Of a DNA stretch of 64,000 bases, positions 1 through 64,000 are shown one piece after another (within the stretch, counting starts at the first letter, position 1; the number at the start of each line of letters is the position of its first letter). The DNA comes from Candidatus Staskawiczbacteria bacterium (GTDB taxonomy: Bacteria; Patescibacteriota; Minisyncoccia; Minisyncoccales; Staskawiczbacteraceae). The notes beneath the pieces were generated by a model, which saw only the letters and a list, made by a program, of their open reading frames with translations, ran no database searches and was not told the origin of the DNA. The DNA is taken from NCBI GenBank assembly GCA_023245155.1, contig JAHFKV010000001.1, forward strand, positions 527,323 through 591,322. Direction: 5' to 3'. The position numbers and the translations under genes are program-made.

Positions 1-821
1 ACTTCATCAGAAGTGCGAATGCGGTAGTGATAATTGGTATTGGCAGTCAAGTTATGCAACGTGACGCTGTGGCTCAAAGACAAGCTGGTGGCAGGGGTGC
101 TTGCATTTCCATAACCAGCGGTCGTACCATATTCAACCTCTGCGTTTGCCACCTCGCTGGTTGTCCAGTTGATTGTTGCGTTTGTGGTGTCTACCGAGGT
201 AACCGTGACCAAAGAAATATCCGGTGCGGTTGTATCAATAAGATGTTCAGTGTTATTGCTTATATTTTCTCCCGATCCGCCCGTTGACGCTTCGGTCGTA
301 AATTCGTGACCACATGAATTAGCGGTGTTTCCCGCAAGATCAGTTGAATGAATGCAATAGTAATATCTGGTGGATGGAGTAAGTCCATTGAGTACCGCCA
401 GATGTGCCAGCCCTGCAGTGGCAGAAAGCGTGATAAATGAACCATAGCTTGGAGTTGTGCCATATTCCAGGCGTGAAGTAGCCAGTTCGTCGGTTGTCCA
501 GGCAATATTTTCTTCAGTCGGCAAAACCGAAATGGCCAGGATTGAGCTTACATGAGGCGGCGTTGTATCTCCGGCGACAATGGTTTCAATCACCGGTGCG
601 GTGACGTTGTTTACTTCCGGAGTGGGTTCTGTAACCGAAGGAGTATTCACTGTCGGGGCTGGTTCTGGCGCAGGAGTTGGAGTCGGGGCTGGGACTGGTT
701 CGGGAGCAGGTGCGATATTAGTGTCTACAGTTATTTCACCAATGGCAAGCACCGGCACGACATGTAAAAATAATATGCCACATATCGTAATCCCCGTCAC
801 TATCGATTTTACAGTTTTCAT
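1..821 (-). CDS. Secreted fibronectin-type-III-repeat protein (5' partial; ATG at 821, runs off window start)
   Basis: Minus-strand reading from 821: MKTVKSIVTGITICGILFLHVVPVLA signal peptide, then Pro/Thr-rich linker (APAPEPVPAPTPTPAPEPAP), then repeated EYGTT..YG..T / NYHYRIRTSD Fn3-like blocks. Open to window edge, hence absent from ORF track. Confidence 0.6.
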   Translation of the reverse strand, partial: MKTVKSIVTGITICGILFLHVVPVLAIGEITVDTNIAPAPEPVPAPTPTPAPEPAPTVNTPSVTEPTPEVNNVTAPVIETIVAGDTTPPHVSSILAISVLPTEENIAWTTDELATSRLEYGTTPSYGSFITLSATAGLAHLAVLNGLTPSTRYYYCIHSTDLAGNTANSCGHEFTTEASTGGSGENISNNTEHLIDTTAPDISLVTVTSVDTTNATINWTTSEVANAEVEYGTTAGYGNASTPATSLSLSHSVTLHNLTANTNYHYRIRTSDE

Positions 822-990
822 AGTAATTCTTCTTTTTAAATCTTTTTGTAAAAATCTAAAAAGATTTTTAGATTATTAAATTAAGTAATTATGGCACAAA
901 TGCAAAGTAATACAAATGAGCATATCTAAAAAGCACGAATACATTCGTGTTTTTTGGTGGGAAAAATTATTACGCTTCCCCATTTATTTG

Positions 991-1062
991 TTCCGGGACT
1001 AGGATTCGAACCTAGATAGTGGGTTCCAAAGACCCAAGTCCTACCATTAGACGATCCCGGAA
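991..1062 (-). tRNA. tRNA-Gln (anticodon UUG)
   Basis: Reverse complement folds as cloverleaf: acceptor TCCGGGA/TCCCGGA, D-arm GTCT/GGAC, anticodon stem TGGGT/ACCCA with loop CTTTGGA (TTG), T-arm CTAGG-TTCGAAT-CCTAG. Confidence 0.85.
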
Positions 1063-1099
1063 TATTATTTAAATTAATATAACATTTTTCGGCTACGAA

Positions 1100-1600
1100 G
1101 ACAATTTTTTACAAAGAAAAACCCCAAGCAATCGTATTTATCTTTGTGAATTGGATCCACAACGATATTTACGAAGCTCGGGGCCCAGAGGAGACATTGA
1201 AGATTAAGTGCCTTCCAGACAAGTGGTCGTCCTTTTTTGTTCTGGACGACGTTCACCCGTCCGCGACGAGACAACACTTGAGTTTCCCTTTGACCGTTTT
1301 TATGGTCGACTCGAAACCTTCAGTCTCCTTTTGCAGCAGGCACGTCAGCGCGGTTAGCATTACCCCCACAAAAGGGGGATTTCGATCGCTACCGCAAATG
1401 CGTAGAGGTCATTGTCGGGATCACGGCAAGCCGTGGCCGACACCTCAACGCAGCAAAAAATGCACTGCTGGTGGCGTGGAACCTAATCCACTGTCAAGTT
1501 GCCACAATGTGCTGAAGCGGAGTAGGAAAGTGTCTCTGCTTACCAACTCTTCAAGAGAAACAGGGTTTTTCTCCTTGCGCATCAACTCTTGACGACTATG
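1100..1600 (-). ncRNA. Candidate structured ncRNA A (~500 nt), class undetermined (RNase P RNA / tmRNA / other large RNA)
   Basis: GC-rich (far above coding background), no credible ORF, many local hairpins (CCCCCACAAAAGGGGG, GGTCGTCC..GGACGAC, CAGCA..TGCTG). Near-consensus promoter TTGACA-16-TACAAT directly upstream on the minus strand (1606-1633), tRNA-Gln downstream. Confidence 0.4.
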
Positions 1601-1605
1601 CCACC

Positions 1606-1633
1606 ATTGTAGCATGCCACAGGCGCATGTCAA
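1606..1633 (-). promoter_or_regulatory. Sigma70-type promoter TTGACA-16nt-TACAAT driving ncRNA A
   Basis: Plus-strand tgtcaa at 1628-1633 and attgta at 1606-1611; overlaps dnaX stop codon. Confidence 0.6.
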
Positions 1634-2730
1634 GCCCCCGACGTGCAAATGTCTACTATCGCCAACTCCAGAGGGAGCTGTAAAATGGTAGCGTATTTCA
1701 TGTTTTGCTCAGCTTCAATAAATTTTTCCAGCCAGTTCTGCAAGTCTTTTTCCTTCACTTCTGCAATTTGAGTCTTCATGACTTCCACTTCTTCGGCAGT
1801 CAAGCCACCGCTATCTTTAGCTAAAAATTCCGGATTGATTTTCAGCATCAATGCCTGGCGTAAGTAAAACACCAAAGTTTTGGTAAATTCTTGCAAATCT
1901 ATGCCTTCGTCAGCCATTTGGTTAATGTACAAAAGGGCTTCTTTTGTGGCTTGTCGCACAATAAAATCTACCAGTTTTGAAATCTGTTCAACTTCAACCA
2001 TCCCCAATAATTCCTTAATATCTTGGGTTTTTAACATGTCGCCAGAGAAATTCATGCATTTGTCTAACAAGGATTCGGCATCCCGGAATGATCCGCGAGC
2101 ATTCAAGGCAATTACGTTTAAGGCTGATTCCTCAAATTTCACCCCTTCTTTTTTTAATATGAACTTCAACTTTTCTATGATTTGATTGCTATGCAAGCGC
2201 TTGAAATCAAAACGCTGGCAGCGGGAAATAATGGTGGCAATCATTTTATGGGCTTCGGTGGTAGCCAGCATAAAAATAGCATGGGAGGGCGGCTCTTCAA
2301 GGGTTTTCAGCAATGCATTAGCAGCCGCTTTGCTCAATTGATGACACTCGTCAATGATAAATATCTTATATTTACTTTTTACCGGTGCGAATTTTATTCC
2401 ACTGATTAACTCGCGCACCTCATCAACACCGGTGTGACTGGCCGCGTCAATTTCTATTAAATCCATTGAATTCCCGTTAGTAATCTCAAGGCAAGAATCA
2501 CATTTATTGCAAGGATTGGCATCCACTGGTTTTTGGCAATTGATGGTTTTCGCAAAAATCCTGGCAATGGTAGTTTTACCCGAACCCCTCGGTCCGGTAA
2601 ATAAATAGGCATGCGAAATTGAATCAGCTTTAATTGAATTTTGCAGCGTTTGCACAATATGTTCTTGCGCAATAATTTCCTTAAAACTCTGTGGCCTATA
2701 TTTTCTGTATAATACTAAATTTTCTGGCAT
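1630..2730 (-). CDS. dnaX: DNA polymerase III subunit gamma/tau
   Basis: YRPQSF, GPRGSGKTT Walker A, CNKCDSC zinc module, AAA+ clamp-loader layout. ATG at 2730 (MPENLVLY...) preferred over ORF-track GTG at 2757 because it coincides with the conserved leader cassette. Stop is TGA. Confidence 0.9.
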   Translation of the reverse strand: MPENLVLYRKYRPQSFKEIIAQEHIVQTLQNSIKADSISHAYLFTGPRGSGKTTIARIFAKTINCQKPVDANPCNKCDSCLEITNGNSMDLIEIDAASHTGVDEVRELISGIKFAPVKSKYKIFIIDECHQLSKAAANALLKTLEEPPSHAIFMLATTEAHKMIATIISRCQRFDFKRLHSNQIIEKLKFILKKEGVKFEESALNVIALNARGSFRDAESLLDKCMNFSGDMLKTQDIKELLGMVEVEQISKLVDFIVRQATKEALLYINQMADEGIDLQEFTKTLVFYLRQALMLKINPEFLAKDSGGLTAEEVEVMKTQIAEVKEKDLQNWLEKFIEAEQNMKYATILQLPLELAIVDICTSGA

Positions 2731-2778
2731 GAATTTTGAACAAAGTAAGAAAGTCACAAAACTGCGACACCTTATTCG
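2728..2778 (-). repeat. Conserved 5'-UTR cassette, copy a (upstream of dnaX AUG)
   Basis: Minus-sense CGAATAAGGTGTCGCAGTTTTGTGACTTTCTTACTTTGTTCAAAATTC-ATG; one of four copies (see findings). Confidence 0.6.
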
Positions 2779-3153
2779 TTACTTTTTAAATACTAAAAAC
2801 TTGTATCCCGTAAAATTCCAGGCGGCAACAACCCCAGCCGCCAAAACAACTGAAATACTTGCATGAAAGAATTTTGTAAAATACCAGAAGGCTGTAACGT
2901 CTAGAAGCAATCCCACGATTGTGATAAAAGTAAACTTGAGGATTTCCATGTGCCAAGCTTCATATCCATGGGCAGCGAACGCCCAATGCTTGTTCCCCCA
3001 ATATTTTATCATGGTTGAACACAAAAAAGAAATGGCCTTGCCTGCTACAGAATTCATGACTATGGCCAACAACGTAAAAATTGCTAAATCAAAAAGGGTG
3101 GCTACAGCTCCCACCAAAAGATGCTTTCCAGCCTGAAAAATAGTAACTTTCAT
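2779..3153 (-). CDS. GtrA-like small polytopic membrane protein
   Basis: 124 aa, four hydrophobic helices, basic C-terminus; typical size/topology of GtrA family. Confidence 0.5.
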   Translation of the reverse strand: MKVTIFQAGKHLLVGAVATLFDLAIFTLLAIVMNSVAGKAISFLCSTMIKYWGNKHWAFAAHGYEAWHMEILKFTFITIVGLLLDVTAFWYFTKFFHASISVVLAAGVVAAWNFTGYKFLVFKK

Positions 3154-3256
3154 TAATACATCATACTATGAAAATCAAAATTAAAGAAGAAATCCGTGAT
3201 ATTGATATTTATGATAATCAGCATTATAGTTAAAGCCGTAACCATAAAACAATCTC

Positions 3257-4666
3257 ATGAAATTACCGCGCGTGAAAATTTACAACACCCTCTCAGGCAG
3301 CAAGGAGGCATTACAACCGCTTAACGGTAAAAAAATCAATCTATTCGTTTGCGGCCCCACGGTGTACGACTTTTTACATATTGGGAATGCTAGAATCTCT
3401 GTAATTTTTGATTGTTTTGTGAAATATTTAAAGCAAGTGGGCTTTGAGGTATTCTATTTACAAAATATTACTGACATTGACGATAAAATCATTGTCCGCG
3501 CCAAGGAAAAAGGTGTTTCACCCCAAGATTTGGCAACTGTATTCTCGGATGAATATTTCAAAGAAATGGCCAGTTTGGGTGTCACTGCTGTTAATAAATA
3601 TGCCAAAGCTACTGATTATATTAAGGAAATTATCAGCCAGGTGCAACGATTATCTGACACAGGTTATGCATACCAGCTTTTAGACGGCATATATTTTGAT
3701 ATTTCAAAATTTAGAGGCTATGGAAAATTATCTGGCCGCACCGCCCTGCAAGCCGAAGATTCGGTCAGCCGGATTGATTATGCCAAAGATAAGCGTAATC
3801 GGGGAGATTTTTGCCTTTGGAAATTTGAGACACCTAGCGAACCCAGCTGGGATTCCCCTTTTGGCAAGGGCCGCCCGGGCTGGCACATTGAAGACACTGC
3901 CATTACTGAACACTTTTTTGGCCCGCAGTACGATATTCATGGAGGCGGCATTGATTTAATATTCCCCCACCATGAAGCAGAAATCACCCAAATGGAATCC
4001 GTTTCTGGCAAAAGCCCCTTGGTAAAATACTGGATGCACGTAGGATTTCTAACCATGAACGGCCAGAAAATGTCTAAGTCTGCGGGCGGGATGATTACCA
4101 TTAATGATTTTTTGAAAAGGTACTCTCCCCAGCAATTAAGATTCTTGCTGGCAAAAAGTTTATGGCATTCACCGCTGGATTATTCCGAATCAACCATGAT
4201 AGAAGTAACTGCTACCCTGGAAAGGTTTTCTGAATCTTTACGAAAGATAAAAACGGGGAAAAAGCCGGGCAGATCTGCTGGTAAGCTAAAACCTTTGTTC
4301 AAAAAGGCTGGAGAGGATTTTTATACCACCCTGGCTGATGATTTTAATACCCCCAAAGCCTTTGCAGTGCTGTTTGAATTTATTACACAAATCAACACCA
4401 TGCTTGAAGAAAATGCAGTTAGTAAAACCGATGCCGGTAAGATTTACCAGTTCTTTGTGCAAATTAATAGGATTTTCAATATCATTGATTTTAAAAAACT
4501 GGGTAAAACAACCATTCCCAATGAAGTGAAGGGATTGGTCAAAGTGCGGGAACAACATCGTAAATTAAAAGAATGGGTCAAGTCCGACGAGGTACGAGAA
4601 GAGATTGAAAAATATGGCTACACGGTGCAAGATACCAGAGATGGCCAGGTGTTAAAAAAAATATAA
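3257..4666 (+). CDS. cysS: Cysteine--tRNA ligase
   Basis: CGPTVYD..HIGNAR (HIGH) and KMSKS motifs, CysRS-like length and order. Confidence 0.9.
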   Translation: MKLPRVKIYNTLSGSKEALQPLNGKKINLFVCGPTVYDFLHIGNARISVIFDCFVKYLKQVGFEVFYLQNITDIDDKIIVRAKEKGVSPQDLATVFSDEYFKEMASLGVTAVNKYAKATDYIKEIISQVQRLSDTGYAYQLLDGIYFDISKFRGYGKLSGRTALQAEDSVSRIDYAKDKRNRGDFCLWKFETPSEPSWDSPFGKGRPGWHIEDTAITEHFFGPQYDIHGGGIDLIFPHHEAEITQMESVSGKSPLVKYWMHVGFLTMNGQKMSKSAGGMITINDFLKRYSPQQLRFLLAKSLWHSPLDYSESTMIEVTATLERFSESLRKIKTGKKPGRSAGKLKPLFKKAGEDFYTTLADDFNTPKAFAVLFEFITQINTMLEENAVSKTDAGKIYQFFVQINRIFNIIDFKKLGKTTIPNEVKGLVKVREQHRKLKEWVKSDEVREEIEKYGYTVQDTRDGQVLKKI

Positions 4667-4671
4667 TAAAT

Positions 4672-4706
4672 AAAGCCGGGGGAGAAATTCCCTCGGCTTT
4701 TGCGTT
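4672..4706. terminator. Bidirectional intrinsic terminator between cysS and the GC-rich membrane gene
   Basis: GCCGGGGGAGAAATTCCCTCGGC hairpin flanked by A-run upstream and T-run downstream. Confidence 0.55.
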
Positions 4707-4722
4707 GACAGCGAGTTTCGCC

Positions 4723-5151
4723 TTACTCAACCTTTCGCTTGCTGTAGAAATCCATCAGAAGTACGCTGGCGACTGCTCCACTCGCAGTGGTGGCAATTAG
4801 CAGCAAGGACACTCCAAACATGAATTGCTCATGAACCTGATAAAGTTGATGCAAATACATGGCAATGAATAAACAGGCCATTATCCATGAGGCGAGCAAC
4901 CCTAGCGAGCCGATTGTCATGCACAAGAACAGTTTCGTCACGACGTTCAAACGGGGGTCTGTAGGCCACAACAAAAGAACAAATCCTGCCATGGCCAATA
5001 CTATCCCGACAGCAAATCCCAACAAAATCCACTCTGCCCGTTGAGCGGAATTGGGGTCGAAGGGGTCGGCAAACATTCCCTCGAAGGACAACCCAACGAA
5101 GAGACCGCCAACCAAAATACTAATCAAAGCGAGATTTTTGCGCGACAGCAT
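4723..5151 (-). CDS. GC-rich small membrane protein (4 TM), probably acquired
   Basis: 142 aa, ~50% GC versus ~38% background; AGGAG Shine-Dalgarno-like motif 9 nt upstream of ATG (CTTAGGAGTAACTAC-ATG), unlike native genes. Confidence 0.5.
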   Translation of the reverse strand: MLSRKNLALISILVGGLFVGLSFEGMFADPFDPNSAQRAEWILLGFAVGIVLAMAGFVLLLWPTDPRLNVVTKLFLCMTIGSLGLLASWIMACLFIAMYLHQLYQVHEQFMFGVSLLLIATTASGAVASVLLMDFYSKRKVE

Positions 5152-5285
5152 GGTAGTTACTCCTAAGTACGGTTTTCAAAGACCAGACGCACTTTATTTA
5201 TAGCATTATCAATAAGTAAAGTATAGTTGTGTCTGTTATCATCCACAGGATTTCCCATATCAATACTTGATATCAAATTTAGATT

Positions 5286-6680
5286 TTGGTATACAAAGGA
5301 TACAAACTCATGCCAAGCGATCTTCCCAATAAAAAACCACCGCAAAATACCGAAGCTGAACAATGTTTATTGGGCTGTTTAATGCTGGATAAAAATGCTA
5401 TTGTGCGGGTTTCTGATTTTATCACTGCTGACGATTTTTACAAAGACGCCCACCGGGAAATTTACTCGGCCATGATGGACATCTACAGCAAGGCCGAACC
5501 GGTTGATATTATGTCGGTTTCCACCCGCTTACGTGAAAAACAAACTCTGGAACGGATTGGGGGATCTGACTATTTAACTTCTCTCATTAACACCGTGCCT
5601 ACTGCCACCCACGTGGCAAACTACGCCAAAACAGTACGTGAAAAAAAAGTGTTGCGTGATTTAATTAGCGCTTCAGAGCAAATCGGCGTGGAAGCTTTTG
5701 ACGAATCCCAAGATGTGGACATGCTTCTTGACCGGGCAGAAAAACGGGTGTTTTCCATCGGCCAGCAATCGCTCCGGCAAACCTTTGTGCCCCTTCGGGA
5801 CATTCTGGGCGAAACATTTGAACGAATTGACCAGCTTTCCAAACACCAAGGCATGTACCGGGGAGTTCCCACCGGCTTTGTGCAGTTAGATAAAATGCTT
5901 TCGGGTTTACAGCGGGGAGATTTAGTGATATTAGCTGCGCGGCCTTCAATGGGAAAAACTTCCCTGGCTTTAGATATTGCCAAACATGTGGCCGTGCATG
6001 AAAATCTACCGGTGGGAATTTTCAGCCTTGAAATGGGTAAAGATCAGTTAACCGAACGGCTTTTGGCCAGCCAGGCCAACGTGGATTCGTGGAGGCTACG
6101 CACCGGAAAATTAAACGATGGCCCCGGTGACAATGATTTTTCACGCCTGCAAACGGCCATGGGCACACTTTCGGAAGCTCCTATTTACATTGATGACGCC
6201 GGAACCACCAACATCATGCAGATGCGATCCATGTCCCGCCGCCTTCAGGCAGACCGCGGGTTAGGTTTGTTAATTATTGACTATTTGCAGTTAATGGACA
6301 GCAGTAATAAAAACGCCAGCCCCATTCAACAGGTAACGGAAAATTCACGGGCTTTAAAACAGTTGGCTAAAGAATTAAATGTGCCAGTGTTGGTATTATC
6401 ACAGTTGAGCCGCGCGGTTGAACAGCGCACTCCGCACCGGCCTATGCTTTCTGATTTACGGGAGTCGGGGGCCATTGAACAGGATGCGGATGTGGTTATG
6501 TTTATTTACCGCGAAGACAAATACAACGAAAATTCCCTGGAAAAAAATATTGCTGAAATTATTGTAGCCAAACATCGTAACGGTGCCCAAGGAGCCACTA
6601 AACTATACTTTGACGAAGCCCGGGTAAGTTTCAGAAACCTTGAACAGGGCGATTACGTGACAGAAACTCAAGCAGAGTAA
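5286..6680 (+). CDS. dnaB: Replicative DNA helicase
   Basis: N-terminal NTEAEQCLLGCLM DnaB motif, Walker A GARPSMGKTSLAL, RecA-like C-terminal domain. Start may be the internal Met at 5310. Confidence 0.9.
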   Translation: MVYKGYKLMPSDLPNKKPPQNTEAEQCLLGCLMLDKNAIVRVSDFITADDFYKDAHREIYSAMMDIYSKAEPVDIMSVSTRLREKQTLERIGGSDYLTSLINTVPTATHVANYAKTVREKKVLRDLISASEQIGVEAFDESQDVDMLLDRAEKRVFSIGQQSLRQTFVPLRDILGETFERIDQLSKHQGMYRGVPTGFVQLDKMLSGLQRGDLVILAARPSMGKTSLALDIAKHVAVHENLPVGIFSLEMGKDQLTERLLASQANVDSWRLRTGKLNDGPGDNDFSRLQTAMGTLSEAPIYIDDAGTTNIMQMRSMSRRLQADRGLGLLIIDYLQLMDSSNKNASPIQQVTENSRALKQLAKELNVPVLVLSQLSRAVEQRTPHRPMLSDLRESGAIEQDADVVMFIYREDKYNENSLEKNIAEIIVAKHRNGAQGATKLYFDEARVSFRNLEQGDYVTETQAE

Positions 6681-6681
6681 T

Positions 6682-7233
6682 ATGGACAGCATCAAGAAAA
6701 TTACCGACCTTTTTTCAAAGTTTCCGGGAATTGGAAAGCGGACTGCGGGGCGGTTTGTTTTTTATTTGATTAACCAACCCAAAGAGAAAATTGATGAACT
6801 GATTGTGGCGTTGCAAGAATTAAAAAAATCGGTAAAACTGTGCCAAAACTGCTTCAATCCCTTTGAAGCCGAAGGGGAGCTGTGCGAAATTTGTAAAAAC
6901 CCTTTGCGCAACAATCAAATTCTATGCATTGTTGAAAAAGAAGCTGACTTACTAAGCATTGAAAGCGCGGGCCGGTACAAAGGCTTATATTTTGTTTTAG
7001 GAAACCCTTCCCGCTTAACCCAGCTCCAAACCAGGGTCAAAACTTCTCCGCCCACGGAAATCATTATTGCCTTAAATCCCACACCAGAAGGCCGGATAAT
7101 TTCAGCGCTTGTTGAACGTGCACTTGGCTCAAAATACAAAATAACTCATTTAGCCAGAGGAATTCCCGTTGGCGGAGAGTTAGAATACGCTGACGAAGAA
7201 ACCCTAGAGAGCGCTTTTGAAGGGCGGAAGTAA
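6682..7233 (+). CDS. recR: Recombination protein RecR
   Basis: HhH start FPGIGKRTAGR, C4 zinc finger CQNCFNP..CEIC, Toprim-like C-terminus. Confidence 0.9.
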   Translation: MDSIKKITDLFSKFPGIGKRTAGRFVFYLINQPKEKIDELIVALQELKKSVKLCQNCFNPFEAEGELCEICKNPLRNNQILCIVEKEADLLSIESAGRYKGLYFVLGNPSRLTQLQTRVKTSPPTEIIIALNPTPEGRIISALVERALGSKYKITHLARGIPVGGELEYADEETLESAFEGRK

Positions 7234-7235
7234 AA

Positions 7236-7262
7236 AAAGAAGCCACGAAACTTCTTTTGGGA
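7236..7262. terminator. Hairpin terminator (AAGAAG-CCACGAAA-CTTCTT + T/A runs) after recR and after ncRNA B
   Basis: Stem-loop flanked by A7 upstream and TTTTGGG downstream; works in both orientations. Confidence 0.45.
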
Positions 7263-7645
7263 AAGGTGGGGTAGACCAAATCCAGAGAAGCTCGTGGCTC
7301 TTCGCTTGAAAGACAAGGCGGGGACAACAATGTCGTGAAAGTTGCAGGACTCGCTACCGCAACGCGCGACATTGGGTCTTACATACCTCTAAAGACGCCG
7401 GAGGTAGCAAATGCTGTTCGGCAACTCGGGAGGTGGTGATTCCCGAAGCCATACCGGACATTCAATCCGGTTCAGCAACCCGCCATGTTTGCGAAAAAAG
7501 AAAGGGGCAGGGAAACCGTTCGCCCTAAGAACGGTCTGGCGCGAGCATCTTGCTCGCAGGAATCGTTCCAATTGGTGTGCACACCGAGAAAGGACTACTG
7601 GCAAGGTGGCTATGCAACCAACTCCCTCCCCAAGCTCAATGATCT
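7263..7645 (-). ncRNA. Candidate structured ncRNA B (~400 nt), class undetermined (tmRNA / RNase P RNA candidates)
   Basis: GC-rich, no plausible ORF. Bounded by strong minus-strand promoter TTGACA-17-TAGTAT (7652-7680) and a hairpin+U7 terminator (7236-7262). Long-range complementarity GGGAGGGAG / CCACCUCCC. Confidence 0.45.
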
Positions 7646-7651
7646 GAATTA

Positions 7652-7680
7652 ATACTAGCAATATAGCATTTCATTGTCAA
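7652..7680 (-). promoter_or_regulatory. Sigma70-type promoter TTGACA-17-TAGTAT for ncRNA B
   Basis: Plus tgtcaa 7675-7680, atacta 7652-7657. Confidence 0.6.
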
Positions 7681-7695
7681 TAAGTTTTGTGCAAA

Positions 7696-7724
7696 CACAA
7701 AAACCGCCTTCGGGCGGTTTTTGT
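7696..7724. terminator. Bidirectional terminator AAAAACCGCC-TTCG-GGCGGTTTTT
   Basis: Perfect GC stem, UUCG loop, A-run and T-run on either side; follows the 912-aa surface-protein gene on the minus strand. Confidence 0.7.
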
Positions 7725-7751
7725 GTTTGCAATTATTGCAGATGCTATTAA

Positions 7752-10490
7752 TTACAACTTTTCTTTTGCTTTAATCTCTGCAATTTTACTTTCCAATGCT
7801 TTACCAGATACAAAGTTTGAGATTTTAGATTTTTTACCGTTGACCCAGCCGGCAATGGCAAGGTTATTTAATATTCCTGACTTCCAGGCCCAAACTCCAG
7901 CCAAGGCCAATGCTAATGGCAATAAGAAAGAGTCAACCAAGAAGTTACCAGTTAATGGACCGGTTGAAACATCGGTAGCTCCTAATACTCCCTGCCTATT
8001 AACGGTCACTGAGGCGCTTCCTGAACCATATCCGCCATCAGTGCTGGTTGCGGTTACCGCATCATACAATACTGGTGAAGAATTAAAGTTGAAGTTCTGG
8101 GCTGCTGCCACCTGGACTTGATAGGTGATGGTGTGGCTTTGAGTAGTGCTTCCCAAATTGATTCCAGTAATAATACTTCCTGAATTTGAAACTCCGTCAA
8201 CCATTAATGAGTTGTTGTAGTACAAATTATTCGGTAATACATCTCTAACCGTTACGTTGTTATAGTAATTGTTTGAATTTACTTGAACTGCGATCTGGAA
8301 TTGCAAAATATCAGAAGGCGAAGCGCTTATGTTGTTAGACCAGTTCAAGTTTCCGGTTGAAAGGTTTCTTGCTTGCACGTTGACTGAAAGATTTGAGAAG
8401 TTGTTGTTATTGTTGTTATTGTTGCAAACATTACCGTTACAGCCCCCGGAACAGTACTGGGAAGAACCAGCGTTACCGTATGAATCATACCAGGTCAAAT
8501 AATTTCCCGAGCATCTTTGGTAAGAATTTTGGGTGTAATAGTAGTTGTTATTGTAGTTGTTATTATTGTTATTGTTAATGTTAACGCAGGTATTATTGCT
8601 GCAGGTTTGGTTATAACCACACAAGTTGGTCCAGCTGGTTTGGTTTCCACAAGAGTCAAACCAATACAATCCGCTGCCTGAACATTTTTGGGTGTAGTTC
8701 TGGCCAGAGGTACAAGTATTGCCACCACCATTGTTATTTTGATTGGTGGTAAATGTTTGGTCATCACCATACACAGTTCCAGCGCTGGTAGTTAAACCGG
8801 CCCGGAAGTGATAGGTAGTACCTGTAGCTAAACCAGAAATCACTTGGCTAAATGGGCCGCTAACATTCTGGGTTTGGTTAGTAGTTACATTTCCATAGGT
8901 TACCGTTGGACCCCATTGGAAGAAGACCTGTCCTGAAGAAGCTCCTCCAAGGCTTGATAATTGGCCATTTAAGTTAACTGAAGTAGTGGTTATGGTGTTA
9001 GCTGACAATGTTTGTACTTGACCGAGAGAAGCAGTTTGTGCCGAGGTAAAACTCCTGTCTTCCCCATACATTCTTCCGGTTCCGTTCTCGGCCACTGCGC
9101 GGAAGTGATACTGGGTGTTTGGAGTTAAGCTGGTGATGGTAAAGCTAAAAGGCCCTGCAGCCGACTTTGTGCTGGCAGTCGTATCACCGTTACTATAAGA
9201 AGTTGTCGTTCCCCACTGGAACCAAACTGAAACTGAGGGGTCTGCTCCAAGATTATTTAAATATCCATTCAAGGTGGCAGAATTGTTCACAATGTTGCTG
9301 GCAGGGTTTGTGGTAACTGACAAATTATTATTAGTAACCGTGTTCACACAAGCTCCACTTGAACAGCTTCCGCTGCAATTTTGCACCAAACCTAATTGAG
9401 TATCGCAAGAATTAAAATTATAGACTGAGTTACCAACACACTTTTGAGTCACCGTTCCGTTTGGTACGCAATTATTATTAACGTTAGTTACACAAACACC
9501 ATCCAAGCAGCTTCCGCTGCAATTTTGCACCAAGCTTCCCTGGGTGCTACATGAATCAAAGTTGTAAATTGAGTTTCCCACGCATTTTTGCGTTAACGTC
9601 CCATTAGGAGTACAGGTGGTGGTGTTTGTACACTGGTTTATCGCAGGAGTTACAACTACGTTGCCTCCCCAACTTGCAAGACCCCGATTCCCTCCACCGC
9701 AATCCAAACCATCTACTTCACCTTGAAGTGAAATGGTGTGAGATCCGGCAGTAACATTACCAAGGCTAAGAGTAGCAGATTTTGGTAAGCTATGAGAGGG
9801 TAACGAACCGTAATGACCTAAGTATGGAGATACCGCTACTTCAGTACTATCAACAAAAGCGTGAACGCGGATGGAAGCACAGTGAGTAGATGGGACTGTG
9901 TACTGAAGGTTTAGCGAGCTATTATTCGTTAAGCTTGTAGTAATATTATATTTAGGTGTACAGAGGTTTGACCAATTGGCACCGCTTTTCTGGCAGTAAA
10001 CAGCTGCAGAAGTAGTAATATTTCCTGAAGGACAAAATGAGGCAGAGGTGCTATTAGATGAACCTGCAGTTGCTTGGATCACATCCACCGCCACGCCATC
10101 TTCAATAGTCATGGGACTATTTTTATCGACAGCGCACTGCAATTGAAAACGCATTGACTGCTGAGCCACCACGGTATAAGAACCACTGGTTGCCTTATCC
10201 ATTCCGACAGGTTGATTACCTCCCCAAAATGCTGGCAGAGGAAGCGTAGGAGAAACTCCGGTATTGCAATAGCTATAACCGGCTGGCGCTTGCCAGGTGA
10301 CAGTAACCGTAGTTCCAGGAGTAACCTGTGGATTGGAGCCATGAGTTCCATTAATCCACATCATCGTTACTGTGGAGGCTGAAGCTGAATCTGGTTTTGT
10401 TTCAACCTTTACGCTTACACCCAAAATTGCAAGTCCCAAGAAGAGACCGCAGAAAGCTACTCCCAACCCAATCTTGTACGCTGTTTTCAT
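7752..10490 (-). CDS. Giant sortase-anchored surface protein (Asn/Cys-rich, two Fn3 domains)
   Basis: N-terminal signal peptide. Repeated Cys modules (CVPNGTVTQKCVGNSVYNFNSC...) and poly-Asn tracts. Two Fn3 blocks (YHFRAVAENGTG.., YHFRAGLTTSAG..). C-terminal sorting signal GPLTGN + hydrophobic segment + KSG..KK tail. Confidence 0.8.
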   Translation of the reverse strand: MKTAYKIGLGVAFCGLFLGLAILGVSVKVETKPDSASASTVTMMWINGTHGSNPQVTPGTTVTVTWQAPAGYSYCNTGVSPTLPLPAFWGGNQPVGMDKATSGSYTVVAQQSMRFQLQCAVDKNSPMTIEDGVAVDVIQATAGSSNSTSASFCPSGNITTSAAVYCQKSGANWSNLCTPKYNITTSLTNNSSLNLQYTVPSTHCASIRVHAFVDSTEVAVSPYLGHYGSLPSHSLPKSATLSLGNVTAGSHTISLQGEVDGLDCGGGNRGLASWGGNVVVTPAINQCTNTTTCTPNGTLTQKCVGNSIYNFDSCSTQGSLVQNCSGSCLDGVCVTNVNNNCVPNGTVTQKCVGNSVYNFNSCDTQLGLVQNCSGSCSSGACVNTVTNNNLSVTTNPASNIVNNSATLNGYLNNLGADPSVSVWFQWGTTTSYSNGDTTASTKSAAGPFSFTITSLTPNTQYHFRAVAENGTGRMYGEDRSFTSAQTASLGQVQTLSANTITTTSVNLNGQLSSLGGASSGQVFFQWGPTVTYGNVTTNQTQNVSGPFSQVISGLATGTTYHFRAGLTTSAGTVYGDDQTFTTNQNNNGGGNTCTSGQNYTQKCSGSGLYWFDSCGNQTSWTNLCGYNQTCSNNTCVNINNNNNNNYNNNYYYTQNSYQRCSGNYLTWYDSYGNAGSSQYCSGGCNGNVCNNNNNNNNFSNLSVNVQARNLSTGNLNWSNNISASPSDILQFQIAVQVNSNNYYNNVTVRDVLPNNLYYNNSLMVDGVSNSGSIITGINLGSTTQSHTITYQVQVAAAQNFNFNSSPVLYDAVTATSTDGGYGSGSASVTVNRQGVLGATDVSTGPLTGNFLVDSFLLPLALALAGVWAWKSGILNNLAIAGWVNGKKSKISNFVSGKALESKIAEIKAKEKL

Positions 10491-10541
10491 AGATTTTTAC
10501 TTTTATTATATTGATTTTTATAGTAATTATAGTAATTCTAG

Positions 10542-10570
10542 ATACTACTGTATTAAGGAAATTCTGTCAA
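10542..10570 (-). promoter_or_regulatory. Promoter TTGACA-17-TAGTAT for the surface-protein gene
   Basis: Plus tgtcaa 10565-10570, atacta 10542-10547, in the sortase/surface-gene intergenic region. Confidence 0.5.
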
Positions 10571-10579
10571 TAGGACAGG

Positions 10580-11263
10580 CTAGTTGACTAGCTCTGCCGA
10601 AACCCTGATTCTTTGATAATCCTTTCCTGGCGGCCAACAACTAACAATGGTTAGGACATTATTTTTTCCAGTTAAGCCAAAAGACTCAACATCTTGTCCT
10701 TTCTTGATAATACTTTTTTCTATTACCTTATAAGTATATTGCCTATTATTAAAATATAGTACTATATTATCTCCCGAATTCAAGTTGTTAATATCTGTAA
10801 AGACCCAATCGTGTTTTATATGCGGCCAATTAGGAGGCGCCGAATGTCCTAACACCACAATCTGTCCGTTTTGACCTGGTAACACCGAACCCGGATAATA
10901 GACCACTCCTTTATCTAAGTCACGTTCTAGGGTCGGAATATCAGTATTTTCACCTATCACCAAAGCCGTAGAAAGATTAATGGTCGGGATTTCTAAAGAA
11001 TTAGAATTAGACGAATACGGATATTTTGCTGTATTTACCGCTGCGTTTTGAGCATTAATATTGGGCGGTAATTTAATTTCACTGGCCGATACCAGCAATG
11101 GACTGTCAGGGTAGGGTGCAAAAAAGTCATATACTAAACCTCCCACTTCGCGGTAGTTAAACATCCATGAGACATTGTCCCAATTAATAATGATAAAAAG
11201 CAAAATGAATAAAAAGATATATGCCTTTATCAATTCCCGTTGTTTTTTGTTGATTCTGAACAT
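10580..11263 (-). CDS. Sortase-family transpeptidase
   Basis: N-terminal TM anchor, His in VVLGHS, catalytic Cys in LTIVSCWPPG (TLxTC-like), Arg near C-terminus; sits beside its likely substrate. Confidence 0.75.
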   Translation of the reverse strand: MFRINKKQRELIKAYIFLFILLFIIINWDNVSWMFNYREVGGLVYDFFAPYPDSPLLVSASEIKLPPNINAQNAAVNTAKYPYSSNSNSLEIPTINLSTALVIGENTDIPTLERDLDKGVVYYPGSVLPGQNGQIVVLGHSAPPNWPHIKHDWVFTDINNLNSGDNIVLYFNNRQYTYKVIEKSIIKKGQDVESFGLTGKNNVLTIVSCWPPGKDYQRIRVSAELVN

Positions 11264-11265
11264 GA

Positions 11266-12276
11266 TTAAATGATGACTTGATATGGCAATAAGTGATTTA
11301 TTACGTTTTTGTTAATACACAGCGAAATAACCAGAATTACCATGAGCAAAATTGGGCGGACGAGCATTCCCCTATTCTCCACTTTAAACATTACCATTCC
11401 ATTAATTATCAAACAACCTGCCGTAAAAAGCAGTACTACCCAAGCGGCGTAGACTAACATTTGATTGTCATCATATACAATAAAATTTAACATTTGCAAA
11501 TACAAATTACGAACCCCGACATGTTCGGGACCTTCGATATATTCAGTTGATCCCGATAATACCTTGAGTTGCACAGGTTGGGCCGGCTCAGGTGACGGAG
11601 TATTTTGAACAACTGCCGCCGCTGGGACAGTTTCTTTAACTTGCACGGGCGCGGGAGGAACAGGTGTTGGAGTTACTACTGGGGCTGGATTTGGAGTTGG
11701 TCTGGGCTTAGGCTCAGGCTTAACGGTAGCAGCAACTAGCGGACTTCCAAATTCTTGCACCACCACAATTGAATTTCCCCCAAAGCCGCCTAAAACTGCC
11801 GTTCCAACTTGAGTATAATGACTATTCAGCAAGTTAGCTTTATGCGATGGTGAATTAAACCAAGCATCATACACTACTTTTGAATCCACAAAACCCACTG
11901 CCAAGTTTTCACCGGCATATTTATAGGTATAACCAACTTGTTTAAACCAAAACCAAGGCGTAATCCCCTGTGGGCTCTCGTGGGCAAAATAATCATTTTT
12001 TACCATGTCTTGAGCCTTGGCCATGGCGGCTTGATTTAATTTTTCGCTTTCAGTTAATGGGTTTAAACCCAAACTTTGCCGGTTTTCGTTTAGTAAATTC
12101 AAAAGGTCAATTTTGGTAATATCGGCAAAAAAGTAATTTTGCGAAATAGGTAAATAGAGGGCCGCTCCAATAATTTTCAACGTTAAAATAGCTATTACCA
12201 GAAACAACAAAACCCGGCCTTGTAAAAATCCGGGAATTTTATCAAAAACTTCTTGTCCTTCCAATTCGTAATTCAT
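11266..12276 (-). CDS. Membrane-anchored CAP/SCP/PR-1 domain protein with Pro-rich linker
   Basis: TM anchor; CAP-domain motifs (HYTQVGTAV.., AHESPQG); PEPKPRPTPNPAPVVTPTPVPPAP linker. Confidence 0.6.
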   Translation of the reverse strand: MNYELEGQEVFDKIPGFLQGRVLLFLVIAILTLKIIGAALYLPISQNYFFADITKIDLLNLLNENRQSLGLNPLTESEKLNQAAMAKAQDMVKNDYFAHESPQGITPWFWFKQVGYTYKYAGENLAVGFVDSKVVYDAWFNSPSHKANLLNSHYTQVGTAVLGGFGGNSIVVVQEFGSPLVAATVKPEPKPRPTPNPAPVVTPTPVPPAPVQVKETVPAAAVVQNTPSPEPAQPVQLKVLSGSTEYIEGPEHVGVRNLYLQMLNFIVYDDNQMLVYAAWVVLLFTAGCLIINGMVMFKVENRGMLVRPILLMVILVISLCINKNVINHLLPYQVII

Positions 12277-12342
12277 GCTCTAACTATACACCCTTTGTAT
12301 GATTATGTCAAGTATCTCTGACACGGCTTGGGGGTGGCCCTT

Positions 12343-13146
12343 CTATTTGTAATACGCCCTGTCTTTATATTGCAAATAAATATATTGCAGTTTTTTCCTG
12401 ACAGCGGGCGTAATGGTATTTTTTAACAATAAATCCATTTTGGTAATCTGGTCATCAATGGAAATGCTGGGATCAACATAGAGCTTCCAGCCTTCAGTTG
12501 TAGTAAATATGAGTGGATTGGAAACAAGGGCTTCTTTGACATGTATTTGAAAATTATTCTGCAAATCGTCTTTTACTTTCGTAATTACAGCCATACTGCT
12601 TTTATCTATCACAGGCATTCCTGTAATAAAAGTTTGGCCGCCAGCTTGCCGCACAATAAGGTTGTTCTCAGTTGGATTACCATTCGCATAGATAACCCCG
12701 TTTTTATCTATCAAAAAACATTGCTCAAAACTTTTACTTGCGCAAAACGTGGCAACCGGCGAACGTTCTGTAATTTCCAAATGGATACCAGCCAGCCACC
12801 GGTGTTGCACATTCACATTCTCCAAATCAGGAAATCCCGTTAATAGGCTTCTTTTTAATTGAGTGGTATTTACCGTAAAAATACTTTTGCTGGAAATACC
12901 GAGTACTTTTTTATTGATATTCTGCCAGGCGGCTGTTTGAATATCAACGCTACTAACATTTTGATTACCCGAGATAGTAATGGCCTGCACTTGGAATTGC
13001 GGAAAAAAGAAAAACAAGTAAAAAACTCCGCCGGCAACAACTAAGAATAATAATGCCAACCAAAAAACCGACCTGTCAAACAAGCTCTTTTTTGGCTTCA
13101 AATACCGTAATTTACTCTTAATATGCTTATGGCGATGGTTTTTCAC
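12343..13146 (-). CDS. ftsQ: Cell division protein FtsQ/DivIB-like (POTRA)
   Basis: Basic N-terminus, single TM, POTRA-like region (ITISGNQNVSSVDI), position in a division/cell-wall block. Confidence 0.55.
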   Translation of the reverse strand: MKNHRHKHIKSKLRYLKPKKSLFDRSVFWLALLFLVVAGGVFYLFFFFPQFQVQAITISGNQNVSSVDIQTAAWQNINKKVLGISSKSIFTVNTTQLKRSLLTGFPDLENVNVQHRWLAGIHLEITERSPVATFCASKSFEQCFLIDKNGVIYANGNPTENNLIVRQAGGQTFITGMPVIDKSSMAVITKVKDDLQNNFQIHVKEALVSNPLIFTTTEGWKLYVDPSISIDDQITKMDLLLKNTITPAVRKKLQYIYLQYKDRAYYK

Positions 13147-14168
13147 AATCCTCTTTTATATTTCCGGATTACTTCTATTATATAGTTTATCCAATATTTT
13201 TGCGAAATAATATAATCCTGAGTTTTCAAATATTCATCCACATAACCACCAAATCCCATTTTAAATAAGGTAGGGCCAGCATAGGGATGTTTGGGATATT
13301 TGACGGGATCTGCATACCCCCAAAAGTCATACGTGTGACATCCCCTGCTCTTGGCCTCTTTAATAGCTTCCCATTGTAGCAGCACTGAAACCGGAATTTT
13401 ATGAAATTCCGGCAGTAAGGCCGCGTGATGGTAAAAACCTATGCCTGACCAGAAAATTTCGAAAGCAGTCGCAATGGGCTGGCCCTTATATTTAGCAAAA
13501 TACAAAGAAATGTTATTATCTTGCAAAAACGCCTCGAACTCTTTTTTTAAATACCCCAAACTAAACGGCACAAACTTTTGAATTTTAGCCACCGGCGTGT
13601 GTAGTTGGTAAAACAATTCCAAATCTTTTACATCTGTACTTTTAACAATTTCTACGTCTTTATTATTTTGCGCCTGTTTAATTAAATAACGCGTAGATTT
13701 ACGCATTTCACCCAATAATTGTTCTTCGGCTGGCGTAATATCCAATTTCCAACTGCTTTCCGGGTGATAATGGAGCGGCGCCACCCGAAAATTTAAATCT
13801 TTAAATAATTTTTGATTTTCTGGTGTTCTCTCCCAAATTGGGCAAATCCTGATAAAATCCGCTTTTTCACTTTTCGCCAATTCTTTCAGTTTTTCCAAAA
13901 GTAACTTGATAACTTGATAACTTGATGAACTTTCAACTCCGACCGGTCCATGAGGAACCAACAAAAAACTTCCGCGTTTTGAAATAATCAAAACCGTCAG
14001 TGCAACGGCAACCAATCCCCCATTTTCATAAATCCCAAACCGCCAAATCTTGTTCCCTAAAGATTTATGAAATTCGCCCCAAGCAAAAGACTGCAAAAAA
14101 GTTTTTCTTTCACATGTTACCAAAAACTCTTCCCATATTTTTTTGTCTGCAATTTCTCTTATTTCCAT
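13143..14168 (-). CDS. FemAB-family peptidoglycan aminoacyltransferase (FemX/MurM-like)
   Basis: FemAB N-terminal signature (TFLQSFAWGEF), ~340 aa, 4-nt overlap with neighbours. Confidence 0.7.
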   Translation of the reverse strand: MEIREIADKKIWEEFLVTCERKTFLQSFAWGEFHKSLGNKIWRFGIYENGGLVAVALTVLIISKRGSFLLVPHGPVGVESSSSYQVIKLLLEKLKELAKSEKADFIRICPIWERTPENQKLFKDLNFRVAPLHYHPESSWKLDITPAEEQLLGEMRKSTRYLIKQAQNNKDVEIVKSTDVKDLELFYQLHTPVAKIQKFVPFSLGYLKKEFEAFLQDNNISLYFAKYKGQPIATAFEIFWSGIGFYHHAALLPEFHKIPVSVLLQWEAIKEAKSRGCHTYDFWGYADPVKYPKHPYAGPTLFKMGFGGYVDEYLKTQDYIISQKYWINYIIEVIRKYKRGL

Positions 14169-15346
14169 TTCTTTAAAAAAATAGCCACTCGCCGCGCATC
14201 ATCCATACTAATATTAATATGCGTCGGTAGATTCAGAGTTCGTTTGGCCAAGTATTCGGCGTTAGGGCATTGACCAGGCTGATATTTCATTTCCTCCATA
14301 TTGGTGTCATCAGGGACAATGGGTGTGGTGTACCAATCCCCTAGCAACATTTTTTCTTTGTGCCAGGCTTCATATAAAATTTCCGTGGCTTTTGGGTGCT
14401 GAATAGCAAAGCGCAAAAAAATATTATTTTCTTTTTTAGGTAACACAAACTTTGTACTCGCTAGCTCCTGATAATAAAACTCAGCGATTTGTTTTCTGTG
14501 AGCATTAAATTTTTCTAATTTATTAAATTGATATTGCGCCATCATTGCCAGTGCATTTGGTAGGGCTTTTGGGAAATAATCGGGCTTTAACCCCCTTTTT
14601 TCTTGCCAACTGACAGCTTTGGATAAAATATAAAGCCATTGTGATAAAACTAAAAACACTTTCCCCACATCAAAAAAGTTATACAAGGGTAAAATAATAA
14701 AATGCAACAACACCGGATGCATAATTTGCTGGCGCGTCCAAAACAAACTTGGCATGCCAAATTCTTGCTGCAGCGTCTCTATTTTTTTTGCTAACTCATC
14801 ATCGTTAGTAACTGCCATCCCGCCGTATACACAAGAAATCACCTTATCTCGCGAAAAACTAAAAAACCCAGCTTTGCCGAATGTCCCCACTTTGCGCCCA
14901 TTAATCTCTGCCCCCAGCGCATGTGCACAATCTTCAATCACACTTTCATTAAGTAATGACGCATTTGGCAAACCAAACGTGTGCTGAACAATATCAACTT
15001 TGCCTGCGGCATTAAAATCGTCTGCAACATCCACATAAACAGGATTTAAACCCGCCCATAAGATCGGATTCACTACTGCATTACACGTAAACGCCTGGAG
15101 CATCACATCAGAGCCTTTCGGTAAATCAAGGGCTTTCAGGATAGCATAAAAAGCAGACCGGCCTGAATTAAACGAAAAAGCATATTTGACCCCCAAATAC
15201 TTAGCAAAGTCTTTCTCAAAGTTTTTAATGGCACTTCCCCGTTTCCACTTCCAAGGTTTAAATAATAATTTCAACGCCAAAACCACGTCGTCTTTTTGGA
15301 CATTAGGAGAAAGCGAGATTGATATTGGCCGGAACTTATCTGTCAT
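14159..15346 (-). CDS. DegT/DnrJ/EryC1/StrS-family PLP aminotransferase (amino-sugar biosynthesis)
   Basis: FSFNSGRSA.., AHALGAEINGRKVGTFGKAGFFSFSRDKVIS (PLP-Lys region). Start moved to the internal Met at 15346 (MTDKF...); ORF-track start is Cys-rich and implausible. Confidence 0.7.
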   Translation of the reverse strand: MTDKFRPISISLSPNVQKDDVVLALKLLFKPWKWKRGSAIKNFEKDFAKYLGVKYAFSFNSGRSAFYAILKALDLPKGSDVMLQAFTCNAVVNPILWAGLNPVYVDVADDFNAAGKVDIVQHTFGLPNASLLNESVIEDCAHALGAEINGRKVGTFGKAGFFSFSRDKVISCVYGGMAVTNDDELAKKIETLQQEFGMPSLFWTRQQIMHPVLLHFIILPLYNFFDVGKVFLVLSQWLYILSKAVSWQEKRGLKPDYFPKALPNALAMMAQYQFNKLEKFNAHRKQIAEFYYQELASTKFVLPKKENNIFLRFAIQHPKATEILYEAWHKEKMLLGDWYTTPIVPDDTNMEEMKYQPGQCPNAEYLAKRTLNLPTHINISMDDARRVAIFLKKWK

Positions 15347-16955
15347 ATAACAATGTAAGCAATTCTCCCGGCACCCGTCCTTCCAGCAACACCGTATCGC
15401 CTTGGCCGCAGAATGTGGTAATGACATTAAAGATTTCTTGCGCATCATCACAAAATAACATTTTGCGGCTATTTAAACCCTGGCTCATAAACCCAGTTTC
15501 CAATTGCCTGAATTTATCTTTGGTGGTAATAATGGCTAAGTCACAAACTTGGGCTATTTTTTTGCCCAGCTCCTCGTGAATCCGGTTTGATTCTTTCCCC
15601 AATTCAATCAAGCATGGCATGACAATGACTTTTTTATTTGCGTGCACGTTCAAATAATCCACATCTGCCACCACGCCATCAGGGTTGGCTGAATACGAAG
15701 AATCTATAACCGTGATACCATGAACTCCTTTTTTCAAAACCATTCCGCCCTGTTGTTGAGTAATAGTCTCACACGCCCGAGTGATTTCCTGGATGCCCAT
15801 ACCTAATTCTTTAGCAGCCATCATCGCTCCCAACACATTCTGAATATTGTGCTTGCCTAACACATTCACCCTGCAATGGGCCATATTGCGCTGGCGAGAA
15901 ACCAGGATAAAATCTAAATAGGTTGGCTTTACCTCAATGTGCTCGGCCCACATATCAGCGCTGACCATGTTTTCTTTTGAGGTATAAATGCGTTTGTTTC
16001 CCTTAAAATTCTTGTATAAATCAACACAGTAAGCGTTGTCACCATTCACAATTAATATGCCATGGGCTGGTAAATTTCTGGCTAGCTCCCGCCCACCTTC
16101 AGCTGAAAGCAGGTTTTCCAAAGAACCGAACGTGGATAAATGCTGTTCATTAACCCCGGTAACAATGCCAATATCAGGCCGGGCCATGTTGCACAGTAAA
16201 TCAATACCACCCTTGTTATAAGCTCCCATTTCAACGATAAAAAACTTGTGGTCAGGAGTTAGCGATTGTAAAATGGTTTGGGCAATACCCATTTCTGAAT
16301 TTTTATGTTCGGGGGTTGAAAGCACACTAAATTTTGAAGATAAAATGGTAGTTAAAAATTCTTTACTGGAAGTTTTTCCGTAAGATCCAGTGATTCCGAT
16401 AATAGTTAGATTTTTGTGCTCTAACACTTTTTGGCGCGCCTGATCTAAAATTCGGTAGCGTGCGAACACGAAAAAAGGTTGCACTGCCAATACCACCAAA
16501 GAAATAATAGCTGGCATGAGTAAATCAAAAGCCAACAGCAAGAACAGCAACCAAAACATTGAAGTAATATAGGTTTGCAAGGCAAATAAATACGCTAGTG
16601 TCAGAGCGATAGCAATAAGGGTTAACAATACCGCTTTAAAAGTGAATGCCGGGCGCTTGATGCTTTTCTGTTTAATTCCCAAGATAAAAACGGCTGATTC
16701 AACCGCGTACACCAGTAATAATGCCCAAAAAACTATGTTAAAAAAAGAATAATTCGCCAGCAGGGCAACGATTAATATAACCTTAAGGATGGGCAGGGGG
16801 CTTACAAAAATCTGCTTGCCTTTGTAGGTTCTGAAGTGATCTGCAAAGCGCCCGGTGTGATATTCTTTCAGTTGCCACAAATAAATCCAAAAAAGGACAA
16901 ATTTAACATTCCTGATTAGCCACAAGAAACTGAATAGGTTTATGAAAACATCCAT
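15336..16955 (-). CDS. Membrane-anchored Mur-ligase-family protein (MurF-like central and C-terminal domains fused to ~5-TM N-terminus)
   Basis: IIGITGSYGKTSSKEF P-loop typical of MurF, DNAY..., C-terminal MPCLIELGKESNRIHEELG MurF-like domain. First ~180 aa are hydrophobic helices instead of the usual UDP-substrate-binding domain. Confidence 0.65.
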   Translation of the reverse strand: MDVFINLFSFLWLIRNVKFVLFWIYLWQLKEYHTGRFADHFRTYKGKQIFVSPLPILKVILIVALLANYSFFNIVFWALLLVYAVESAVFILGIKQKSIKRPAFTFKAVLLTLIAIALTLAYLFALQTYITSMFWLLFLLLAFDLLMPAIISLVVLAVQPFFVFARYRILDQARQKVLEHKNLTIIGITGSYGKTSSKEFLTTILSSKFSVLSTPEHKNSEMGIAQTILQSLTPDHKFFIVEMGAYNKGGIDLLCNMARPDIGIVTGVNEQHLSTFGSLENLLSAEGGRELARNLPAHGILIVNGDNAYCVDLYKNFKGNKRIYTSKENMVSADMWAEHIEVKPTYLDFILVSRQRNMAHCRVNVLGKHNIQNVLGAMMAAKELGMGIQEITRACETITQQQGGMVLKKGVHGITVIDSSYSANPDGVVADVDYLNVHANKKVIVMPCLIELGKESNRIHEELGKKIAQVCDLAIITTKDKFRQLETGFMSQGLNSRKMLFCDDAQEIFNVITTFCGQGDTVLLEGRVPGELLTLLYDR

Positions 16956-16956
16956 G

Positions 16957-17718
16957 TCACAAGTTTACTAATATTTTTTCAGATAATAATTCGGGCACTT
17001 CTATTTGAAGCGAATGATTGGCGCCAGGAATAATTTCTAACGTTGAACCATAAATTTTTTGATGGATAAAGTGGGCCTGCGCTATGGGTGTTGAAGTATC
17101 TTTATTGCCCCAAATGATGACTACGGGAACTTTCAAGAAATTTATTTTGTGGGATAAATCTTCGGAAATACCTTTTAAATAAATTTGCTTCATAACTCCA
17201 TCAACCTGCAAATAATCGGTTTTTCTTAAAATATATTTGTAAAAACCCTTCCGGAAAATTTGGTAACCGGGTAAAAAAGAAAAAAGTTTGACCACTTTTG
17301 AGGTGCGCCACAATAATTTTTTTGAAATCTTCATCTGGCGCACACAAGCCGCTGAAATTAAGAATAATTTTTGTACTCTTTGGGGATATTTTAAGGCAAA
17401 CTTGGCCGCCAATGCCCCGCCAAAGGAATGCCCGGCCAAATAAAAACTGCTATTAAGTTCTGGCATTTGGGCACAAAATTGCACCAACCAATCAACATAA
17501 GCGTCTAAACTCCAAGCAGTTAAGGGTTCCTGGCTTTTACCAAACCCGGGTAAATCAGGAATAATTGCTTGCATATTTTGAGCGGCCAGTAATTCTGCAG
17601 TTTTCTGCCAGCGTTCAGAATTTGATTTCCAACCGTGTAATATGAGTATTGGCCGCCCTGCGCCAAAAACCCTGTAGTTTATTTTAAGATTATTTACAAT
17701 AATCTGTTGCTCATTCAT
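16957..17718 (-). CDS. Alpha/beta-fold hydrolase
   Basis: HGW..S, nucleophile elbow GHSFGG, ~250 aa. Confidence 0.7.
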   Translation of the reverse strand: MNEQQIIVNNLKINYRVFGAGRPILILHGWKSNSERWQKTAELLAAQNMQAIIPDLPGFGKSQEPLTAWSLDAYVDWLVQFCAQMPELNSSFYLAGHSFGGALAAKFALKYPQRVQKLFLISAACVRQMKISKKLLWRTSKVVKLFSFLPGYQIFRKGFYKYILRKTDYLQVDGVMKQIYLKGISEDLSHKINFLKVPVVIIWGNKDTSTPIAQAHFIHQKIYGSTLEIIPGANHSLQIEVPELLSEKILVNL

Positions 17719-18992
17719 TTTTTAGTTTTTATCACCTTTGGCGCACCGAATTTATGCAATACTTTGGGAATTTTTATGCTGCCGTCTTTTTGTTGATAAT
17801 TTTCCAGAATGGCAATCAATGGCCGCTGGGAAAAAGCCGTGGCATCATTGGTGTGGACCAGCTGTACGGTTCCTGATGTACGCTTAACACGAGTTTGTAA
17901 GCGCCTTGCTTGATAGTCAGTCATATAATCAGCAGTATGGGTTTCACGATATTTATCTTGGCCAGGTAACCAAACATTAATATCAATACCACGGGCATTT
18001 GGTTTGCCGATGTCGGCTGTACATTTAAGAATAACCTGATAGGGTAAACCAAGTTGCTGCATTAAGTACTCTTGGATAGCAACCATAAAATAATGCTCTT
18101 TGGGCGATTCGTCCGCTACGGTTAAACTTTCCATTTCCAACTTATCAAATTGATGCATACGAATAATACCCTCCATATCTTTGCCATACGTTCCCGCTTC
18201 TTTTCTGAAACTTGTCGCATAACCAACATAGCGGATTGGGAAATCTTGCTCGCTAAGCGTTTCATTCATGTGCATGGTGCCCAACACATGTTCTGCACTT
18301 CCCTGCAGCCATAAATCCTCTCCTTCAATCTTATAGCGTTCTTCACGCGGTTCTAAGCGATCCATAGCATCATACGGCTCGGTTCTGATCATGAGGGGCG
18401 GCAAAATAGGCACAAACGGCTTGGTGCTTACTTTTAGTTTTGCAGTTTTGGCAATTTTCGCTAACGTTTTTTCATTGGTTAACACTTCTACTCCAAATTG
18501 CATTAATGCCCACTGAAGTTTCACCAAGTCACCCTTTAAATAAGCAAATCGTGCCCCGGTTACTTTTGCGGCCCGATCTTTATCAATTAAATCCAGCTGT
18601 TCGGCCAATTGCCAATGATTTTTGGGCGTAAAATTAAATATGGGTTTTTTACCAATTGTTTTTACAATTTGATTTTCATCTTCACTCGTTCCAACCGGCA
18701 CATCGTCCAAGGGAATATTGGGTATTTTTTTATATAGTGTTAAGCGCTCCTTATCTTCAGCCTCAAAATTTTCTTGGAGTGTTTTCAATTGCTCTTTTAA
18801 TTCCCTGCCCTTTTCTTGATCTTCTTTACCCAATTTATTCTTTTGGGCGCGCAAATTTTCAATTTGCTGTTGTAAATCACGCGTTTTTTTATCTAAATCC
18901 AAAAAAGCATCTACGTCAATCTTGATGTTTTTACTAGTGCAAGCAGATTTTACTTTTTCTGGATTTTCGCGGATAAACTTAATGTCCAACAT
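17715..18992 (-). CDS. serS: Serine--tRNA ligase
   Basis: Coiled-coil N-terminal arm (LDIKFIRENPEKV...), class II core motifs, ~425 aa. Confidence 0.9.
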   Translation of the reverse strand: MLDIKFIRENPEKVKSACTSKNIKIDVDAFLDLDKKTRDLQQQIENLRAQKNKLGKEDQEKGRELKEQLKTLQENFEAEDKERLTLYKKIPNIPLDDVPVGTSEDENQIVKTIGKKPIFNFTPKNHWQLAEQLDLIDKDRAAKVTGARFAYLKGDLVKLQWALMQFGVEVLTNEKTLAKIAKTAKLKVSTKPFVPILPPLMIRTEPYDAMDRLEPREERYKIEGEDLWLQGSAEHVLGTMHMNETLSEQDFPIRYVGYATSFRKEAGTYGKDMEGIIRMHQFDKLEMESLTVADESPKEHYFMVAIQEYLMQQLGLPYQVILKCTADIGKPNARGIDINVWLPGQDKYRETHTADYMTDYQARRLQTRVKRTSGTVQLVHTNDATAFSQRPLIAILENYQQKDGSIKIPKVLHKFGAPKVIKTKK

Positions 18993-18996
18993 GCAT

Positions 18997-19401
18997 TTAT
19001 TTGTTTAATAGTGAAGAATGATATTTTTCCGGTTCGAATGCGTTTAAGCGCTTAATTTCAATATGCAACCCCTGCTCTTTAATCCAATCTGCTAGTTTAT
19101 CCGTAAAATCTATTTGGTCGTATCCCAAACAAATCACATCCGGTTTTAACTCGCTAATAACTAAATAAGGGCTAACCCCTTCATTCCCCAGCCTTGCAAA
19201 ATCAACATATTCGCACTGCTCCACCGTTGCTAAACGTTCATTCTCATTTTGCTTGGGAAATCTTTTTTTAACTCGATTGACGGTTGAATCCCTGCCCACC
19301 ACCACAACCAAATAGTCGCCATGCATTTTCGCCTGTTTAAAAAAGTTTTTATGCCCTTCGTGTAAACCATCAAATGTCCCAAAAACGAGTACTTTTTTCA
19401 T
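18997..19401 (-). CDS. Cytidylyltransferase-like nucleotidyltransferase (TagD/glycerol-3-phosphate cytidylyltransferase-like)
   Basis: GTFDGLHEGH HxGH motif near N-terminus, 134 aa. Confidence 0.7.
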   Translation of the reverse strand: MKKVLVFGTFDGLHEGHKNFFKQAKMHGDYLVVVVGRDSTVNRVKKRFPKQNENERLATVEQCEYVDFARLGNEGVSPYLVISELKPDVICLGYDQIDFTDKLADWIKEQGLHIEIKRLNAFEPEKYHSSLLNK

Positions 19402-19516
19402 GATAATTGAGTAATTGTATCAAACTTGCCAAATCCCCTCAATCCCTTGACATAATTGAAATAAGATAATATGATTATAATTAAGAAAGGCAACCCCTAG
19501 ATCAAGGAGAATCTTC

Positions 19517-19711
19517 ATGGACATGCGCGATTGGCTGCCCACGATCTGTCCCAAATGCGGGGCCACAGAAATGGGTCCACTTTGGAACAATTGCCCCAGG
19601 TGCCAGCCCAAAAGCCTGGCTAGGCAAAGGTGGCTATTCCTGGGTATGCTAATGCTCGCCACCTTACTTATCTTCGCGCCGTGTATTATCGGTGCAATCG
19701 TCAATGGTTGA
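19517..19711 (+). CDS. GC-rich small zinc-ribbon + TM protein (probable acquired gene)
   Basis: CPKCG..(x14)..CPRC then hydrophobic helix WLFLGMLMLATLLIFAPCIIGAIV. ~55% GC; AAGGAG 8 nt upstream of ATG; opposite strand to all neighbours; followed by terminator. Confidence 0.45.
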   Translation: MDMRDWLPTICPKCGATEMGPLWNNCPRCQPKSLARQRWLFLGMLMLATLLIFAPCIIGAIVNG

Positions 19712-19715
19712 TTAT

Positions 19716-19750
19716 CATGCGTCAACCAAAAACCCGCCAGAGAGATTTGA
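19716..19750. terminator. Bidirectional terminator (AACCCG..CGGGTT with T/A runs) after the small + gene and after lysS
   Basis: AAAAACCCGCCAGAGAGATTTGACGGGTTTTAC. Confidence 0.5.
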
Positions 19751-19756
19751 CGGGTT

Positions 19757-21220
19757 TTACTTTGGCCTCATTAGTGGAAAAATCTGGGTTTCCCGAGCCG
19801 GTTTATCCATTAAAAAGGAGAATAATCTTTCACCTCCAATGCCAAACCCGCAGGTTGGTGGCATTCCATGCTCTAAGGCTTCCACAAAATCTTTATCAAA
19901 CATTTGAGCCTCTTCATCCCCTTTTTCACGTAATTTTTCTTGTTCTTTAAATCTTTCGGCTTGATCAATCGGGTCATTTAATTCGCTATAGCCATTACCC
20001 ACCTCTGACCCAGCCACAATCACCTGGAACCGCTGGACGATTTTTTCATTTTTTTCATCGCGCTTGGCGAGCGGCGAAACATCAACCGGTAAATTAATCA
20101 AAAATCCGGGCCCTTGGATATTTTTCCTGCAATACTTCCACAAATTATCAATGGCGCGAGTTTTATTGAACCCTTTTTTGTCATACTCAATTTTCAATTT
20201 TTGCAACTGTTTTTCCATTTCTGGCAGACTAGCTTCCATAATATCTATTTTGGCATATTTGCTAATCATAGTTTGGTAATCATACTTTTCCCATTTTGCA
20301 CCAAAATCTACCTCAAAATCTTTGATCTTAAACGTAAGCGTACCAAATGTTTTTTGGATAACGTATTTGTACATTTCTTCCACCAGCTCCATTCCCATTT
20401 CATAATCCGCATACGCCCAGTAAAATTCCATTCCGGTAAAATCCTGTAAGTGTTCGGCGTCCATTCCCTCATTTCTAAAAAGCCTGCCGATTTCAAACGT
20501 TTTTTCAAAGCCTGCCACCATTAATTGTTTTTGCCAAAGTTCACCGATGGAAATTCTTAAATGTAAATCTAAATCAAGTGCATTATGGTGCGTGGTAAAT
20601 GGCCGAGCATCAGCGCCACCAGTGGTGACTTCCAAAATAGGCGTGTCTACTTCCAAAAATCCTTTTTCTATTAAAAATTGACGCATGCTATTCCAGAAAA
20701 TGGCGCGCTTTTTCACCATTTCTTTGACTTCCGGATTAAACAAAATATCCAAATATCTTTTGCGTAACCTTTCCTCCACATCTTGAAGGCCATGCCATTT
20801 TTCGGGCAAGGGCAATAAAGATTTTGACAACATTTTGTAATCAGTGGCCTCAATTGTTTTCTCCCCCCTTTTGGTTTCCAGTAAAATGCCCTTGATTTCC
20901 ACGAAGTCGCCAATGTCAAAATGGTCAATGAAAAACTTATAGCCTTTTTCGCCAACCTTATCCTCTTTAATTAGGCCTTGAATTTTCGCATCGCCATCTA
21001 GAATATCTAAAAACGTGGCGCCTCCGTGTCCGCGCATGGCCATAATTCTACCAACCAGATATAATTCTGCACCTGACTTCGCCAGCTCATCAAATTTATC
21101 CAATGCTTCAGCTATAGAATGCGTCCGCTTGGTCTTTGCCGGATAAGCCAAAACGCCACTGTCTTGCAGTGACTTTAATTTCTCCAACCTCACTTTTTTA
21201 AGCTCATCAATCGTTGCCAT
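19757..21220 (-). CDS. lysS: Lysine--tRNA ligase (class II)
   Basis: OB-fold N-domain, class II motifs (FRNEG, GGGIGIDR-like GFGIGGERL), ~487 aa. Confidence 0.9.
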   Translation of the reverse strand: MATIDELKKVRLEKLKSLQDSGVLAYPAKTKRTHSIAEALDKFDELAKSGAELYLVGRIMAMRGHGGATFLDILDGDAKIQGLIKEDKVGEKGYKFFIDHFDIGDFVEIKGILLETKRGEKTIEATDYKMLSKSLLPLPEKWHGLQDVEERLRKRYLDILFNPEVKEMVKKRAIFWNSMRQFLIEKGFLEVDTPILEVTTGGADARPFTTHHNALDLDLHLRISIGELWQKQLMVAGFEKTFEIGRLFRNEGMDAEHLQDFTGMEFYWAYADYEMGMELVEEMYKYVIQKTFGTLTFKIKDFEVDFGAKWEKYDYQTMISKYAKIDIMEASLPEMEKQLQKLKIEYDKKGFNKTRAIDNLWKYCRKNIQGPGFLINLPVDVSPLAKRDEKNEKIVQRFQVIVAGSEVGNGYSELNDPIDQAERFKEQEKLREKGDEEAQMFDKDFVEALEHGMPPTCGFGIGGERLFSFLMDKPARETQIFPLMRPK

Positions 21221-21234
21221 TGCCGTATTTTAGC

Positions 21235-23160
21235 TTATTTATGGGTAAAATACCAGTATAAAACTTCGTTAGATACGGGCAAAGTGGCGGCCCGCAAGCC
21301 TTGCACCCCTTCAATGGTGGCCAAAAAAACAACTTGGGGATTATCATAGGGAGCGAAATTGGCAGACCAGGTATTATAATATCCTTTTCGGCCAGTTTCG
21401 GCCGTACCTGTTTTTCCGGCCACCGCTATTGGTAGCGTATTTAACAGATGCGAAGAACCATAGTCTTTTTCCACACCATCACGCATGCCTTCGCGCACCA
21501 CCTGTAAGTTAGCAGAATCAATAGAGACGCGCCCGTTCACTTTTGGCGTAAATTGCTGAATGACTTTTTGACCATCGGAAGAAATAATTTTATTGACAAT
21601 TTGGGGCTGATACAAGGTGCCACCGTTAGCAATCGCTGCATAGGCTGTAGCAACCTGCAAGGGCGTTACCTGTAAATCAGACTGGCCAATAGATAAGTTA
21701 TAAGTATCTCCATCCCACCAGTTTTCACCTTTGGCTTGCTTTTTCCAAGCCGGGCTTGGCACAAATCCTTTAAATTCACCCGGTAAATCAATGCCGGTTT
21801 TTTGTTCCCAGCCATACATGTCCAAATATTTTTTAATACCGGCCGGACCCAAACCTTTTTGATCGCCGTATCCGCCACCAACGGTATAAAAGTAAATATT
21901 AGAAGAAACCGCAATGGCTTTTCGCATATCCACCAAGCCATGTGGCACCACTCCGGCAAACTTGTAGGTCACCGATGGATCATTTTGGCTCTGGACAATA
22001 ATATAACCCGGGTCATTAATTAATTTAGTCGGACTAATGATGTTTTCCTGCAGGGCGCCAGAGGCTTCAAAGGGTTTTATAGTAGATCCTGTTGGATATT
22101 TGGAAGCAATAGCCCGGTTAAAAAACGGCTGATTAGGGTCATTAATCAGCTTATTATAATCAGTTTGGGAAATACCTTGAGAAAAAATGTTGTTATCGTA
22201 AGCGGGATATGAAACCAGGGCTAAAACAGCGCCGGTCCGGGGGTCAAGCGCCACCGCCGCTCCGCGTTTGGCGCCAATGTTTTTAATAGATTTTTCTAAG
22301 GCGTCATAGATGGTTTTTTGTAAGCCAGAGTCAATGTTAAGCACTAAATTGTCGCCAGCTGCAGGCTGGGCCAGCACCTTATCCCCCTTTTGGATGCCAG
22401 AAGCTGTCCTGATGATCTCGGTTTGCCCGGGGGTGCCACGCAGCTCTGTTTCATAAAACTTTTCTAAACCGGTTTTACCAATGTAATCAGCGGTGGTGTA
22501 ATTTTCAGCAGACTGCAATTCATCTTTATTGATTTTGCCATTGTATCCTAATACGTGTGAAAAAACTTCCCCCATTGTGTAATTCCTGACCGTGTTTTCC
22601 GCAATTTGACAGCCAGGCAATTCTTGGGCCCGCGCCTCTATCACCAGGAGTTTTTCTTGCTCTAAGTTTTGGGAAACAAGAATTTGGGGATCGGTGGCTT
22701 TTGCAATCTGGTTTTCCAAGTCCCCCGGAGCTAATTGTAATATGGAGGCCATGACATTAATTTCTTTCAGGGAATCTGTGGTAGTTTGCAGAAAGTGGTT
22801 TCTGTCGCACAATAAATCATAGGCTGGTGCATTGACCACCAGTTTTTTCATGTTGTTATCATAAATAATCCCCCGCTCGGGCCGGATTAAGCTGACGGTT
22901 CCCTTATTATTTTCACTGGCCACTTGCAGAGCGTGGCCTTCAAAGACCTGGAAATACAGAGTTCTGCCAAACAGCACTGCTGCAAAAAAGAAAAATAGGC
23001 CGAATATGGAATAAATGATTTTTTCTTTTATTTTGACTTCAAATTTCTTTTCAGAAATACCGAGTTCATCTTCTTTTTGGTGAGCCAAACTATCTAAAAA
23101 AACCTCATGAGTTTCGAGGTTACCACCCGATTCTTTGATTTTATACTTTTTCCCTATCAC
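21235..23160 (-). CDS. mrdA: Penicillin-binding protein 2 (transpeptidase)
   Basis: N-terminal TM, STIKPF (SxxK), SSN, KTGTA motifs, follows mreCD. Confidence 0.85.
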   Translation of the reverse strand: MIGKKYKIKESGGNLETHEVFLDSLAHQKEDELGISEKKFEVKIKEKIIYSIFGLFFFFAAVLFGRTLYFQVFEGHALQVASENNKGTVSLIRPERGIIYDNNMKKLVVNAPAYDLLCDRNHFLQTTTDSLKEINVMASILQLAPGDLENQIAKATDPQILVSQNLEQEKLLVIEARAQELPGCQIAENTVRNYTMGEVFSHVLGYNGKINKDELQSAENYTTADYIGKTGLEKFYETELRGTPGQTEIIRTASGIQKGDKVLAQPAAGDNLVLNIDSGLQKTIYDALEKSIKNIGAKRGAAVALDPRTGAVLALVSYPAYDNNIFSQGISQTDYNKLINDPNQPFFNRAIASKYPTGSTIKPFEASGALQENIISPTKLINDPGYIIVQSQNDPSVTYKFAGVVPHGLVDMRKAIAVSSNIYFYTVGGGYGDQKGLGPAGIKKYLDMYGWEQKTGIDLPGEFKGFVPSPAWKKQAKGENWWDGDTYNLSIGQSDLQVTPLQVATAYAAIANGGTLYQPQIVNKIISSDGQKVIQQFTPKVNGRVSIDSANLQVVREGMRDGVEKDYGSSHLLNTLPIAVAGKTGTAETGRKGYYNTWSANFAPYDNPQVVFLATIEGVQGLRAATLPVSNEVLYWYFTHK

Positions 23161-23678
23161 AATAATTTCAATTGGTTATCATTGCCATGAAAAAATATTT
23201 TTCTGCCTGCATAAAAGCCCAAAGCGGCAAACGGCAGGCTATACAGTAAGCTTATTGCGGTAATTACACCCGCGGAAAATTCGAAATTAAAAAGTAGCGA
23301 GGTTGCGTACAAGAGGATGTTGTATCCCAAGAAAGATACTGAAAATAGGCAAAGATAATAAAAAATAAGGTGACTTTCCCTGCCCTGAGCAAAAATATGC
23401 ATGACAAGTTTGCAAAAAAGGTAAATCAACAAAAAAGTGACGGTTGCCGGCCCAAAATACAAGGGTAAAAAAATGTCTATTAGTAAGCCGGCGGCAATAA
23501 TAGTAAAAAAGCTTTGCGGAGATACCGCTTGCGGTTCAAAAAATAGTAAGGTAAAGAACAAGGCAAAAACAAGGTTTGGGGTGGCACCGAATATGGAAAA
23601 ATATGGAAAAAAGCTTACCTGCAGCAAGGAAAAAACAACAAAAAACAAAAAGATAATTACATATTTTAACCAGTTCAC
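23157..23678 (-). CDS. mreD: Rod-shape protein MreD-like polytopic membrane protein
   Basis: 173 aa, 5 hydrophobic helices, between mreC and PBP2 with 4-nt overlaps. Confidence 0.45.
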   Translation of the reverse strand: MNWLKYVIIFLFFVVFSLLQVSFFPYFSIFGATPNLVFALFFTLLFFEPQAVSPQSFFTIIAAGLLIDIFLPLYFGPATVTFLLIYLFCKLVMHIFAQGRESHLIFYYLCLFSVSFLGYNILLYATSLLFNFEFSAGVITAISLLYSLPFAALGFYAGRKIFFHGNDNQLKLL

Positions 23679-24529
23679 TTCTTTAAATAATTAGTTATAA
23701 TAAAAACACTGTCAGTATTTTTGGGATTGAAAAAGGGCATGATTTGTGCGGTTTGGAACGCTTTGGTATCGTTGGTGCTTGAAGACTGCACCTTGCCCAC
23801 CAACAAATCTTTGGGGAAAATACCATCCTGAGCTGAAGTAACCAATACATCTCCTGGCTGTATCTTTGCATCTGAATTGACCAAATCCATGTAAACGGCC
23901 TGATTCCCGCTGCCTTTTACGGCACCGTATATTGGTGTTTGGACGGGATCGGTGACTTGAATTTTTACCGCCAAAGCACTTTTTTTATTGGAAATAAGTA
24001 CTACTTCCGAAAAATTCGGGTACGCCTTACTGATTTTCCCAAAGAGAACTTTTTCTTGGGAAATCACCGGCATGTTTTCAGAAATCCCATTTTTTGAACC
24101 CTTATCAATGAGCAAGGTGTCATTTTGGGTATCTAAAGCCATTATCCTTGCTTGGGATAACGTAAAAACATTGTCTTTGACAGCAATCAGCGCGCTTTGC
24201 AAATCTTGATTTCCCTTTATAGCTTCTTGAAGTAAAGCCAAACTGGCCAACAAGCGCTGGTTTTCTGTTGCCAAATTAGCATTATCTTTTTTTAAGGTCG
24301 GGAAACTTGAAAATGAACTAAAAAAACCAGCGGCGCCTTTACCTCCCTGTAAAAATATGGTTGAAATGGGAGAGGAAACATAAAAAAAAGAATTACGGAC
24401 TTGCTTTTGAAAAATGTTTAAAAAAATAATTAAGACCACAAGAACGGCCATTAATAGTACTATCTTCTGCCAAAAGAGATTTTGCCTGCCCTGAGCAGAG
24501 CCGAAGGGTTTCCTTGTATAAATATTCAT
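23675..24529 (-). CDS. mreC: Rod-shape protein MreC
   Basis: TM anchor, coiled-coil (ENQRLLASLALLQE), beta-rich C-domain; the ATG is 6 nt after a TAGTAT -10 (AUG-proximal TSS, leaderless layout). Confidence 0.75.
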   Translation of the reverse strand: MNIYTRKPFGSAQGRQNLFWQKIVLLMAVLVVLIIFLNIFQKQVRNSFFYVSSPISTIFLQGGKGAAGFFSSFSSFPTLKKDNANLATENQRLLASLALLQEAIKGNQDLQSALIAVKDNVFTLSQARIMALDTQNDTLLIDKGSKNGISENMPVISQEKVLFGKISKAYPNFSEVVLISNKKSALAVKIQVTDPVQTPIYGAVKGSGNQAVYMDLVNSDAKIQPGDVLVTSAQDGIFPKDLLVGKVQSSSTNDTKAFQTAQIMPFFNPKNTDSVFIITNYLKK

Positions 24530-24546
24530 GATTTAATACTACAGTT

Positions 24547-24580
24547 TAGCATAAAACAAAAAACAGGCCAAATGAGCCTG
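24547..24580 (-). terminator. Intrinsic terminator after 5S rRNA
   Basis: Minus-sense AACAGGC-TCATTTG-GCCTGTT + TTTTTGTTTT. Confidence 0.65.
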
Positions 24581-24586
24581 TTTTTT

Positions 24587-24715
24587 GCATTGAGTTCTCT
24601 GGTGGCGACTACCTACTCTCGCGTTCATCACACTACCATCGGCCTTGGGGTATTTCACTTCTGTGTTCGAAATGGGAACAGGTGGGACAACCCCGGTATA
24701 ATCGCCACCACAGAA
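24587..24715 (-). rRNA. rrf: 5S ribosomal RNA
   Basis: Reverse complement matches 5S consensus (CCCACCTG..CCCATTTCGAACACAGAAGTGAAA..GATGGTAGTGTG..GCGAGAGTAGG), helix I pairing TCTGTGGTGGCG/CGCCACCAGAGA. Confidence 0.9.
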
Positions 24716-24787
24716 CTCAATATTCTGTGGTTCATATATGTAAGTTTAAATACCTAAAATCTGTATCTATAAACTCACGCTAAAAAA

Positions 24788-28237
<3,450 letters not shown>

Positions 28238-28370
28238 TATTTTCTTGCGTAAGTAATAGATACAGATTTTATGTATCTGATGAACTTATATATATGCTTT
28301 GATTACCTTTTATCCTGTTAAATAAGACCCTTCTTAAAATTAACAGAATAGCAAATTTTCAACGTACTTG

Positions 28371-28396
28371 ATAAATAAAAAACCGCTATAAAGCGG
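28371..28396 (-). terminator. Terminator-like hairpin + U-tract inside the 23S leader (possible attenuator)
   Basis: Minus-sense CCGCU-UUAU-AGCGG followed by UUUUUUAUUUAU, between the rRNA promoter and mature 23S 5' end. Confidence 0.3.
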
Positions 28397-28478
28397 AATC
28401 CAGCTGCTAACACAAAAATTCAGACGTTATCCGCTTCGTTTTTTGATAGTGGTTAGTAATTGATTTACCATGTATCAC

Positions 28479-28508
28479 CAGTTTAATCTATTTGAAAAGC
28501 GGTGTCAA
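28479..28508 (-). promoter_or_regulatory. 23S-5S operon promoter TTGACA-17-TAAACT
   Basis: Plus tgtcaa 28503-28508; agttta 28479-28484. Confidence 0.5.
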
Positions 28509-28530
28509 TACCTGCGGACGAACCGGGGTA

Positions 28531-28566
28531 AAAAAAGCCCCCCGCCTAGGCGGGGGGCTTAATTTA
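28531..28566. terminator. Bidirectional GC-rich terminator (AGCCCCCCGCC-TAGG-GGCGGGGGGCT)
   Basis: 10-bp GC stem with A7 upstream and T-rich downstream; ends the upstream minus gene before the rRNA promoter. Confidence 0.65.
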
Positions 28567-28568
28567 TT

Positions 28569-29258
28569 TCAATGCTTATGATTAATTTTTTCCCACACAT
28601 CAGCAATCACTTCTTGCGCAGTTTCTTTGCCGCCCAAACCAATAGCAATAGCTATTCCCAAGCCCAGGGTACCAACAATCCCCCATACCATGGCCATATA
28701 CAATGTTTTCACTAATTCGCTGTTTGGCAATAACTGTTCCAAAATTAAAAAAATCGTAAAAATCCAAATCGCCCATCGCACAATGGAACCGGCAAGATAA
28801 GCATGGCCGATTTTCATCCGTTCCACGCTCACCCTGATTACTTTTTCAATAATGTCAGAAATAATCACGGCCACAACGAAAATCAGAGAAGCCACCACCA
28901 CGTTCGGCAGATAATCTAACACCTGGGTAAGAATCGTTCCAAACTGGGCCAAGTGCAAAATATCCACGGCAATCAAAAGCGACAAAATCACAAACACCCA
29001 CTTGAAAATTGCTCCAATGAATTCTGCCGGGTGTACATGAATATTTGCCTTTTGCAAAGCATGCTGCCAGCCTTCTTTATCAAATAACGTATTAAACTTT
29101 ATCGACTTTAAAATTTCTGTGACAATCTTTCCAATCCCCACAGAAATTAAATACCCTATCACAAAAACGACGATTGCCAATATCAGCCTTCCCACAAAAC
29201 CTACGGCGTCTTGTAAAAACGGCTGAATAACGGCTAGCGACCAATCGTTATAGTCCAT
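28569..29258 (-). CDS. Polytopic membrane protein with conserved TM-helix repeats (mechanosensitive-channel-related family)
   Basis: 229 aa, ~6 hydrophobic helices, preceded by the conserved leader cassette (copy b). Confidence 0.5.
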   Translation of the reverse strand: MDYNDWSLAVIQPFLQDAVGFVGRLILAIVVFVIGYLISVGIGKIVTEILKSIKFNTLFDKEGWQHALQKANIHVHPAEFIGAIFKWVFVILSLLIAVDILHLAQFGTILTQVLDYLPNVVVASLIFVVAVIISDIIEKVIRVSVERMKIGHAYLAGSIVRWAIWIFTIFLILEQLLPNSELVKTLYMAMVWGIVGTLGLGIAIAIGLGGKETAQEVIADVWEKINHKH

Positions 29259-29306
29259 GAATTTGGAACAAAGCGAGAAATTCGCAATAGTTGCGACACC
29301 TTACTT
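29256..29306 (-). repeat. Conserved 5'-UTR cassette, copy b
   Basis: Minus-sense AAGTAAGGTGTCGCAACTATTGCGAATTTCTCGCTTTGTTCCAAATTC-ATG. Confidence 0.6.
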
Positions 29307-29326
29307 TGTTTATTTAATAATATTCA

Positions 29327-29917
29327 TCAATTATCCTCCCAGACTTTGGGCAGGTCAATAGAAAGTTCTACACACTTTTGATCTGTAGCTGTCTCAAAGG
29401 TTAAGCCTGTGGCGCACAGGGCAATCGCCCGTTCATCGTCCCACTTGGGTCCGCCATATTTCACGTCGCCTACAATTGGTAAATGAGCAGCTGAAAGCTG
29501 TTTCCGGATTTGGTGGTACTTTCCTCCTTCTATAGTAATCTTCAACAAAGAATATTTTTCTTTTTTTACTAATTGGTAGTGCAGCACCATATCATCGTTA
29601 ATGAGAGTGTCTTGTTTTTTTGGTTCACCCACCACCATTGCATGATATATTTTTCCAATCTTCCGATTCCTGAATTGCTCCGAAAGCCGGTTGGCGCCCT
29701 TGCTAGTCTTAGCAAACAGCATAATACCTGAAACTGGTCTATCAAGCCGGTGCAATAACCCTAAAAATACATTCCCCGGTTTTTTGTATTTCTCTTTCAG
29801 ATATTTTTTCACGGCATCAATCATGCTTTCGTCGCCGGTTTTATCTCCTTGCGCCAAAACTCCCGCCGGTTTTACTACGGCAATAATATGATTGTCTTCA
29901 TACAAAACGTTGATCAT
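29327..29917 (-). CDS. RluA-family pseudouridine synthase
   Basis: HRLDRPVSGIMLFAKT catalytic-Asp motif, ~196 aa. Confidence 0.8.
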   Translation of the reverse strand: MINVLYEDNHIIAVVKPAGVLAQGDKTGDESMIDAVKKYLKEKYKKPGNVFLGLLHRLDRPVSGIMLFAKTSKGANRLSEQFRNRKIGKIYHAMVVGEPKKQDTLINDDMVLHYQLVKKEKYSLLKITIEGGKYHQIRKQLSAAHLPIVGDVKYGGPKWDDERAIALCATGLTFETATDQKCVELSIDLPKVWEDN

Positions 29918-30207
29918 CGTAGTAATTGCTGAATTCTTTCTGCTTCGCCCTCCACTACCGGCCCATCGTAGTCTCCGCTATGACCCGCTGAACCCTCGTA
30001 CGAAGGTTTTTTCTGGTCTAAGTGTAGGTTGAATGAAAAGTCATTTCCGTTTTGTTTGATATATGCGTGAAATCTTGGATAATCATTGCCTTGAATTTTT
30101 CGCACAATACTAGATTCGCCCGCATTCTGAAAATACGCCGGCTGATAGCCAATCTGTCGCATAATAGTATTGACGTTGTGTTGTAAGTTTTTTATTTCAA
30201 ATTTCAT
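29914..30207 (-). CDS. Hypothetical protein (97 aa)
   Basis: ORF in operon context overlapping the rluA-like start by 4 nt; no recognisable motif. Confidence 0.45.
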   Translation of the reverse strand: MKFEIKNLQHNVNTIMRQIGYQPAYFQNAGESSIVRKIQGNDYPRFHAYIKQNGNDFSFNLHLDQKKPSYEGSAGHSGDYDGPVVEGEAERIQQLLR

Positions 30208-30300
30208 TTGACAAATCTTATCACAAATAATAACTTATATCTAGCACTCCAATCTGTTCTCTCCTAACATCCAACTCACACACAAAACAAGGAAAGAAAA

Positions 30301-30657
30301 ATGAACCGAACCATTGCACGAAACGACCGATTGAAAGACGCTCTAGAGGAAGCTATCGGACAGCGACTACCATTCAAAAGAGTGGTCGATCAGGGTACAC
30401 TGGTAAATCTGTGGTCAACAATCTGTGACCTCTCGCAAGAACTGCAAGAGGCGCTGAGGAGAAACGAACAAAAAGTTTCCACAAAAAAACTCCTACGGAA
30501 GATCAATGCCCTTAAAGCGCGCGCTTCCAAATTGGCATATCCTCCTGGGCCGCCTTCGCCCCCGCCTCCACTTGGCCCATCATCACCAAAGCCGCCTACG
30601 GGGCCGGGTTCACCAGTGGCGGCATCTCCACCACCAGTTCGCCCAAAGGCAGCTTAA
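30301..30657 (+). CDS. GC-rich small protein with Pro-rich C-terminus (probable acquired gene)
   Basis: ~52% GC; AAGGAAAG purine tract 5-12 nt upstream of ATG; C-terminal PPGPPSPPPPLGPSSPKPPTGPGSP; own terminator; opposite strand to neighbours. Confidence 0.4.
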   Translation: MNRTIARNDRLKDALEEAIGQRLPFKRVVDQGTLVNLWSTICDLSQELQEALRRNEQKVSTKKLLRKINALKARASKLAYPPGPPSPPPPLGPSSPKPPTGPGSPVAASPPPVRPKAA

Positions 30658-30677
30658 TTCGTGCTGTCGTCCCTTGA

Positions 30678-30708
30678 TCCCACGGCATCGTTCGTGGGAT
30701 TTTTTTTA
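30678..30708 (+). terminator. Intrinsic terminator TCCCACG..CGTGGGA + T8
   Basis: 7-bp stem, 7-nt loop, TTTTTTTTATTT tail. Confidence 0.7.
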
Positions 30709-30711
30709 TTT

Positions 30712-30764
30712 CTTTCTATACCCTTCCATCTATTGCCTTCGGCATTATAAGTCGGGTATAAGTG
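30712..30764. repeat. 3'-UTR hairpin repeat, copy 1 (TATACCC...cUUCGg...GGGTATA)
   Basis: 53-nt element 15 nt after ychF stop; second near-identical copy at 40200-40251. Confidence 0.55.
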
Positions 30765-30779
30765 TTCGCTGCGACTCCC

Positions 30780-31823
30780 TTACCCATGCTTAATTTCTAT
30801 AACATCTCCATCCTTTACCACATACTCTTTTCCTTCTGTTCTAATTAAGCCAGTTTCGCGAGCCTTTCCATAACTTCCCGCTTTCAATAAATCCTCCCAA
30901 AAAATGACTTCTGCTTTAATAAATGTTTTTTCAAAGTCACTGTGAATCGCCCCACCAGCCTGCGGAGCTTTGTCGCCTTTGTGAATGGTCCAGGCACGTG
31001 TTTCATCTTCTCCGGTGGTCAAAAAAGTTAACAGCCCCAACAGTTCATAAGACTTTCTAATCAACGCATCTAATCCCGATTCTGCTGGCAAACCCAACCC
31101 GATCCTTTCCTCTTTGGTAAATGCCGCTGATTCATATTCTTCGGCAATGTTCATAGCTAGCGTATTTTGCGGTGCATTTGGCCAATGCTGGTCGGCATCC
31201 GCTTGTGTTCCATTTAACACATATAACCTTGGCTTGAGTGTAAGTAGTTGGAAATTTTTTAGTATTGCTATTTCATCTGTAGTCCAAGATTGTTCAACCA
31301 ATAATTTTTGCTGTTTCAAGCATTCAATCGCTTTGTTTACCGCCGCAGTTTCTTTAGCATCTTTTGTTTTATATTTTTCAAGCGTTTCCAAATCTTTCAA
31401 AATTAATTCCACATCCAAAATTTCTTTGTCACGCAGTGGATTAATATCATTTTGGGTATTAATAATATCATCATTTTTAAACGCACGCAGAATATACACA
31501 ATGGCGTCGGTTTCTCTGATATTCGCCAAAAATTTATTGCCCAAACCCTCGCCTTCACTGGCACCTTTCACCAACCCCGCAATGTCCACAAATTCCACCG
31601 TGGCAAAAATCTTTTTGCCTGCCTGCCGATGAGGCAGGGCTGATTTATTCGAAAATTCCCAAAGCTTCTCAACCCTTTCGTCGGGAACCAAAACAACCCC
31701 AACATTAGGGTCAATGGTTGCAAAAGGGTAGTTGGCAATCAACACCTCCTTTTTAGTTAAGGTTTTAAATAACGTAGATTTGCCCACATTGGGCAGCCCC
31801 ACGATTGCGATACTTAGTGCCAT
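30780..31823 (-). CDS. ychF: Ribosome-binding ATPase YchF (Obg-family GTPase)
   Basis: IVGLPNVGKSTLF G1 motif, TGS C-terminal domain, ~347 aa. Confidence 0.9.
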   Translation of the reverse strand: MALSIAIVGLPNVGKSTLFKTLTKKEVLIANYPFATIDPNVGVVLVPDERVEKLWEFSNKSALPHRQAGKKIFATVEFVDIAGLVKGASEGEGLGNKFLANIRETDAIVYILRAFKNDDIINTQNDINPLRDKEILDVELILKDLETLEKYKTKDAKETAAVNKAIECLKQQKLLVEQSWTTDEIAILKNFQLLTLKPRLYVLNGTQADADQHWPNAPQNTLAMNIAEEYESAAFTKEERIGLGLPAESGLDALIRKSYELLGLLTFLTTGEDETRAWTIHKGDKAPQAGGAIHSDFEKTFIKAEVIFWEDLLKAGSYGKARETGLIRTEGKEYVVKDGDVIEIKHG

Positions 31824-31858
31824 AGCGTGATAGTACTATCATTTAATCGCATTTTCAA
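31824..31858 (-). promoter_or_regulatory. Promoter TTGAAA-17-TACTAT-6nt-AUG (leaderless layout) for ychF
   Basis: Plus tttcaa 31853-31858, atagta 31830-31835, six nt (CACGCT) then the ATG at 31823: TSS predicted at the A of AUG. Confidence 0.5.
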
Positions 31859-31867
31859 GAAAGAACA

Positions 31868-31905
31868 ATCACACCGCGCCACCCCCCCCTGGAGGAGGTG
31901 GCGTT
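31868..31905. terminator. GC hairpin CGCCACC..GGTGGCG with T-rich tail (orientation ambiguous)
   Basis: Perfect terminator shape on the plus strand, where no plus gene exists upstream; weaker on the minus strand after the Cys-rich protein gene. Confidence 0.3.
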
Positions 31906-31912
31906 TTTCTTT

Positions 31913-33070
31913 TTAATTAAACACTTTATAATAATCTGTTACCGTTTGGGTACACACATTTTGTAAATCAGAAGAAATGGATGTGCACAATTGTAAAGCT
32001 TGTTTGTCTGAATGGAAGTAAGAAACAAAATCTTTGGCCGCTCCAATAATACAATCTGATTCCTGTTCAAAGTTCTGGCCTAATTCACAAGTTTTTTTAG
32101 TAACAGTAATATTGCTATTACTTCTGCCGGAAGCGTCCCGTCCCAGGCTTTGATAGCAACTGGCGCGGTAAGCTTCGGGAGCCTGGCCGCACAAAACAAA
32201 CACTTTTGTAAAATCACCGCTACTCACTTTAAGCATGTATGACGTTTGCATTAAAAAACACGTGCTTTTGTATTGTTCAGGAGCATCGGTGCAAGGATAC
32301 AAAGGCTGGTCCGGTTTTAAATATTTAGTGAAATGATTCTTATTATCAACAATCACATTTTCCATAAATACCCCGCTGGCACATGACTGCTGTTCCCAAG
32401 AACCGGTTAACTTATCGCATAATGAAAGTGATTGGAATAATTCATCCCCCGTCAACTCCATGATTCCATGACCCACTCCGTGCACGCAGTTATAATAATC
32501 AAATGAATACTGTTCTTTGCCGGTAATCCCAGAACAGATATCGTCAAGACTGTTAAACATTTTAGTGGTGCCCAGCTTTTCGGCAATTCCTTCAATGACG
32601 CCATGGTAATACCCCGACCAACAAAAGCTGTCGCCATGGGTGTATGCTTCGCTAACGGTGGGATATTTTTCTACGGCTGCGCTTCCAATGATGTGCGCCA
32701 AAGGATGGCATAGGGAAACTACATAACCATCCTTATTATACCTGGCACGTAAGTCCGCAAAAGCTGCTGTAATGCTCTGGTTCTTTACTAATTGCGTATA
32801 GTATTTCTGGTAACAATAAAAGTTTCCTTTATCGGCGCTTTTTTGGCAAATATCAGGCAAAACCGCGGTTTGGGCAGCTGAACCGGCGGTTACGTCATCA
32901 GACCTGCCAGCTTGGGGATCTTGCACTTCCTTGGCACTTTGGTTAATAAAATTGTCAGCCGAAAGAGGAGCGGCCTTAGAAACTTTTGGAATGGTACGCG
33001 ACTGCACTAAAAAATAAATCGCACCAATGATAAAAATTAACGTTAATAAGAATAGGACTTTTTTATTCAT
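31913..33070 (-). CDS. Secreted Cys/His-rich hypothetical protein
   Basis: Signal/TM start MNKKVLFLLTLIFIIGAIYFL, ~24 Cys, repeated HG.GHG and CxxxC spacings; start set at internal Met (33070). Confidence 0.5.
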   Translation of the reverse strand: MNKKVLFLLTLIFIIGAIYFLVQSRTIPKVSKAAPLSADNFINQSAKEVQDPQAGRSDDVTAGSAAQTAVLPDICQKSADKGNFYCYQKYYTQLVKNQSITAAFADLRARYNKDGYVVSLCHPLAHIIGSAAVEKYPTVSEAYTHGDSFCWSGYYHGVIEGIAEKLGTTKMFNSLDDICSGITGKEQYSFDYYNCVHGVGHGIMELTGDELFQSLSLCDKLTGSWEQQSCASGVFMENVIVDNKNHFTKYLKPDQPLYPCTDAPEQYKSTCFLMQTSYMLKVSSGDFTKVFVLCGQAPEAYRASCYQSLGRDASGRSNSNITVTKKTCELGQNFEQESDCIIGAAKDFVSYFHSDKQALQLCTSISSDLQNVCTQTVTDYYKVFN

Positions 33071-33072
33071 CC

Positions 33073-33468
33073 TTATAATAGCTGGGTACAAAAACCACAA
33101 CGTTTAGCTTCAAGAGGAATTTCGCTTAAACACTGCGGGCACTTTTTAGTGTTAGGCATAGCCGGTTTTTTGCGCACTAATGCATTCATGGGTAAGATGA
33201 CAAAAAAGTAAATGGAAAAGGCAACAAGAAAAAAAGAAACCAGGGCGTTAATCAGCTCGCCATACATAAACTTACTGCCATTTACTGTAAAAAACATACC
33301 AGAAAAATCCGGTACTTTAGCAAGGGCGGCAATCAGCGGTGTTAGTAAATCTTTTACTAACGCGTTCACCACGCTGCTAAAGGCAGCTCCGATGACAACT
33401 CCCACTGCCAAATCAACCGCGTTCCCCCGCAAAATGAAATTTTTAAACCCGAGAAAAATATCTTTCAT
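33073..33468 (-). CDS. mscL: Large-conductance mechanosensitive channel MscL with C-terminal zinc-ribbon extension
   Basis: MscL signature FKNFILRGNAVDLAVGVVIGAAF, two TM helices, then CPQC..(x12)..CGFC at the C-terminus. Start at MKDIF (33468). Confidence 0.75.
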   Translation of the reverse strand: MKDIFLGFKNFILRGNAVDLAVGVVIGAAFSSVVNALVKDLLTPLIAALAKVPDFSGMFFTVNGSKFMYGELINALVSFFLVAFSIYFFVILPMNALVRKKPAMPNTKKCPQCLSEIPLEAKRCGFCTQLL

Positions 33469-33522
33469 AAAATAAATTAATGCTTGAAAATAATAAAAAT
33501 ATAGTATATTATAGCATCCAAT

Positions 33523-33593
33523 GGGCCCTTGGTATATCGGTAACACACCTCATTTGCAATGAGGAGCGGCGGGTTCGACTCCCGCAGGGTCCA
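33523..33593 (+). tRNA. tRNA-Cys (anticodon GCA)
   Basis: GGGCCCT acceptor pairing AGGGTCC, anticodon stem CCTCA/TGAGG with loop TTTGCAA, T-arm GGCGGGTTCGACTCCCGC. Confidence 0.85.
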
Positions 33594-33595
33594 CA

Positions 33596-34048
33596 TTATA
33601 CGATCCTCAACACTTTTATTATTACTTTTTTGGCGCCGGCAGTGTAATCAAATGTATCGCCGGTTTTTTTTCCCATTAATTTTTGTCCAAATGGCGATTC
33701 GTATGAAATTTTATTTTTCAAAATGTCAGCTTCGGTTGGCGATGTAATCTGATATTCTTCTTCTTTACCGGCAAACAGCATTTTCACCCTTGAGCCAATC
33801 TGGATTTTTCCGTCTTCTACTTTATCTTTAATGACTGCAACGCTAATAGCATTTTCCAGTTGTTCAATCCTGCCCAGTAAAAAACTTTTCATGTTGCGGG
33901 CTTCGTGGTATGCCGAATTTTCTTTCAAATCACCAAAAGCGGCTGCTTCAGCAATCAACTTAACTATCCGCCTCATTTCAGTGGTTTTTAATTCTTTCAG
34001 TTCATCTTTTAGTTTTTTCAAACCCTCTTTGGTAAAATACTCTGGCAT
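33596..34048 (-). CDS. greA: Transcription elongation factor GreA
   Basis: N-terminal coiled-coil (EGLKKLKDELKELK), C-terminal FKBP-like domain, ~150 aa. ATG at 34048 inside conserved leader cassette copy c. Confidence 0.85.
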   Translation of the reverse strand: MPEYFTKEGLKKLKDELKELKTTEMRRIVKLIAEAAAFGDLKENSAYHEARNMKSFLLGRIEQLENAISVAVIKDKVEDGKIQIGSRVKMLFAGKEEEYQITSPTEADILKNKISYESPFGQKLMGKKTGDTFDYTAGAKKVIIKVLRIV

Positions 34049-34138
34049 GAATTTTGAGCGAAGCGAGAAATTCACTTCAGAAATAAGGCTAAACTATACC
34101 GTTACTTTGAGGGCTTATTTCTGTTGCGACACCTTATA
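34046..34138 (-). repeat. Conserved 5'-UTR cassette, copy c (with 47-nt hairpin insertion in the loop)
   Basis: AAGGTGTCGCAAC[AGAAATAAG...CTTATTTCT]GAAGTGAATTTCTCGCTTCGCTCAAAATTC-ATG. Confidence 0.55.
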
Positions 34139-34194
34139 GTATACTGATTTCTTACAAATTTTCAAGACAAGAAAAAAACCACAGTACAAAGAAA

Positions 34195-34345
34195 GTGGCT
34201 TTGAAATGGAGTCAACGGAGCTCGAACCCGCATTTACCGATCACACCCCTAGTCTCTCGAAAAATGCGAAGACGTCTACTCAGCGCATTGTCTATAACCA
34301 GGGTTAGCAACCAGCATGTCTTTCTCCTTTTAGACGATGGCCCCT
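34195..34345 (-). ncRNA. Candidate ncRNA C2 with tRNA-like 3' end (T-arm + acceptor-like strand), class undetermined
   Basis: Minus-sense ends ..AUGCGGGUUCGAGCUCCGUUGACUCCA: T-stem GCGGG/UCCGU, loop UUCGAGC, then UGACUCC-A. No matching 5' acceptor strand found, so not a canonical tRNA; possibly tmRNA-like or a tRNA-like 3' module. Confidence 0.3.
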
Positions 34346-34468
34346 TAAGAACAAAACTGGAACTGCCAGCTATCCCGCCGATCGGAGCATCTATCCGACA
34401 CAAGGCAGTAAGGGTCGGATTGAATATAGACCGGCAGTCTGGTTTCAAGTTCTGGCAGCTCCAGCGTT
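34346..34468 (-). ncRNA. Candidate small hairpin RNA C1 (~125 nt; SRP-RNA- or 6S-like architecture)
   Basis: Own promoter TTGCAA-16-TAAACT (34474-34501). 5' end GCUGGAGCUGCCAG pairs with 3' end CUGGCAGUUCCAG followed by UUUUGUUCUU. Nested helices CUGCCGGUC/GAUCGGCGG and AUCCGAC/GUCGGAU with internal loops. Confidence 0.4.
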
Positions 34469-34473
34469 TTTCC

Positions 34474-34501
34474 AGTTTAATACTATTAACAAAAATTGCA
34501 A
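34474..34501 (-). promoter_or_regulatory. Promoter TTGCAA-16-TAAACT for ncRNA C1
   Basis: ttgcaa 34496-34501, agttta 34474-34479. Confidence 0.45.
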
Positions 34502-34529
34502 GAGAAAAAACCGCCTGGGCCAAGCGGTT
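34501..34529 (-). terminator. Terminator of the 16S transcription unit (AACCGC-CTGGGCCAA-GCGGTT + U6)
   Basis: Minus-sense hairpin then UUUUUUCUCUU, ~425 nt downstream of 16S 3' end. Confidence 0.6.
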
Positions 34530-34952
34530 CTTAGATGAGTGAGTGTGGACCGAAGTCCACGATGAAACTAACTGGAAAGAACAAAAAATAATGAAATGTC
34601 CCACTGAAAGGAGCCCGGCGTCGCCCAATCGCCGAAGCCATCAATCAGCGGGACCGGAAATATTCTTTGTGATAAAAAAATACTTTCGGTCCCACTGATT
34701 TTCCCTTCCAGAGCGATCATAGCAAAAGCCATGATCCTTGTCAATAACTAACCACCTTTCTGTTTAGTTTCTTAAAGTTGTTCCGAATAGCGGGTTTTCT
34801 GCCGAACCGCGCTAAACGCATATCAGTTATAAGTTACTAACCTTCGCCAAAGCTTCGACCCCCGCTGAGCGGGAGGCGCCTTAGCGAAAATTATTCCGCC
34901 TATAACTTAGTCAACGCTCAATATTCTGGATAAATCCAAAATATTTAAAAAA

Positions 34953-36405
34953 ATGATCCACGAGCAGCTTCCGCTACCCGTGCCTTGTTACGACTTAGCC
35001 CCTCTTACTGAATCTAGCTTAGGACCTGTAAGGGTACTTCGGCTATCCCCAGCTTGCTTGGCTTGACGGGCGGTGAGTACAAGACTCAGGAACGTATTCA
35101 TCGCCACGTAGCTGATTGGCGATTACTAGCAATTCCAGCTTCATGAGGGCGAATTTCAGCCCTCAATCCGAACTGAGACCGGCTTTGGTGGGATTATCCT
35201 CCAGCTTGCGCTTTCGGTCCCATTGTACCGGCCATTGTACCACGTGTGCAGCCCAGGACATCAAGGGCCATGCTGATTTGGCGTCATCCTCACCTTCCTC
35301 CCAATTATCTCGGGCAGTCCCCTGTGACATGTAAAACACAGGGCAAGGGTTGCGTTCGTTACCCGAATTAACGGTACGTCTCAAGACACGAACTGACGAC
35401 AACCATGCAGCACCTGCCCAACTGTCTTGCGAAGTACTACTTTCATAGTATGGTCAGTTGGGTTTCTAGTCCTGGTAAGGTTCTTCGTTTGTTGTCGAAT
35501 TAAGCCACATGGTCCACTGCTTGTGTGAGTCCCCGTCTATTCCTTTGAGTTTTAAACTTGCGTTCGTACTTCCCAGGCGGGATGCTTAACGCGTTAGCTT
35601 CGCCACTGGCAGGGTCGACACTGCCAATAGCCAGCATCCATCGTTTACAGCGTGGACTACAAGGGTATCTAATCCTTTTTGCTCCCCACGCTTTCGTTGT
35701 TCAGTGTCAGGGTCGCCCCAGCAAACTGCCTTCGCTTTTGGTGTTCCCGATGATATCAACGGATTTCACCCCTACTCCATCGGTTCCGTTTGCCTCTAAC
35801 GCCCTCTTAGTCGAGCAGTATTCTAAACAGCTCAAAGGTTAAGCCGATGAGGTTTAATTTAGAACTTACTTGACCACCTACCAACCCTTTACGCCCAATA
35901 AATCCGGGTAACGCTCGGGGATTCTGTATTACCGCTCCTGCTGGCACAGAATTAGGATCCCCTTATTCATCTGGTACAATCAATAACTTTTTCCCAGATA
36001 AAAGATGTTTACACCCCGAAGGGCTTCATCCATCACGAAATGTCGCTCCGTCAGACTTTCGTCCATTGCGGAAGATTCTCGACTGCAGCCTCCCGTAGGA
36101 GTATGGCCCGTGTCGCAGTGCCATTCTTGGGGGTCGCGCTCTCACGCCCCCTACCCGTCATCGCCTTGGTGGGCTTTTACCCCGCCAACAAGCTGATAGG
36201 CCGCGGACCATTCACAAAGCGCATTGCTGCTTTACCCTTGCGGGACTATGGGAAATTACCCCGTCTTTCGACGAGCTGTGCCCCACTTTGCGGTATGTAC
36301 CCACGTGTTACTAAGCCGTTCGCCGGTGCCTTGCGGCCCCTTGACTTGCATGCCGGTATCCACATTTCCAGCGTTCACCCTGAGCTAGGATCAAACTCTC
36401 AAAAT
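34953..36405 (-). rRNA. rrs: 16S ribosomal RNA (3' tail without canonical anti-Shine-Dalgarno)
   Basis: 5' ..AGAGTTTGATCCTAGCTCAGGGTGAACGCTGG; 530 loop, 1390-1400 region (GTACACACCGCCCGTCA) and 1492 region (AAGTCGTAACAAGG) present in reverse complement; helix 45 GGAA loop intact. Then GGAUCAUUUUUUUA in place of GGAUCACCUCCUUA. Confidence 0.95.
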
Positions 36406-36902
36406 TGATGCCAGTTGAGTACTGGCAAACTTATTCGAAACAACTTTAAAAAACTAAATGAATAATAGTTTAGTCACAAGCACTTATTTTTGGACACAAT
36501 AAAAAGGTGGGGGTGAGTTGAGTTGTGGAAGAGCCCACGACTAACCCCAAGTTAGCATTGGATCTCTGATAATCAGCCTCAACCCACCCTTTTCCCTGAA
36601 AATTCAGGGACAGGTTGTCTAGGCTTGCGCCCAGCAACTTTTAAGTTGGTCCCGTCCATCCAACTTCAAAGTTGCTTCTCCACGAGAGACAACAACCTGT
36701 CCTTGACTTAATGTTCAAAAATAAGTGCTTGGTGTTCACTATTATTCTAGTTACTTACCTTCCCCAACACAAGGATGGTTTTCTCGTATTGGGATGCCAT
36801 ATTCAGTTATCAAGTTACTCTCCATAAAAATATCCACGACAATATCCGGAAGATACTCTCGTGGATACTCTCAAAATTAAGTTGTAATCTTATGTGTAAG
36901 TG

Positions 36903-36931
36903 TATTCTAGCTGAAACAAAATGAATGTCAA
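36903..36931 (-). promoter_or_regulatory. 16S promoter TTGACA-16-TAGAAT
   Basis: tgtcaa at 36926-36931, attcta at 36903-36908; ~490-nt structured leader. Confidence 0.5.
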
Positions 36932-36934
36932 TAC

Positions 36935-37010
36935 CTTGGCTCGCCCGTAGGGCTACGCCCGGGGGAGCCAGCTAAGGGATTCGAACTCGGGACCTATTTA
37001 CCCCGTTAGA
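36935..37010 (-). pseudogene. tRNA-like remnant / non-canonical tRNA
   Basis: GGTCCCGAGTTCGAATCCC T-loop-like block and GGCTCCCCC, but no consistent cloverleaf could be drawn by hand. Confidence 0.2.
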
Positions 37011-37020
37011 AGTGCCTTTG

Positions 37021-37092
37021 AGCCGATGGAGGGATTTGAACCCACGACCTACTGTTTACAAAACAGTTGCTCTGCCGCTGAGCTACATCGGC
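37021..37092 (-). tRNA. tRNA-Thr (anticodon UGU)
   Basis: Acceptor GCCGATG/CATCGGC, D-arm GCTC/GAGC, anticodon stem ACTGT/ACAGT loop TTTGTAA, T-arm GTGGG-TTCAAAT-CCCTC (one T-T mismatch). Confidence 0.8.
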
Positions 37093-37130
37093 ACTTCTAA
37101 CGGGGCTGGCAGCTGCACAAATACACCACC

Positions 37131-37442
37131 TTATTTCTTTCTCTTGTCCAATTCTTGGGCCTTCTTACGCATCCCGTGCAACAACACATCAACTTTCCGT
37201 TCCACTTTTAACACCCAAACCCTGAATTTTGAAAGAAGTTTTTGTAGCCACACCTGTTTATGAAAAAAATCAAAATACAAACTCTTTATTTTTTTTTCTA
37301 TCTGGGCAATGGTTTCATGCTTTTTTAATCCATGATGTCCGTTTTGTGGCAGTTGCACTAACACTGGAATTTTTCTGGCCAAAATAAGGATAAATCCGGC
37401 AGCACTAATTAAAAAAATAATGAATGCAATTAATTGAATCAT
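37131..37442 (-). CDS. Small membrane protein (103 aa), hypothetical
   Basis: N-terminal TM MIQLIAFIIFLISAAGFILILA, basic remainder; preceded by leader cassette copy d. Confidence 0.45.
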   Translation of the reverse strand: MIQLIAFIIFLISAAGFILILARKIPVLVQLPQNGHHGLKKHETIAQIEKKIKSLYFDFFHKQVWLQKLLSKFRVWVLKVERKVDVLLHGMRKKAQELDKRKK

Positions 37443-37492
37443 GAATTTTGAACGAAGTGAGAAGTTCGCAATAGTTGCGACACCTTATTCGA
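37440..37492 (-). repeat. Conserved 5'-UTR cassette, copy d
   Basis: Minus-sense CGAATAAGGTGTCGCAACTATTGCGAACTTCTCACTTCGTTCAAAATTC-ATG. Confidence 0.6.
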
Positions 37493-37496
37493 TTAA

Positions 37497-37946
37497 CTAA
37501 ATTTCGTACCTTACAAACTTTCTGACTTCAATATTTTCTCCGGTTTTAGCCACCGCTTCTTCAATTAAATTCTGAATAGTTTTACCTGCATCTTTCACCC
37601 ACGGTTGAACCAATAACGCTTCCACCGTTTCAGGATTCATAGCGGCAATGTGCAAACAAATTTCATGCGCTAAATTCTTAAAATCAGGATTCTTGGCCAC
37701 AAAGTCAGTTTCGCATCGGATATCCAATAGTACGCCAGACTTGGCATTAGGGTGCACATAAAAATCTATGGCTCCTTCATTGGTTTGACGGCCTCCTTTT
37801 TCTCCGGCCTTGGCTGCTCCCCAGCTTTTCAGTAACTCTTTGGCTTTTTCAAAATCCTGACCCGATTCTTCCAGCGCTTTTTTTATCTTTACCGGCGAGG
37901 CACCGGTTTCATCCCTCAATTTTTTAATGTCTTCAATGCTGGCCAT
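37497..37946 (-). CDS. tsf: Elongation factor Ts (short form)
   Basis: UBA-like N-terminus (IKKLRDETGA..), TDFVAKN signature, 149 aa; downstream of rpsB as usual. Confidence 0.8.
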   Translation of the reverse strand: MASIEDIKKLRDETGASPVKIKKALEESGQDFEKAKELLKSWGAAKAGEKGGRQTNEGAIDFYVHPNAKSGVLLDIRCETDFVAKNPDFKNLAHEICLHIAAMNPETVEALLVQPWVKDAGKTIQNLIEEAVAKTGENIEVRKFVRYEI

Positions 37947-37948
37947 AC

Positions 37949-38638
37949 CTATTTAGTTTGTAAAATAGTCTCTTTTATTTTTTCTAAAATATAAGCAATA
38001 GAAGAAACGGCATCATCATTAGCGTAAATGGGATAATCAGCCAAGGTTGGATCAATATTGGTGTCTACGATGCCTATAATCTTAATGCCCTTGCGCTTGG
38101 CTTCACGAGCAACCGCAATGTCTTTTTTTAAATCTAAGATTAATATGGCCTCAGGTAACTTGGCCATATTCTTGATACCCTCAAATTTGGTTTTCAATGA
38201 AGTAATTTCCTCGTCAAGAATCATCCGTTCATATTTGGTGTATTTTTCAAATTCACCCTTGGCTTTTTTGGCTTCTAAATCTTTGAAATGGGCTACCCGC
38301 TTTGAAATGGTTTCAAAATTAGTAAAGGTGCCGCCCAGCCAGCGCTCGGTAACATAGGGCATGCCAACTTCTTCGGCTGTTTGCTTGGTCAAAGTTTTCG
38401 CTTGAATTTTCGTGCCCACGAACAGTATGGTTTTGCTTTCGGCAATCAGTTTTGCAATAAATTCCAAGGCGTGGGAAAATTCTTTGGCGGATTTCTCCAT
38501 ATCAATCATGTGGACATTACTTTTCACACCCGCCACAAACGGTTTCATTTTAGGATGAAGCTTAGAAACGGTGTGGCCGAAATTCACTCCGGCTTTTGCC
38601 ATATCATCTACGTTTAATTTTGCGGTGGTTTCTGCCAT
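37949..38638 (-). CDS. rpsB: 30S ribosomal protein S2
   Basis: Conserved S2 blocks (GVHFGH-like GVNFGH, FVGTK, RWLGG, IVDTN), 229 aa. Confidence 0.9.
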   Translation of the reverse strand: MAETTAKLNVDDMAKAGVNFGHTVSKLHPKMKPFVAGVKSNVHMIDMEKSAKEFSHALEFIAKLIAESKTILFVGTKIQAKTLTKQTAEEVGMPYVTERWLGGTFTNFETISKRVAHFKDLEAKKAKGEFEKYTKYERMILDEEITSLKTKFEGIKNMAKLPEAILILDLKKDIAVAREAKRKGIKIIGIVDTNIDPTLADYPIYANDDAVSSIAYILEKIKETILQTK

Positions 38639-38640
38639 AG

Positions 38641-38928
38641 TTATTGAGTTTTTCTCTCTTTAACTTTCTTTGCTTTTTTTGGCGTTGATAATTTTTTAGC
38701 GGTCCTATCCATAAATTTTTGCACCCGTCCCACTTTGTCAATCATCTTTTCCTTACCGGTATAAAAAGGGTGGCACTTGGCGCAAATTTCCGTTTCAATG
38801 TGTTCTTTAGTGGAGCCAACAAAAAACTTGTTACCGCAAGCGCAGGTAACAGAAGCTTTTGCAAAATATTTTGGATGGATATCAACTTTCATGTCTGTTA
38901 TATTACACGATAAATCAAATATTATCAA
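38641..38928 (-). CDS. rpmE: 50S ribosomal protein L31
   Basis: HPKY.., CxxC..CHPFYTGK zinc-ribbon L31 signature. Confidence 0.85.
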
Positions 38929-38968
38929 GTCTCTACCCTAAAGTCAATACATATGATACAGTAGTCCA

Positions 38969-39721
38969 ATGGAACAAGAAAAGCAATCAGTAATCATAGA
39001 AATCCGAGCAGGCACCGGCGGAGACGAGGCTGGGCTTTTTGTGCGTGACATGCACCGCATGTACTCAAAATATGCCGCCAGCCAAGGCTGGTCAAACAAA
39101 ATTATGGATTCGGATATGTCCGACGTGGGCGGCTACAAACAAATTGTCTTTGAACTTTCCGGATCGGGCGCCTACGACGCCATGCAATACGAAAGCGGCG
39201 TGCATCGCGTCCAGCGCATTCCCAAAACAGAAAAACAAGGGCGCGTGCATACCTCAACCATCACCATTGCTGTTTTAAATAAACCCAAAAGAATTGAATT
39301 AATTATCCGGCCCGAAGATTTAAAAATTGATACCTACCGTTCTTCTGGAGCCGGTGGACAACACGTTAACAAAACCGAGTCGGCTATTAGAATAACCCAC
39401 AAGCCAACGGGAGTTGTTGTAACTTCGCAATCGGAAAGAAGCCAGCACCAAAACAAAGAAAATGCCATGGGAATTTTGGCCGCCAGAATTTTGCAGGCGC
39501 AGGAAGAGTCCGATATGTCGGCGCTAACCGAAGAACGCCGACAACAAATCGGCTGGGCCAAGAGAAGCGAAAAAACCCGCACCTATAATTATCCGCAAAA
39601 TAGAATCACCGACCATCGCATTGGTAAAAGTTGGCACAACCTGGAAGATATTGTGGAGGGCAACATGGAGCCCATCATGAAAGCGTTTAAAAATTTAAAA
39701 AAAGAAGAATCGGCTCAATAA
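38969..39721 (+). CDS. prfA: Peptide chain release factor 1-like, lacking N-terminal domain 1
   Basis: RVQRIPKTEKQGRVHTSTITIAV (PxT tripeptide as PKT), SSGAGGQHVNKTESAIRITH GGQ motif; begins at the equivalent of E. coli RF1 residue ~110 with an in-frame TGA 15 nt upstream. Confidence 0.8.
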   Translation: MEQEKQSVIIEIRAGTGGDEAGLFVRDMHRMYSKYAASQGWSNKIMDSDMSDVGGYKQIVFELSGSGAYDAMQYESGVHRVQRIPKTEKQGRVHTSTITIAVLNKPKRIELIIRPEDLKIDTYRSSGAGGQHVNKTESAIRITHKPTGVVVTSQSERSQHQNKENAMGILAARILQAQEESDMSALTEERRQQIGWAKRSEKTRTYNYPQNRITDHRIGKSWHNLEDIVEGNMEPIMKAFKNLKKEESAQ

Positions 39722-39910
39722 GCCGATTTTTTGTAAATGAAAAACCCATCTTAGCCGAATCGAAATCCGGAACTACTAAGATGGGCCGAACCGAACAGGA
39801 ACTCCTTTATTCTAGTGTATACATGTTTGCGTGTCAAATAAAAAACCAAATTTTTGTAAAAAAACTACCCTACAGAACAAGTCTGTAGGGGTCTTTCCAA
39901 TTTTGCGCCC

Positions 39911-40147
39911 TCATGGCGCCTTCTTTTCTTGGGTCTTCGCCTGCTCGGCTTTTTCCCGGGCCTCTTCCATTGGCCGCAAGAAATAAAACCAGAAACCCGC
40001 CACCAGAGCCACGATTAATAACGCTCTCATGGCGTCTCTGGCATTCAAGCTACTGAACATATGGCAAATCCTTCCCAAAAAGAGAAAAAACATATTCGGC
40101 CTGCCACAGCCATGGGCGAAATGCCCTTTGACAACGAACTTACCCAT
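39911..40147 (-). CDS. Small membrane protein (78 aa), hypothetical
   Basis: TM helix ALLIVALVAGFWFYFL, Lys/Glu-rich tail; ATG sits 4-5 nt after a -10 element (leaderless layout). Confidence 0.4.
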   Translation of the reverse strand: MGKFVVKGHFAHGCGRPNMFFLFLGRICHMFSSLNARDAMRALLIVALVAGFWFYFLRPMEEAREKAEQAKTQEKKAP

Positions 40148-40149
40148 AT

Positions 40150-40190
40150 TGTTTATATCACAAAAAAAGCGTGCTTGTCAATAGCACGCC
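40150..40190 (-). promoter_or_regulatory. Overlapping terminator hairpin and promoter TTGACA-17-ATATAA-(4nt)-AUG
   Basis: Minus-sense GGCGUGCU-AUUGACA-AGCACGC + U7 terminates the upstream SLT gene. The same DNA carries TTGACA (40176-40181) and ATATAA (40153-40158) placing a TSS at or near the A of the downstream AUG. Confidence 0.45.
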
Positions 40191-40199
40191 AATTTTCAA

Positions 40200-40251
40200 C
40201 CTTTATACCCTTCTATCTATTACCTTCGGCATAATAAGTCGGGTATAAGTG
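40200..40251. repeat. 3'-UTR hairpin repeat, copy 2
   Basis: CCTTTATACCCTTCTATCTATTACCTTCGGCATAATAAGTCGGGTATAAGTG, 24 nt after the SLT-protein stop; 3 substitutions versus copy 1. Confidence 0.55.
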
Positions 40252-40275
40252 TAGAAAAATTGTGATTTTTCAACC

Positions 40276-41658
40276 TTACCCGCCAATCGTCGCGATATCG
40301 TTTTCGTATTGAGTTGCGAACCTTAAAACAGAATTCGCATACGACCGGCATTCGGACCGGCCATAGCTTCCTCCACAATAATACTTGGCGGCAGCAACCG
40401 ACTCGCTACTCAACGCCCCATTATCTTTCAACAATAACCCTGAAGCCAAAAAGGCATTTCTAATGTTCCAGGGATTGGCTAAACTGCCCACCATGGCGGT
40501 AACTTGGTCAGTATACAAAGTCCAGGTTGAAGCGATAAACTGGGCCGGCCCCATGGCTCCGCCCCAACCGTAAGGCACTCCGCCTGAATACAACGGTATC
40601 CAACAGGAAACCGGTGTATTTGACCAATTCATCCCCAAGTTTTGCGTTAATGTTTTGAAGGCAGGAATAGATTTTGGGTTCATTACGCGCTGCTTAGTTA
40701 TTTTTCCAGCCAAATTAGTGCCGCTTCCCGTAGTGTCATCTGTTACGTAGCATTGTCCCACGTTCCTGCCCAAATTTGATTCTTGTGTTAAGATGGCCAA
40801 CAAAAATGCCGGCCGCACGCCCGTAATGCCAGAAACATATTTGGCAATGGCCACCGCTTCCCCGAAGGTGGGAGCATTGGAAACCCCAATCAAATCGAAA
40901 ATCCTGGCCTTAATGGTTGCGGCGCTTTTATCGGCCGCGGCTTTGTCAGCTTGCTGTTTTTGATATTGTGCTTCAGTAAGCTTTAAATACGTTTCCTGCT
41001 GTTTTTTATTTTGCTCATTTTCCTGCTTTTGCTGGGTTTGGATTTGAATAGTTTTTTGCAGCTGGGATTTTTCCGTATCCATCTTATCTCTCTGGTTTTG
41101 CAAATAGGCTTTTAAGTTAGTGGTACTTTCCAACAAGTCTGAAACTTTGGTGTTCAAGCTTCCCAAATAGGCCACATTACTGAAAAAATCAGAGAGTTTT
41201 CCATCTAACAAAATAACAAATGAAGGTTTCTTATCCTCTTGGTAAACAGCATTCAAAATGGTTGAAATCTGCTGTTGGGAACTTTCAATTTTCGTCGTAG
41301 TTTTATCAATAGAAGTTTGAGTGTCATTAATCTGTAAATTCAAGTCTTTGACCATCAAGGTTCCTTCTTTTATCTTGCCTTCCAAGCCGGTAATTTTTTT
41401 CTTCAGCGTGGAAACGGCATTTTGCAGGGTATTTTTTTGCGCGGAGGTTTTGGTAATATCCTGGGCAATCTGGGCGCTTTGCTGGTCGTAATAATCAGCG
41501 CAACGCTGCAATTGAGCCTGGCAATCGGCCTTGCTCATATTTTGGCAGCTGGTGTCTGAACTGGAAATCTGCGCACAAAGAACGCCCAAGGTATCGGCAT
41601 GGGTCGCTATGGGCAACAACAATAAACACAGGGCAATAAGGGATATTTTATATCGCAT
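40276..41658 (-). CDS. Secreted coiled-coil protein with C-terminal lytic-transglycosylase (SLT-like) domain
   Basis: Signal peptide, ~250 aa Gln/Lys-rich coiled coil, then ILTQESNLG (catalytic Glu) and GAMGPAQF blocks typical of SLT/lysozyme-like folds. Confidence 0.6.
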   Translation of the reverse strand: MRYKISLIALCLLLLPIATHADTLGVLCAQISSSDTSCQNMSKADCQAQLQRCADYYDQQSAQIAQDITKTSAQKNTLQNAVSTLKKKITGLEGKIKEGTLMVKDLNLQINDTQTSIDKTTTKIESSQQQISTILNAVYQEDKKPSFVILLDGKLSDFFSNVAYLGSLNTKVSDLLESTTNLKAYLQNQRDKMDTEKSQLQKTIQIQTQQKQENEQNKKQQETYLKLTEAQYQKQQADKAAADKSAATIKARIFDLIGVSNAPTFGEAVAIAKYVSGITGVRPAFLLAILTQESNLGRNVGQCYVTDDTTGSGTNLAGKITKQRVMNPKSIPAFKTLTQNLGMNWSNTPVSCWIPLYSGGVPYGWGGAMGPAQFIASTWTLYTDQVTAMVGSLANPWNIRNAFLASGLLLKDNGALSSESVAAAKYYCGGSYGRSECRSYANSVLRFATQYENDIATIGG

Positions 41659-41704
41659 GGCTCTTATTATACACCATACGAATCAGGCAAGCAAAAAGGC
41701 CCGT

Positions 41705-42394
41705 TTAGGCCTTTTTTTCCTTTGCCTCGCCGGAGCCTTTGGCAGGGGCGGGTTCTTTAGGAGCTTTTTTATCGGGATCTTCAATTAGCACTTCTTCTTT
41801 CTTTTCTTTCTCAACCTTTTCAACATCTTCCACATTTTCTACAATTTCAGCAGCTAATTCTTCTTCCACTTTTACTGGAGCCAATACAGCAGCCACAATT
41901 TCATCTGGGCCCTTCATAACCTGGATATTGGCCGGCAATTTCAAATCTTTCACTAAAATATGGTCTTCAAAGGTTTTTAAACCGGAAATATCAACTTTAA
42001 TTTCGTGAGGTAAATTTAATGGCATGGCCCTTACTTCAATTTCCAGCATATTCTTGTTCAAGGTTCCACCCAAATCTTTTTCGGCCAGAGCTACACCTTC
42101 AAACACCAAGGGTACGGCCACTTCAACTTCTTCCTTTAAATCAGCCTGGTAAAAATCAATGTGAATAACCTTTTCAGTCAGCGGATCTTTCTGGATTTCG
42201 TGCACCAACACCGGACGCGTTTCCTTGCCAATGACAAGCTCAACCAAAGAACTCTCCCCGGCTTTTCGGAACACTTTAATAAATTCCTTTTCATCCACGG
42301 CAATATTGGCATTTTTCACCCCTGGGCCATACACAACGGCCTTAATCATGCTTTCGCCAAATTCCTCTCTTGGTTTTGCGTTAAGTGAAATCAT
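41705..42394 (-). CDS. rplY: 50S ribosomal protein L25 (Ctc form)
   Basis: L25 N-domain (REEFGESMIKAVVYG), beta-barrel C-domain and acidic/Lys-rich tail. Confidence 0.85.
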   Translation of the reverse strand: MISLNAKPREEFGESMIKAVVYGPGVKNANIAVDEKEFIKVFRKAGESSLVELVIGKETRPVLVHEIQKDPLTEKVIHIDFYQADLKEEVEVAVPLVFEGVALAEKDLGGTLNKNMLEIEVRAMPLNLPHEIKVDISGLKTFEDHILVKDLKLPANIQVMKGPDEIVAAVLAPVKVEEELAAEIVENVEDVEKVEKEKKEEVLIEDPDKKAPKEPAPAKGSGEAKEKKA

Positions 42395-42413
42395 ATCCCA
42401 CTATTCTACTTTA

Positions 42414-43271
42414 TTATCCCTTGTTTGTAAAGAGTTTAATATACTTTTCTACAACCTGCCTGCAGGCCTCAATGGCTTCGGGCAAATACTTGTACGGCAC
42501 AATTTCATCCTTATCAATTTCCAGTTTTTTACGGAGCGTATTGGAAAATGCCAGCCGTGTTTCCGTATTAATATTAATCTTGCAAATCCCTAATTTTATG
42601 GCCTCTTTTATATCTTGGTCTGGAGTACCACTTCCGCCGTGTAAAACCAATGGTAATTCAATTTTGTTTTTAATTTCCCGCAACCTATCCATACGCAAAT
42701 TTGGCGAAACGCCCGTCACATCCATACCATGAAACGTTCCCACACTTACCGCCAGCACATCCACTCCGGTTTTTTTCACATACAGCTCTGCATCTTTTAC
42801 CTGAGTCAAGTCTTCTTCTTTAATCTGGAATTTTTCCGTGTAGAGCTTGGAAGCATCAGTGCCAATTCTACCCACCTCACCCTCAACTACAATTCCCTTG
42901 CGCTTAGCATAGGCCACCACTTTTTTACTAATTTTTATATTCTCTTCTAGTGGCAACTTTGACCCGTCAAAATGCACCATATCGTATCCAGTATCCATGG
43001 CCTCTTTTACATATTCAAAAGATTTTCCATGGTCTAAATTTAAAAATATCGGCAGACCTGTTTTTTTCCTCAACACATTTCGCATCGCCACGGCTTCTTG
43101 CAATCCCACAAATTTACTCTCGCCCTCAGATGTACCCAAAATCACCGGGCTTTTTAGATTCTGCGCTGCCGCCAAAATTCCCCGCACCTGCGACCAGTCG
43201 GAGAAGTTGAATTGTCCAATCGCCCATTTTTCTTTCTTCGCTTTCGCAAAGTAATATTTTAGTGTTTTCAT
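42414..43271 (-). CDS. fba: Class II fructose-bisphosphate aldolase
   Basis: LDHGKSFEY, metal-binding His (HFDGS, LHGGSG), TIM-barrel length 285 aa. Confidence 0.9.
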   Translation of the reverse strand: MKTLKYYFAKAKKEKWAIGQFNFSDWSQVRGILAAAQNLKSPVILGTSEGESKFVGLQEAVAMRNVLRKKTGLPIFLNLDHGKSFEYVKEAMDTGYDMVHFDGSKLPLEENIKISKKVVAYAKRKGIVVEGEVGRIGTDASKLYTEKFQIKEEDLTQVKDAELYVKKTGVDVLAVSVGTFHGMDVTGVSPNLRMDRLREIKNKIELPLVLHGGSGTPDQDIKEAIKLGICKININTETRLAFSNTLRKKLEIDKDEIVPYKYLPEAIEACRQVVEKYIKLFTNKG

Positions 43272-43272
43272 G

Positions 43273-45579
43273 TTATTTTGTAAAATTGAAGCTACTAATT
43301 ATGTTCGAAATGAAGCCTTGTCCCCACGCTAATTGACCAAACTTTATCACAATCGATTTATCAGGGCTGATTGCGTAAAAACCTTCGTTTTTACACACCG
43401 GACCAGAGGTTTGCATAGTCTGAACCGAGCTAATACTATCGTATTGAAATTTTCCTAAATTCGCCTGAAGATCGCTTGAGCTCATAATATCACAGTGGTT
43501 ATCGTTGCTATCGTTAAAAAGTTTAGTTAACCAACTTTGAAGGCTGGCCTTTGTGGGATTACTATAAACCTGGATGGTCCATTGCCCTTTTTGATTGTGA
43601 AAATTGGCATCGTTTTGAATGTAGTCAATTATTATCTTACTACTTCCACTATTCGTCACGGTAACACTATCTTTTGGGTAGGAAAATGTAAAATTATACG
43701 TATTATTTGTGTATGTTTTACTACTAGCGGTTAAAGAATTTGGAGACACAACAGTTGCGTTAGTTGGAACTTGTGAGGGAGTTATCTTTTTAATCAATTC
43801 ATCAAACTTCTGCAAAACTTCCTGATTATTACTATCAGTAAAAAATGCTATTTTATTATCAAACATTTTTTCGCATTTTACGTGCCCCTGGGAAGCCGCA
43901 CAGTTATTTGATACCCCAGTAACGTGTATGAAATCTTTCCCCTCCATAGTTTCGCCGGGAAAAATAAATAAATCAGTGTTAAAGTCATTTTTATCAATGA
44001 CAGATTTCACGTTCCAAGTAGAAGGATAGGGAATGGCAAAAATGGAATAGTCATAATCCCAACTCAGAATCCTCCAGCTATTATTATCTTTAGCTGCATC
44101 TACTTTTATATCCTTCAGATATTTTACCGTCTGATTACCGGCATCGGGTACCACTTCTTCCACAATCCACCAGAGCTTATCTTCCCTTGCCGCCCCATAG
44201 GCGATATATTTACCATCGGGGCTGAAACGAATACTTCCATCGGCAAAAGCTCCAAATGTTTGGCCAGGCTTGTCGTTAATGGCAACAAAATTTCCATAAC
44301 CATCAGTAATGGAGACTTGGTTTGCAGGAGAAACCTTGTAGGCTACGTCTTTATTATTAGGAGCAAAAACAGGATCGCTAATATGACCACAAGAATAGTC
44401 CTTAGATTCAAAGACTACATTAGAGCCCTGCTTGACAAAAACATGCACTTGGTTAGTTTCAAGTTCACCACAACCACCGTTTACTTCAATTGAAGCAGTT
44501 TTCTTATCATCAGAGCTCTGTACTGATGCAGGAGGATTATATACAACATCTCCCACAGAAAAACGCTCTGATCCAACAACATACACTGTTCCATTTTCTT
44601 GCGGCGGACCACTAAAAACAATGCTGGAACTATTGCGATTTTTTGTTACAAGAACTGATTGATTTTTATCTAATTGCCCTCCAAAAATATTCTTATAGAG
44701 AATAAAGAAAAGGTTATTACTGTCTTTGGAAAATACAAGACCGACTTGGCCCGAATAAAAATCTTTTGGTATTTCAAATGCTTTGTTATCCACAATAACA
44801 TAACCAGTATTGCCAAAATGCTCAAAATACGCGGCACGCGTTCCATCCGGACTGAATGTCAAACTATCAGCCTCCAAATAAAAATGACCCCTATTTTCGG
44901 AAAGCTGCGTAAAGTTTTCAGGAATCGGAATAACATGGGTAGAAAGACTAAAAGGAGCCTCTGCGCCCTCTTTGGCTTTTACCACAACCGCTCTCGTAGG
45001 TACAATACTAGTTTTTGGTAATGGTATTGGCGATCCAAATGAGAGGAAATAGGCACCGGCAATTAAAAGTAAACCAACAGTAACAAATAAAACTAACCTT
45101 AATTTCGTTCTTTTTGGTCTTGCAGCTACATTGTTGACTACAGCCGCGGTTTCTCCTTGTGATTGTCCAACTGGCATTACTGGTGAAAAATTCAAATCAT
45201 TTTTTCTCGTAAATTTCTCCTTAACAGCAATCACAATACCTATTATCAAAAAAATAATCATCAATGGCTGCGTTACAAGTACCACCGGAAAAAACAACAA
45301 ACCGCCAATTCCCAAAAGAAGGATAAGAAAACTAGATACTGCAAAAATAACTCCTACATATAATGACCATTTTATAAGTCTATTGATTTCTAAAACTCTA
45401 AAAGCAAATAATAAACCCAATAGCAAATATATCCCACCCCAAAAGACTCCTCCGCTACCCCCATGCCAATAAATGGAAGTATATAGAGCTTCTACACCAA
45501 AGAATAGTGCGCTCAAAATAAAAAACAGAACTTTGGAAAAAATGCCACCGATGTCTTTTGATAAAAAATTAAAATTCAT
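43273..45579 (-). CDS. Membrane-anchored TolB-like beta-propeller protein
   Basis: Four N-terminal TM helices, then ~600 aa with repeated FSPDG(T/K)..AY blocks typical of TolB/WD40-like propellers. Confidence 0.55.
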   Translation of the reverse strand: MNFNFLSKDIGGIFSKVLFFILSALFFGVEALYTSIYWHGGSGGVFWGGIYLLLGLLFAFRVLEINRLIKWSLYVGVIFAVSSFLILLLGIGGLLFFPVVLVTQPLMIIFLIIGIVIAVKEKFTRKNDLNFSPVMPVGQSQGETAAVVNNVAARPKRTKLRLVLFVTVGLLLIAGAYFLSFGSPIPLPKTSIVPTRAVVVKAKEGAEAPFSLSTHVIPIPENFTQLSENRGHFYLEADSLTFSPDGTRAAYFEHFGNTGYVIVDNKAFEIPKDFYSGQVGLVFSKDSNNLFFILYKNIFGGQLDKNQSVLVTKNRNSSSIVFSGPPQENGTVYVVGSERFSVGDVVYNPPASVQSSDDKKTASIEVNGGCGELETNQVHVFVKQGSNVVFESKDYSCGHISDPVFAPNNKDVAYKVSPANQVSITDGYGNFVAINDKPGQTFGAFADGSIRFSPDGKYIAYGAAREDKLWWIVEEVVPDAGNQTVKYLKDIKVDAAKDNNSWRILSWDYDYSIFAIPYPSTWNVKSVIDKNDFNTDLFIFPGETMEGKDFIHVTGVSNNCAASQGHVKCEKMFDNKIAFFTDSNNQEVLQKFDELIKKITPSQVPTNATVVSPNSLTASSKTYTNNTYNFTFSYPKDSVTVTNSGSSKIIIDYIQNDANFHNQKGQWTIQVYSNPTKASLQSWLTKLFNDSNDNHCDIMSSSDLQANLGKFQYDSISSVQTMQTSGPVCKNEGFYAISPDKSIVIKFGQLAWGQGFISNIISSFNFTK

Positions 45580-45590
45580 TTAGTAATCAC

Positions 45591-47138
45591 TTAATACGCT
45601 AGGAAAGGAAAAACCGGGTTGTTGTCAATTCTCATGGTGTTAAGGTCGACATCAATGCCTCCTCCGGGAGAACCAAAGGAATTTAAGATAAACGCAAGTT
45701 CTCCGCGTTGGCCGGCAAATTGTTCAATCGGAACATGAGCCAGGGTCTTGCTTTTTAAATCAACCACTTCTCCGGGAACCAGGGTATGCAGGAAAATAAG
45801 TTTATTATTGAAAAATACGTTAAAGTACGCGCTGTTATCAGGGTTGCTCGAAAGTCTAAAGTAAAAATAAAGAGTTTTAGCGTTTTTGGGCACATAAAAA
45901 TACTCTTTTTTAATAATACTGACAGAATCTCTGATGAAAGCATTCCCTATCTTTGTGTCCCCCAAACCAACAGCGCCTATCTGGTTAACCGCGAGCTGCT
46001 TGGCTGACTTGGCATAGGCTTCCGAAAGAACTGTGCCAGTAACCGGATTTTTCCCGGCTTGAACTTCTGCCTGGTCGCCAATACCATTACCGTTTGAATC
46101 TGCTACCAATGGATTTGAGCCAAAAATAAATTCTTGAATATTATTTAAACCATCACTGTCTTCATCCCACACAGGATTAACGCATTTATCACAACCAAAA
46201 TATTTCTTTTCCCAGCTATTCCAAAGATAGTCATACACCCCATTCGGTTCGGTCCTAATATATTTACTCTCACGCTGCACGAAACTACCAAATTCATTAA
46301 CAGCCGCGGGTTTAGCTATAACCTCTTTATTGGTACCGTAATTTGTAATAATTACGTTAGCTTTTTTGATACCAGAACCAGTGTTTTCCGTCTCAAATGA
46401 AAATGCTTCTATCGCATAATTTTTGGCGTCAATTTTAATGGAAACTTTGGGAGATAAAATAGTACCTTTAGAAATTCCCAACATGTTCAACAGAGATTCT
46501 GGAACCTGATTGGAGGTAATTAGAATATGCTTTGATCCACCCTCATCAACCAGCTCAATTTTTGGATTGCTAATTTCTACCAATGCGCTGGTTATATTTT
46601 TTGCTGACAGAAGGGATAATGTGTTTACCAATTTTCCCTCGGTGCTCTCCGTTTTAATTTGATAGTAGCTGTTATCATACGGATCTTGCGCGTATATCTT
46701 ATCATTAATCACCACAACATTTGTTGGAGACTCTCCTATCCCCGCTACGGTGGAATTAGTAATAGTGGTTGGCAACTTGACCGCCAAGCTGATTGCCGAT
46801 GACGAAGCCACCGATTTACTTACTTGTGTGGAACCAACCCCATCCACCAATGTAATGTTTTCATGATAGTTGTCGGTACTCTCCATATTTTTTTCAACCA
46901 GCGAAAAAGTGCGTTCGGTAGAGGGCAAAAAACTATTCAAGAATTTCTGGCCGGAAAATGTGAAAAATAGAAAGAATGAAAAAGCACCAACGACCAATAC
47001 AATTACCAAAAGCATAGCCAATACTATTGGGAGAATGCTTTTTTGTGTCGTTGGCTCTGGTGAATCTTGAGCCGGTTCTGGCTGTAGAACTGGCGCTTGT
47101 TGAAAAGTATCCATGATTAATATATGTAAACTAAACAA
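45591..47138 (-). CDS. Secreted hypothetical protein with Ca-binding (TSP3/dockerin-like) Asp-rich loop
   Basis: TM/signal anchor after Pro/Gln-rich N-terminus; WDEDSDGLNNIQE..DSNGNGIGDQ DxDxDG-type loops. Confidence 0.5.
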   Translation of the reverse strand: MFSLHILIMDTFQQAPVLQPEPAQDSPEPTTQKSILPIVLAMLLVIVLVVGAFSFFLFFTFSGQKFLNSFLPSTERTFSLVEKNMESTDNYHENITLVDGVGSTQVSKSVASSSAISLAVKLPTTITNSTVAGIGESPTNVVVINDKIYAQDPYDNSYYQIKTESTEGKLVNTLSLLSAKNITSALVEISNPKIELVDEGGSKHILITSNQVPESLLNMLGISKGTILSPKVSIKIDAKNYAIEAFSFETENTGSGIKKANVIITNYGTNKEVIAKPAAVNEFGSFVQRESKYIRTEPNGVYDYLWNSWEKKYFGCDKCVNPVWDEDSDGLNNIQEFIFGSNPLVADSNGNGIGDQAEVQAGKNPVTGTVLSEAYAKSAKQLAVNQIGAVGLGDTKIGNAFIRDSVSIIKKEYFYVPKNAKTLYFYFRLSSNPDNSAYFNVFFNNKLIFLHTLVPGEVVDLKSKTLAHVPIEQFAGQRGELAFILNSFGSPGGGIDVDLNTMRIDNNPVFPFLAY

Positions 47139-47164
47139 TACTATCTTTTTTTACTTCTACTCTT

Positions 47165-47836
47165 TTAAACCTCGTTATTTTTTGCGAAATCAGCAACAAA
47201 TTTTTTCATACTAGAGTCATATTTTTTCAAAAGAAACTTAATATCACCGGTGAAAGCATCTGGTAATTGTTTGATTTCTTCTTCTAAATCAGGCAGAGAG
47301 TAAAATAATACCCCTTTAGCCTCACGATCTACTGGGCGAATGCGGCCATCATATATTCCATAATAAAGATGAACTTTGTTGGCGATAATAACCTTTTCGT
47401 TGTTAAATAATTTTTCAAGCAAATGGATACTCGCTTCTTCGTGATGAATAATAGCAATTGTTTCCAAATAATCCGCTAAGAGATTAAATGTTTTTCGAAA
47501 ATCATGACCACCCTTCAGTACGATTGATGGCGTTTGTAATTCTTGAATGGTTTCGACCATAACGGTGTAATCTGATGTGTCGCCGTACTGGATATGCCCA
47601 CCAATAGATTTATCCAAAAGCCCCGGATTATGCTTTTTATCAAATGAGCGTTTCTGGACAAGAAGCTCACCATGACTATTAAAAATAAAGATATCTACCA
47701 ATTCTACTGCCCTTGTTGGTTTGCCTGTTTTTTTATAGATTTCAATTTGTTCTTGATAAAATACCGTTCGATCCATTGGAACAACAACATTTGGATTATC
47801 GAGCAGATAGGTATTAATAATTTCTGTTTTTTCCAT
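47165..47836 (-). CDS. NUDIX-fold hydrolase (isopentenyl-diphosphate-isomerase-like)
   Basis: FIFNSHGELLVQKRSFDKKHNPGLLDKSIGGHIQYGDT..ETIQELQ resembles type-1 IPP isomerase / Nudix box region; assignment tentative. Confidence 0.4.
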   Translation of the reverse strand: MEKTEIINTYLLDNPNVVVPMDRTVFYQEQIEIYKKTGKPTRAVELVDIFIFNSHGELLVQKRSFDKKHNPGLLDKSIGGHIQYGDTSDYTVMVETIQELQTPSIVLKGGHDFRKTFNLLADYLETIAIIHHEEASIHLLEKLFNNEKVIIANKVHLYYGIYDGRIRPVDREAKGVLFYSLPDLEEEIKQLPDAFTGDIKFLLKKYDSSMKKFVADFAKNNEV

Positions 47837-47846
47837 ATTACATACT

Positions 47847-48824
47847 TTAAGCGGGATTTTTCCCCACTGATACCTTTGTAAACTCTTGGCCTTTTTTCAA
47901 AAGCCCGTTCTTGGCGCCGATTTGGGACAAACACCCAATTGAATTAGCCATGCCAAGCTGCACAGCCGCTTCAATATCACCGCTTCTCATGTATTCTGAC
48001 ACAAATCCTGATCCAAACGAATCCCCCGCCCCAGTGGTATCCACAACTTTTCTATCTTCTGGTGGTACGGCTGAATATATCGTCTGCCCATTCGAAACCA
48101 TCACACCTTCTCCTCCACGTGTCATCACCGCCACCCCTGGGCAGATTTCATCTATTTTAGAAAAAATTTCTTTAGTATTTTTAGCCGGAATTTTCGTTAA
48201 AAAACTGGCTTCTTCCTGATTCATAATCAGCACGTCAATGCGCTTGGTAATTTCCTTAAAGCGTGGCAAAGAAAGCTGGGCCAAACCGGGATTTACCGCA
48301 ATTTTTATCTTGCGCTCAAAAGCAAAGTTTACCAAATCCTCAAAACTGTCGCACAATAATCCTGACAGTGGTGCTAGATACAGCCACTTAGTTTTCAATT
48401 TTCCCCACGGAATATCTTTTTTATCCAGCAATTCCGCCGCCCCCCGGTAGGCCAAAATGGTTCTGTCCAGCCCGCTATTTAAAATAACAATGGAGTGGTT
48501 GGTGGATTTTTTGTCTGTTTTTCTGACAAGTTTCGTGTCAACGCGCAGTGCTTTTAATTCGTTCAGTATTCCTTGGCCTGCTAAATCTTGGCCAATAGTG
48601 CCGCAAAACGCCGTTTTAAACCCTTGAGCCACAAATGTGGCAGCGGTGTTAGTACCCCCGCCACCACTATAAAATTGCATGTCTTCAATTTCCACCTTCG
48701 AGCCAATCGGAAAACAAACATCCGCATGGTTTGCGGAGCTTTTATCATATTTTAAAGCTGTCAGCTTTTTAGGTTTTACAATAATATCCTGGGTGGCTGA
48801 TCCAAACGTGATAATATCAAACAT
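47847..48824 (-). CDS. PfkB-family carbohydrate kinase (ribokinase-like)
   Basis: GGGGTNTA N-terminal Gly-rich motif and DTTGAGDSF C-terminal motif. Confidence 0.8.
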   Translation of the reverse strand: MFDIITFGSATQDIIVKPKKLTALKYDKSSANHADVCFPIGSKVEIEDMQFYSGGGGTNTAATFVAQGFKTAFCGTIGQDLAGQGILNELKALRVDTKLVRKTDKKSTNHSIVILNSGLDRTILAYRGAAELLDKKDIPWGKLKTKWLYLAPLSGLLCDSFEDLVNFAFERKIKIAVNPGLAQLSLPRFKEITKRIDVLIMNQEEASFLTKIPAKNTKEIFSKIDEICPGVAVMTRGGEGVMVSNGQTIYSAVPPEDRKVVDTTGAGDSFGSGFVSEYMRSGDIEAAVQLGMANSIGCLSQIGAKNGLLKKGQEFTKVSVGKNPA

Positions 48825-48843
48825 GAATTTATGGATACCTTAG

Positions 48844-51252
48844 CTAACTGGATACCTTACCCGCGCTTAACGATTTTTCTTTCTCATATTCAAGCACGGC
48901 CATGGTGGTTTTAATAATAGCGTCTGATGATAACGAAATAGAATCAATCTCCTGGTCTATTAAGAATTTGGTAAATTCAATAAAGGTGCTGGGCGCATCA
49001 CCGCAAATACCCGAATACTTGCCCGCTTTTTTGCAAGCGGCAACGGCCTGAGAAATAAATGCTTTAACTGCTTCATTTTTTTCATTGGCAACATTGGTCA
49101 TTTCTGAATTATCACGGTCTAACCCCAGGGTAAATTGAGTTAAATCGTTTGAACCAATAGAAAAACCGTCAAACAATTCCAAGAATTTTTCCGCCAGCAC
49201 CACGTTGGCGGGAAGCTCACACATGACATACACCTTCAACCCATTTTCACCCTTCACCAATCCAGTCCCGTTCATCACTTCTAACACCCGGCGGCCCTCT
49301 TCAATAGTCCGGCACATGGGAATCATCACCTGTACATTATTAATGCCAAATTCTTCGCGGACTTTTTTAATGGCCTGGCATTCAAGCATAAAGGCCTGTT
49401 TAAAACTTTCATGGTAATAGCGCGAGGCGCCACGGAAACCCATCATGGGGTTTTCTTCATGCATTTCATACAATTCCCCGCCTATGAGCTGGCGGTATTC
49501 ATTGGTTTTAAAATCAGAAAAGCGTACAATTACTTGTTTGGGGTAAAAAGCCGCACCAATTTTACCCACCCCTTCAGCTAGTTTATCAACATAAAACTGT
49601 ATTTTATCTTCATAGCCCAATGTTAACGCATCAATTTTTTTCCTTAATGCGGGTTTGAGTTTTTTATAATCTATTAACGCATTGGGGTGGATTTTTATAG
49701 TGTTGGCAATGATAAATTCTTCTCGGGCCAGCCCCACGCCTTCATTGGGTATAAAACTGAGATTAAACGCCTGCGAAGGATCAGCCAAATTCATGGCAAT
49801 TTTGGTTTTAGGTTTTTGCAATTTTGAAATATCTATCTTTTTCACTTCAAACGGGATAATTCCCTCATAGGCAAAGCCTTCTTCGCCTCCCGAACAATCC
49901 ACCGTGACTTCTTTGCCAGTTTTGATAGTTTTAGTGGCATTGCCGGCCCCCACAATACAAGGAATGCCCAATTCGCGGGAAACAATAGCAGCATGGGCGG
50001 TACGGCCGCCCTGATCAGTAATAATGGCTGAAGCCAGTTTCATAGCCGGCACCCAATCAGGATCAGTCATGCCCGTCACTAACACTTCCCCTTTTTTAAA
50101 TTTATTAATATCTTTAGGGCTTAAAATCTTATTGGCTTTTCCGCTGCCGATTTTACTGCCTACACTCATACCTTTAACAACAGCTTTTAGTTTAGAACTT
50201 TCAGTTTTTAGTTTATATTCTTCTAGCACGCTTAAGTTGCGCCGGCTTTGCACGGTTTCCGGCCGGGCTTGGACAATGTATAATTTTCCAGAAATGCCAT
50301 CCTTAGCCCATTCCATATCCATCGGCTTTTGATAATGCTCTTCTACTAACATGGCCCAGCGCGCCAACTGCAAAATCTCTTCGTTATGGAGCACAAATCC
50401 TTGCCGTTCTTTTTGTGAAGTTTTTACGTTTTTAGTTGGAGCCTTGGGATTTTTTGTGTATTCCATTCTGATGAGTTTTGACCCGATTTTTTTCTGGATA
50501 ATCGGTTTGTGCCCAGTTTTTAAAGTTGTTTCAAACACATAATATTGATCCGGCTCCACCCGGCCCAAAACTACGTTTTCGCCCAATCCCCAGCTGGCGT
50601 TAATTAAAACCACATCGGCAAAGCCGCTTTCGGTATCACAGGAAAACATCACACCAGAAGCTCCCACATCGCTCCTGACCATTTTTTGGATGCCCGCCGA
50701 AAGCCCAACTTTAGTGTGGCCAAAACCCATTTCTTGCCGGTAAGCAATAGCGCGGTCTGTAAACAGTGATGCAAAACATTTTTTCACCGCTTCTAATACG
50801 TTTTGCTCGCCGGTAATATTCAAAAACGTTTCCTGTTGGCCCGCAAAACTGGCACCGGGCAAATCTTCAGCAGTGGCGGAAGAACGCACGGCAACATCGG
50901 TAGCCTCAGCACCATGTTCTTTTGATAACTCTCGATAAGCTGCAACAATTTCTTGCTGCAATTCCTGGTGCAGTTCTGCTTCCAAAATTAATTGGCGCAC
51001 CTGTTTGCCTTTTTCCTGTAATGATCCTAAATCGTGCACATTGATATCGTGCAAAATAACTTCTATTTTTGGTGTCAGTCCCGCTTTTTGTAAAAAATCA
51101 AAATAGGCATCGGCAGTGGTGGCAAAACCATTGGCTAAATTTACGCCGCGAGAAAGCAAATTATTATACATTTCACCCAAGGAAGCATTTTTTCCGCCCA
51201 CCACCGGAACATCTTTGATCCCAAGCTCCTTGAACCAGATTATATTCTTCAT
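48844..51252 (-). CDS. ppsA: Phosphoenolpyruvate synthase
   Basis: ATP-grasp N-domain, mobile His domain TDQGGRTAHAAIVSRELGIPCIVG, PEP-utilising C-terminal TIM domain; ~800 aa. Start at MKNIIWF. Confidence 0.8.
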   Translation of the reverse strand: MKNIIWFKELGIKDVPVVGGKNASLGEMYNNLLSRGVNLANGFATTADAYFDFLQKAGLTPKIEVILHDINVHDLGSLQEKGKQVRQLILEAELHQELQQEIVAAYRELSKEHGAEATDVAVRSSATAEDLPGASFAGQQETFLNITGEQNVLEAVKKCFASLFTDRAIAYRQEMGFGHTKVGLSAGIQKMVRSDVGASGVMFSCDTESGFADVVLINASWGLGENVVLGRVEPDQYYVFETTLKTGHKPIIQKKIGSKLIRMEYTKNPKAPTKNVKTSQKERQGFVLHNEEILQLARWAMLVEEHYQKPMDMEWAKDGISGKLYIVQARPETVQSRRNLSVLEEYKLKTESSKLKAVVKGMSVGSKIGSGKANKILSPKDINKFKKGEVLVTGMTDPDWVPAMKLASAIITDQGGRTAHAAIVSRELGIPCIVGAGNATKTIKTGKEVTVDCSGGEEGFAYEGIIPFEVKKIDISKLQKPKTKIAMNLADPSQAFNLSFIPNEGVGLAREEFIIANTIKIHPNALIDYKKLKPALRKKIDALTLGYEDKIQFYVDKLAEGVGKIGAAFYPKQVIVRFSDFKTNEYRQLIGGELYEMHEENPMMGFRGASRYYHESFKQAFMLECQAIKKVREEFGINNVQVMIPMCRTIEEGRRVLEVMNGTGLVKGENGLKVYVMCELPANVVLAEKFLELFDGFSIGSNDLTQFTLGLDRDNSEMTNVANEKNEAVKAFISQAVAACKKAGKYSGICGDAPSTFIEFTKFLIDQEIDSISLSSDAIIKTTMAVLEYEKEKSLSAGKVSS

Positions 51253-52220
51253 AATAGTTTTTTGGCCACAAATTCTGTAAATTCTGCCAGTCGGCAGGAG
51301 AATCCCCATTCGTTATCATACCATCCCACCACTTTCACCATATTTCCGTTGACCATGGTAAGGCCTGCGTCAACAATAGAAGAATAACTGTCACCCTTGA
51401 AATCACCGGAAACTAATTCTTGGTCTTCCACCCGGAAAATGCCCTTGAAAGAATCTTTCTTGGCGGCCAGTTCAAACACCTCATTCACTTCTTCTTTGGT
51501 GGTTTTACGGCCAACTTCCACTACCAAATCTAAGCTGGAAACCACCGGCGTGGGTACGCGCATAGAGATGCCGTCCAACTTTCCATCAAGGTCGGGAATC
51601 ATTTTTCCAATGGCCTTAGCTGCTCCAGTACTGGTGGGAATAATATTAATGGCTGCGGCTCGAGCCCGCCGTAAATCTTTGTGGGGCAAGTCTAGAATTT
51701 TCTGGTCATTAGTGTAACTGTGGACCGTGGTCATAAACCCCTTCACAATTCCGAAGTTCTCATGCAAAATTTTGGCAATGGGAGCTAAACAATTCGTAGT
51801 ACACGAACCCATATCAATGACATTATCAGCATGTATATCAAAATATTCCGTGTTAACACCAAGAATATATCCTGCACAATCTTTGCAAGGCCCCGAAACA
51901 ATCACTTTTTTCGCACCCGCGGTAATATGTTTTTGACCACCCTCTTTGTTCGTAAAAAGCCCAGTGCACTCTAAAACAATATCCACGCCTAGTTCTTTCC
52001 AAGGCAATTTTTCGGGATCTTTTTCCGCTAACACTTTTACGCTAGCCAGATTTCCATCAAAAAAGCCATAATTTGAATCGTATCTAAGCAAGTGGGTTAG
52101 CGTGTCAATATCGGTTAAATCATTCACTGCCACCACCTTCAAATCAGGATACTTTTCTAGAATCCTGCGGAATACCTGCCGGCCAATGCGGCCAAAACCG
52201 TTAATTGCAATTTTTGCCAT
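51249..52220 (-). CDS. gap: Glyceraldehyde-3-phosphate dehydrogenase
   Basis: INGFGRIGR NAD motif, active-site SCTTNCLAP. Confidence 0.9.
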   Translation of the reverse strand: MAKIAINGFGRIGRQVFRRILEKYPDLKVVAVNDLTDIDTLTHLLRYDSNYGFFDGNLASVKVLAEKDPEKLPWKELGVDIVLECTGLFTNKEGGQKHITAGAKKVIVSGPCKDCAGYILGVNTEYFDIHADNVIDMGSCTTNCLAPIAKILHENFGIVKGFMTTVHSYTNDQKILDLPHKDLRRARAAAINIIPTSTGAAKAIGKMIPDLDGKLDGISMRVPTPVVSSLDLVVEVGRKTTKEEVNEVFELAAKKDSFKGIFRVEDQELVSGDFKGDSYSSIVDAGLTMVNGNMVKVVGWYDNEWGFSCRLAEFTEFVAKKLL

Positions 52221-52243
52221 GGTTATTATTGCTTGTATCTTGG

Positions 52244-52474
52244 CTATTTCAACTTCAGGATTTCATCAATACGGACGCGGTCAAAACCAATCACCACTTC
52301 CCCATCCAAATCAACTACGGGAACGCCCATTTGCCCGGAAATGGCTACCATTTTTTCCAATTCTTTTTCATTGGAAGCCACATCAATCTCCTGGAACTTG
52401 ATATTTTTTTCCGTAAAATATTCTTTCAAGCTTTTGCAATACACGCACGTTGGCGTGGAGTAAATGGTAATCAT
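52244..52474 (-). CDS. Glutaredoxin/NrdH-like small redoxin
   Basis: MITIYSTPTCVYCKSLKEYF.. CxxC (CVYC) thioredoxin fold, ~77 aa from internal Met. Confidence 0.7.
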   Translation of the reverse strand: MITIYSTPTCVYCKSLKEYFTEKNIKFQEIDVASNEKELEKMVAISGQMGVPVVDLDGEVVIGFDRVRIDEILKLK

Positions 52475-52475
52475 C

Positions 52476-53555
52476 TTAGTTGGTAGCGGGCGCGCAATTG
52501 GCCGCGTTGGTTGAAGCAGGGGCGGCGGAGGCGGACGCATAGGTCAGTGAAAATGAAGTAGCAGCAGGAGTTGTATCTAAGGTTGTTGAACAAAATGATG
52601 GCGCAGTCTTAGACCCATCGCACACCATTTTTTTCATAGCTTCTGCCGTTCTTCCTCCAAAACCGCTTTCTGAGGTAACCACATTATTTAAAATTAAGGT
52701 TGGAGATCCAGCAACCGGACAGCTGTTCGGATTGGCCTTGCAGGCTGGGGTATCGTTGAACTTTGCAGCAATGCTAAAATCTTGCTGGGCGTAAGCCAGT
52801 CCCTTAGCGGGGTCGGTAACGCAGGCATTTAACTTGGCTGTATCAATCCCAGCGGTAGTCTGGCATGATTTGGTGTCACCATAGGGCATCCCATTAGGCA
52901 TATTGCCTGCCAATTTTTGCATGTAGCAGCCAACATAGTTCCAATATTTGACGGGCTGTTCCTCGCGAATACAAATCTGGCGCAAGTTTTCTTTAGCTTC
53001 TTCCACTCCGTGCATAGAAACAATCACGCCGTTGGAAACGGACCCCAAGTAAAGCACTTTAATGTGTTCAGCTAATGCAGGGATGGCCTTAACGGCGGCA
53101 ACCAAAGCCCGTTGCACTTGCAACCCAAATGGGCAGTCGCTTACCACATAAGCTTGAAGCATGGCTTTATCGGCTTTCACTAAAGGCGCGGGAGTTTGGG
53201 TGGCTGCTTGTTGGCTAGAACCGCCGGTTATCTCAAAAGCTTCAGGGAAAAATAATCTTCCATCCGTGGTAACATAGCTGGTCACGGTGTCAGATTGGGC
53301 TCCACTGGTTACTTTCACCCCGAGTTTTATAATCCCGCTTTCTTGTGAAACAGAATCAATACTGGCCACGCGGCCTCCTGAAAGCAGATTGGCATTAATG
53401 TAATCAATGGATTTTTGGGCCACCTGGTTAGCGGTCATGCCAACCGGTTTTAGCCGGGGCAGCATGCCTGCAAAACTAGACTGGTTAAATAGCAAAAGCC
53501 CGGTAATAATAATTCCCAAAACCGCCAGCCCCAAAAGCACTTTATCTTTATTCAT
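52476..53555 (-). CDS. Secreted hypothetical protein (possible thiol-disulfide oxidoreductase-like), adjacent to glutaredoxin
   Basis: Signal peptide, multiple Cys, DCPFG segment; no firm motif. Confidence 0.4.
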   Translation of the reverse strand: MNKDKVLLGLAVLGIIITGLLLFNQSSFAGMLPRLKPVGMTANQVAQKSIDYINANLLSGGRVASIDSVSQESGIIKLGVKVTSGAQSDTVTSYVTTDGRLFFPEAFEITGGSSQQAATQTPAPLVKADKAMLQAYVVSDCPFGLQVQRALVAAVKAIPALAEHIKVLYLGSVSNGVIVSMHGVEEAKENLRQICIREEQPVKYWNYVGCYMQKLAGNMPNGMPYGDTKSCQTTAGIDTAKLNACVTDPAKGLAYAQQDFSIAAKFNDTPACKANPNSCPVAGSPTLILNNVVTSESGFGGRTAEAMKKMVCDGSKTAPSFCSTTLDTTPAATSFSLTYASASAAPASTNAANCAPATN

Positions 53556-53622
53556 ATGAAAAAAATTAATAATATACGTTCTGTTACTACTAAGTATAAC
53601 CTATTTAAGGTGCAATGCAAAT

Positions 53623-54291
53623 TTACTGTTTTGTGAATAACTTTCCGTCAAATTCATATGTTGTGAGCGACCCAAAACCCAATTCCACATTAATCATTTC
53701 TTCATCCGGAATATTTTCAATATGCTTTACAATCGCCCGTAAGCTGTGGTGGCTGGCACATACCAACACATTTTTCCCCTCTTTCAAATCTTTCTCAATA
53801 TATTTTTGATAAAACGGAATCACCCGCTTGTAAATATCTGGTCCTGCTTCTCCTCCGGGAGGCGCAGAAGTATAGGATGTCCTCCACTCTTTCACTTGAT
53901 CTTCCCCATATTTTATTTTCGCTTCAGCCTTATTCATCCCTTGAAGTTCGCCATAGTAACGCTCATTTAATGCTTCTGTCACATACACCGGCAAATAATT
54001 TCCAGCTTTACCATCGATAAAATTGGCCCAATCTTTCATTCTACCTTCTGTCAAATAACGAAATAACGGATAACGCTCGGGAATGTAATCATAAATTCTT
54101 AACAAGGTTTCTGTGGCGCGAATTAACGCACCCGAATACGCCACATCAATTTTTTCTTTGGCTATTAATGGTGCGATATCTTTTGCCTGTTCTTTTCCCA
54201 CGTCAGAAAGTGGATTATCGCACCACCCCGCCCAAATATCCAGTTTATTCCACTGACTCTTTAAATGCCGCTGTAAAAATAATTTTGCCAT
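53623..54291 (-). CDS. Phosphoglycerate-mutase-family histidine phosphatase (dPGM-like, divergent RHL for RHG)
   Basis: LQRHLKSQWN.., catalytic His region HHSLRA; 222 aa. Confidence 0.65.
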   Translation of the reverse strand: MAKLFLQRHLKSQWNKLDIWAGWCDNPLSDVGKEQAKDIAPLIAKEKIDVAYSGALIRATETLLRIYDYIPERYPLFRYLTEGRMKDWANFIDGKAGNYLPVYVTEALNERYYGELQGMNKAEAKIKYGEDQVKEWRTSYTSAPPGGEAGPDIYKRVIPFYQKYIEKDLKEGKNVLVCASHHSLRAIVKHIENIPDEEMINVELGFGSLTTYEFDGKLFTKQ

Positions 54292-54293
54292 AG

Positions 54294-54935
54294 TTATTTC
54301 TTATTTATTTTATTAATTCCTTCAGCTTCTTTAATAATAAATTCTACTCCATTAGATTCCAGTTTAATATGAGCTCCATTCTCAATGCCTTCCCAAGGCA
54401 GGTCATCATAACTAGCCCACCCCAAGTGAATTAACAGCGCCCTCATCATTCCATTATGCGTGACCACTAGAATTGTTTTCCCAGGATAAGTTACCGCAAT
54501 TTCACGCAATATAGTAATAAACCGAACCAAAACTTCTTCATCGCTTTCTACTTCATCAGAAATCTTGAATTTCCGATTTTCCTCTTCAGTCAGTTTTTCT
54601 AACTTTTCAAGAATCGCTTTATTTTCTTCTTCATATATTTTTCTAGACCCGCCTTCGTATTTACCCAGAAACTTTTCCCGTAAAAGTTTGGTAGTATTAA
54701 CTACGAGCTTGTGCTCCATATTTATAATTTCTGCAGTTTGCTTGGCCCGCGATAAATCAGAAGAAAAAATAACATCAAAAGTAGCATCTTTAAATTTTTC
54801 TGATACGGACTTTGCTTGCTTCTTTCCTTTTTCATTGAGCACCGAATCGCTTTGTCCTTGAACAATATTTTTTACATTCCAATCCGTTTCACCATGACGA
54901 ACAATGTATATGGTCGCGTATTCAGATGCTGCCAT
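54294..54935 (-). CDS. Histidine phosphatase (phosphoglycerate mutase family)
   Basis: IYIVRHGETDWN RHG motif and second His VTHNGMMRAL. Confidence 0.7.
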   Translation of the reverse strand: MAASEYATIYIVRHGETDWNVKNIVQGQSDSVLNEKGKKQAKSVSEKFKDATFDVIFSSDLSRAKQTAEIINMEHKLVVNTTKLLREKFLGKYEGGSRKIYEEENKAILEKLEKLTEEENRKFKISDEVESDEEVLVRFITILREIAVTYPGKTILVVTHNGMMRALLIHLGWASYDDLPWEGIENGAHIKLESNGVEFIIKEAEGINKINKK

Positions 54936-54936
54936 G

Positions 54937-56148
54937 TTATTTTTTACTCAATTCTTGTTCAATCGCCAACAACCTATCATACTTCACAATACGTACATCT
55001 TTGGTGTATGCTCCCGTCTTGATAAAATCCGCACCAACGCCTACGGCCAAATCCGCAATAAAGCTGTCCATCGTTTCCCCGCTGCGGTGCGAAACCATAA
55101 TCTTCCAGCCGTAACCCTTAGACATATTAATAGCGTCAATCGTTTCAGAAACCGTACCAATTTGGTTGACTTTGATAATAATTCCGTTACAAGCTTTTTT
55201 GCTTTCGGCTTCTTTGATGCGCCTTACATTAGTGGTGGTTAAGTCGTCCCCAATAATAATTACTTCTGGTAAAGCCTTATGAATTTCTTTGAATCCTTCC
55301 CAATCCTCCTCAGCAAAGGCATCTTCGATGGACAAAATAGGAAAACGCGCTACTAAATCTTTGTAAAATTCAACCATTTCCGTGCGGCTTAAAGCTTTAC
55401 CTTCTTCCACTTCATATTTTCCGTCTCTATAAAATTCTGATGCAGCGCAATCCAAGGCAATTTTTACGTCTTGGTGGGCCCCAATAGCACTTTTAATTAA
55501 CAGTAATGCCTGCTCGGCCGTGGCAATTTGCGGTGCATACCCGCCCTCGTCGCCCATTTCCGGCACACCAGCTGGAGTTTGTTTTAATAATTCCGTCAAA
55601 GCATTAAAAACTGTACTTCCTAGCACTAAATTTTCTTGGAACGTTTTTTTCATGGGCACCACCATAAATTCCTGCAACTCCAATTCGTTTTTTGCGTGAG
55701 CTCCGCCATTCAATATATTAAAACTCGGAAGCGGTATGCCAATTTTGTTACTAGAGATATTTGAAAGATGCTGATACAGAGGTATTTTCTTTGCAGCCGC
55801 TCCCGCCCTGGCAACAGCCATGGAAACCGGCAAAATAGCGTTAGCTCCCAATTTTGATTTATTAGGCGTGCCATCCAAAGCCAGCATTAAGTCATCAATC
55901 TCTTTTTGATTACTCGGATCCATTCCCAACAACTTTGGCGCAATAATTTCGTTGACATTGGCAATGGCTCTACTAACTCCCCTTTTGTCATTGTCTCGCA
56001 ATTCCAAAGCCTCATTAGCTCCTGTTGAAGCCCCGCTTGGGCAAGAGGCAATAAATTCACCTTTTTCGGTTGTTAAAACAACTTCCACGGTTGGTTTTCC
56101 CCGTGAATCTTTTATCTCCCGCGCAATAATTTCTTTTATTTTACTCAT
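54937..56148 (-). CDS. eno: Enolase
   Basis: SIEDAFAEEDW.., IKVNQIGT, SHRSGETMD signature blocks. Confidence 0.9.
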   Translation of the reverse strand: MSKIKEIIAREIKDSRGKPTVEVVLTTEKGEFIASCPSGASTGANEALELRDNDKRGVSRAIANVNEIIAPKLLGMDPSNQKEIDDLMLALDGTPNKSKLGANAILPVSMAVARAGAAAKKIPLYQHLSNISSNKIGIPLPSFNILNGGAHAKNELELQEFMVVPMKKTFQENLVLGSTVFNALTELLKQTPAGVPEMGDEGGYAPQIATAEQALLLIKSAIGAHQDVKIALDCAASEFYRDGKYEVEEGKALSRTEMVEFYKDLVARFPILSIEDAFAEEDWEGFKEIHKALPEVIIIGDDLTTTNVRRIKEAESKKACNGIIIKVNQIGTVSETIDAINMSKGYGWKIMVSHRSGETMDSFIADLAVGVGADFIKTGAYTKDVRIVKYDRLLAIEQELSKK

Positions 56149-56227
56149 CTTTTTTATTATTACTTATTCTTCTTAATACCACTCTATTTATATTTTCAAT
56201 GTCTGGTATCAGTGAAAGTTAGTACTG

Positions 56228-57166
56228 CTAGCTAACTTTCCTGATATAATTATACGCACTCAATGCCGCTTTGGCGCCTTCCCCCGATGCCATGACGATT
56301 TGTTTGTAGCGGCTGACATTGCAATCCCCGGCTGAAAATAGTCCTGGGGTTTTTGTTTCCAAAGTTTCTGAACTGGCCACCACAATTTCTTTTTTGTCGT
56401 TTAATTCTACCAAGTCCCCCAAAAAGTTCGTCGCTGGACTATACCCGATTTCCACAAACACACCATTTACAACCAAGGTTTTTTCAGTTACCGATTCGCG
56501 CGAATTGGTAACTGACATGTCTTGATAGGTAATTGACTCAACAAACACTTTTCCCTCAATGCGCGCCACTTTCGCGTTCGTGATAATTTCAATATTTGGA
56601 TTTTTAGCAACCAACTCTTGATTTTCCGCATCGGCATTTATTCTGTCACCATATTCTAAAATCGTCACGTGTTTGACATAATTGGACAAAAACAAAGCTG
56701 ACTCAAACCCATTATTCCCTCCACCCACCACCGCCACGGTTTTATTTTTGTAAATTGGCCCATCACAAAGTGAACAGTAGCTGACGCCCTTGCCCGAAAA
56801 TTCTTCTTCGCCCGGCACATTAATTAATTTTGATTTAGCGCCGCTGGTTACAATCACAGAAATGGCTTCATGCACTTTTCCAGATGCGACTGAAGCCCAA
56901 AACTTATTATCTTTTTTTTCAATTCCGACAACCTCATCAATCACCACTTCAAGTTCATTAGCCTTAATCTGCTTTTTATACAATTCAACCAAATCCGGCC
57001 CAGAGATTTTTTCAAATCCCGGATAGTTCTCAATATCCACCGCTTTTTTGGCTACTTGGCCGCCTACATCTTTAGAAATAATCAGGATATTCAGCTTTTG
57101 CCGGGCCGCATACACTCCTGCCGCCACCCCCGCCGGCCCTGCGCCTATTATTATGAGATCATACAT
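56228..57166 (-). CDS. trxB: Thioredoxin reductase
   Basis: FAD motif IIGAGPAG, redox CSLCDG, NADPH motif VVGGGN. Confidence 0.85.
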   Translation of the reverse strand: MYDLIIIGAGPAGVAAGVYAARQKLNILIISKDVGGQVAKKAVDIENYPGFEKISGPDLVELYKKQIKANELEVVIDEVVGIEKKDNKFWASVASGKVHEAISVIVTSGAKSKLINVPGEEEFSGKGVSYCSLCDGPIYKNKTVAVVGGGNNGFESALFLSNYVKHVTILEYGDRINADAENQELVAKNPNIEIITNAKVARIEGKVFVESITYQDMSVTNSRESVTEKTLVVNGVFVEIGYSPATNFLGDLVELNDKKEIVVASSETLETKTPGLFSAGDCNVSRYKQIVMASGEGAKAALSAYNYIRKVS

Positions 57167-58143
57167 GAATTTATTGTTTTCCCTTTTTGAAATGCTTGAA
57201 TATTTTCCACCGTGGTCTCTAAAATCCTTTCTAATGCTTCTTTTGAATTAAAGGCATTATGAGGAGTGATAATCACATTATCCATTTCCATTAACACGTG
57301 ATCTTCCAGCAATGTTTTAATGTCTGCGCTTCTTCCGGAAACCAAAAGATGCGCTTCTTCTTTAATAGCTGCCTCTTCTTCCAATACATCCAGCCCGACG
57401 CCAGCCAAAATCTGCTCTTTTAAGGCTTCTACCAGAGCTTCTGTTTCCACAATCCCCCCGCGGGCCGTGTTAATCAAATAAGCTCCCTTTTTGATGGTAT
57501 GAATATTACTTTTATTAATTAAATGATGAGTGTGTTCGTTATGAGGAACATGTAATGTAATAATGTCGGATTGTTTTAATACATCTTCAAAAGAAACATA
57601 GGTTAAGCCCAATTGTTTGGCTAATTTTTTATCTTCTTTCGGGTCAAACGCAATCACATTCATTTCAAAGCCTGCACCGATATGAGCCACGCGCTGGCCG
57701 ATATGCCCCAGTCCCACAATACCCAAGGTTTTACCCTTTAAATCAAATCCGGTTAAGCCCTCAAATGAAAATCCTTGCTCTTTGACGCGCGCAATAGACT
57801 GATGGATTTTCCGGGACAAATCTAAAATGAGCCCAAAAGTATGTTCAGCTACCGTGTTTTCGCCATAGTGAGGAACATTGCAAACAATAACGCCCCTTGC
57901 TTTGCAGGCAACCACATCCACATTATCAAAGCCCGTTGCCCGTACGGTGATCATTTTCAAACTCGTTAATTTTTCCAGCGTGTGCGTATCTATTTTTGAA
58001 TCAACAAAAATAGAAACGACTTCTGCGTCTCTTGCTTGTTCTGCGGAAAATGTTCCAGAAAAAAAAGCGGCATCGGAAAATATTCTTCCCAAATACTCTT
58101 TTTCCCAATCCCTCACTTCAAAAAATACTATTTTATTTGGCAT
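57151..58143 (-). CDS. D-isomer-specific 2-hydroxyacid dehydrogenase (NAD-dependent)
   Basis: GIVGLGHIGQ Rossmann motif, catalytic R/E/H arrangement, ~330 aa. Confidence 0.8.
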   Translation of the reverse strand: MPNKIVFFEVRDWEKEYLGRIFSDAAFFSGTFSAEQARDAEVVSIFVDSKIDTHTLEKLTSLKMITVRATGFDNVDVVACKARGVIVCNVPHYGENTVAEHTFGLILDLSRKIHQSIARVKEQGFSFEGLTGFDLKGKTLGIVGLGHIGQRVAHIGAGFEMNVIAFDPKEDKKLAKQLGLTYVSFEDVLKQSDIITLHVPHNEHTHHLINKSNIHTIKKGAYLINTARGGIVETEALVEALKEQILAGVGLDVLEEEAAIKEEAHLLVSGRSADIKTLLEDHVLMEMDNVIITPHNAFNSKEALERILETTVENIQAFQKGKTINSCMIS

Positions 58144-58782
58144 ATGTGGCTATCTTACAATAATTTTGCAAAAAAATAAACAGTGGAAACTGTTTTCATA
58201 AAGTGAAAGGCGGCAACAGTTTCACTTCGTCATTGGCTTGACGATGTGATTCCGTTGCCGCTTCGACAAGAGGTGTGCGCCATTCATGGCTGAAGACGAC
58301 GACCTCCGAGGTCATCAATCGATGCATTGGCCAAAGGTGGCCATCTGGCCTTCCTTCTTCACGAGTTGACGTCGCTCGACGCTTCGGTGGTGGTGGTGCT
58401 GGCCTGCGCGGCCAGCGGGAACGCCTTGATGGGGATGGTTTTGGACGCGACTGCGGATTGACCGCAGCGCAACAAGAGTTTCGTACGTCGCATCATCGGA
58501 GGACTCCTTCACAAAAGGGTCAACAAGAGGCACGCACCGTGTCGTGGAGTTACTTCCACGAACCGGCTTAATCAGGGCTCAATACTTTAAGCCATAATCA
58601 AGCAGGTCGTGAAAGTTCAACTCTTATTATTTCAATGTGCTAATAACTATTAAATAAATATACTACTTTCAAAAAATTCGGCAACCATAAAACTGTGGAT
58701 AACTTCTAACGCAGATATCTTATGCATATAATAAAGAAAGACCTCGGACGCGCGTATCCGAGGTCATTGGAAATGGTGCCGC

Positions 58783-59136
58783 CTAGCTGCTGCCGGAAGT
58801 GTCAAACTGTTGGAAGTTCAACACTTTTCTTTTCGGGGAATCCACCTTCAAGACGTTTAGGCGATAGATCCCCTTCTTGCTAACCAAGAAGGTCACTACC
58901 AACCTTTCGGCTTCCTCGGTGGGCGACAGGGTCTCAACCTTATACTTCGGAGTCACTAATTCGAGAATAACTTTCCCGTCCTGTGGCCTCTTCTCTACTT
59001 CGACATGGGCGAACCCATCTCTGATAACAATCTTGATCTTGGGCCCCGGGTCGGGCTTTTTGCGCTCGAAGGTGGCGCCCCCCACTAATACCACAACCAA
59101 CAAAACCAAACTGACCTTCAAAAGTGTGTGCAACAT
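58783..59136 (-). CDS. GC-rich hypothetical membrane-anchored protein (probable acquired gene)
   Basis: N-terminal TM LLKVSLVLLVVVLVGG; ~50% GC; GGGAGA SD-like 8 nt upstream of ATG; lies in GC-rich island 58200-59160. Confidence 0.4.
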   Translation of the reverse strand: MLHTLLKVSLVLLVVVLVGGATFERKKPDPGPKIKIVIRDGFAHVEVEKRPQDGKVILELVTPKYKVETLSPTEEAERLVVTFLVSKKGIYRLNVLKVDSPKRKVLNFQQFDTSGSS

Positions 59137-59168
59137 GCGTGTCTCCCGTGAAAAAGGTGAATGTGCTG

Positions 59169-60050
59169 TTATTTTATTTTTTTCAGATATTCCTTCAAGT
59201 CTTTACCAAAAACCGGATCTTTGAGCGCCATGTAAAAAAATGATTTCAACCACTTTAGTTTATCGCCACATTCCAGCCATTCGCCTTTAATCTCGCATCC
59301 ATACAGTGGCAAGCCGTCATTGAGCATTGTATCGAAGACTTCCCCTAAAATAATTTCTCCTTTTTGTGAAGGCTTGGCTTTTTTTAAATACGTAAATACC
59401 TCTGGCGTTAAAATATATTTTCCCACAATCACTAAGTTGGATTGAATTTGTTCTGGGGTCGGTTTTTCAATAATCTTTTTGATTTTATATAAATTTGTGG
59501 CAATTTTTTCAACCACCACGTTGCCATAGGCGGGGATTTTATCTTTAGGCAGTGATTTTAAACCAATCACCGGCGCGTTACAGGTTTTAAAAATGTTCAT
59601 GAGTTGGCCCAGGGCGGGTTCTTGCGCATCCATAACATCGTCACCAAATGAAACAGCCACAGGTTCATTGCCCGCCAACTTGGCCGCTTGCAAAATGGAA
59701 TGGCCGTCACCCAGCGGGTTTTTCTGGATTGCAAACGAAATTGAAATACCACTTAACACCATTTCAAATTCTTTGAGCTCTTTTAATTGCTGGTCTTTTT
59801 TGCGCTTAATAAGCAACTTTTCCAGTTCCGGATCTTTTTTCAAGTAATTCAGAATCATTTTTTGCTTGGGGCTGACCACAAACACAATCTCTGTAATTCC
59901 GGACTTTTTAGCCTCTTCAATCACATATTGGATAATAGGCTTGTCTACCAATGGGAAAAATTCCTTAGAAACCGCCAATGAAAGCGGTAAAAAACGCGTG
60001 CCTAGGCCCGCAATGGGAATAATAACTTTTTTTATCTCTTGTGGCTCCAT
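59169..60050 (-). CDS. galU: UTP--glucose-1-phosphate uridylyltransferase
   Basis: IIPIAGLGTRFLPLS..KEFFPL GalU N-terminal signature. Confidence 0.85.
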   Translation of the reverse strand: MEPQEIKKVIIPIAGLGTRFLPLSLAVSKEFFPLVDKPIIQYVIEEAKKSGITEIVFVVSPKQKMILNYLKKDPELEKLLIKRKKDQQLKELKEFEMVLSGISISFAIQKNPLGDGHSILQAAKLAGNEPVAVSFGDDVMDAQEPALGQLMNIFKTCNAPVIGLKSLPKDKIPAYGNVVVEKIATNLYKIKKIIEKPTPEQIQSNLVIVGKYILTPEVFTYLKKAKPSQKGEIILGEVFDTMLNDGLPLYGCEIKGEWLECGDKLKWLKSFFYMALKDPVFGKDLKEYLKKIK

Positions 60051-60051
60051 G

Positions 60052-61443
60052 TTATTTTATCTTAATTTTGCGTAAAAATGCGGGGATTTCCCACTCTTCT
60101 TCCTGCTTAGTTTTTTTCCGTTCTTCCTGGGCTTCCGCTTCCTTGATTTCCAGGGCGTTGCGACGGATAGTCTGCGCGGGTTCTTGCATGGAAACCGGAT
60201 TAAATACTGGAATAGAAACAGGGCTTGGCGTTTCTGGCCTCTTGGGCGCCAGTTTCTTAGCAGCGGGTTTCTTGTTAGCAACCTTCTTTACAATTTTTTT
60301 CATAACCCGTTTTTTCTTTTGGGTTTGCTTCGCCCCCAGGGGTGCAGCCAAGGATTTGGATTTTCGAATTTCGGGTTTCAGATTTTCCGCGGCTGGCCCG
60401 GTCATCAATAATGTGGTTTTCAATTTATTCTTCAGACTCGCATCCTTGGAAATCCCGAAAATAATTTTAGCCTTTTTATTTTGTTCGGCAATAGCCCGGC
60501 TAATTTTATCCACTTCAAACATACTCACGTTTCCTGAACTGGAAACATTAAACAGCACTTTTTGGACGTTAAAATGATTATTCTGGTACAACGCATTATG
60601 CAGCACCTGATCAGCGATTTTTTGGGCTCGGTCTGGCCCAGAAGCCTCAGCGGTATTTAAAAATGCCAAGTTTCCCGAGCCCGCCAAGATGGCCCGCAAA
60701 TCAGCAAAATCAATATTAATCACGCCGGGACCGTAAATCAAATCTATCAAGCTTTCCAGGGATTCTATCAAGCTTTTGTTCACAATGGAAAAGGCGTCGG
60801 TAATAGCAGTGTCAGCTTCAATCACCTTGAAAATGCGCTCATTGGGAATAGTAATGGAAACATTCAAGGATTTACGCAATTCGCGCAGTGCTTTTTGAGC
60901 GATGCTCAACTTATTTTTACCTTCAAACTTAAAAGGTAATGTAAAAATACCCAAAGAAATACCGCCAAAGTTTTTAGCCAGTTCAGCGAATACCTGGGTG
61001 GCTCCACTGCCCAATCCCCCGCCCAAACAGGCAATAAAAATAACAATGTCTTGATGTTCAAAAAGTTTAGAAATTTTTTCTTTTTCTGATTCAGCGGCGG
61101 TTTTGGCTAAACTGGTGTTTAAACCGGTCCCCAACCCATGGGTTGCTTCCTGCCCGAACAAAAACTGTTTGATGCCCGCGCGCTTTTTGAAAGCCCGAGA
61201 ATCTGTGTCAGCGGCCACAAACGTAGCCTTATGCAGACTGCGCCCGATTTCTGAAACAATGGAATTACCCCCGCCTCCAATACCGATAACTTTTATTTTT
61301 GCTTTAAAAAATGATGACGTGGAGAATGTTTCATTTTTTAATATCTTTTTTGGTTTTTTTGACTTTTTAGGGCGCACTAAAACTTTTTTGGCTTTTTTAG
61401 CCACCGGTTTTTTCCTGGCAGATTGTTTTTTCTTATTCTTCAT
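60052..61443 (-). CDS. ftsZ: Cell division GTPase FtsZ with Lys-rich N- and C-terminal extensions
   Basis: GIGGGGNS (G-box), GGGLGSGA T4 loop, NVDFADLRAI; ~45-aa KKxK N-terminal and long basic C-terminal tails. Confidence 0.9.
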   Translation of the reverse strand: MKNKKKQSARKKPVAKKAKKVLVRPKKSKKPKKILKNETFSTSSFFKAKIKVIGIGGGGNSIVSEIGRSLHKATFVAADTDSRAFKKRAGIKQFLFGQEATHGLGTGLNTSLAKTAAESEKEKISKLFEHQDIVIFIACLGGGLGSGATQVFAELAKNFGGISLGIFTLPFKFEGKNKLSIAQKALRELRKSLNVSITIPNERIFKVIEADTAITDAFSIVNKSLIESLESLIDLIYGPGVINIDFADLRAILAGSGNLAFLNTAEASGPDRAQKIADQVLHNALYQNNHFNVQKVLFNVSSSGNVSMFEVDKISRAIAEQNKKAKIIFGISKDASLKNKLKTTLLMTGPAAENLKPEIRKSKSLAAPLGAKQTQKKKRVMKKIVKKVANKKPAAKKLAPKRPETPSPVSIPVFNPVSMQEPAQTIRRNALEIKEAEAQEERKKTKQEEEWEIPAFLRKIKIK

Positions 61444-61464
61444 TAAGTATATTCTACATACATA

Positions 61465-61686
61465 TTACCCGTGAATTTCCACCACTTTCACCCGCGCCAT
61501 GTGCCCCGAAATAATTTCCACCAATGACTGGCTGACATCAAAATGCCCGGCCAGCATTTTAATAATAGCCGCGTTAGCTTTTCCGTCAATGGGCGGAGCT
61601 TTTACATAGACGGTGTAATTTGCCTCGTCCACTTTTTCTATTTTATCTTCTTTAGCTCCCGGCTTGGCCTTAATAATGATTTTCAT
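61465..61686 (-). CDS. DUF167/YggU-family small protein
   Basis: MKIIIKAKPGAKEDKIEKVDEANYTVYVKAPPIDGKANAAI.. typical UPF0235 pattern. Confidence 0.65.
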   Translation of the reverse strand: MKIIIKAKPGAKEDKIEKVDEANYTVYVKAPPIDGKANAAIIKMLAGHFDVSQSLVEIISGHMARVKVVEIHG

Positions 61687-62443
61687 AATTTTTTCTTCTT
61701 ACCTTACAATTACATACCTTGCAATCAATTTCGCACTCGCAACAATGGTAACACAGCCAATCTTGGCATGTGCACCTATCAGTTACTTTTTTAAACGGCC
61801 GATGGCATTTTTTACAATTACCCAATGATGCAATTTTAACATTCGGCTTCATCTTGGAACGCGAAACCTTGTTTCCGTTTTCGGTTTTATGCATGCCCGC
61901 GTGGCCAGGAATAATCCATTGGGACATTTTCAGCACCAATTCCCTGCTGTGTTGCAACTTTTTATGGTCAGAGGCATAGGGGTCAAATTCTGGCCCGCCC
62001 TCTTTCCAAAACACATCTCCGCAGATTGCTACCACCCCATCATCATCTTGTTTTACAAACAGGGTGATACAGGTATAGTCATGCCCGGGAGTTTTTAAAA
62101 TTTGGATGTCATCGGTAAAGTTTTCTTGCCAGTCTTCCACGTGGCCGCCAGTCCACAATCCGAAATATTCCAGCACTTTGGCTTTGGGGAACATGCCCAC
62201 ATTCCGATAATGGTCAATGTGCGAATGGGTAACACACACATGGGTTATATCTTCAACGGTTAGGCCCTCTTTCGCTAAAGCATCAACTAGAATTTTCTGA
62301 TTGTCTAACGCGCCGGGATCCACCACCATCACAATGTCTTTATCCACCACCAAAGAAATAGTCGGACATGTTTTTTCCTGTCCGCTTGAGACGCGAGCAT
62401 CAGCATTAGTGTAACCCTCTATTAACACTTTGACTTTGGCCAT
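61670..62443 (-). CDS. Metallo-beta-lactamase-fold hydrolase with C-terminal Cys-rich zinc ribbon
   Basis: THSHIDHYRNVGMF HxHxDH motif; C-terminal CKKCHRP..CTCQDWLCYHCCECEIDCKVCNC. Confidence 0.7.
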   Translation of the reverse strand: MAKVKVLIEGYTNADARVSSGQEKTCPTISLVVDKDIVMVVDPGALDNQKILVDALAKEGLTVEDITHVCVTHSHIDHYRNVGMFPKAKVLEYFGLWTGGHVEDWQENFTDDIQILKTPGHDYTCITLFVKQDDDGVVAICGDVFWKEGGPEFDPYASDHKKLQHSRELVLKMSQWIIPGHAGMHKTENGNKVSRSKMKPNVKIASLGNCKKCHRPFKKVTDRCTCQDWLCYHCCECEIDCKVCNCKVRRKNYENHY

Positions 62444-62564
62444 AGTGGGCGATGAAGGAATCGGACCTTCGACCTCTGTCTTATCAGGACAGCGTTCTAC
62501 CACTGAACTAATCGCCCCCAAGTTAAGTGTAATGTACTATAAAAACCGGTAAAAATCAATCGGT

Positions 62565-63362
62565 TTATTTGCCATGATTCTTCACCCAGTCAATTAATGC
62601 AAGAGTATCGGTTTGACGATTCCTAGATTTTAGCACCACTACCGCCATGATTTTTCCATTAACGGTAAACAAAGATGCCATGGACTGCTTAGCTTCGGGC
62701 AGATAACCGCTTTTGCCGCCAACGAAATCTGGATTTTCTGAAAACACATTTAAATTTTTAAAGGTTAGCAGGCGGCCGGAGGAATCTGGAAGTTGGAAAC
62801 CATTGATTTTGGTGGTTTGTAAAATTTCAGGGTGATTTTTGTAAATATATTCCAATAAGATTGCGATGTCTGCGGCCGTGGAATGATTTTTGGGGTTTAA
62901 GCCATGAACGTCGTAATACCGGGTGTTCACCATGCCCAGGTCTTTGGCTTTCTGATTCATCAAACCAATGAATTTTTTATTTCCCACAACATAGGATAAG
63001 CTTTCAGCCGCGTCATTAACGGACTGAATCAACATAGCTTTAAACAAGTTTTGGACCGAAACATTCAAGCCCAAAAACAGTGAGGGGCTGCCACCCTCGG
63101 GCTTTACCATAGCCTTATTTAATACAATAGTTTTAGCGGTATCAATGTTTTCAAGGGTGACTACCGCGTTCATTAATTTGGTGATAGAGGCAATGGGATA
63201 GGCTTGACTGGCATTTTTTTGCAACACCATGGAATGATTAGAAATATCCACGATGATATATGATTGCGCCAAGACTCCTTCAATATCTGCTGCTCTAACT
63301 GAAGGAGATAGCAACAGTGCGGCAAATACTACTAATACTATCCTTTGTTTCATATTGTTCAT
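62565..63362 (-). CDS. D-alanyl-D-alanine carboxypeptidase (PBP5/6 class)
   Basis: Signal peptide, SITKLM (SxxK), SVND (SxN), GGKSGY (KSG). Confidence 0.85.
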   Translation of the reverse strand: MNNMKQRIVLVVFAALLLSPSVRAADIEGVLAQSYIIVDISNHSMVLQKNASQAYPIASITKLMNAVVTLENIDTAKTIVLNKAMVKPEGGSPSLFLGLNVSVQNLFKAMLIQSVNDAAESLSYVVGNKKFIGLMNQKAKDLGMVNTRYYDVHGLNPKNHSTAADIAILLEYIYKNHPEILQTTKINGFQLPDSSGRLLTFKNLNVFSENPDFVGGKSGYLPEAKQSMASLFTVNGKIMAVVVLKSRNRQTDTLALIDWVKNHGK

Positions 63363-63389
63363 AATAATATTTTCTAGTAAGATTATCCA

Positions 63390-64000
63390 ATGGCTTCAAA
63401 GAAACTAATAATACTAATCGTACCGTTTATCATGGCCAGCGGCATTTTGCTGGCGGTTGCTTTTGAATTGCAGTACGCAAACAAGTTTTACCCGGGCATT
63501 ACTATTAACGGCGAGCCCGTGAGCGGGAAAACATACCAACAGGTGGCCGCAGAATTTGAAGAGAAAACCGAAGCTTTGCAAAAAAAGGGGCTCACGTTGG
63601 TTTTTCAGAGCCAAACCCAGAAAACAGAAATAACCATTCCTGCCACAGCCACCGGGCTTACTCCCGATGCCGTAGTTGAATATTTTTCCATTGGGCCTGC
63701 ACAAGAAGATATCCTGCACGCTTATAATTTTGGGCGGACTGGCGGAATCATAACCAGGCTCAAAAACCAACTTTCACTGGCCTTGGGCAAAAACGTTATT
63801 ATTCCGGTGGTTGCTAGCCGGGATTCCATTGAATCGCTGATTACCCGGGAAACGGAACGCCATTTTGCCGCACAAATTCCAGCGCAGTTTTCTTTTGATG
63901 AAAATGGCAAAGCCATCATTATTGCCGAAAGTCCGGGCGAGGAGGTGGATACCCAAGCAACAACCAATGTGGTGGTAAAAAGATTGTCAGATTTTGAAAC
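63390..64000 (+). CDS. Membrane-anchored hypothetical protein (3' partial, runs off window)
   Basis: ATG 63390, TM helix LIILIVPFIMASGILLAVAF, open frame to window end; not in ORF track because no stop. Confidence 0.45.
   Translation, partial: MASKKLIILIVPFIMASGILLAVAFELQYANKFYPGITINGEPVSGKTYQQVAAEFEEKTEALQKKGLTLVFQSQTQKTEITIPATATGLTPDAVVEYFSIGPAQEDILHAYNFGRTGGIITRLKNQLSLALGKNVIIPVVASRDSIESLITRETERHFAAQIPAQFSFDENGKAIIIAESPGEEVDTQATTNVVVKRLSDFE

Follow-up and report, generated by a model that had tools for sequence, protein, structure and literature searches.

A 47-nt hairpin-plus-tail repeat at the start codons of unrelated genes in Candidatus Staskawiczbacteria, probably a small mobile palindromic family

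What does one conserved sequence do immediately before the start codons of otherwise unrelated genes, in a bacterium whose 16S rRNA has no anti-Shine-Dalgarno (anti-SD) sequence? The question is raised by a 64-kb stretch of DNA (hereafter the window) from Candidatus Staskawiczbacteria (Parcubacteria), a tiny candidate-phylum bacterium, in which a 47-nt hairpin-plus-tail repeat occurs in four copies, all on the minus strand and each ending exactly at an ATG, before dnaX, an MscS-like channel gene, greA and the gene of a 103-aa protein. A preliminary description viewed these copies as a functional RNA element or operator, a 5'-UTR regulatory RNA. This interpretation is partly supported: the repeat, its hairpin and its tie to the AUG are real, but the element is no stable leader of particular genes, as occupancy varies at the dnaX, efp and dnaK sites. 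Because its location varies while its sequence stays conserved, the cassette is better regarded as a mobile repeat than as a cis-regulatory RNA, and it probably belongs to a REP/MITE-like family of small, mobile, palindromic elements of intergenic spacers that is lineage-restricted, occurring in a subgroup of Candidatus Staskawiczbacteria.

The original observation of a four-copy cassette is itself partly confirmed, in that pattern counts and a covariance model place the copies on the minus strand at the coordinates first reported, and a genuine ATG ends every window copy, as the claim of a fixed start codon implied. Copy a (47 nt, 2731..2777, minus strand) is separated by a single C at 2778 from the stop codon of a GtrA gene (2779-2781) and adjoins the dnaX ATG (2728-2730); it consists of the hairpin GAAUAAGGU/GUCGCA-loop-UGUGAC/ACUUUGUUC and the tail AAAAUUC. 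DnaX homologues start M-x(1-4)-VLYRKYRP at the methionine directly after this copy, which is thus the true start. Copy b (48 nt, 29259..29306, minus strand), which reads AAGUAAGGUG-UCGCAA-CUA-UUGCGA-AUUUCU-CGCUUUGUUC-CAAAUUC, follows a pseudouridine synthase gene and adjoins the ATG (29256-29258) of the 229-aa MscS-like channel. Copy c (89 nt, 34049..34137, minus strand), adjoining the greA ATG (34046-34048), is the same element with a nested hairpin within its inner loop; the insertion had been noticed earlier and is indeed there, but its length is 44 nt (34079-34122) and not 47. Copy d (48 nt, 37443..37490, minus strand), GAAUAAGGUG-UCGCAA-CUA-UUGCGA-ACUUCU-CACUUCGUUC-AAAAUUC, begins 6 nt past the tsf (EF-Ts) stop codon and adjoins the ATG (37440-37442) of the 103-aa protein. 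The 3' half (TTCTYRCTTYGYTCMAAATTC plus ATG) occurs four times against 0.00 expected from shuffles, AAGGTGTCGC stands at the head of all four copies, and the covariance model, which scores them at 56-80 bits, detected nothing further on either strand of the window and no antisense copies.

Two more copies of the element are known from relatives: L006 carries one directly before the canonical dnaK start (MSKILGIDLGTT), and L027 carries one before efp. Abutment to the AUG is exact in five of the six copies and 2 nt off in the sixth, and all six are sense-oriented. Copies b, L006 and L027 have 12-20 nt of spacer free on their 5' side, yet the element sits at the AUG-proximal end. Exact placement despite free spacer suggests that the target is the start codon itself, or that the position was selected for function, as a tolerated parasite should scatter.

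By complementarity the whole element folds into one long imperfect hairpin that extends beyond the 6-bp stem described earlier. That stem, UCGCAA/UUGCGA, is present and forms the inner helix (P2, about 6 bp), whose loop tolerates large nested hairpins, while an outer helix (P1) of about 10 bp pairs GAAUAAGGUG with CRCUUYGUUC. The AAGGUG noted at the 5' edge does head the copies, but it is itself the 5' strand of this outer helix, the pairing with CRCUUYGUUC in the 3' half having been overlooked. Between the helices, on the 3' side, lies a conserved 6-nt internal loop, (A/C)(U/C)UUCU. The hairpin (P1 plus P2) measures 40-41 nt, in keeping with the small intergenic imperfect palindromes of 20-40 bp known as REPs, and is followed by a 7-nt unpaired tail, AAAAUUC, which is A/U-rich, ends in C and leads directly into the AUG; in the minimum-free-energy folds of all but one of the six copies, these seven nucleotides are free of pairing. 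When the 16 pairs are scored over the six copies, 85% of cells are paired, compared with 32-45% when the partner strand is slid. The outer pairs of copy c are mismatched.

The view that the stem is kept by covariation did not survive this comparison: none of the 16 pairs in the six sequences shows a two-sided compensatory change, column shuffles do equally well, and variation is limited to one-sided, wobble-compatible transitions (G-C/G-U, U-A/U-G, G-U/A-U). This bears on the proposal of a shared 5'-UTR cis-regulatory operator, bound by one protein or small RNA and uniting dnaX, greA and membrane protein genes in a regulon. Such an operator would accord with the conserved hairpin, single-stranded internal loop and tail, with the sense orientation of six out of six copies, with the presence of some G-U pairs in every copy and with the much better folding of copy a as sense than as antisense RNA. 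We nevertheless consider it improbable, as double-sided compensatory changes are absent, sense and antisense folds are about equally stable in five of the six copies, and the gene set (dnaX, greA, efp, dnaK, an MscS-like channel and a small protein) is incoherent. Moreover, a search of Rfam, self-cleaving ribozymes included, gave no match on the element either at gathering thresholds or at E<=10, and no conservation upstream of the orthologous genes was found at dnaX, efp or dnaK.

The earlier conclusion that the element is not a simple promoter agrees with a promoter scan, which finds none inside it. The scan recovers canonical TTGACA-16/17-TAnnAT promoters at stable-RNA (rRNA) genes, and also candidates upstream of copies b and c. 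A sigma-70-like TTGACC-17-GATAAT (29330..29358, minus strand) lies 23 nt upstream of copy b within the end of the upstream gene, and a sigma-70-like TTGAAA-16-TATACT (34138..34165, minus strand; 10/12 match) ends directly 5' of copy c, with an intrinsic-terminator-like hairpin and T-run (34172-34198) just upstream. The predicted transcription start at the AAGGUG of copy c would make the element the entire 5' UTR of greA there. It is very unlikely that the 3' half is itself a promoter (-35 TTGCGA, -10 CAAAAT/AAAATT) driving the downstream gene, possibly from a leaderless mRNA. Although copies b and d contain a -35-like TTGCGA, and a hexamer rich in A and T stands just before the ATG, the supposed -35 reads AAGTGA in copy c, L006 and L027, a -10 ending 1-2 nt before the ATG would start transcription within the ORF, and loop insertions of 16-44 nt leave the downstream part unchanged. 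Among other candidates, sigma-54 and ECF motifs and the CIRCE operator, compared by eye, were unfit in spacing and sequence, and an intrinsic terminator was rejected in view of the absence of a U-tract after the hairpin.

Nor has the element coding capacity, and a coding role, be it an N-terminal extension from the GTG that copies a and c have at -27, a uORF or an antisense peptide MNFE(Q/R)SEKF, is scarcely credible. An in-frame GTG is present in copies a, c and L006, GTG was used by some gene callers (P0002, 375 aa), and several of the variable sites are third codon positions in the GTG frame; since the wobble positions of the sense and antisense frames coincide, however, this periodicity cannot discriminate between the two. 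The longer coding extension that would have undone the initial reading was looked for with negative result: copies b and d contain an in-frame TAA with no start codon upstream, the frame is off by 2 nt in L027, copy a has one nucleotide fewer, the lengths of the insertions are not divisible by three, and DnaX, DnaK and EF-P homologues all start at the downstream ATG.

The 3' end of the host 16S rRNA (34946..34975, minus strand) reads ...GGAUCAUUUUUUUA, with U's in place of the anti-SD CCUCC, and terminates in GGAUCAUUUUUUU. Because CCUCC is lacking at this end, the host has no anti-SD sequence, which bears out the SD-less organism supposed earlier and agrees with the report that the motif is missing in about half of Parcubacteria (PMC9297842). 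The same study reports that helix h26, which contacts the SD helix, is conserved in anti-SD-less Parcubacteria, and gives no explanation for the choice of start codons by ribosomes of this kind (PMC9297842). AAGGUG was rejected as an SD sequence on these grounds, and also because it lies 38-43 nt upstream of the AUG and is base-paired in P1. GGAG-like motifs occur upstream of the starts of only 2/38 host genes, whose general start context is A-rich (42% vs 30%) and G-poor (13% vs 23%), with C the commonest base at -1 (16/38). The element's tail AAAAUUC matches this context. A hairpin before the AUG is not a general rule of the genome, there being no such signal upstream of 38 other genes. When the element was compared with 16S and 23S rRNA and their flanks, no consistent complementary target emerged. 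Copies a and c alone show an 11/12 complementarity to a segment some 60 nt past the 3' end of the 16S rRNA.

Evidence on the nature of the element comes from relatives, where two empty/filled junctions (dnaX and efp) could be reconstructed. The preliminary description had proposed comparison in related genomes for covariation; what the comparison revealed is absence of the element at orthologous sites and no true covariation. At dnaX the element is absent in four relatives (L076, L077, L062 and L065). In L076 (88% DnaX identity) the empty site reads ...AAAAAGTAA-T-ATG, against ...AAAAAGTAA-C-[47 nt]-ATG in the window, so that TAA-T-ATG in the relative stands against TAA-C-[47 nt]-ATG. The situation at efp is reversed, as this site is filled in L027 and empty in the window's own organism (L146, 12-nt spacer) and in L152 and L153; the junctions are ..ACGACC-ATG when empty and ..ACG-[element]-AC-ATG when filled. 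At dnaK the element was found in L006 only among the genomes compared. Presence/absence polymorphism at orthologous sites, as expected of a MITE, is thus seen at dnaX, efp and dnaK; a target-site duplication, also expected of a MITE, is seen at neither the dnaX nor the efp junction. The variant of copy c with the 44-nt insert stands before greA in the window and before efp in L027, the two being 93% identical, and L027 and the empty-site relative L076 were recovered from one metagenome.

Sequence conservation sets this turnover of locations in relief. Identity between copies amounts to 76-88% within the genome and to 79-91% between genomes, whereas four-fold degenerate sites are near saturation (49/99 identical in dnaX, 27/63 in efp), which indicates that source copies are constrained while their locations turn over. 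Conservation extends over the full length, internal loop and tail included, and this is more than recognition by a transposase alone would need. The distribution of the element is patchy among Staskawiczbacteria loci: about 130 kb of other such loci contained no copies, and in about 300 kb of Staskawiczbacteria loci no more divergent ones were detected by regular expression (<=6 mismatches), nhmmer or the covariance model. When genome and metagenome collections were scanned for the 3'-half pattern, 61 stretches matched, and L006 and L027 are the only true relatives among them. The others fit chance expectation, except for a palindromic repeat from an alphaproteobacterium, whose 25 nt in common with copy c are probably coincidental. 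Two scans of viral collections gave chance matches only, and BLAST against phages and plasmids gave nothing.

We therefore favor, as stated at the outset, a mobile palindromic element. Units would be inserted, always in sense orientation and with no target-site duplication, into a very short spacer 0-2 nt 5' of a start codon. Their tail would reproduce the ordinary pre-AUG context of the host (A-rich, G-poor, C at -1), and this mimicry, together with a ribosome that lacks an anti-SD, would explain why the downstream gene stays translatable despite the broken stop/start juxtaposition. In the transcript, the hairpin would leave the AUG region open. Mobilization could possibly have involved a hairpin-recognizing transposase of the HUH/Y1 type or microhomology-driven copying; no transposase domain or RAYT was detected among the 38 window proteins scanned. 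There were likewise no GTAG/CGTC tag, no dimers and no terminal inverted repeats beyond the hairpin itself, and these points speak against a REP/MITE-like reading.

The exact spacing to the AUG invites a different view, in which the cassette is a portable translation-initiation module that the host recruits to boost or uncouple the translation of particular genes. An mRNA helix ending 7-9 nt before the AUG would replace the SD:anti-SD duplex on the 30S platform, or serve as a standby site, and the unstructured A/U tail would enter the mRNA channel. The classical SD lies at a spacing of 7-9 nt from the AUG, the same as the helix-to-AUG distance here. Exact abutment, the location at the 3' extreme of the spacer and not elsewhere within it, the 16S rRNA without an anti-SD and the reported conservation of h26 (PMC9297842) would all suit such a module, as would the association with dnaK, efp, greA and dnaX. 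At the dnaK of L069, furthermore, the tail box TTCAAAATT(A/C)-ATG is present without the hairpin. Yet only 4 of about 50 window genes carry the element and the others show no upstream hairpin signal, orthologues in close relatives manage without it, copy c transcribed from the promoter directly before it would lose most of an outer helix that is in any case mismatched, and the covariation analysis, as far as these sequences go, lends no support. An initiation module is accordingly judged unlikely. If it were true, mobility would enable the cell, or the element itself, to install independent initiation before genes that were earlier translated only by stop/start coupling.

A third view, modeled on REP stabilizers or on the RNase III sites between genes in the early mRNA of phage T7, is that RNA processing or stability could be the primary role, the element being an RNase III-type site or a 5'/3' protective stem-loop between cistrons. 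An interrupted helix of 16-28 bp between co-directional genes of unrelated function would suit this, as would the beginning of copies a and d 1-6 nt past a stop codon and the hairpin of copy c within a few nucleotides of a predicted transcript 5' end, but processing alone explains neither exact abutment to the AUG nor the conserved tail, and as a primary role it has little probability. Processing is compatible with the mobile-element explanation, in which the hairpin probably acts as mRNA punctuation, that is, as a 5'-terminal or inter-cistronic stem-loop affecting stability or processing.

A constrained, probably mobile 47-nt hairpin-plus-tail has landed repeatedly, and exactly, at start codons and split gene pairs whose stop and start codons are adjacent or overlapping in relatives, and the downstream genes, dnaX among them, remain intact. 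Should the element be a mere hitch-hiker, it exemplifies a family of small repeats active in a CPR genome that is very compact, and its tail marks the minimal upstream context that the ribosome tolerates; should it actively promote initiation, ribosomes would be recruited by a signal of a new kind. In both cases, relatives that occur together carry filled and empty alleles, a natural insertion experiment for SD-independent initiation and operon uncoupling.

Among known systems, SD and translational-enhancer leaders are likewise placed directly upstream of the AUG, with a helix ending at SD-like spacing, but in the present case an anti-SD is missing from the 16S rRNA, and AAGGUG, at a distance of 40 nt, is paired intramolecularly. 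Elements of the IS200/IS605 family carry hairpins at both ends and transpose as single-stranded DNA, strand-specifically, into a tetra- or pentanucleotide target with no target-site duplication. The present repeat resembles them in its hairpin-defined ends, in orientation-specific insertion by a short target and in the lack of duplication, and differs in having a single hairpin, in sharing no flank but the start codon (CAT when read on the other strand), which adjoins five of the six copies, and in that no tnpA was found in the window. The Correia/NEMIS elements of Neisseria, RUP and BOX of pneumococcus and ERIC are non-autonomous hairpin MITEs that are co-transcribed, may alter mRNA processing or stability and bring expression signals; they measure 100-200 nt, are bounded by terminal inverted repeats, create target-site duplications and occur in both orientations at variable distances from genes. 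The element shares with them its non-autonomous, hairpin-forming nature and co-transcription with neighboring genes, but at 47 nt is shorter, makes no duplication and lies 0-2 nt from the AUG.

PeSL cassettes of T4-like phages combine a stem-loop with an early promoter and are conserved upstream of unrelated genes at indel boundaries (PMC2839356, PMC4122927). They too are small intergenic cassettes directly before unrelated genes that coincide with indel boundaries between close relatives, but a PeSL is a terminator followed by a promoter and a recombination point for the swapping of whole genes, whereas the present element contains neither a U-tract nor a promoter and is itself the indel.

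A further likeness is to the REP/BIME elements, which are thought to be mobilized by RAYT tyrosine transposases. These are short imperfect intergenic palindromes that form RNA hairpins, carry an unpaired end tag (GTAG or CGTC), cause no target-site duplication and are patchily distributed between related genomes (PMC3733652). Both are repeated palindromes in spacers, mostly between co-directional genes, transcribed into RNA hairpins, without duplication and of patchy occurrence. A REP family would number more than 100 copies per genome; the four found here come from 64 kb plus about 6 kb of genome. In contrast to REP/BIME, neither tag tetranucleotide is present in the consensus or in copies a, b and d, whichever strand is read, the ends being GAAUAAGG... 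and ...AAAAUUC, no RAYT was seen, and the window copies are single units on one strand and not the oppositely oriented pairs of a BIME or REPIN. The element is, instead, a strictly sense-oriented unit of a CPR host, with a 7-nt single-stranded tail, placed 5' of the downstream start codon and not simply behind the upstream stop.

The element, a hairpin-plus-tail repeat of about 47 nt, occurs in four minus-strand copies in the window, each before a start codon. Copy a (2777..2731) has GtrA as its 5' neighbour and the ATG of dnaX directly 3'; copy b (29306..29259) lies between a pseudouridine synthase and a 229-aa MscS-like channel, copy c (34137..34049) between a promoter and greA, and copy d (37490..37443) between tsf and a 103-aa protein for which Pfam gave no match. 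The element's 3' half followed by ATG occurs four times in the window against 0.00 expected from shuffles, and a covariance model trained on six copies (these four and the homologues L006 and L027 from other genomes) scored the four at 56-80 bits and found no other copy on either strand of the window. Because 120 DnaX homologues start M-x(1-4)-VLYRKYRP at the ATG adjoining copy a, this ATG is the real start. The preliminary description was largely right about the repeat, and the link to the AUG that it noted holds.

The 6-bp stem originally described proved on folding to form only the interior of a more extended hairpin. The outer helix (P1) consists of 10 bp between the 5' edge GAAUAAGGUG, which includes AAGGUG, and CRCUUYGUUC of the conserved 3' half; a 6-nt internal loop on the 3' side separates it from the inner helix (P2, UCGCAA:UUGCGA). 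Copies a, b and d have 3-4 nt in the P2 loop; a nested hairpin occupies this loop in copy c (44 nt), L027 (with the insert of copy c) and L006 (19 nt, unlike the other two). The model leaves the 7-nt tail AAAAUUC unpaired, with the AUG directly after. Standard pairs fill 85% of cells in the six copies, versus 32-45% with the 3' strand slid. Among the same copies there are no two-sided pair changes, seven one-sided wobble-compatible changes (G-C/G-U, U-A/U-G, G-U/A-U, A-U/G-U) and one position that varies between A-U and A.C. Since no pair changes on both sides and the real alignment does not exceed the column shuffle for pairing, the predicted hairpin is backed by complementarity and not by the covariation previously claimed for it. 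The antisense fold is about as stable as the sense fold, copy a excepted. A known RNA family is rejected, Rfam having given no matches on the element.

The window was assigned to Candidatus Staskawiczbacteria, Parcubacteria, by its DnaX, DnaK and EF-P homologues. Its 16S rRNA 3' end (34946-34975, minus strand) reads GGAUCAUUUUUUUA where E. coli has GGAUCACCUCCUUA, the anti-Shine-Dalgarno (anti-SD) CCUCC being replaced by a U-run, and the organism therefore lacks an anti-SD, as the first reading supposed and in agreement with the published absence of this motif from about half of Parcubacteria (PMC9297842). An SD site in the element is rejected on the same ground; the AAGGUG hexamer, formerly taken as a signal, belongs to the 5' strand of P1. 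GGAG-like motifs precede 2 of 38 other starts in the window, and the 15 nt 5' of starts are enriched in A (42% vs 30%) and depleted in G (13% vs 23%), with C the commonest base at -1. As these regions are A-rich and the 16S ends in a U-run, an interaction between A-tract and U-tail is conceivable. Co-directional gene spacers have a median of 19 nt, 19 of 47 being ≤4 nt or overlapping. The 23S gene (24780-28245) bears a group I intron (25075-25515); 6.7 kb with protein genes separates it from the 16S gene, so that the rRNA genes are unlinked. At 34172-34344 (minus strand) a terminator hairpin and T-run come after a sequence resembling the 3' half of a tRNA (GGTTCGAGCTCC...CCA); the tRNA model reaches no more than 19.6 bits for a stretch of 138 nt, and ARAGORN found nothing there, even when introns were permitted. 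A 250-aa class-I release factor (38969-39721, plus strand) matches PCRF positions 96-194 only, plus the RF-1 domain; it seems to lack its N-terminal part, for which no frame was found upstream.

A promoter inside the element was rejected, as the genome's stable-RNA promoters are canonical and none falls within it. A coding extension, which the preliminary description had named as the contrary case, a uORF or an antisense peptide is likewise rejected, given the in-frame TAA in copies b and d, the out-of-frame position of L027 and indels that are not multiples of three.

Scans with the 3'-half pattern over one genome per species and JGI metagenomes yielded two true homologues: L006 (Ca. Staskawiczbacteria nzgw419), where the element adjoins the dnaK start MSKILGIDLGTT, and L027, where a copy-c-type element precedes efp with 2 additional nt ahead of the ATG. 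The dnaX site, filled in the window (...GTATTTAAAAAGTAA-C-(47 nt)-ATGCCA), is empty in the closest relative (L076, 88% DnaX identity, same metagenome as L027; ...GTGTTTAAAAAGTAA-T-ATGAAC) and in L077, L062 and L065, which have stop/start overlaps or ≤4-nt spacers. The efp site, filled in L027, is empty in the window's own organism (L146; TAA-AAAAATACGCGC-ATG), L152 and L153. In the L006 genome the efp spacer (L149, 9929-10000) is unrelated, 72 nt and repetitive (TTATCAAG... and CTTTATAACTTT repeats); short repeats may often fill mid-length spacers in such Staskawiczbacteria genomes. The dnaK site is filled in L006 only: in L069-71 a TATAAT box is followed by tandem CGAAATTCAAAATT ending TTCAAAATTA-ATG (L069, 9960-10000), a hairpin-less version of the element's tail box, and L072-75 have neither element nor tail box. 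Neither reconstructed junction (dnaX, efp) shows a target-site duplication, and other Staskawiczbacteria, in about 130 kb of unique sequence, held no further copies. With unrelated genes, and orthologous dnaX, efp and dnaK sites empty in relatives, the proposed regulon falls away; of the earlier interpretation the hairpin, the AUG link and the SD-less host survive, and covariation, regulon and AAGGUG as a signal do not.

Between the window organism and that of L027/L076, four-fold degenerate sites are identical at 49/99 positions in dnaX and 27/63 in efp, close to saturation. With the nested hairpin counted, 86/92 positions agree between copy c and the L027 element, which occupy different loci; core identity is 76-88% among copies of the window's genome and 79-91% across genomes, and sequence sub-types are common to different genomes. 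Sequence that is held while location turns over is the hallmark of a mobile element whose source copies are constrained, and the reverse of what a riboswitch-like leader would show.

The reading with the most support is a small palindromic element, mobile and REP/MITE-like, which accounts for the unrelated genes, patchy distribution, precise indels and conserved sequence. It would insert in sense orientation into the spacer directly 5' of a start codon, where its unpaired tail would provide the organism's normal pre-AUG context, so that the downstream gene would still be translated. The position at the very 3' end of the spacer is not fully explained in this way, 12-20 nt of spacer being available in b, L006 and L027. 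CAT, the start codon on the opposite strand, flanks five of the six copies, and either the start codon itself is the target or AUG adjacency is selected. Such selection would keep alive the proposal that a helix ending at an SD-like distance from the AUG aids initiation by an anti-SD-less ribosome, which we consider improbable: other genes have no such hairpin, orthologues of the same genes do without the element, and the copy c transcript would miss most of P1, the promoter ending at the 5' edge of that copy. A plausible role would be RNA punctuation, as a candidate RNase III site or a 5'/3' protective hairpin.

Other repeats were also encountered. Two 49-nt copies of a second family (30717-30765 and 40204-40252; 94% identical), each immediately 3' of a minus-strand gene, fold as a nested hairpin (TATACCC...GCCTTCGGC...GGGTATA). 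The spacer CTAAGGTATCCATAAATTC (48825-48843), which precedes a PfkB-like kinase ATG, has both element ends (TAAGGTrTC ... AAATTC) with the middle missing. It also repeats the 11 nt that close the PPDK gene upstream, and may represent a footprint or a precursor, or have arisen by chance. Five Alphaproteobacteria-type GC-rich contigs (L003, L018, L029, L031, L040) carry nested palindromic repeats 5' of genes containing GAATTTCTCGCTTCGCTCAAAATTC, identical over 25 nt to the copy c 3' half, probably by chance because of the amount of sequence searched.

Among known families, the PeSL cassettes of T4 are similar to the element in being conserved, intergenic and placed at indel boundaries, but are terminator-promoter composites (PMC4122927). 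Classical MITEs differ from it in size, terminal repeats and target-site duplication. REPs are the closest in form and location; their hallmarks are a GTAG/CGTC tag, a dimer arrangement and a RAYT, whereas the element has neither the tag nor the dimer arrangement (PMC3733652).

Follow-up and report, generated by a model that had tools for sequence, protein, structure and literature searches.

[quoted passage not shown]

The 16S rRNA gene of the window, the whole 64,000-nt stretch of DNA analysed here, has no anti-Shine-Dalgarno (anti-SD) sequence. Because SD motifs are also absent upstream of its protein-coding genes, initiation in this organism is SD-independent, a conclusion already drawn in the sequence-only reading of the stretch and now well supported. 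The explanation that we regard as very probable, taken as a whole, is that a functional 16S rRNA carries a C-to-U-decayed tail fixed in its clade, that initiation is SD-independent, and that the pre-rRNA is made by read-through and then trimmed.

The 16S rRNA gene and the distribution of its tail

The window has a GC content of 42% and carries four tRNAs and the housekeeping genes cysS, dnaB, recR, dnaX-type clamp loader, serS, lysS, mreC, PBP2, ychF, greA, rpsB, tsf, prfA, L25, L31, gap, eno and ftsZ. An Rfam search of the window located the following elements besides the 16S rRNA gene:

24780-28245, 23S rRNA
25075-25515, group I intron within the 23S rRNA
24600-24709, 5S rRNA

The host is a member of the CPR/Patescibacteria, Parcubacteria group, and is related to Candidatus Staskawiczbacteria. 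This affiliation is borne out by the taxonomy lineage, by the tails of two Candidatus Staskawiczbacteria MAGs (L034 and L077) and by four syntenic proteins. The gene order 16S, greA, ychF, pseudouridine synthase and MS-channel-like protein is common to the window and L034, with 52-69% amino-acid identity between the four proteins. The 16S genes of L034 and L077 are 93% identical to that of the window over the ~135 nt compared, and their tails are near-identical to the window's, with one U-run a base longer. The best full-length 16S matches among genomes, the cultured Minisyncoccus archaeiphilus included, were only ~80% identical; a metagenome scan yielded relatives at 88-96% 16S identity.

The 16S gene and the elements of its 3′ end are as follows:

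34946..36406, minus strand, full-length 16S rRNA gene (Rfam RF00177, 1337 bits, model positions 1-1533)
34959..34982, minus strand, intact helix 45 (GGCACGGGUAGCGGAAGCUGCUCGUGG) with a 10-bp stem and a GGAA loop (Rfam consensus alignment)
34946..34958, minus strand, 13-nt 3′ tail GAUCAUUUUUUUA, homologous to E. coli GAUCACCUCCUUA (RF00177 alignment)
34949..34953, minus strand, UUUUU in place of the anti-SD core CCUCC (RF00177 model positions 1526-1530)

The gene has the features of a functional bacterial SSU rRNA. It matches RF00177 over its full length; its decoding centre is intact, with CCGCCCGUCA, AAGUCGUAACAAGG and the GGAA loop of helix 45 all present in the alignment; and helices 44 and 45 are intact, helix 44 being shorter yet regular in the 3′-end alignment. 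Since the end of the RF00177 model, ...GGAUCACCUCCUUu, aligns to GGAUCAUUUUUUUA at 34959-34946, the tail has the canonical 13-nt layout known from E. coli (Amin 2018, PMC6107228). Compared with the canonical sequence, all four C residues of the anti-SD core are replaced by U (34953-34949), and the anti-SD is absent from the 16S gene. The sequence-only reading had described a tail without anti-SD following an intact helix 45, and the alignment of the 16S 3′ end confirms both its coordinates and its sequence, the minus strand of 34940-34965 being GCUCGUGGAUCAUUUUUUUAAAUAUU.

The same reading proposed an alignment with relatives, and this points to a lineage-wide loss of CCUCC. A scan of one genome per GTDB species, using a helix-45 pattern independent of the tail, gave 120 loci with this helix-45 variant, nearly all in Patescibacteria. 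CCUCC after helix 45 was missing in 107 of the 120, including the locus of cultured M. archaeiphilus, and the 13 loci that keep it (Magasanikbacteria-type, Chloroflexia, Clostridia and a few others) all read GGAUCACCUCCUUU. The anti-SD-less tails have two shapes, one U-rich with the canonical layout (GGAUCAUUUUUUUA in the window's clade and GGAUCAUUUAUUUA in the Minisyncoccus-like clade), the other more diverged, with a small hairpin following GGA, as in UUCAauuUGAA, UUCCgauuGGAA and CUCAaauUGAG. A hairpin of at least 4 bp was present in 68/90 diverged tails, against 35% of shuffles.

The relatives at 88-96% identity carry GGAUCA-U7/8-A3-6, and their alignment (A1) is invariant through GGAUCA-U7-(U/A)-AA and diverges abruptly beyond. 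The invariance of GGATCATTTNTTT in this alignment is partly built in, because the search pattern fixed the first 13 positions; independent evidence for conservation of the tail comes from the tail-independent scan, including the tails of L034 and L077, and from the AA beyond the search pattern. Loss of the anti-SD is a fixed trait of the whole lineage rather than a one-off oddity. The sequence-only reading had called such a loss rare, which is correct across bacteria at large but does not apply to this lineage, given the result of the scan and the finding that only 48% of Parcubacteria have the CCTCCT motif (Tsurumaki et al. 2022, RNA 28:1041, PMC9297842).

Signals upstream of protein-coding genes

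Gene starts were taken throughout as those of the longest ORF, which blurs upstream signals, yet the same calls recovered the SD in the controls. GGAGG was found upstream of 0/54 window ORFs of at least 100 aa, and GGAG, GAGG or AGGA at -18..-4 in 4/54, which is not above control positions. An unbiased k-mer enrichment, comparing -20..-1 with -70..-25, returned GAGG, AGGA, GGAG, AGGAG and GGAGG as the top k-mers of the controls, the 13 anti-SD-keeping loci, which form a small (34-49 ORFs) and taxonomically mixed set. The top k-mers were ATAAT, TATAA and AATAA in the 107 anti-SD-less loci and TAAGA, AATAA and ATAGT in the window, words that are A-rich or resemble a -10. The hybridisation energy with the canonical tail dipped to -3.3 kcal/mol at -12 in the controls only and was flat in all anti-SD-less classes, the window included. 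Thus, the method that recovered the positive controls detected neither SD enrichment nor a trough at -15..-5, and the earlier claim that native genes lack an SD holds for the window as well as for its relatives. Textbook AGGAGG is present before a few genes in anti-SD-less contigs, and in the window the ORF 4723-5151 is preceded by TAGGAG, at a distance of 9 nt. CTAACT/AACTAA, top k-mers of the metagenome set, were rejected as a ribosome-binding motif, as they derive from the conserved 16S trailer preceding one recurrent gene.

In place of an SD, the stretch from about -14 to -2 is rich in A and poor in G, and position -1 is a pyrimidine. Most genes of the window have an upstream stretch of this kind or are tightly coupled. 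Same-strand neighbours lie 5 nt or less apart or overlap in 19/47 cases in the window. In addition, the following promoter elements were found close to start codons:

31824..31858, minus strand, ychF promoter TTGAAA-17-TACTAT-6-ATG (ATG at 31823), leaderless candidate (promoter scan)
38957..38968, plus strand, prfA -10 TGaTACAGT, 6 nt before the ATG at 38969, leaderless candidate
12277..12311, minus strand, promoter of the CAP-domain gene, TTGACA-17-TATAGT-6-ATG, leaderless candidate
24530..24541, minus strand, mreC -10 TAGTAT, 6 nt before the ATG at 24529, a good -35 being missing
61444..61456, minus strand, ftsZ -10 TAGAAT, 7 nt before the ATG at 61443
21221..21232, minus strand, lysS -10 TAAAAT, 6 nt before the ATG at 21220

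From promoter geometry, leaderless initiation is plausible for ychF, prfA, the CAP-domain gene, lysS, mreC and ftsZ individually, and L25 is a further candidate in the window by the position of its -10. The spacings that the sequence-only reading gave for ychF and mreC are accurate. Its other example, the ORF at 40147, is doubtful, as its TTGACA is part of the hairpin that terminates the preceding gene; the best -10 of this ORF, TATAAA, follows an 18-nt spacer and leaves only 4 nt to the ATG. In some close relatives the -10 of ychF and of prfA stands exactly 6 nt from the ATG despite sequence divergence: among ychF orthologues some have it at 6-9 nt (6 nt in L218, L199 and L210), and prfA in L216 and L131 has TGcTATATT, likewise 6 nt from the ATG. 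Moreover, ychF in several relatives starts 0-3 nt past the 3′ end of a tRNA, in which case its mRNA would likewise have no leader or almost none.

Across all anti-SD-less loci taken together, -10-like hexamers show a peak at 6 nt upstream of the start (34 vs 5.2 expected, P = 6e-17). When the counts are split by tail class, however, this sharp peak is traced to the hairpin-tail lineages (TANNNT at 6 nt, 37 observed vs 9.8 expected) and not to the window's clade. TANNNT at 6-8 nt was observed 33 times vs 20.1 expected in the window and its U7 clade (243 ORFs) and 11 times vs 5.3 expected in the window alone, counts of TANNNT at spacings 0, 3 and 6 being inflated by in-frame stop codons and excluded; strict -10 hexamers in 189 clade ORFs were not significant (P = 0.08). 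Leaderless mRNAs do not appear to be the dominant mode in the window's clade, in which the positional signal is modest. The earlier proposal of leaderless initiation is supported in part: the spacing is kept in some close relatives for ychF and, in addition, for prfA, whereas the pattern is not a strong one across the clade. A literature search found no dedicated study of leaderless translation in CPR.

It is possible, although unlikely, that the anti-SD-less Parcubacteria have two different replacements for the SD interaction, tracking the shape of the 16S tail. Lineages with U-rich tails, the window's included, would then have A-runs close against the start codon and few leaderless genes, and the U-tract may serve as a weak docking partner. 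In lineages with hairpin tails, a small, possibly covarying hairpin would stand at the former anti-SD and leaderless mRNAs would be common, some of them perhaps made directly by tRNA 3′ processing.

Less probable still is that the U-rich tail acts as a replacement anti-SD, forming weak pairs with the A-runs that precede start codons while still positioning the 30S. AAAAA is present near the start in 23.5% of genes at U-rich-tail loci and far from it in 2%, a concentration that hairpin-tail loci lack (9.6% vs 11.4%); AAAA rises from ~3% to 7-9% at -8..-5 in 383 ATG genes of U-tail contigs; and AAAA motifs occur in some anti-SD-less organisms (Amin 2018, PMC6107228). However, the window itself has no AAAAA enrichment (12.5% near vs 17.5% far), the A-runs peak at -8..-2, nearer to the AUG than an SD helix permits, and hybridisation with the real tail gives a flat upstream profile. 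The stability of five A-U pairs is thermodynamically negligible, and A-rich leaders are generic among SD-independent bacteria, e.g., Bacteroidota.

The 16S trailer and other readings of the tail

Beyond the tail, the transcript would continue into a structured trailer, and the flanks of the gene contain the following elements:

34921..34944, minus strand, variable trailer hairpin AUAUUUUGGA-UUUA-UCCAGAAUAU, directly 3′ of the tail (predicted fold)
34858..34876, minus strand, trailer hairpin with a decoy CCUCCC at 34876-34871 (predicted fold; not conserved in relatives)
34763..34790, minus strand, trailer strand of the 16S processing stem (CUAUUCGGAACAACUUUAAGAAACUAAA), pairing with the leader at 36430-36458
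36430..36458, minus strand, leader strand of the 16S processing stem, pairing with the trailer at 34763-34790
36904..36931, minus strand, 16S promoter TTGACA-16-TAGAAT (promoter scan, 11/12 matches)

The leader-trailer stem is the usual RNase III-type processing stem. It comprises 25-30 bp, shows compensatory changes and is kept in 12/12 relatives with usable flanks (13 tried), and the trailer leading to it is ~170 nt long. As this conserved stem lies downstream, transcription reads through the U-tract, so that helix 45 and the U7 do not form a real terminator. It is for this reason very improbable that helix 45 plus GAUCAUUUUUUU is an intrinsic terminator ending the 16S transcript, the 23S not being downstream, even though the terminator scan flagged 34982-34959 with its T-run and the 16S and 23S genes are separated by 6.7 kb with protein genes in between. 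Apart from the read-through that a stem 90-190 nt downstream requires, the U-tract begins 5 nt past the helix-45 stem, and every position of the tail has an aligned counterpart in the canonical 13-nt tail.

At the position of the hairpin at 34921-34944, relatives have other hairpins (L235, L232, L034 and L077) or none (L216 and L200), so this hairpin is probably spacer and not mature rRNA. Its replacement or absence in relatives, together with the abrupt divergence after the tail, suggests that the mature 16S 3′ end is close to the canonical position. An Rfam search of the 16S-greA spacer at relaxed thresholds gave nothing credible.

The sequence-only reading had itself raised the possibility that 76 nt are removed, joining GGAUCA to CCUCCC at 34871. 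The anti-SD would then be displaced, not lost: a ~76-nt intervening sequence after GGAUCA would be excised and the body of the 16S joined to the CCUCCC at 34876-34871. We consider this scarcely credible. CCUCCC is indeed present 76 nt downstream, insertions are frequent in CPR rRNA genes, and the 23S of this genome has a group I intron. Nevertheless, the CCUCCC is base-paired inside a trailer hairpin in the predicted fold, Rfam reveals no intron there, and the trailer runs on for its full length to the conserved leader-trailer stem. The closest relatives (L216, L235, L232, L034 and L077) have no CCUCC at the equivalent place, and there are no SD motifs with which CCUCCC could pair. An intervening sequence of this kind needs a conserved downstream CCUCC; CCTCC occurs within 250 nt in only 5/105 anti-SD-less trailers, at scattered positions.

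That the tail is an assembly error, a chimera or part of a 16S pseudogene has almost no probability: metagenome contigs do frequently break or mis-join at rRNA genes, and an independent assembly of the same organism (L001) stops within the 16S, but the gene is full-length and high-scoring, its trailer pairs with its own leader, the tail recurs in many independent assemblies and in species-level relatives, and downstream synteny is kept in L034.

Proposed explanation and comparison with known systems

In the explanation that we favour, a functional 16S rRNA would have kept its decoding centre, helices 44 and 45 and the canonical tail length, while its anti-SD core, originally CCUCC, decayed to UUUUU through four C-to-U changes. 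The UUUUU change would be fixed across the clade and other tail variants in most Parcubacteria. Ribosomes unable to form an SD helix would go with mRNAs that have no SD. Start codons would probably be chosen by three routes: through an A-rich, G-poor, weakly structured stretch directly upstream of the AUG; by termination-reinitiation at tightly packed or overlapping genes; and, in a minority of genes that come first in their operon (ychF and prfA among them), on leaderless mRNAs that begin directly with the AUG. The pre-rRNA would be read through the U-tract into the structured ~170-nt trailer, ending in the conserved leader-trailer stem, and trimming would presumably bring the 16S 3′ end back to roughly its canonical place.

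These results add one more genome that confirms translation without the SD interaction in a very large bacterial radiation, and they are relevant to the expression of CPR genes in other hosts and to how initiation operates in minimal ribosomes. Gene calling in CPR genomes is affected, because start prediction based on ribosome-binding sites will mislead. What is added here is descriptive, namely the canonical tail with C-to-U decay, the long structured trailer that follows it, and an apparent difference between close and distant Parcubacteria in their reliance on leaderless mRNAs. M. archaeiphilus, a cultured relative with the same kind of tail, opens experimental access.

Anti-SD-less Parcubacteria have been described previously, with an overlap between those lacking the motif and the uL1-lacking group (Tsurumaki et al. 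2022, PMC9297842), and a 2024 PLoS One survey placed Campbellbacteria, Wolfebacteria, SR1 and Peregrinibacteria among SD-scarce organisms without CCUCC (PMC10783764). The tail of the window is therefore a real instance of a published lineage trait. The window comes from the same superphylum and group, CCUCCU is missing from its 16S 3′ tail, and it shares with those organisms few or no SD motifs and a reduced genome and ribosome. As for uL1, rplA is not among the ~40 window ORFs scanned against Pfam, and the 64-kb window, as part of a genome, is uninformative on uL1 genome-wide. Whereas the published work gives only presence or absence of the motif, our analysis adds the specific tail GAUCAUUUUUUUA with its C-to-U decay and canonical length, the split between U-rich-tail and hairpin-tail lineages, and an analysis of upstream signals.

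In other phyla, the anti-SD has been lost in Carsonella, Blattabacterium, Chryseobacterium, Mycoplasma and others (Lim 2012; Amin et al. 2018, PMC6107228), and organisms without an anti-SD are also without SD (Amin 2018, PMC6107228), with which the absence of SD in the window agrees. Endosymbionts and Flavobacteriia resemble the present lineage in having lost anti-SD and SD together, in the lineage-clustered pattern of the losses and in that no complementary replacement motif was found. They differ in belonging to unrelated phyla and in that their losses are scattered within families, whereas here the loss covers most of a very large radiation.

Upstream regions that are A-rich and G-poor just before the AUG, as in the window, are reportedly also characteristic of SD-independent initiation in Bacteroidota, where the SD is said to be absent. 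Most Bacteroidota retain CCUCC, which is sequestered by ribosomal proteins. In contrast, the CCUCC sequence itself is gone in the window, so that its anti-SD is not one that is retained but sequestered.

Leaderless-rich bacteria such as Actinobacteria and Deinococcus, which reportedly fall in GeneMarkS-2 group C, place a -10 box some 6-7 nt ahead of the start codon in first-in-operon genes. They retain the anti-SD and use the SD for other genes. First-in-operon genes with a -10 box at about this distance are also found here; however, the anti-SD is absent, and the signal, modest in the clade of the window, is strong in hairpin-tail Parcubacteria alone.

Layout of the split rRNA operon

The rRNA operon of the window is split, with 6.7 kb separating the 16S gene (34946-36406) from the 23S gene (24780-28245). 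This interval holds greA, ychF, a pseudouridine synthase gene and other genes, together with a tRNA-Ala gene on the opposite strand, and the same gene order is found in L034, a Staskawiczbacteria MAG. The 23S gene is interrupted by a 441-nt group I intron without an ORF (25075-25515). Between the TTGACA-16-TAGAAT promoter and the 5′ end of the mature 16S lies a leader of about 490 nt (36407-36900, minus strand) that contains several strong hairpins as well as a direct repeat, GUAACUUGAUAACUGAAUAUG, which is found again in the trailer as GUAACUUAUAACUGAUAUG (~34836-34818).

Downstream, approximately 540 nt separate the 16S trailer from the greA promoter (34200-34745, minus strand). No convincing ORF was found in this stretch, which looks transcribed and structured and carries the following features:

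Features of the 16S-greA spacer
34744-34716, minus: promoter, TTGACA-17-TGcTATGAT
34700-34643, minus: perfect 22-bp hairpin
~34527-34505, minus: terminator-like hairpin
34480-34345, minus: rod-like hairpin of 136 nt (-53 kcal/mol)
34344-34207, minus: 138-nt stretch with a weak tRNA-like match (G3.U-type acceptor and GGUUCGAGC T-loop)

Among the relatives compared, the sole match to the spacer is 69 nt at 77% identity in L216, one of the closest; in L034 the 16S-to-greA distance is only about 220 nt.

A 5′ leader common to three genes

Three minus-strand genes of the window have one 5′ leader in common:

Copies of the shared leader
29258-29300, minus: gene for an MS-channel-like protein, immediately upstream of the 23S gene
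37442-37484, minus: ORF of 103 aa that precedes tRNA-Thr and the 16S gene
34047-34150, minus: greA, with the hairpin replaced by a 45-nt insert

The first two copies are full and nearly identical across about 45 nt (UAAGGUGUCGCAACUAUUGCGAAYUUCUCRCUUYGUUCNAAAUUC-AUG), including a small hairpin, UCGCA/UGCGA, at the place where greA has its insert. The true start of greA is probably the ATG at ~34047 rather than the GTG at 34075. No match to the shared leader was found among the relatives compared.

16S tails and translation starts in related lineages

In most other Parcubacteria lacking the anti-Shine-Dalgarno (anti-SD), a stem-loop of 4-7 bp lies directly 3′ of helix 45, beginning 3-9 nt past GGA (~90 genome loci among L002-L121). 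Its stem variants, including UUCA/UGAA, UUCC/GGAA, CUCA/UGAG and UUUUGUC/GACAAAA, are consistent with compensatory change. The strongest peak of -10 boxes at the leaderless-type position, 6 nt before the start codon, also occurs in these hairpin-tail lineages.

A few genes with a textbook SD still occur on contigs whose 16S lacks the anti-SD (L127, L153, L168, L182, L191; L125, L126, L174, L199), GGAGG being close to the start in 16 genes versus farther upstream in 2. They include two recurrent families of small proteins, one a membrane protein of ~113 aa with agcacGGAGGugcu upstream and the other of 140-155 aa. In the window, a 142-aa membrane ORF (4723-5151, minus strand) has UAGGAG 9 nt from its ATG. 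Such SD-bearing genes may be recently acquired or mobile.

In the loci L137, L224, L175 and L152, a tRNA gene ends 0-3 nt before the start codon of the ychF orthologue (e.g., ...ggtccacATG), and tRNA 3′ processing would therefore yield a leaderless or nearly leaderless mRNA. The ychF mRNA 5′ end predicted to be generated in this way in the four loci resembles the tRNA punctuation of mitochondria.
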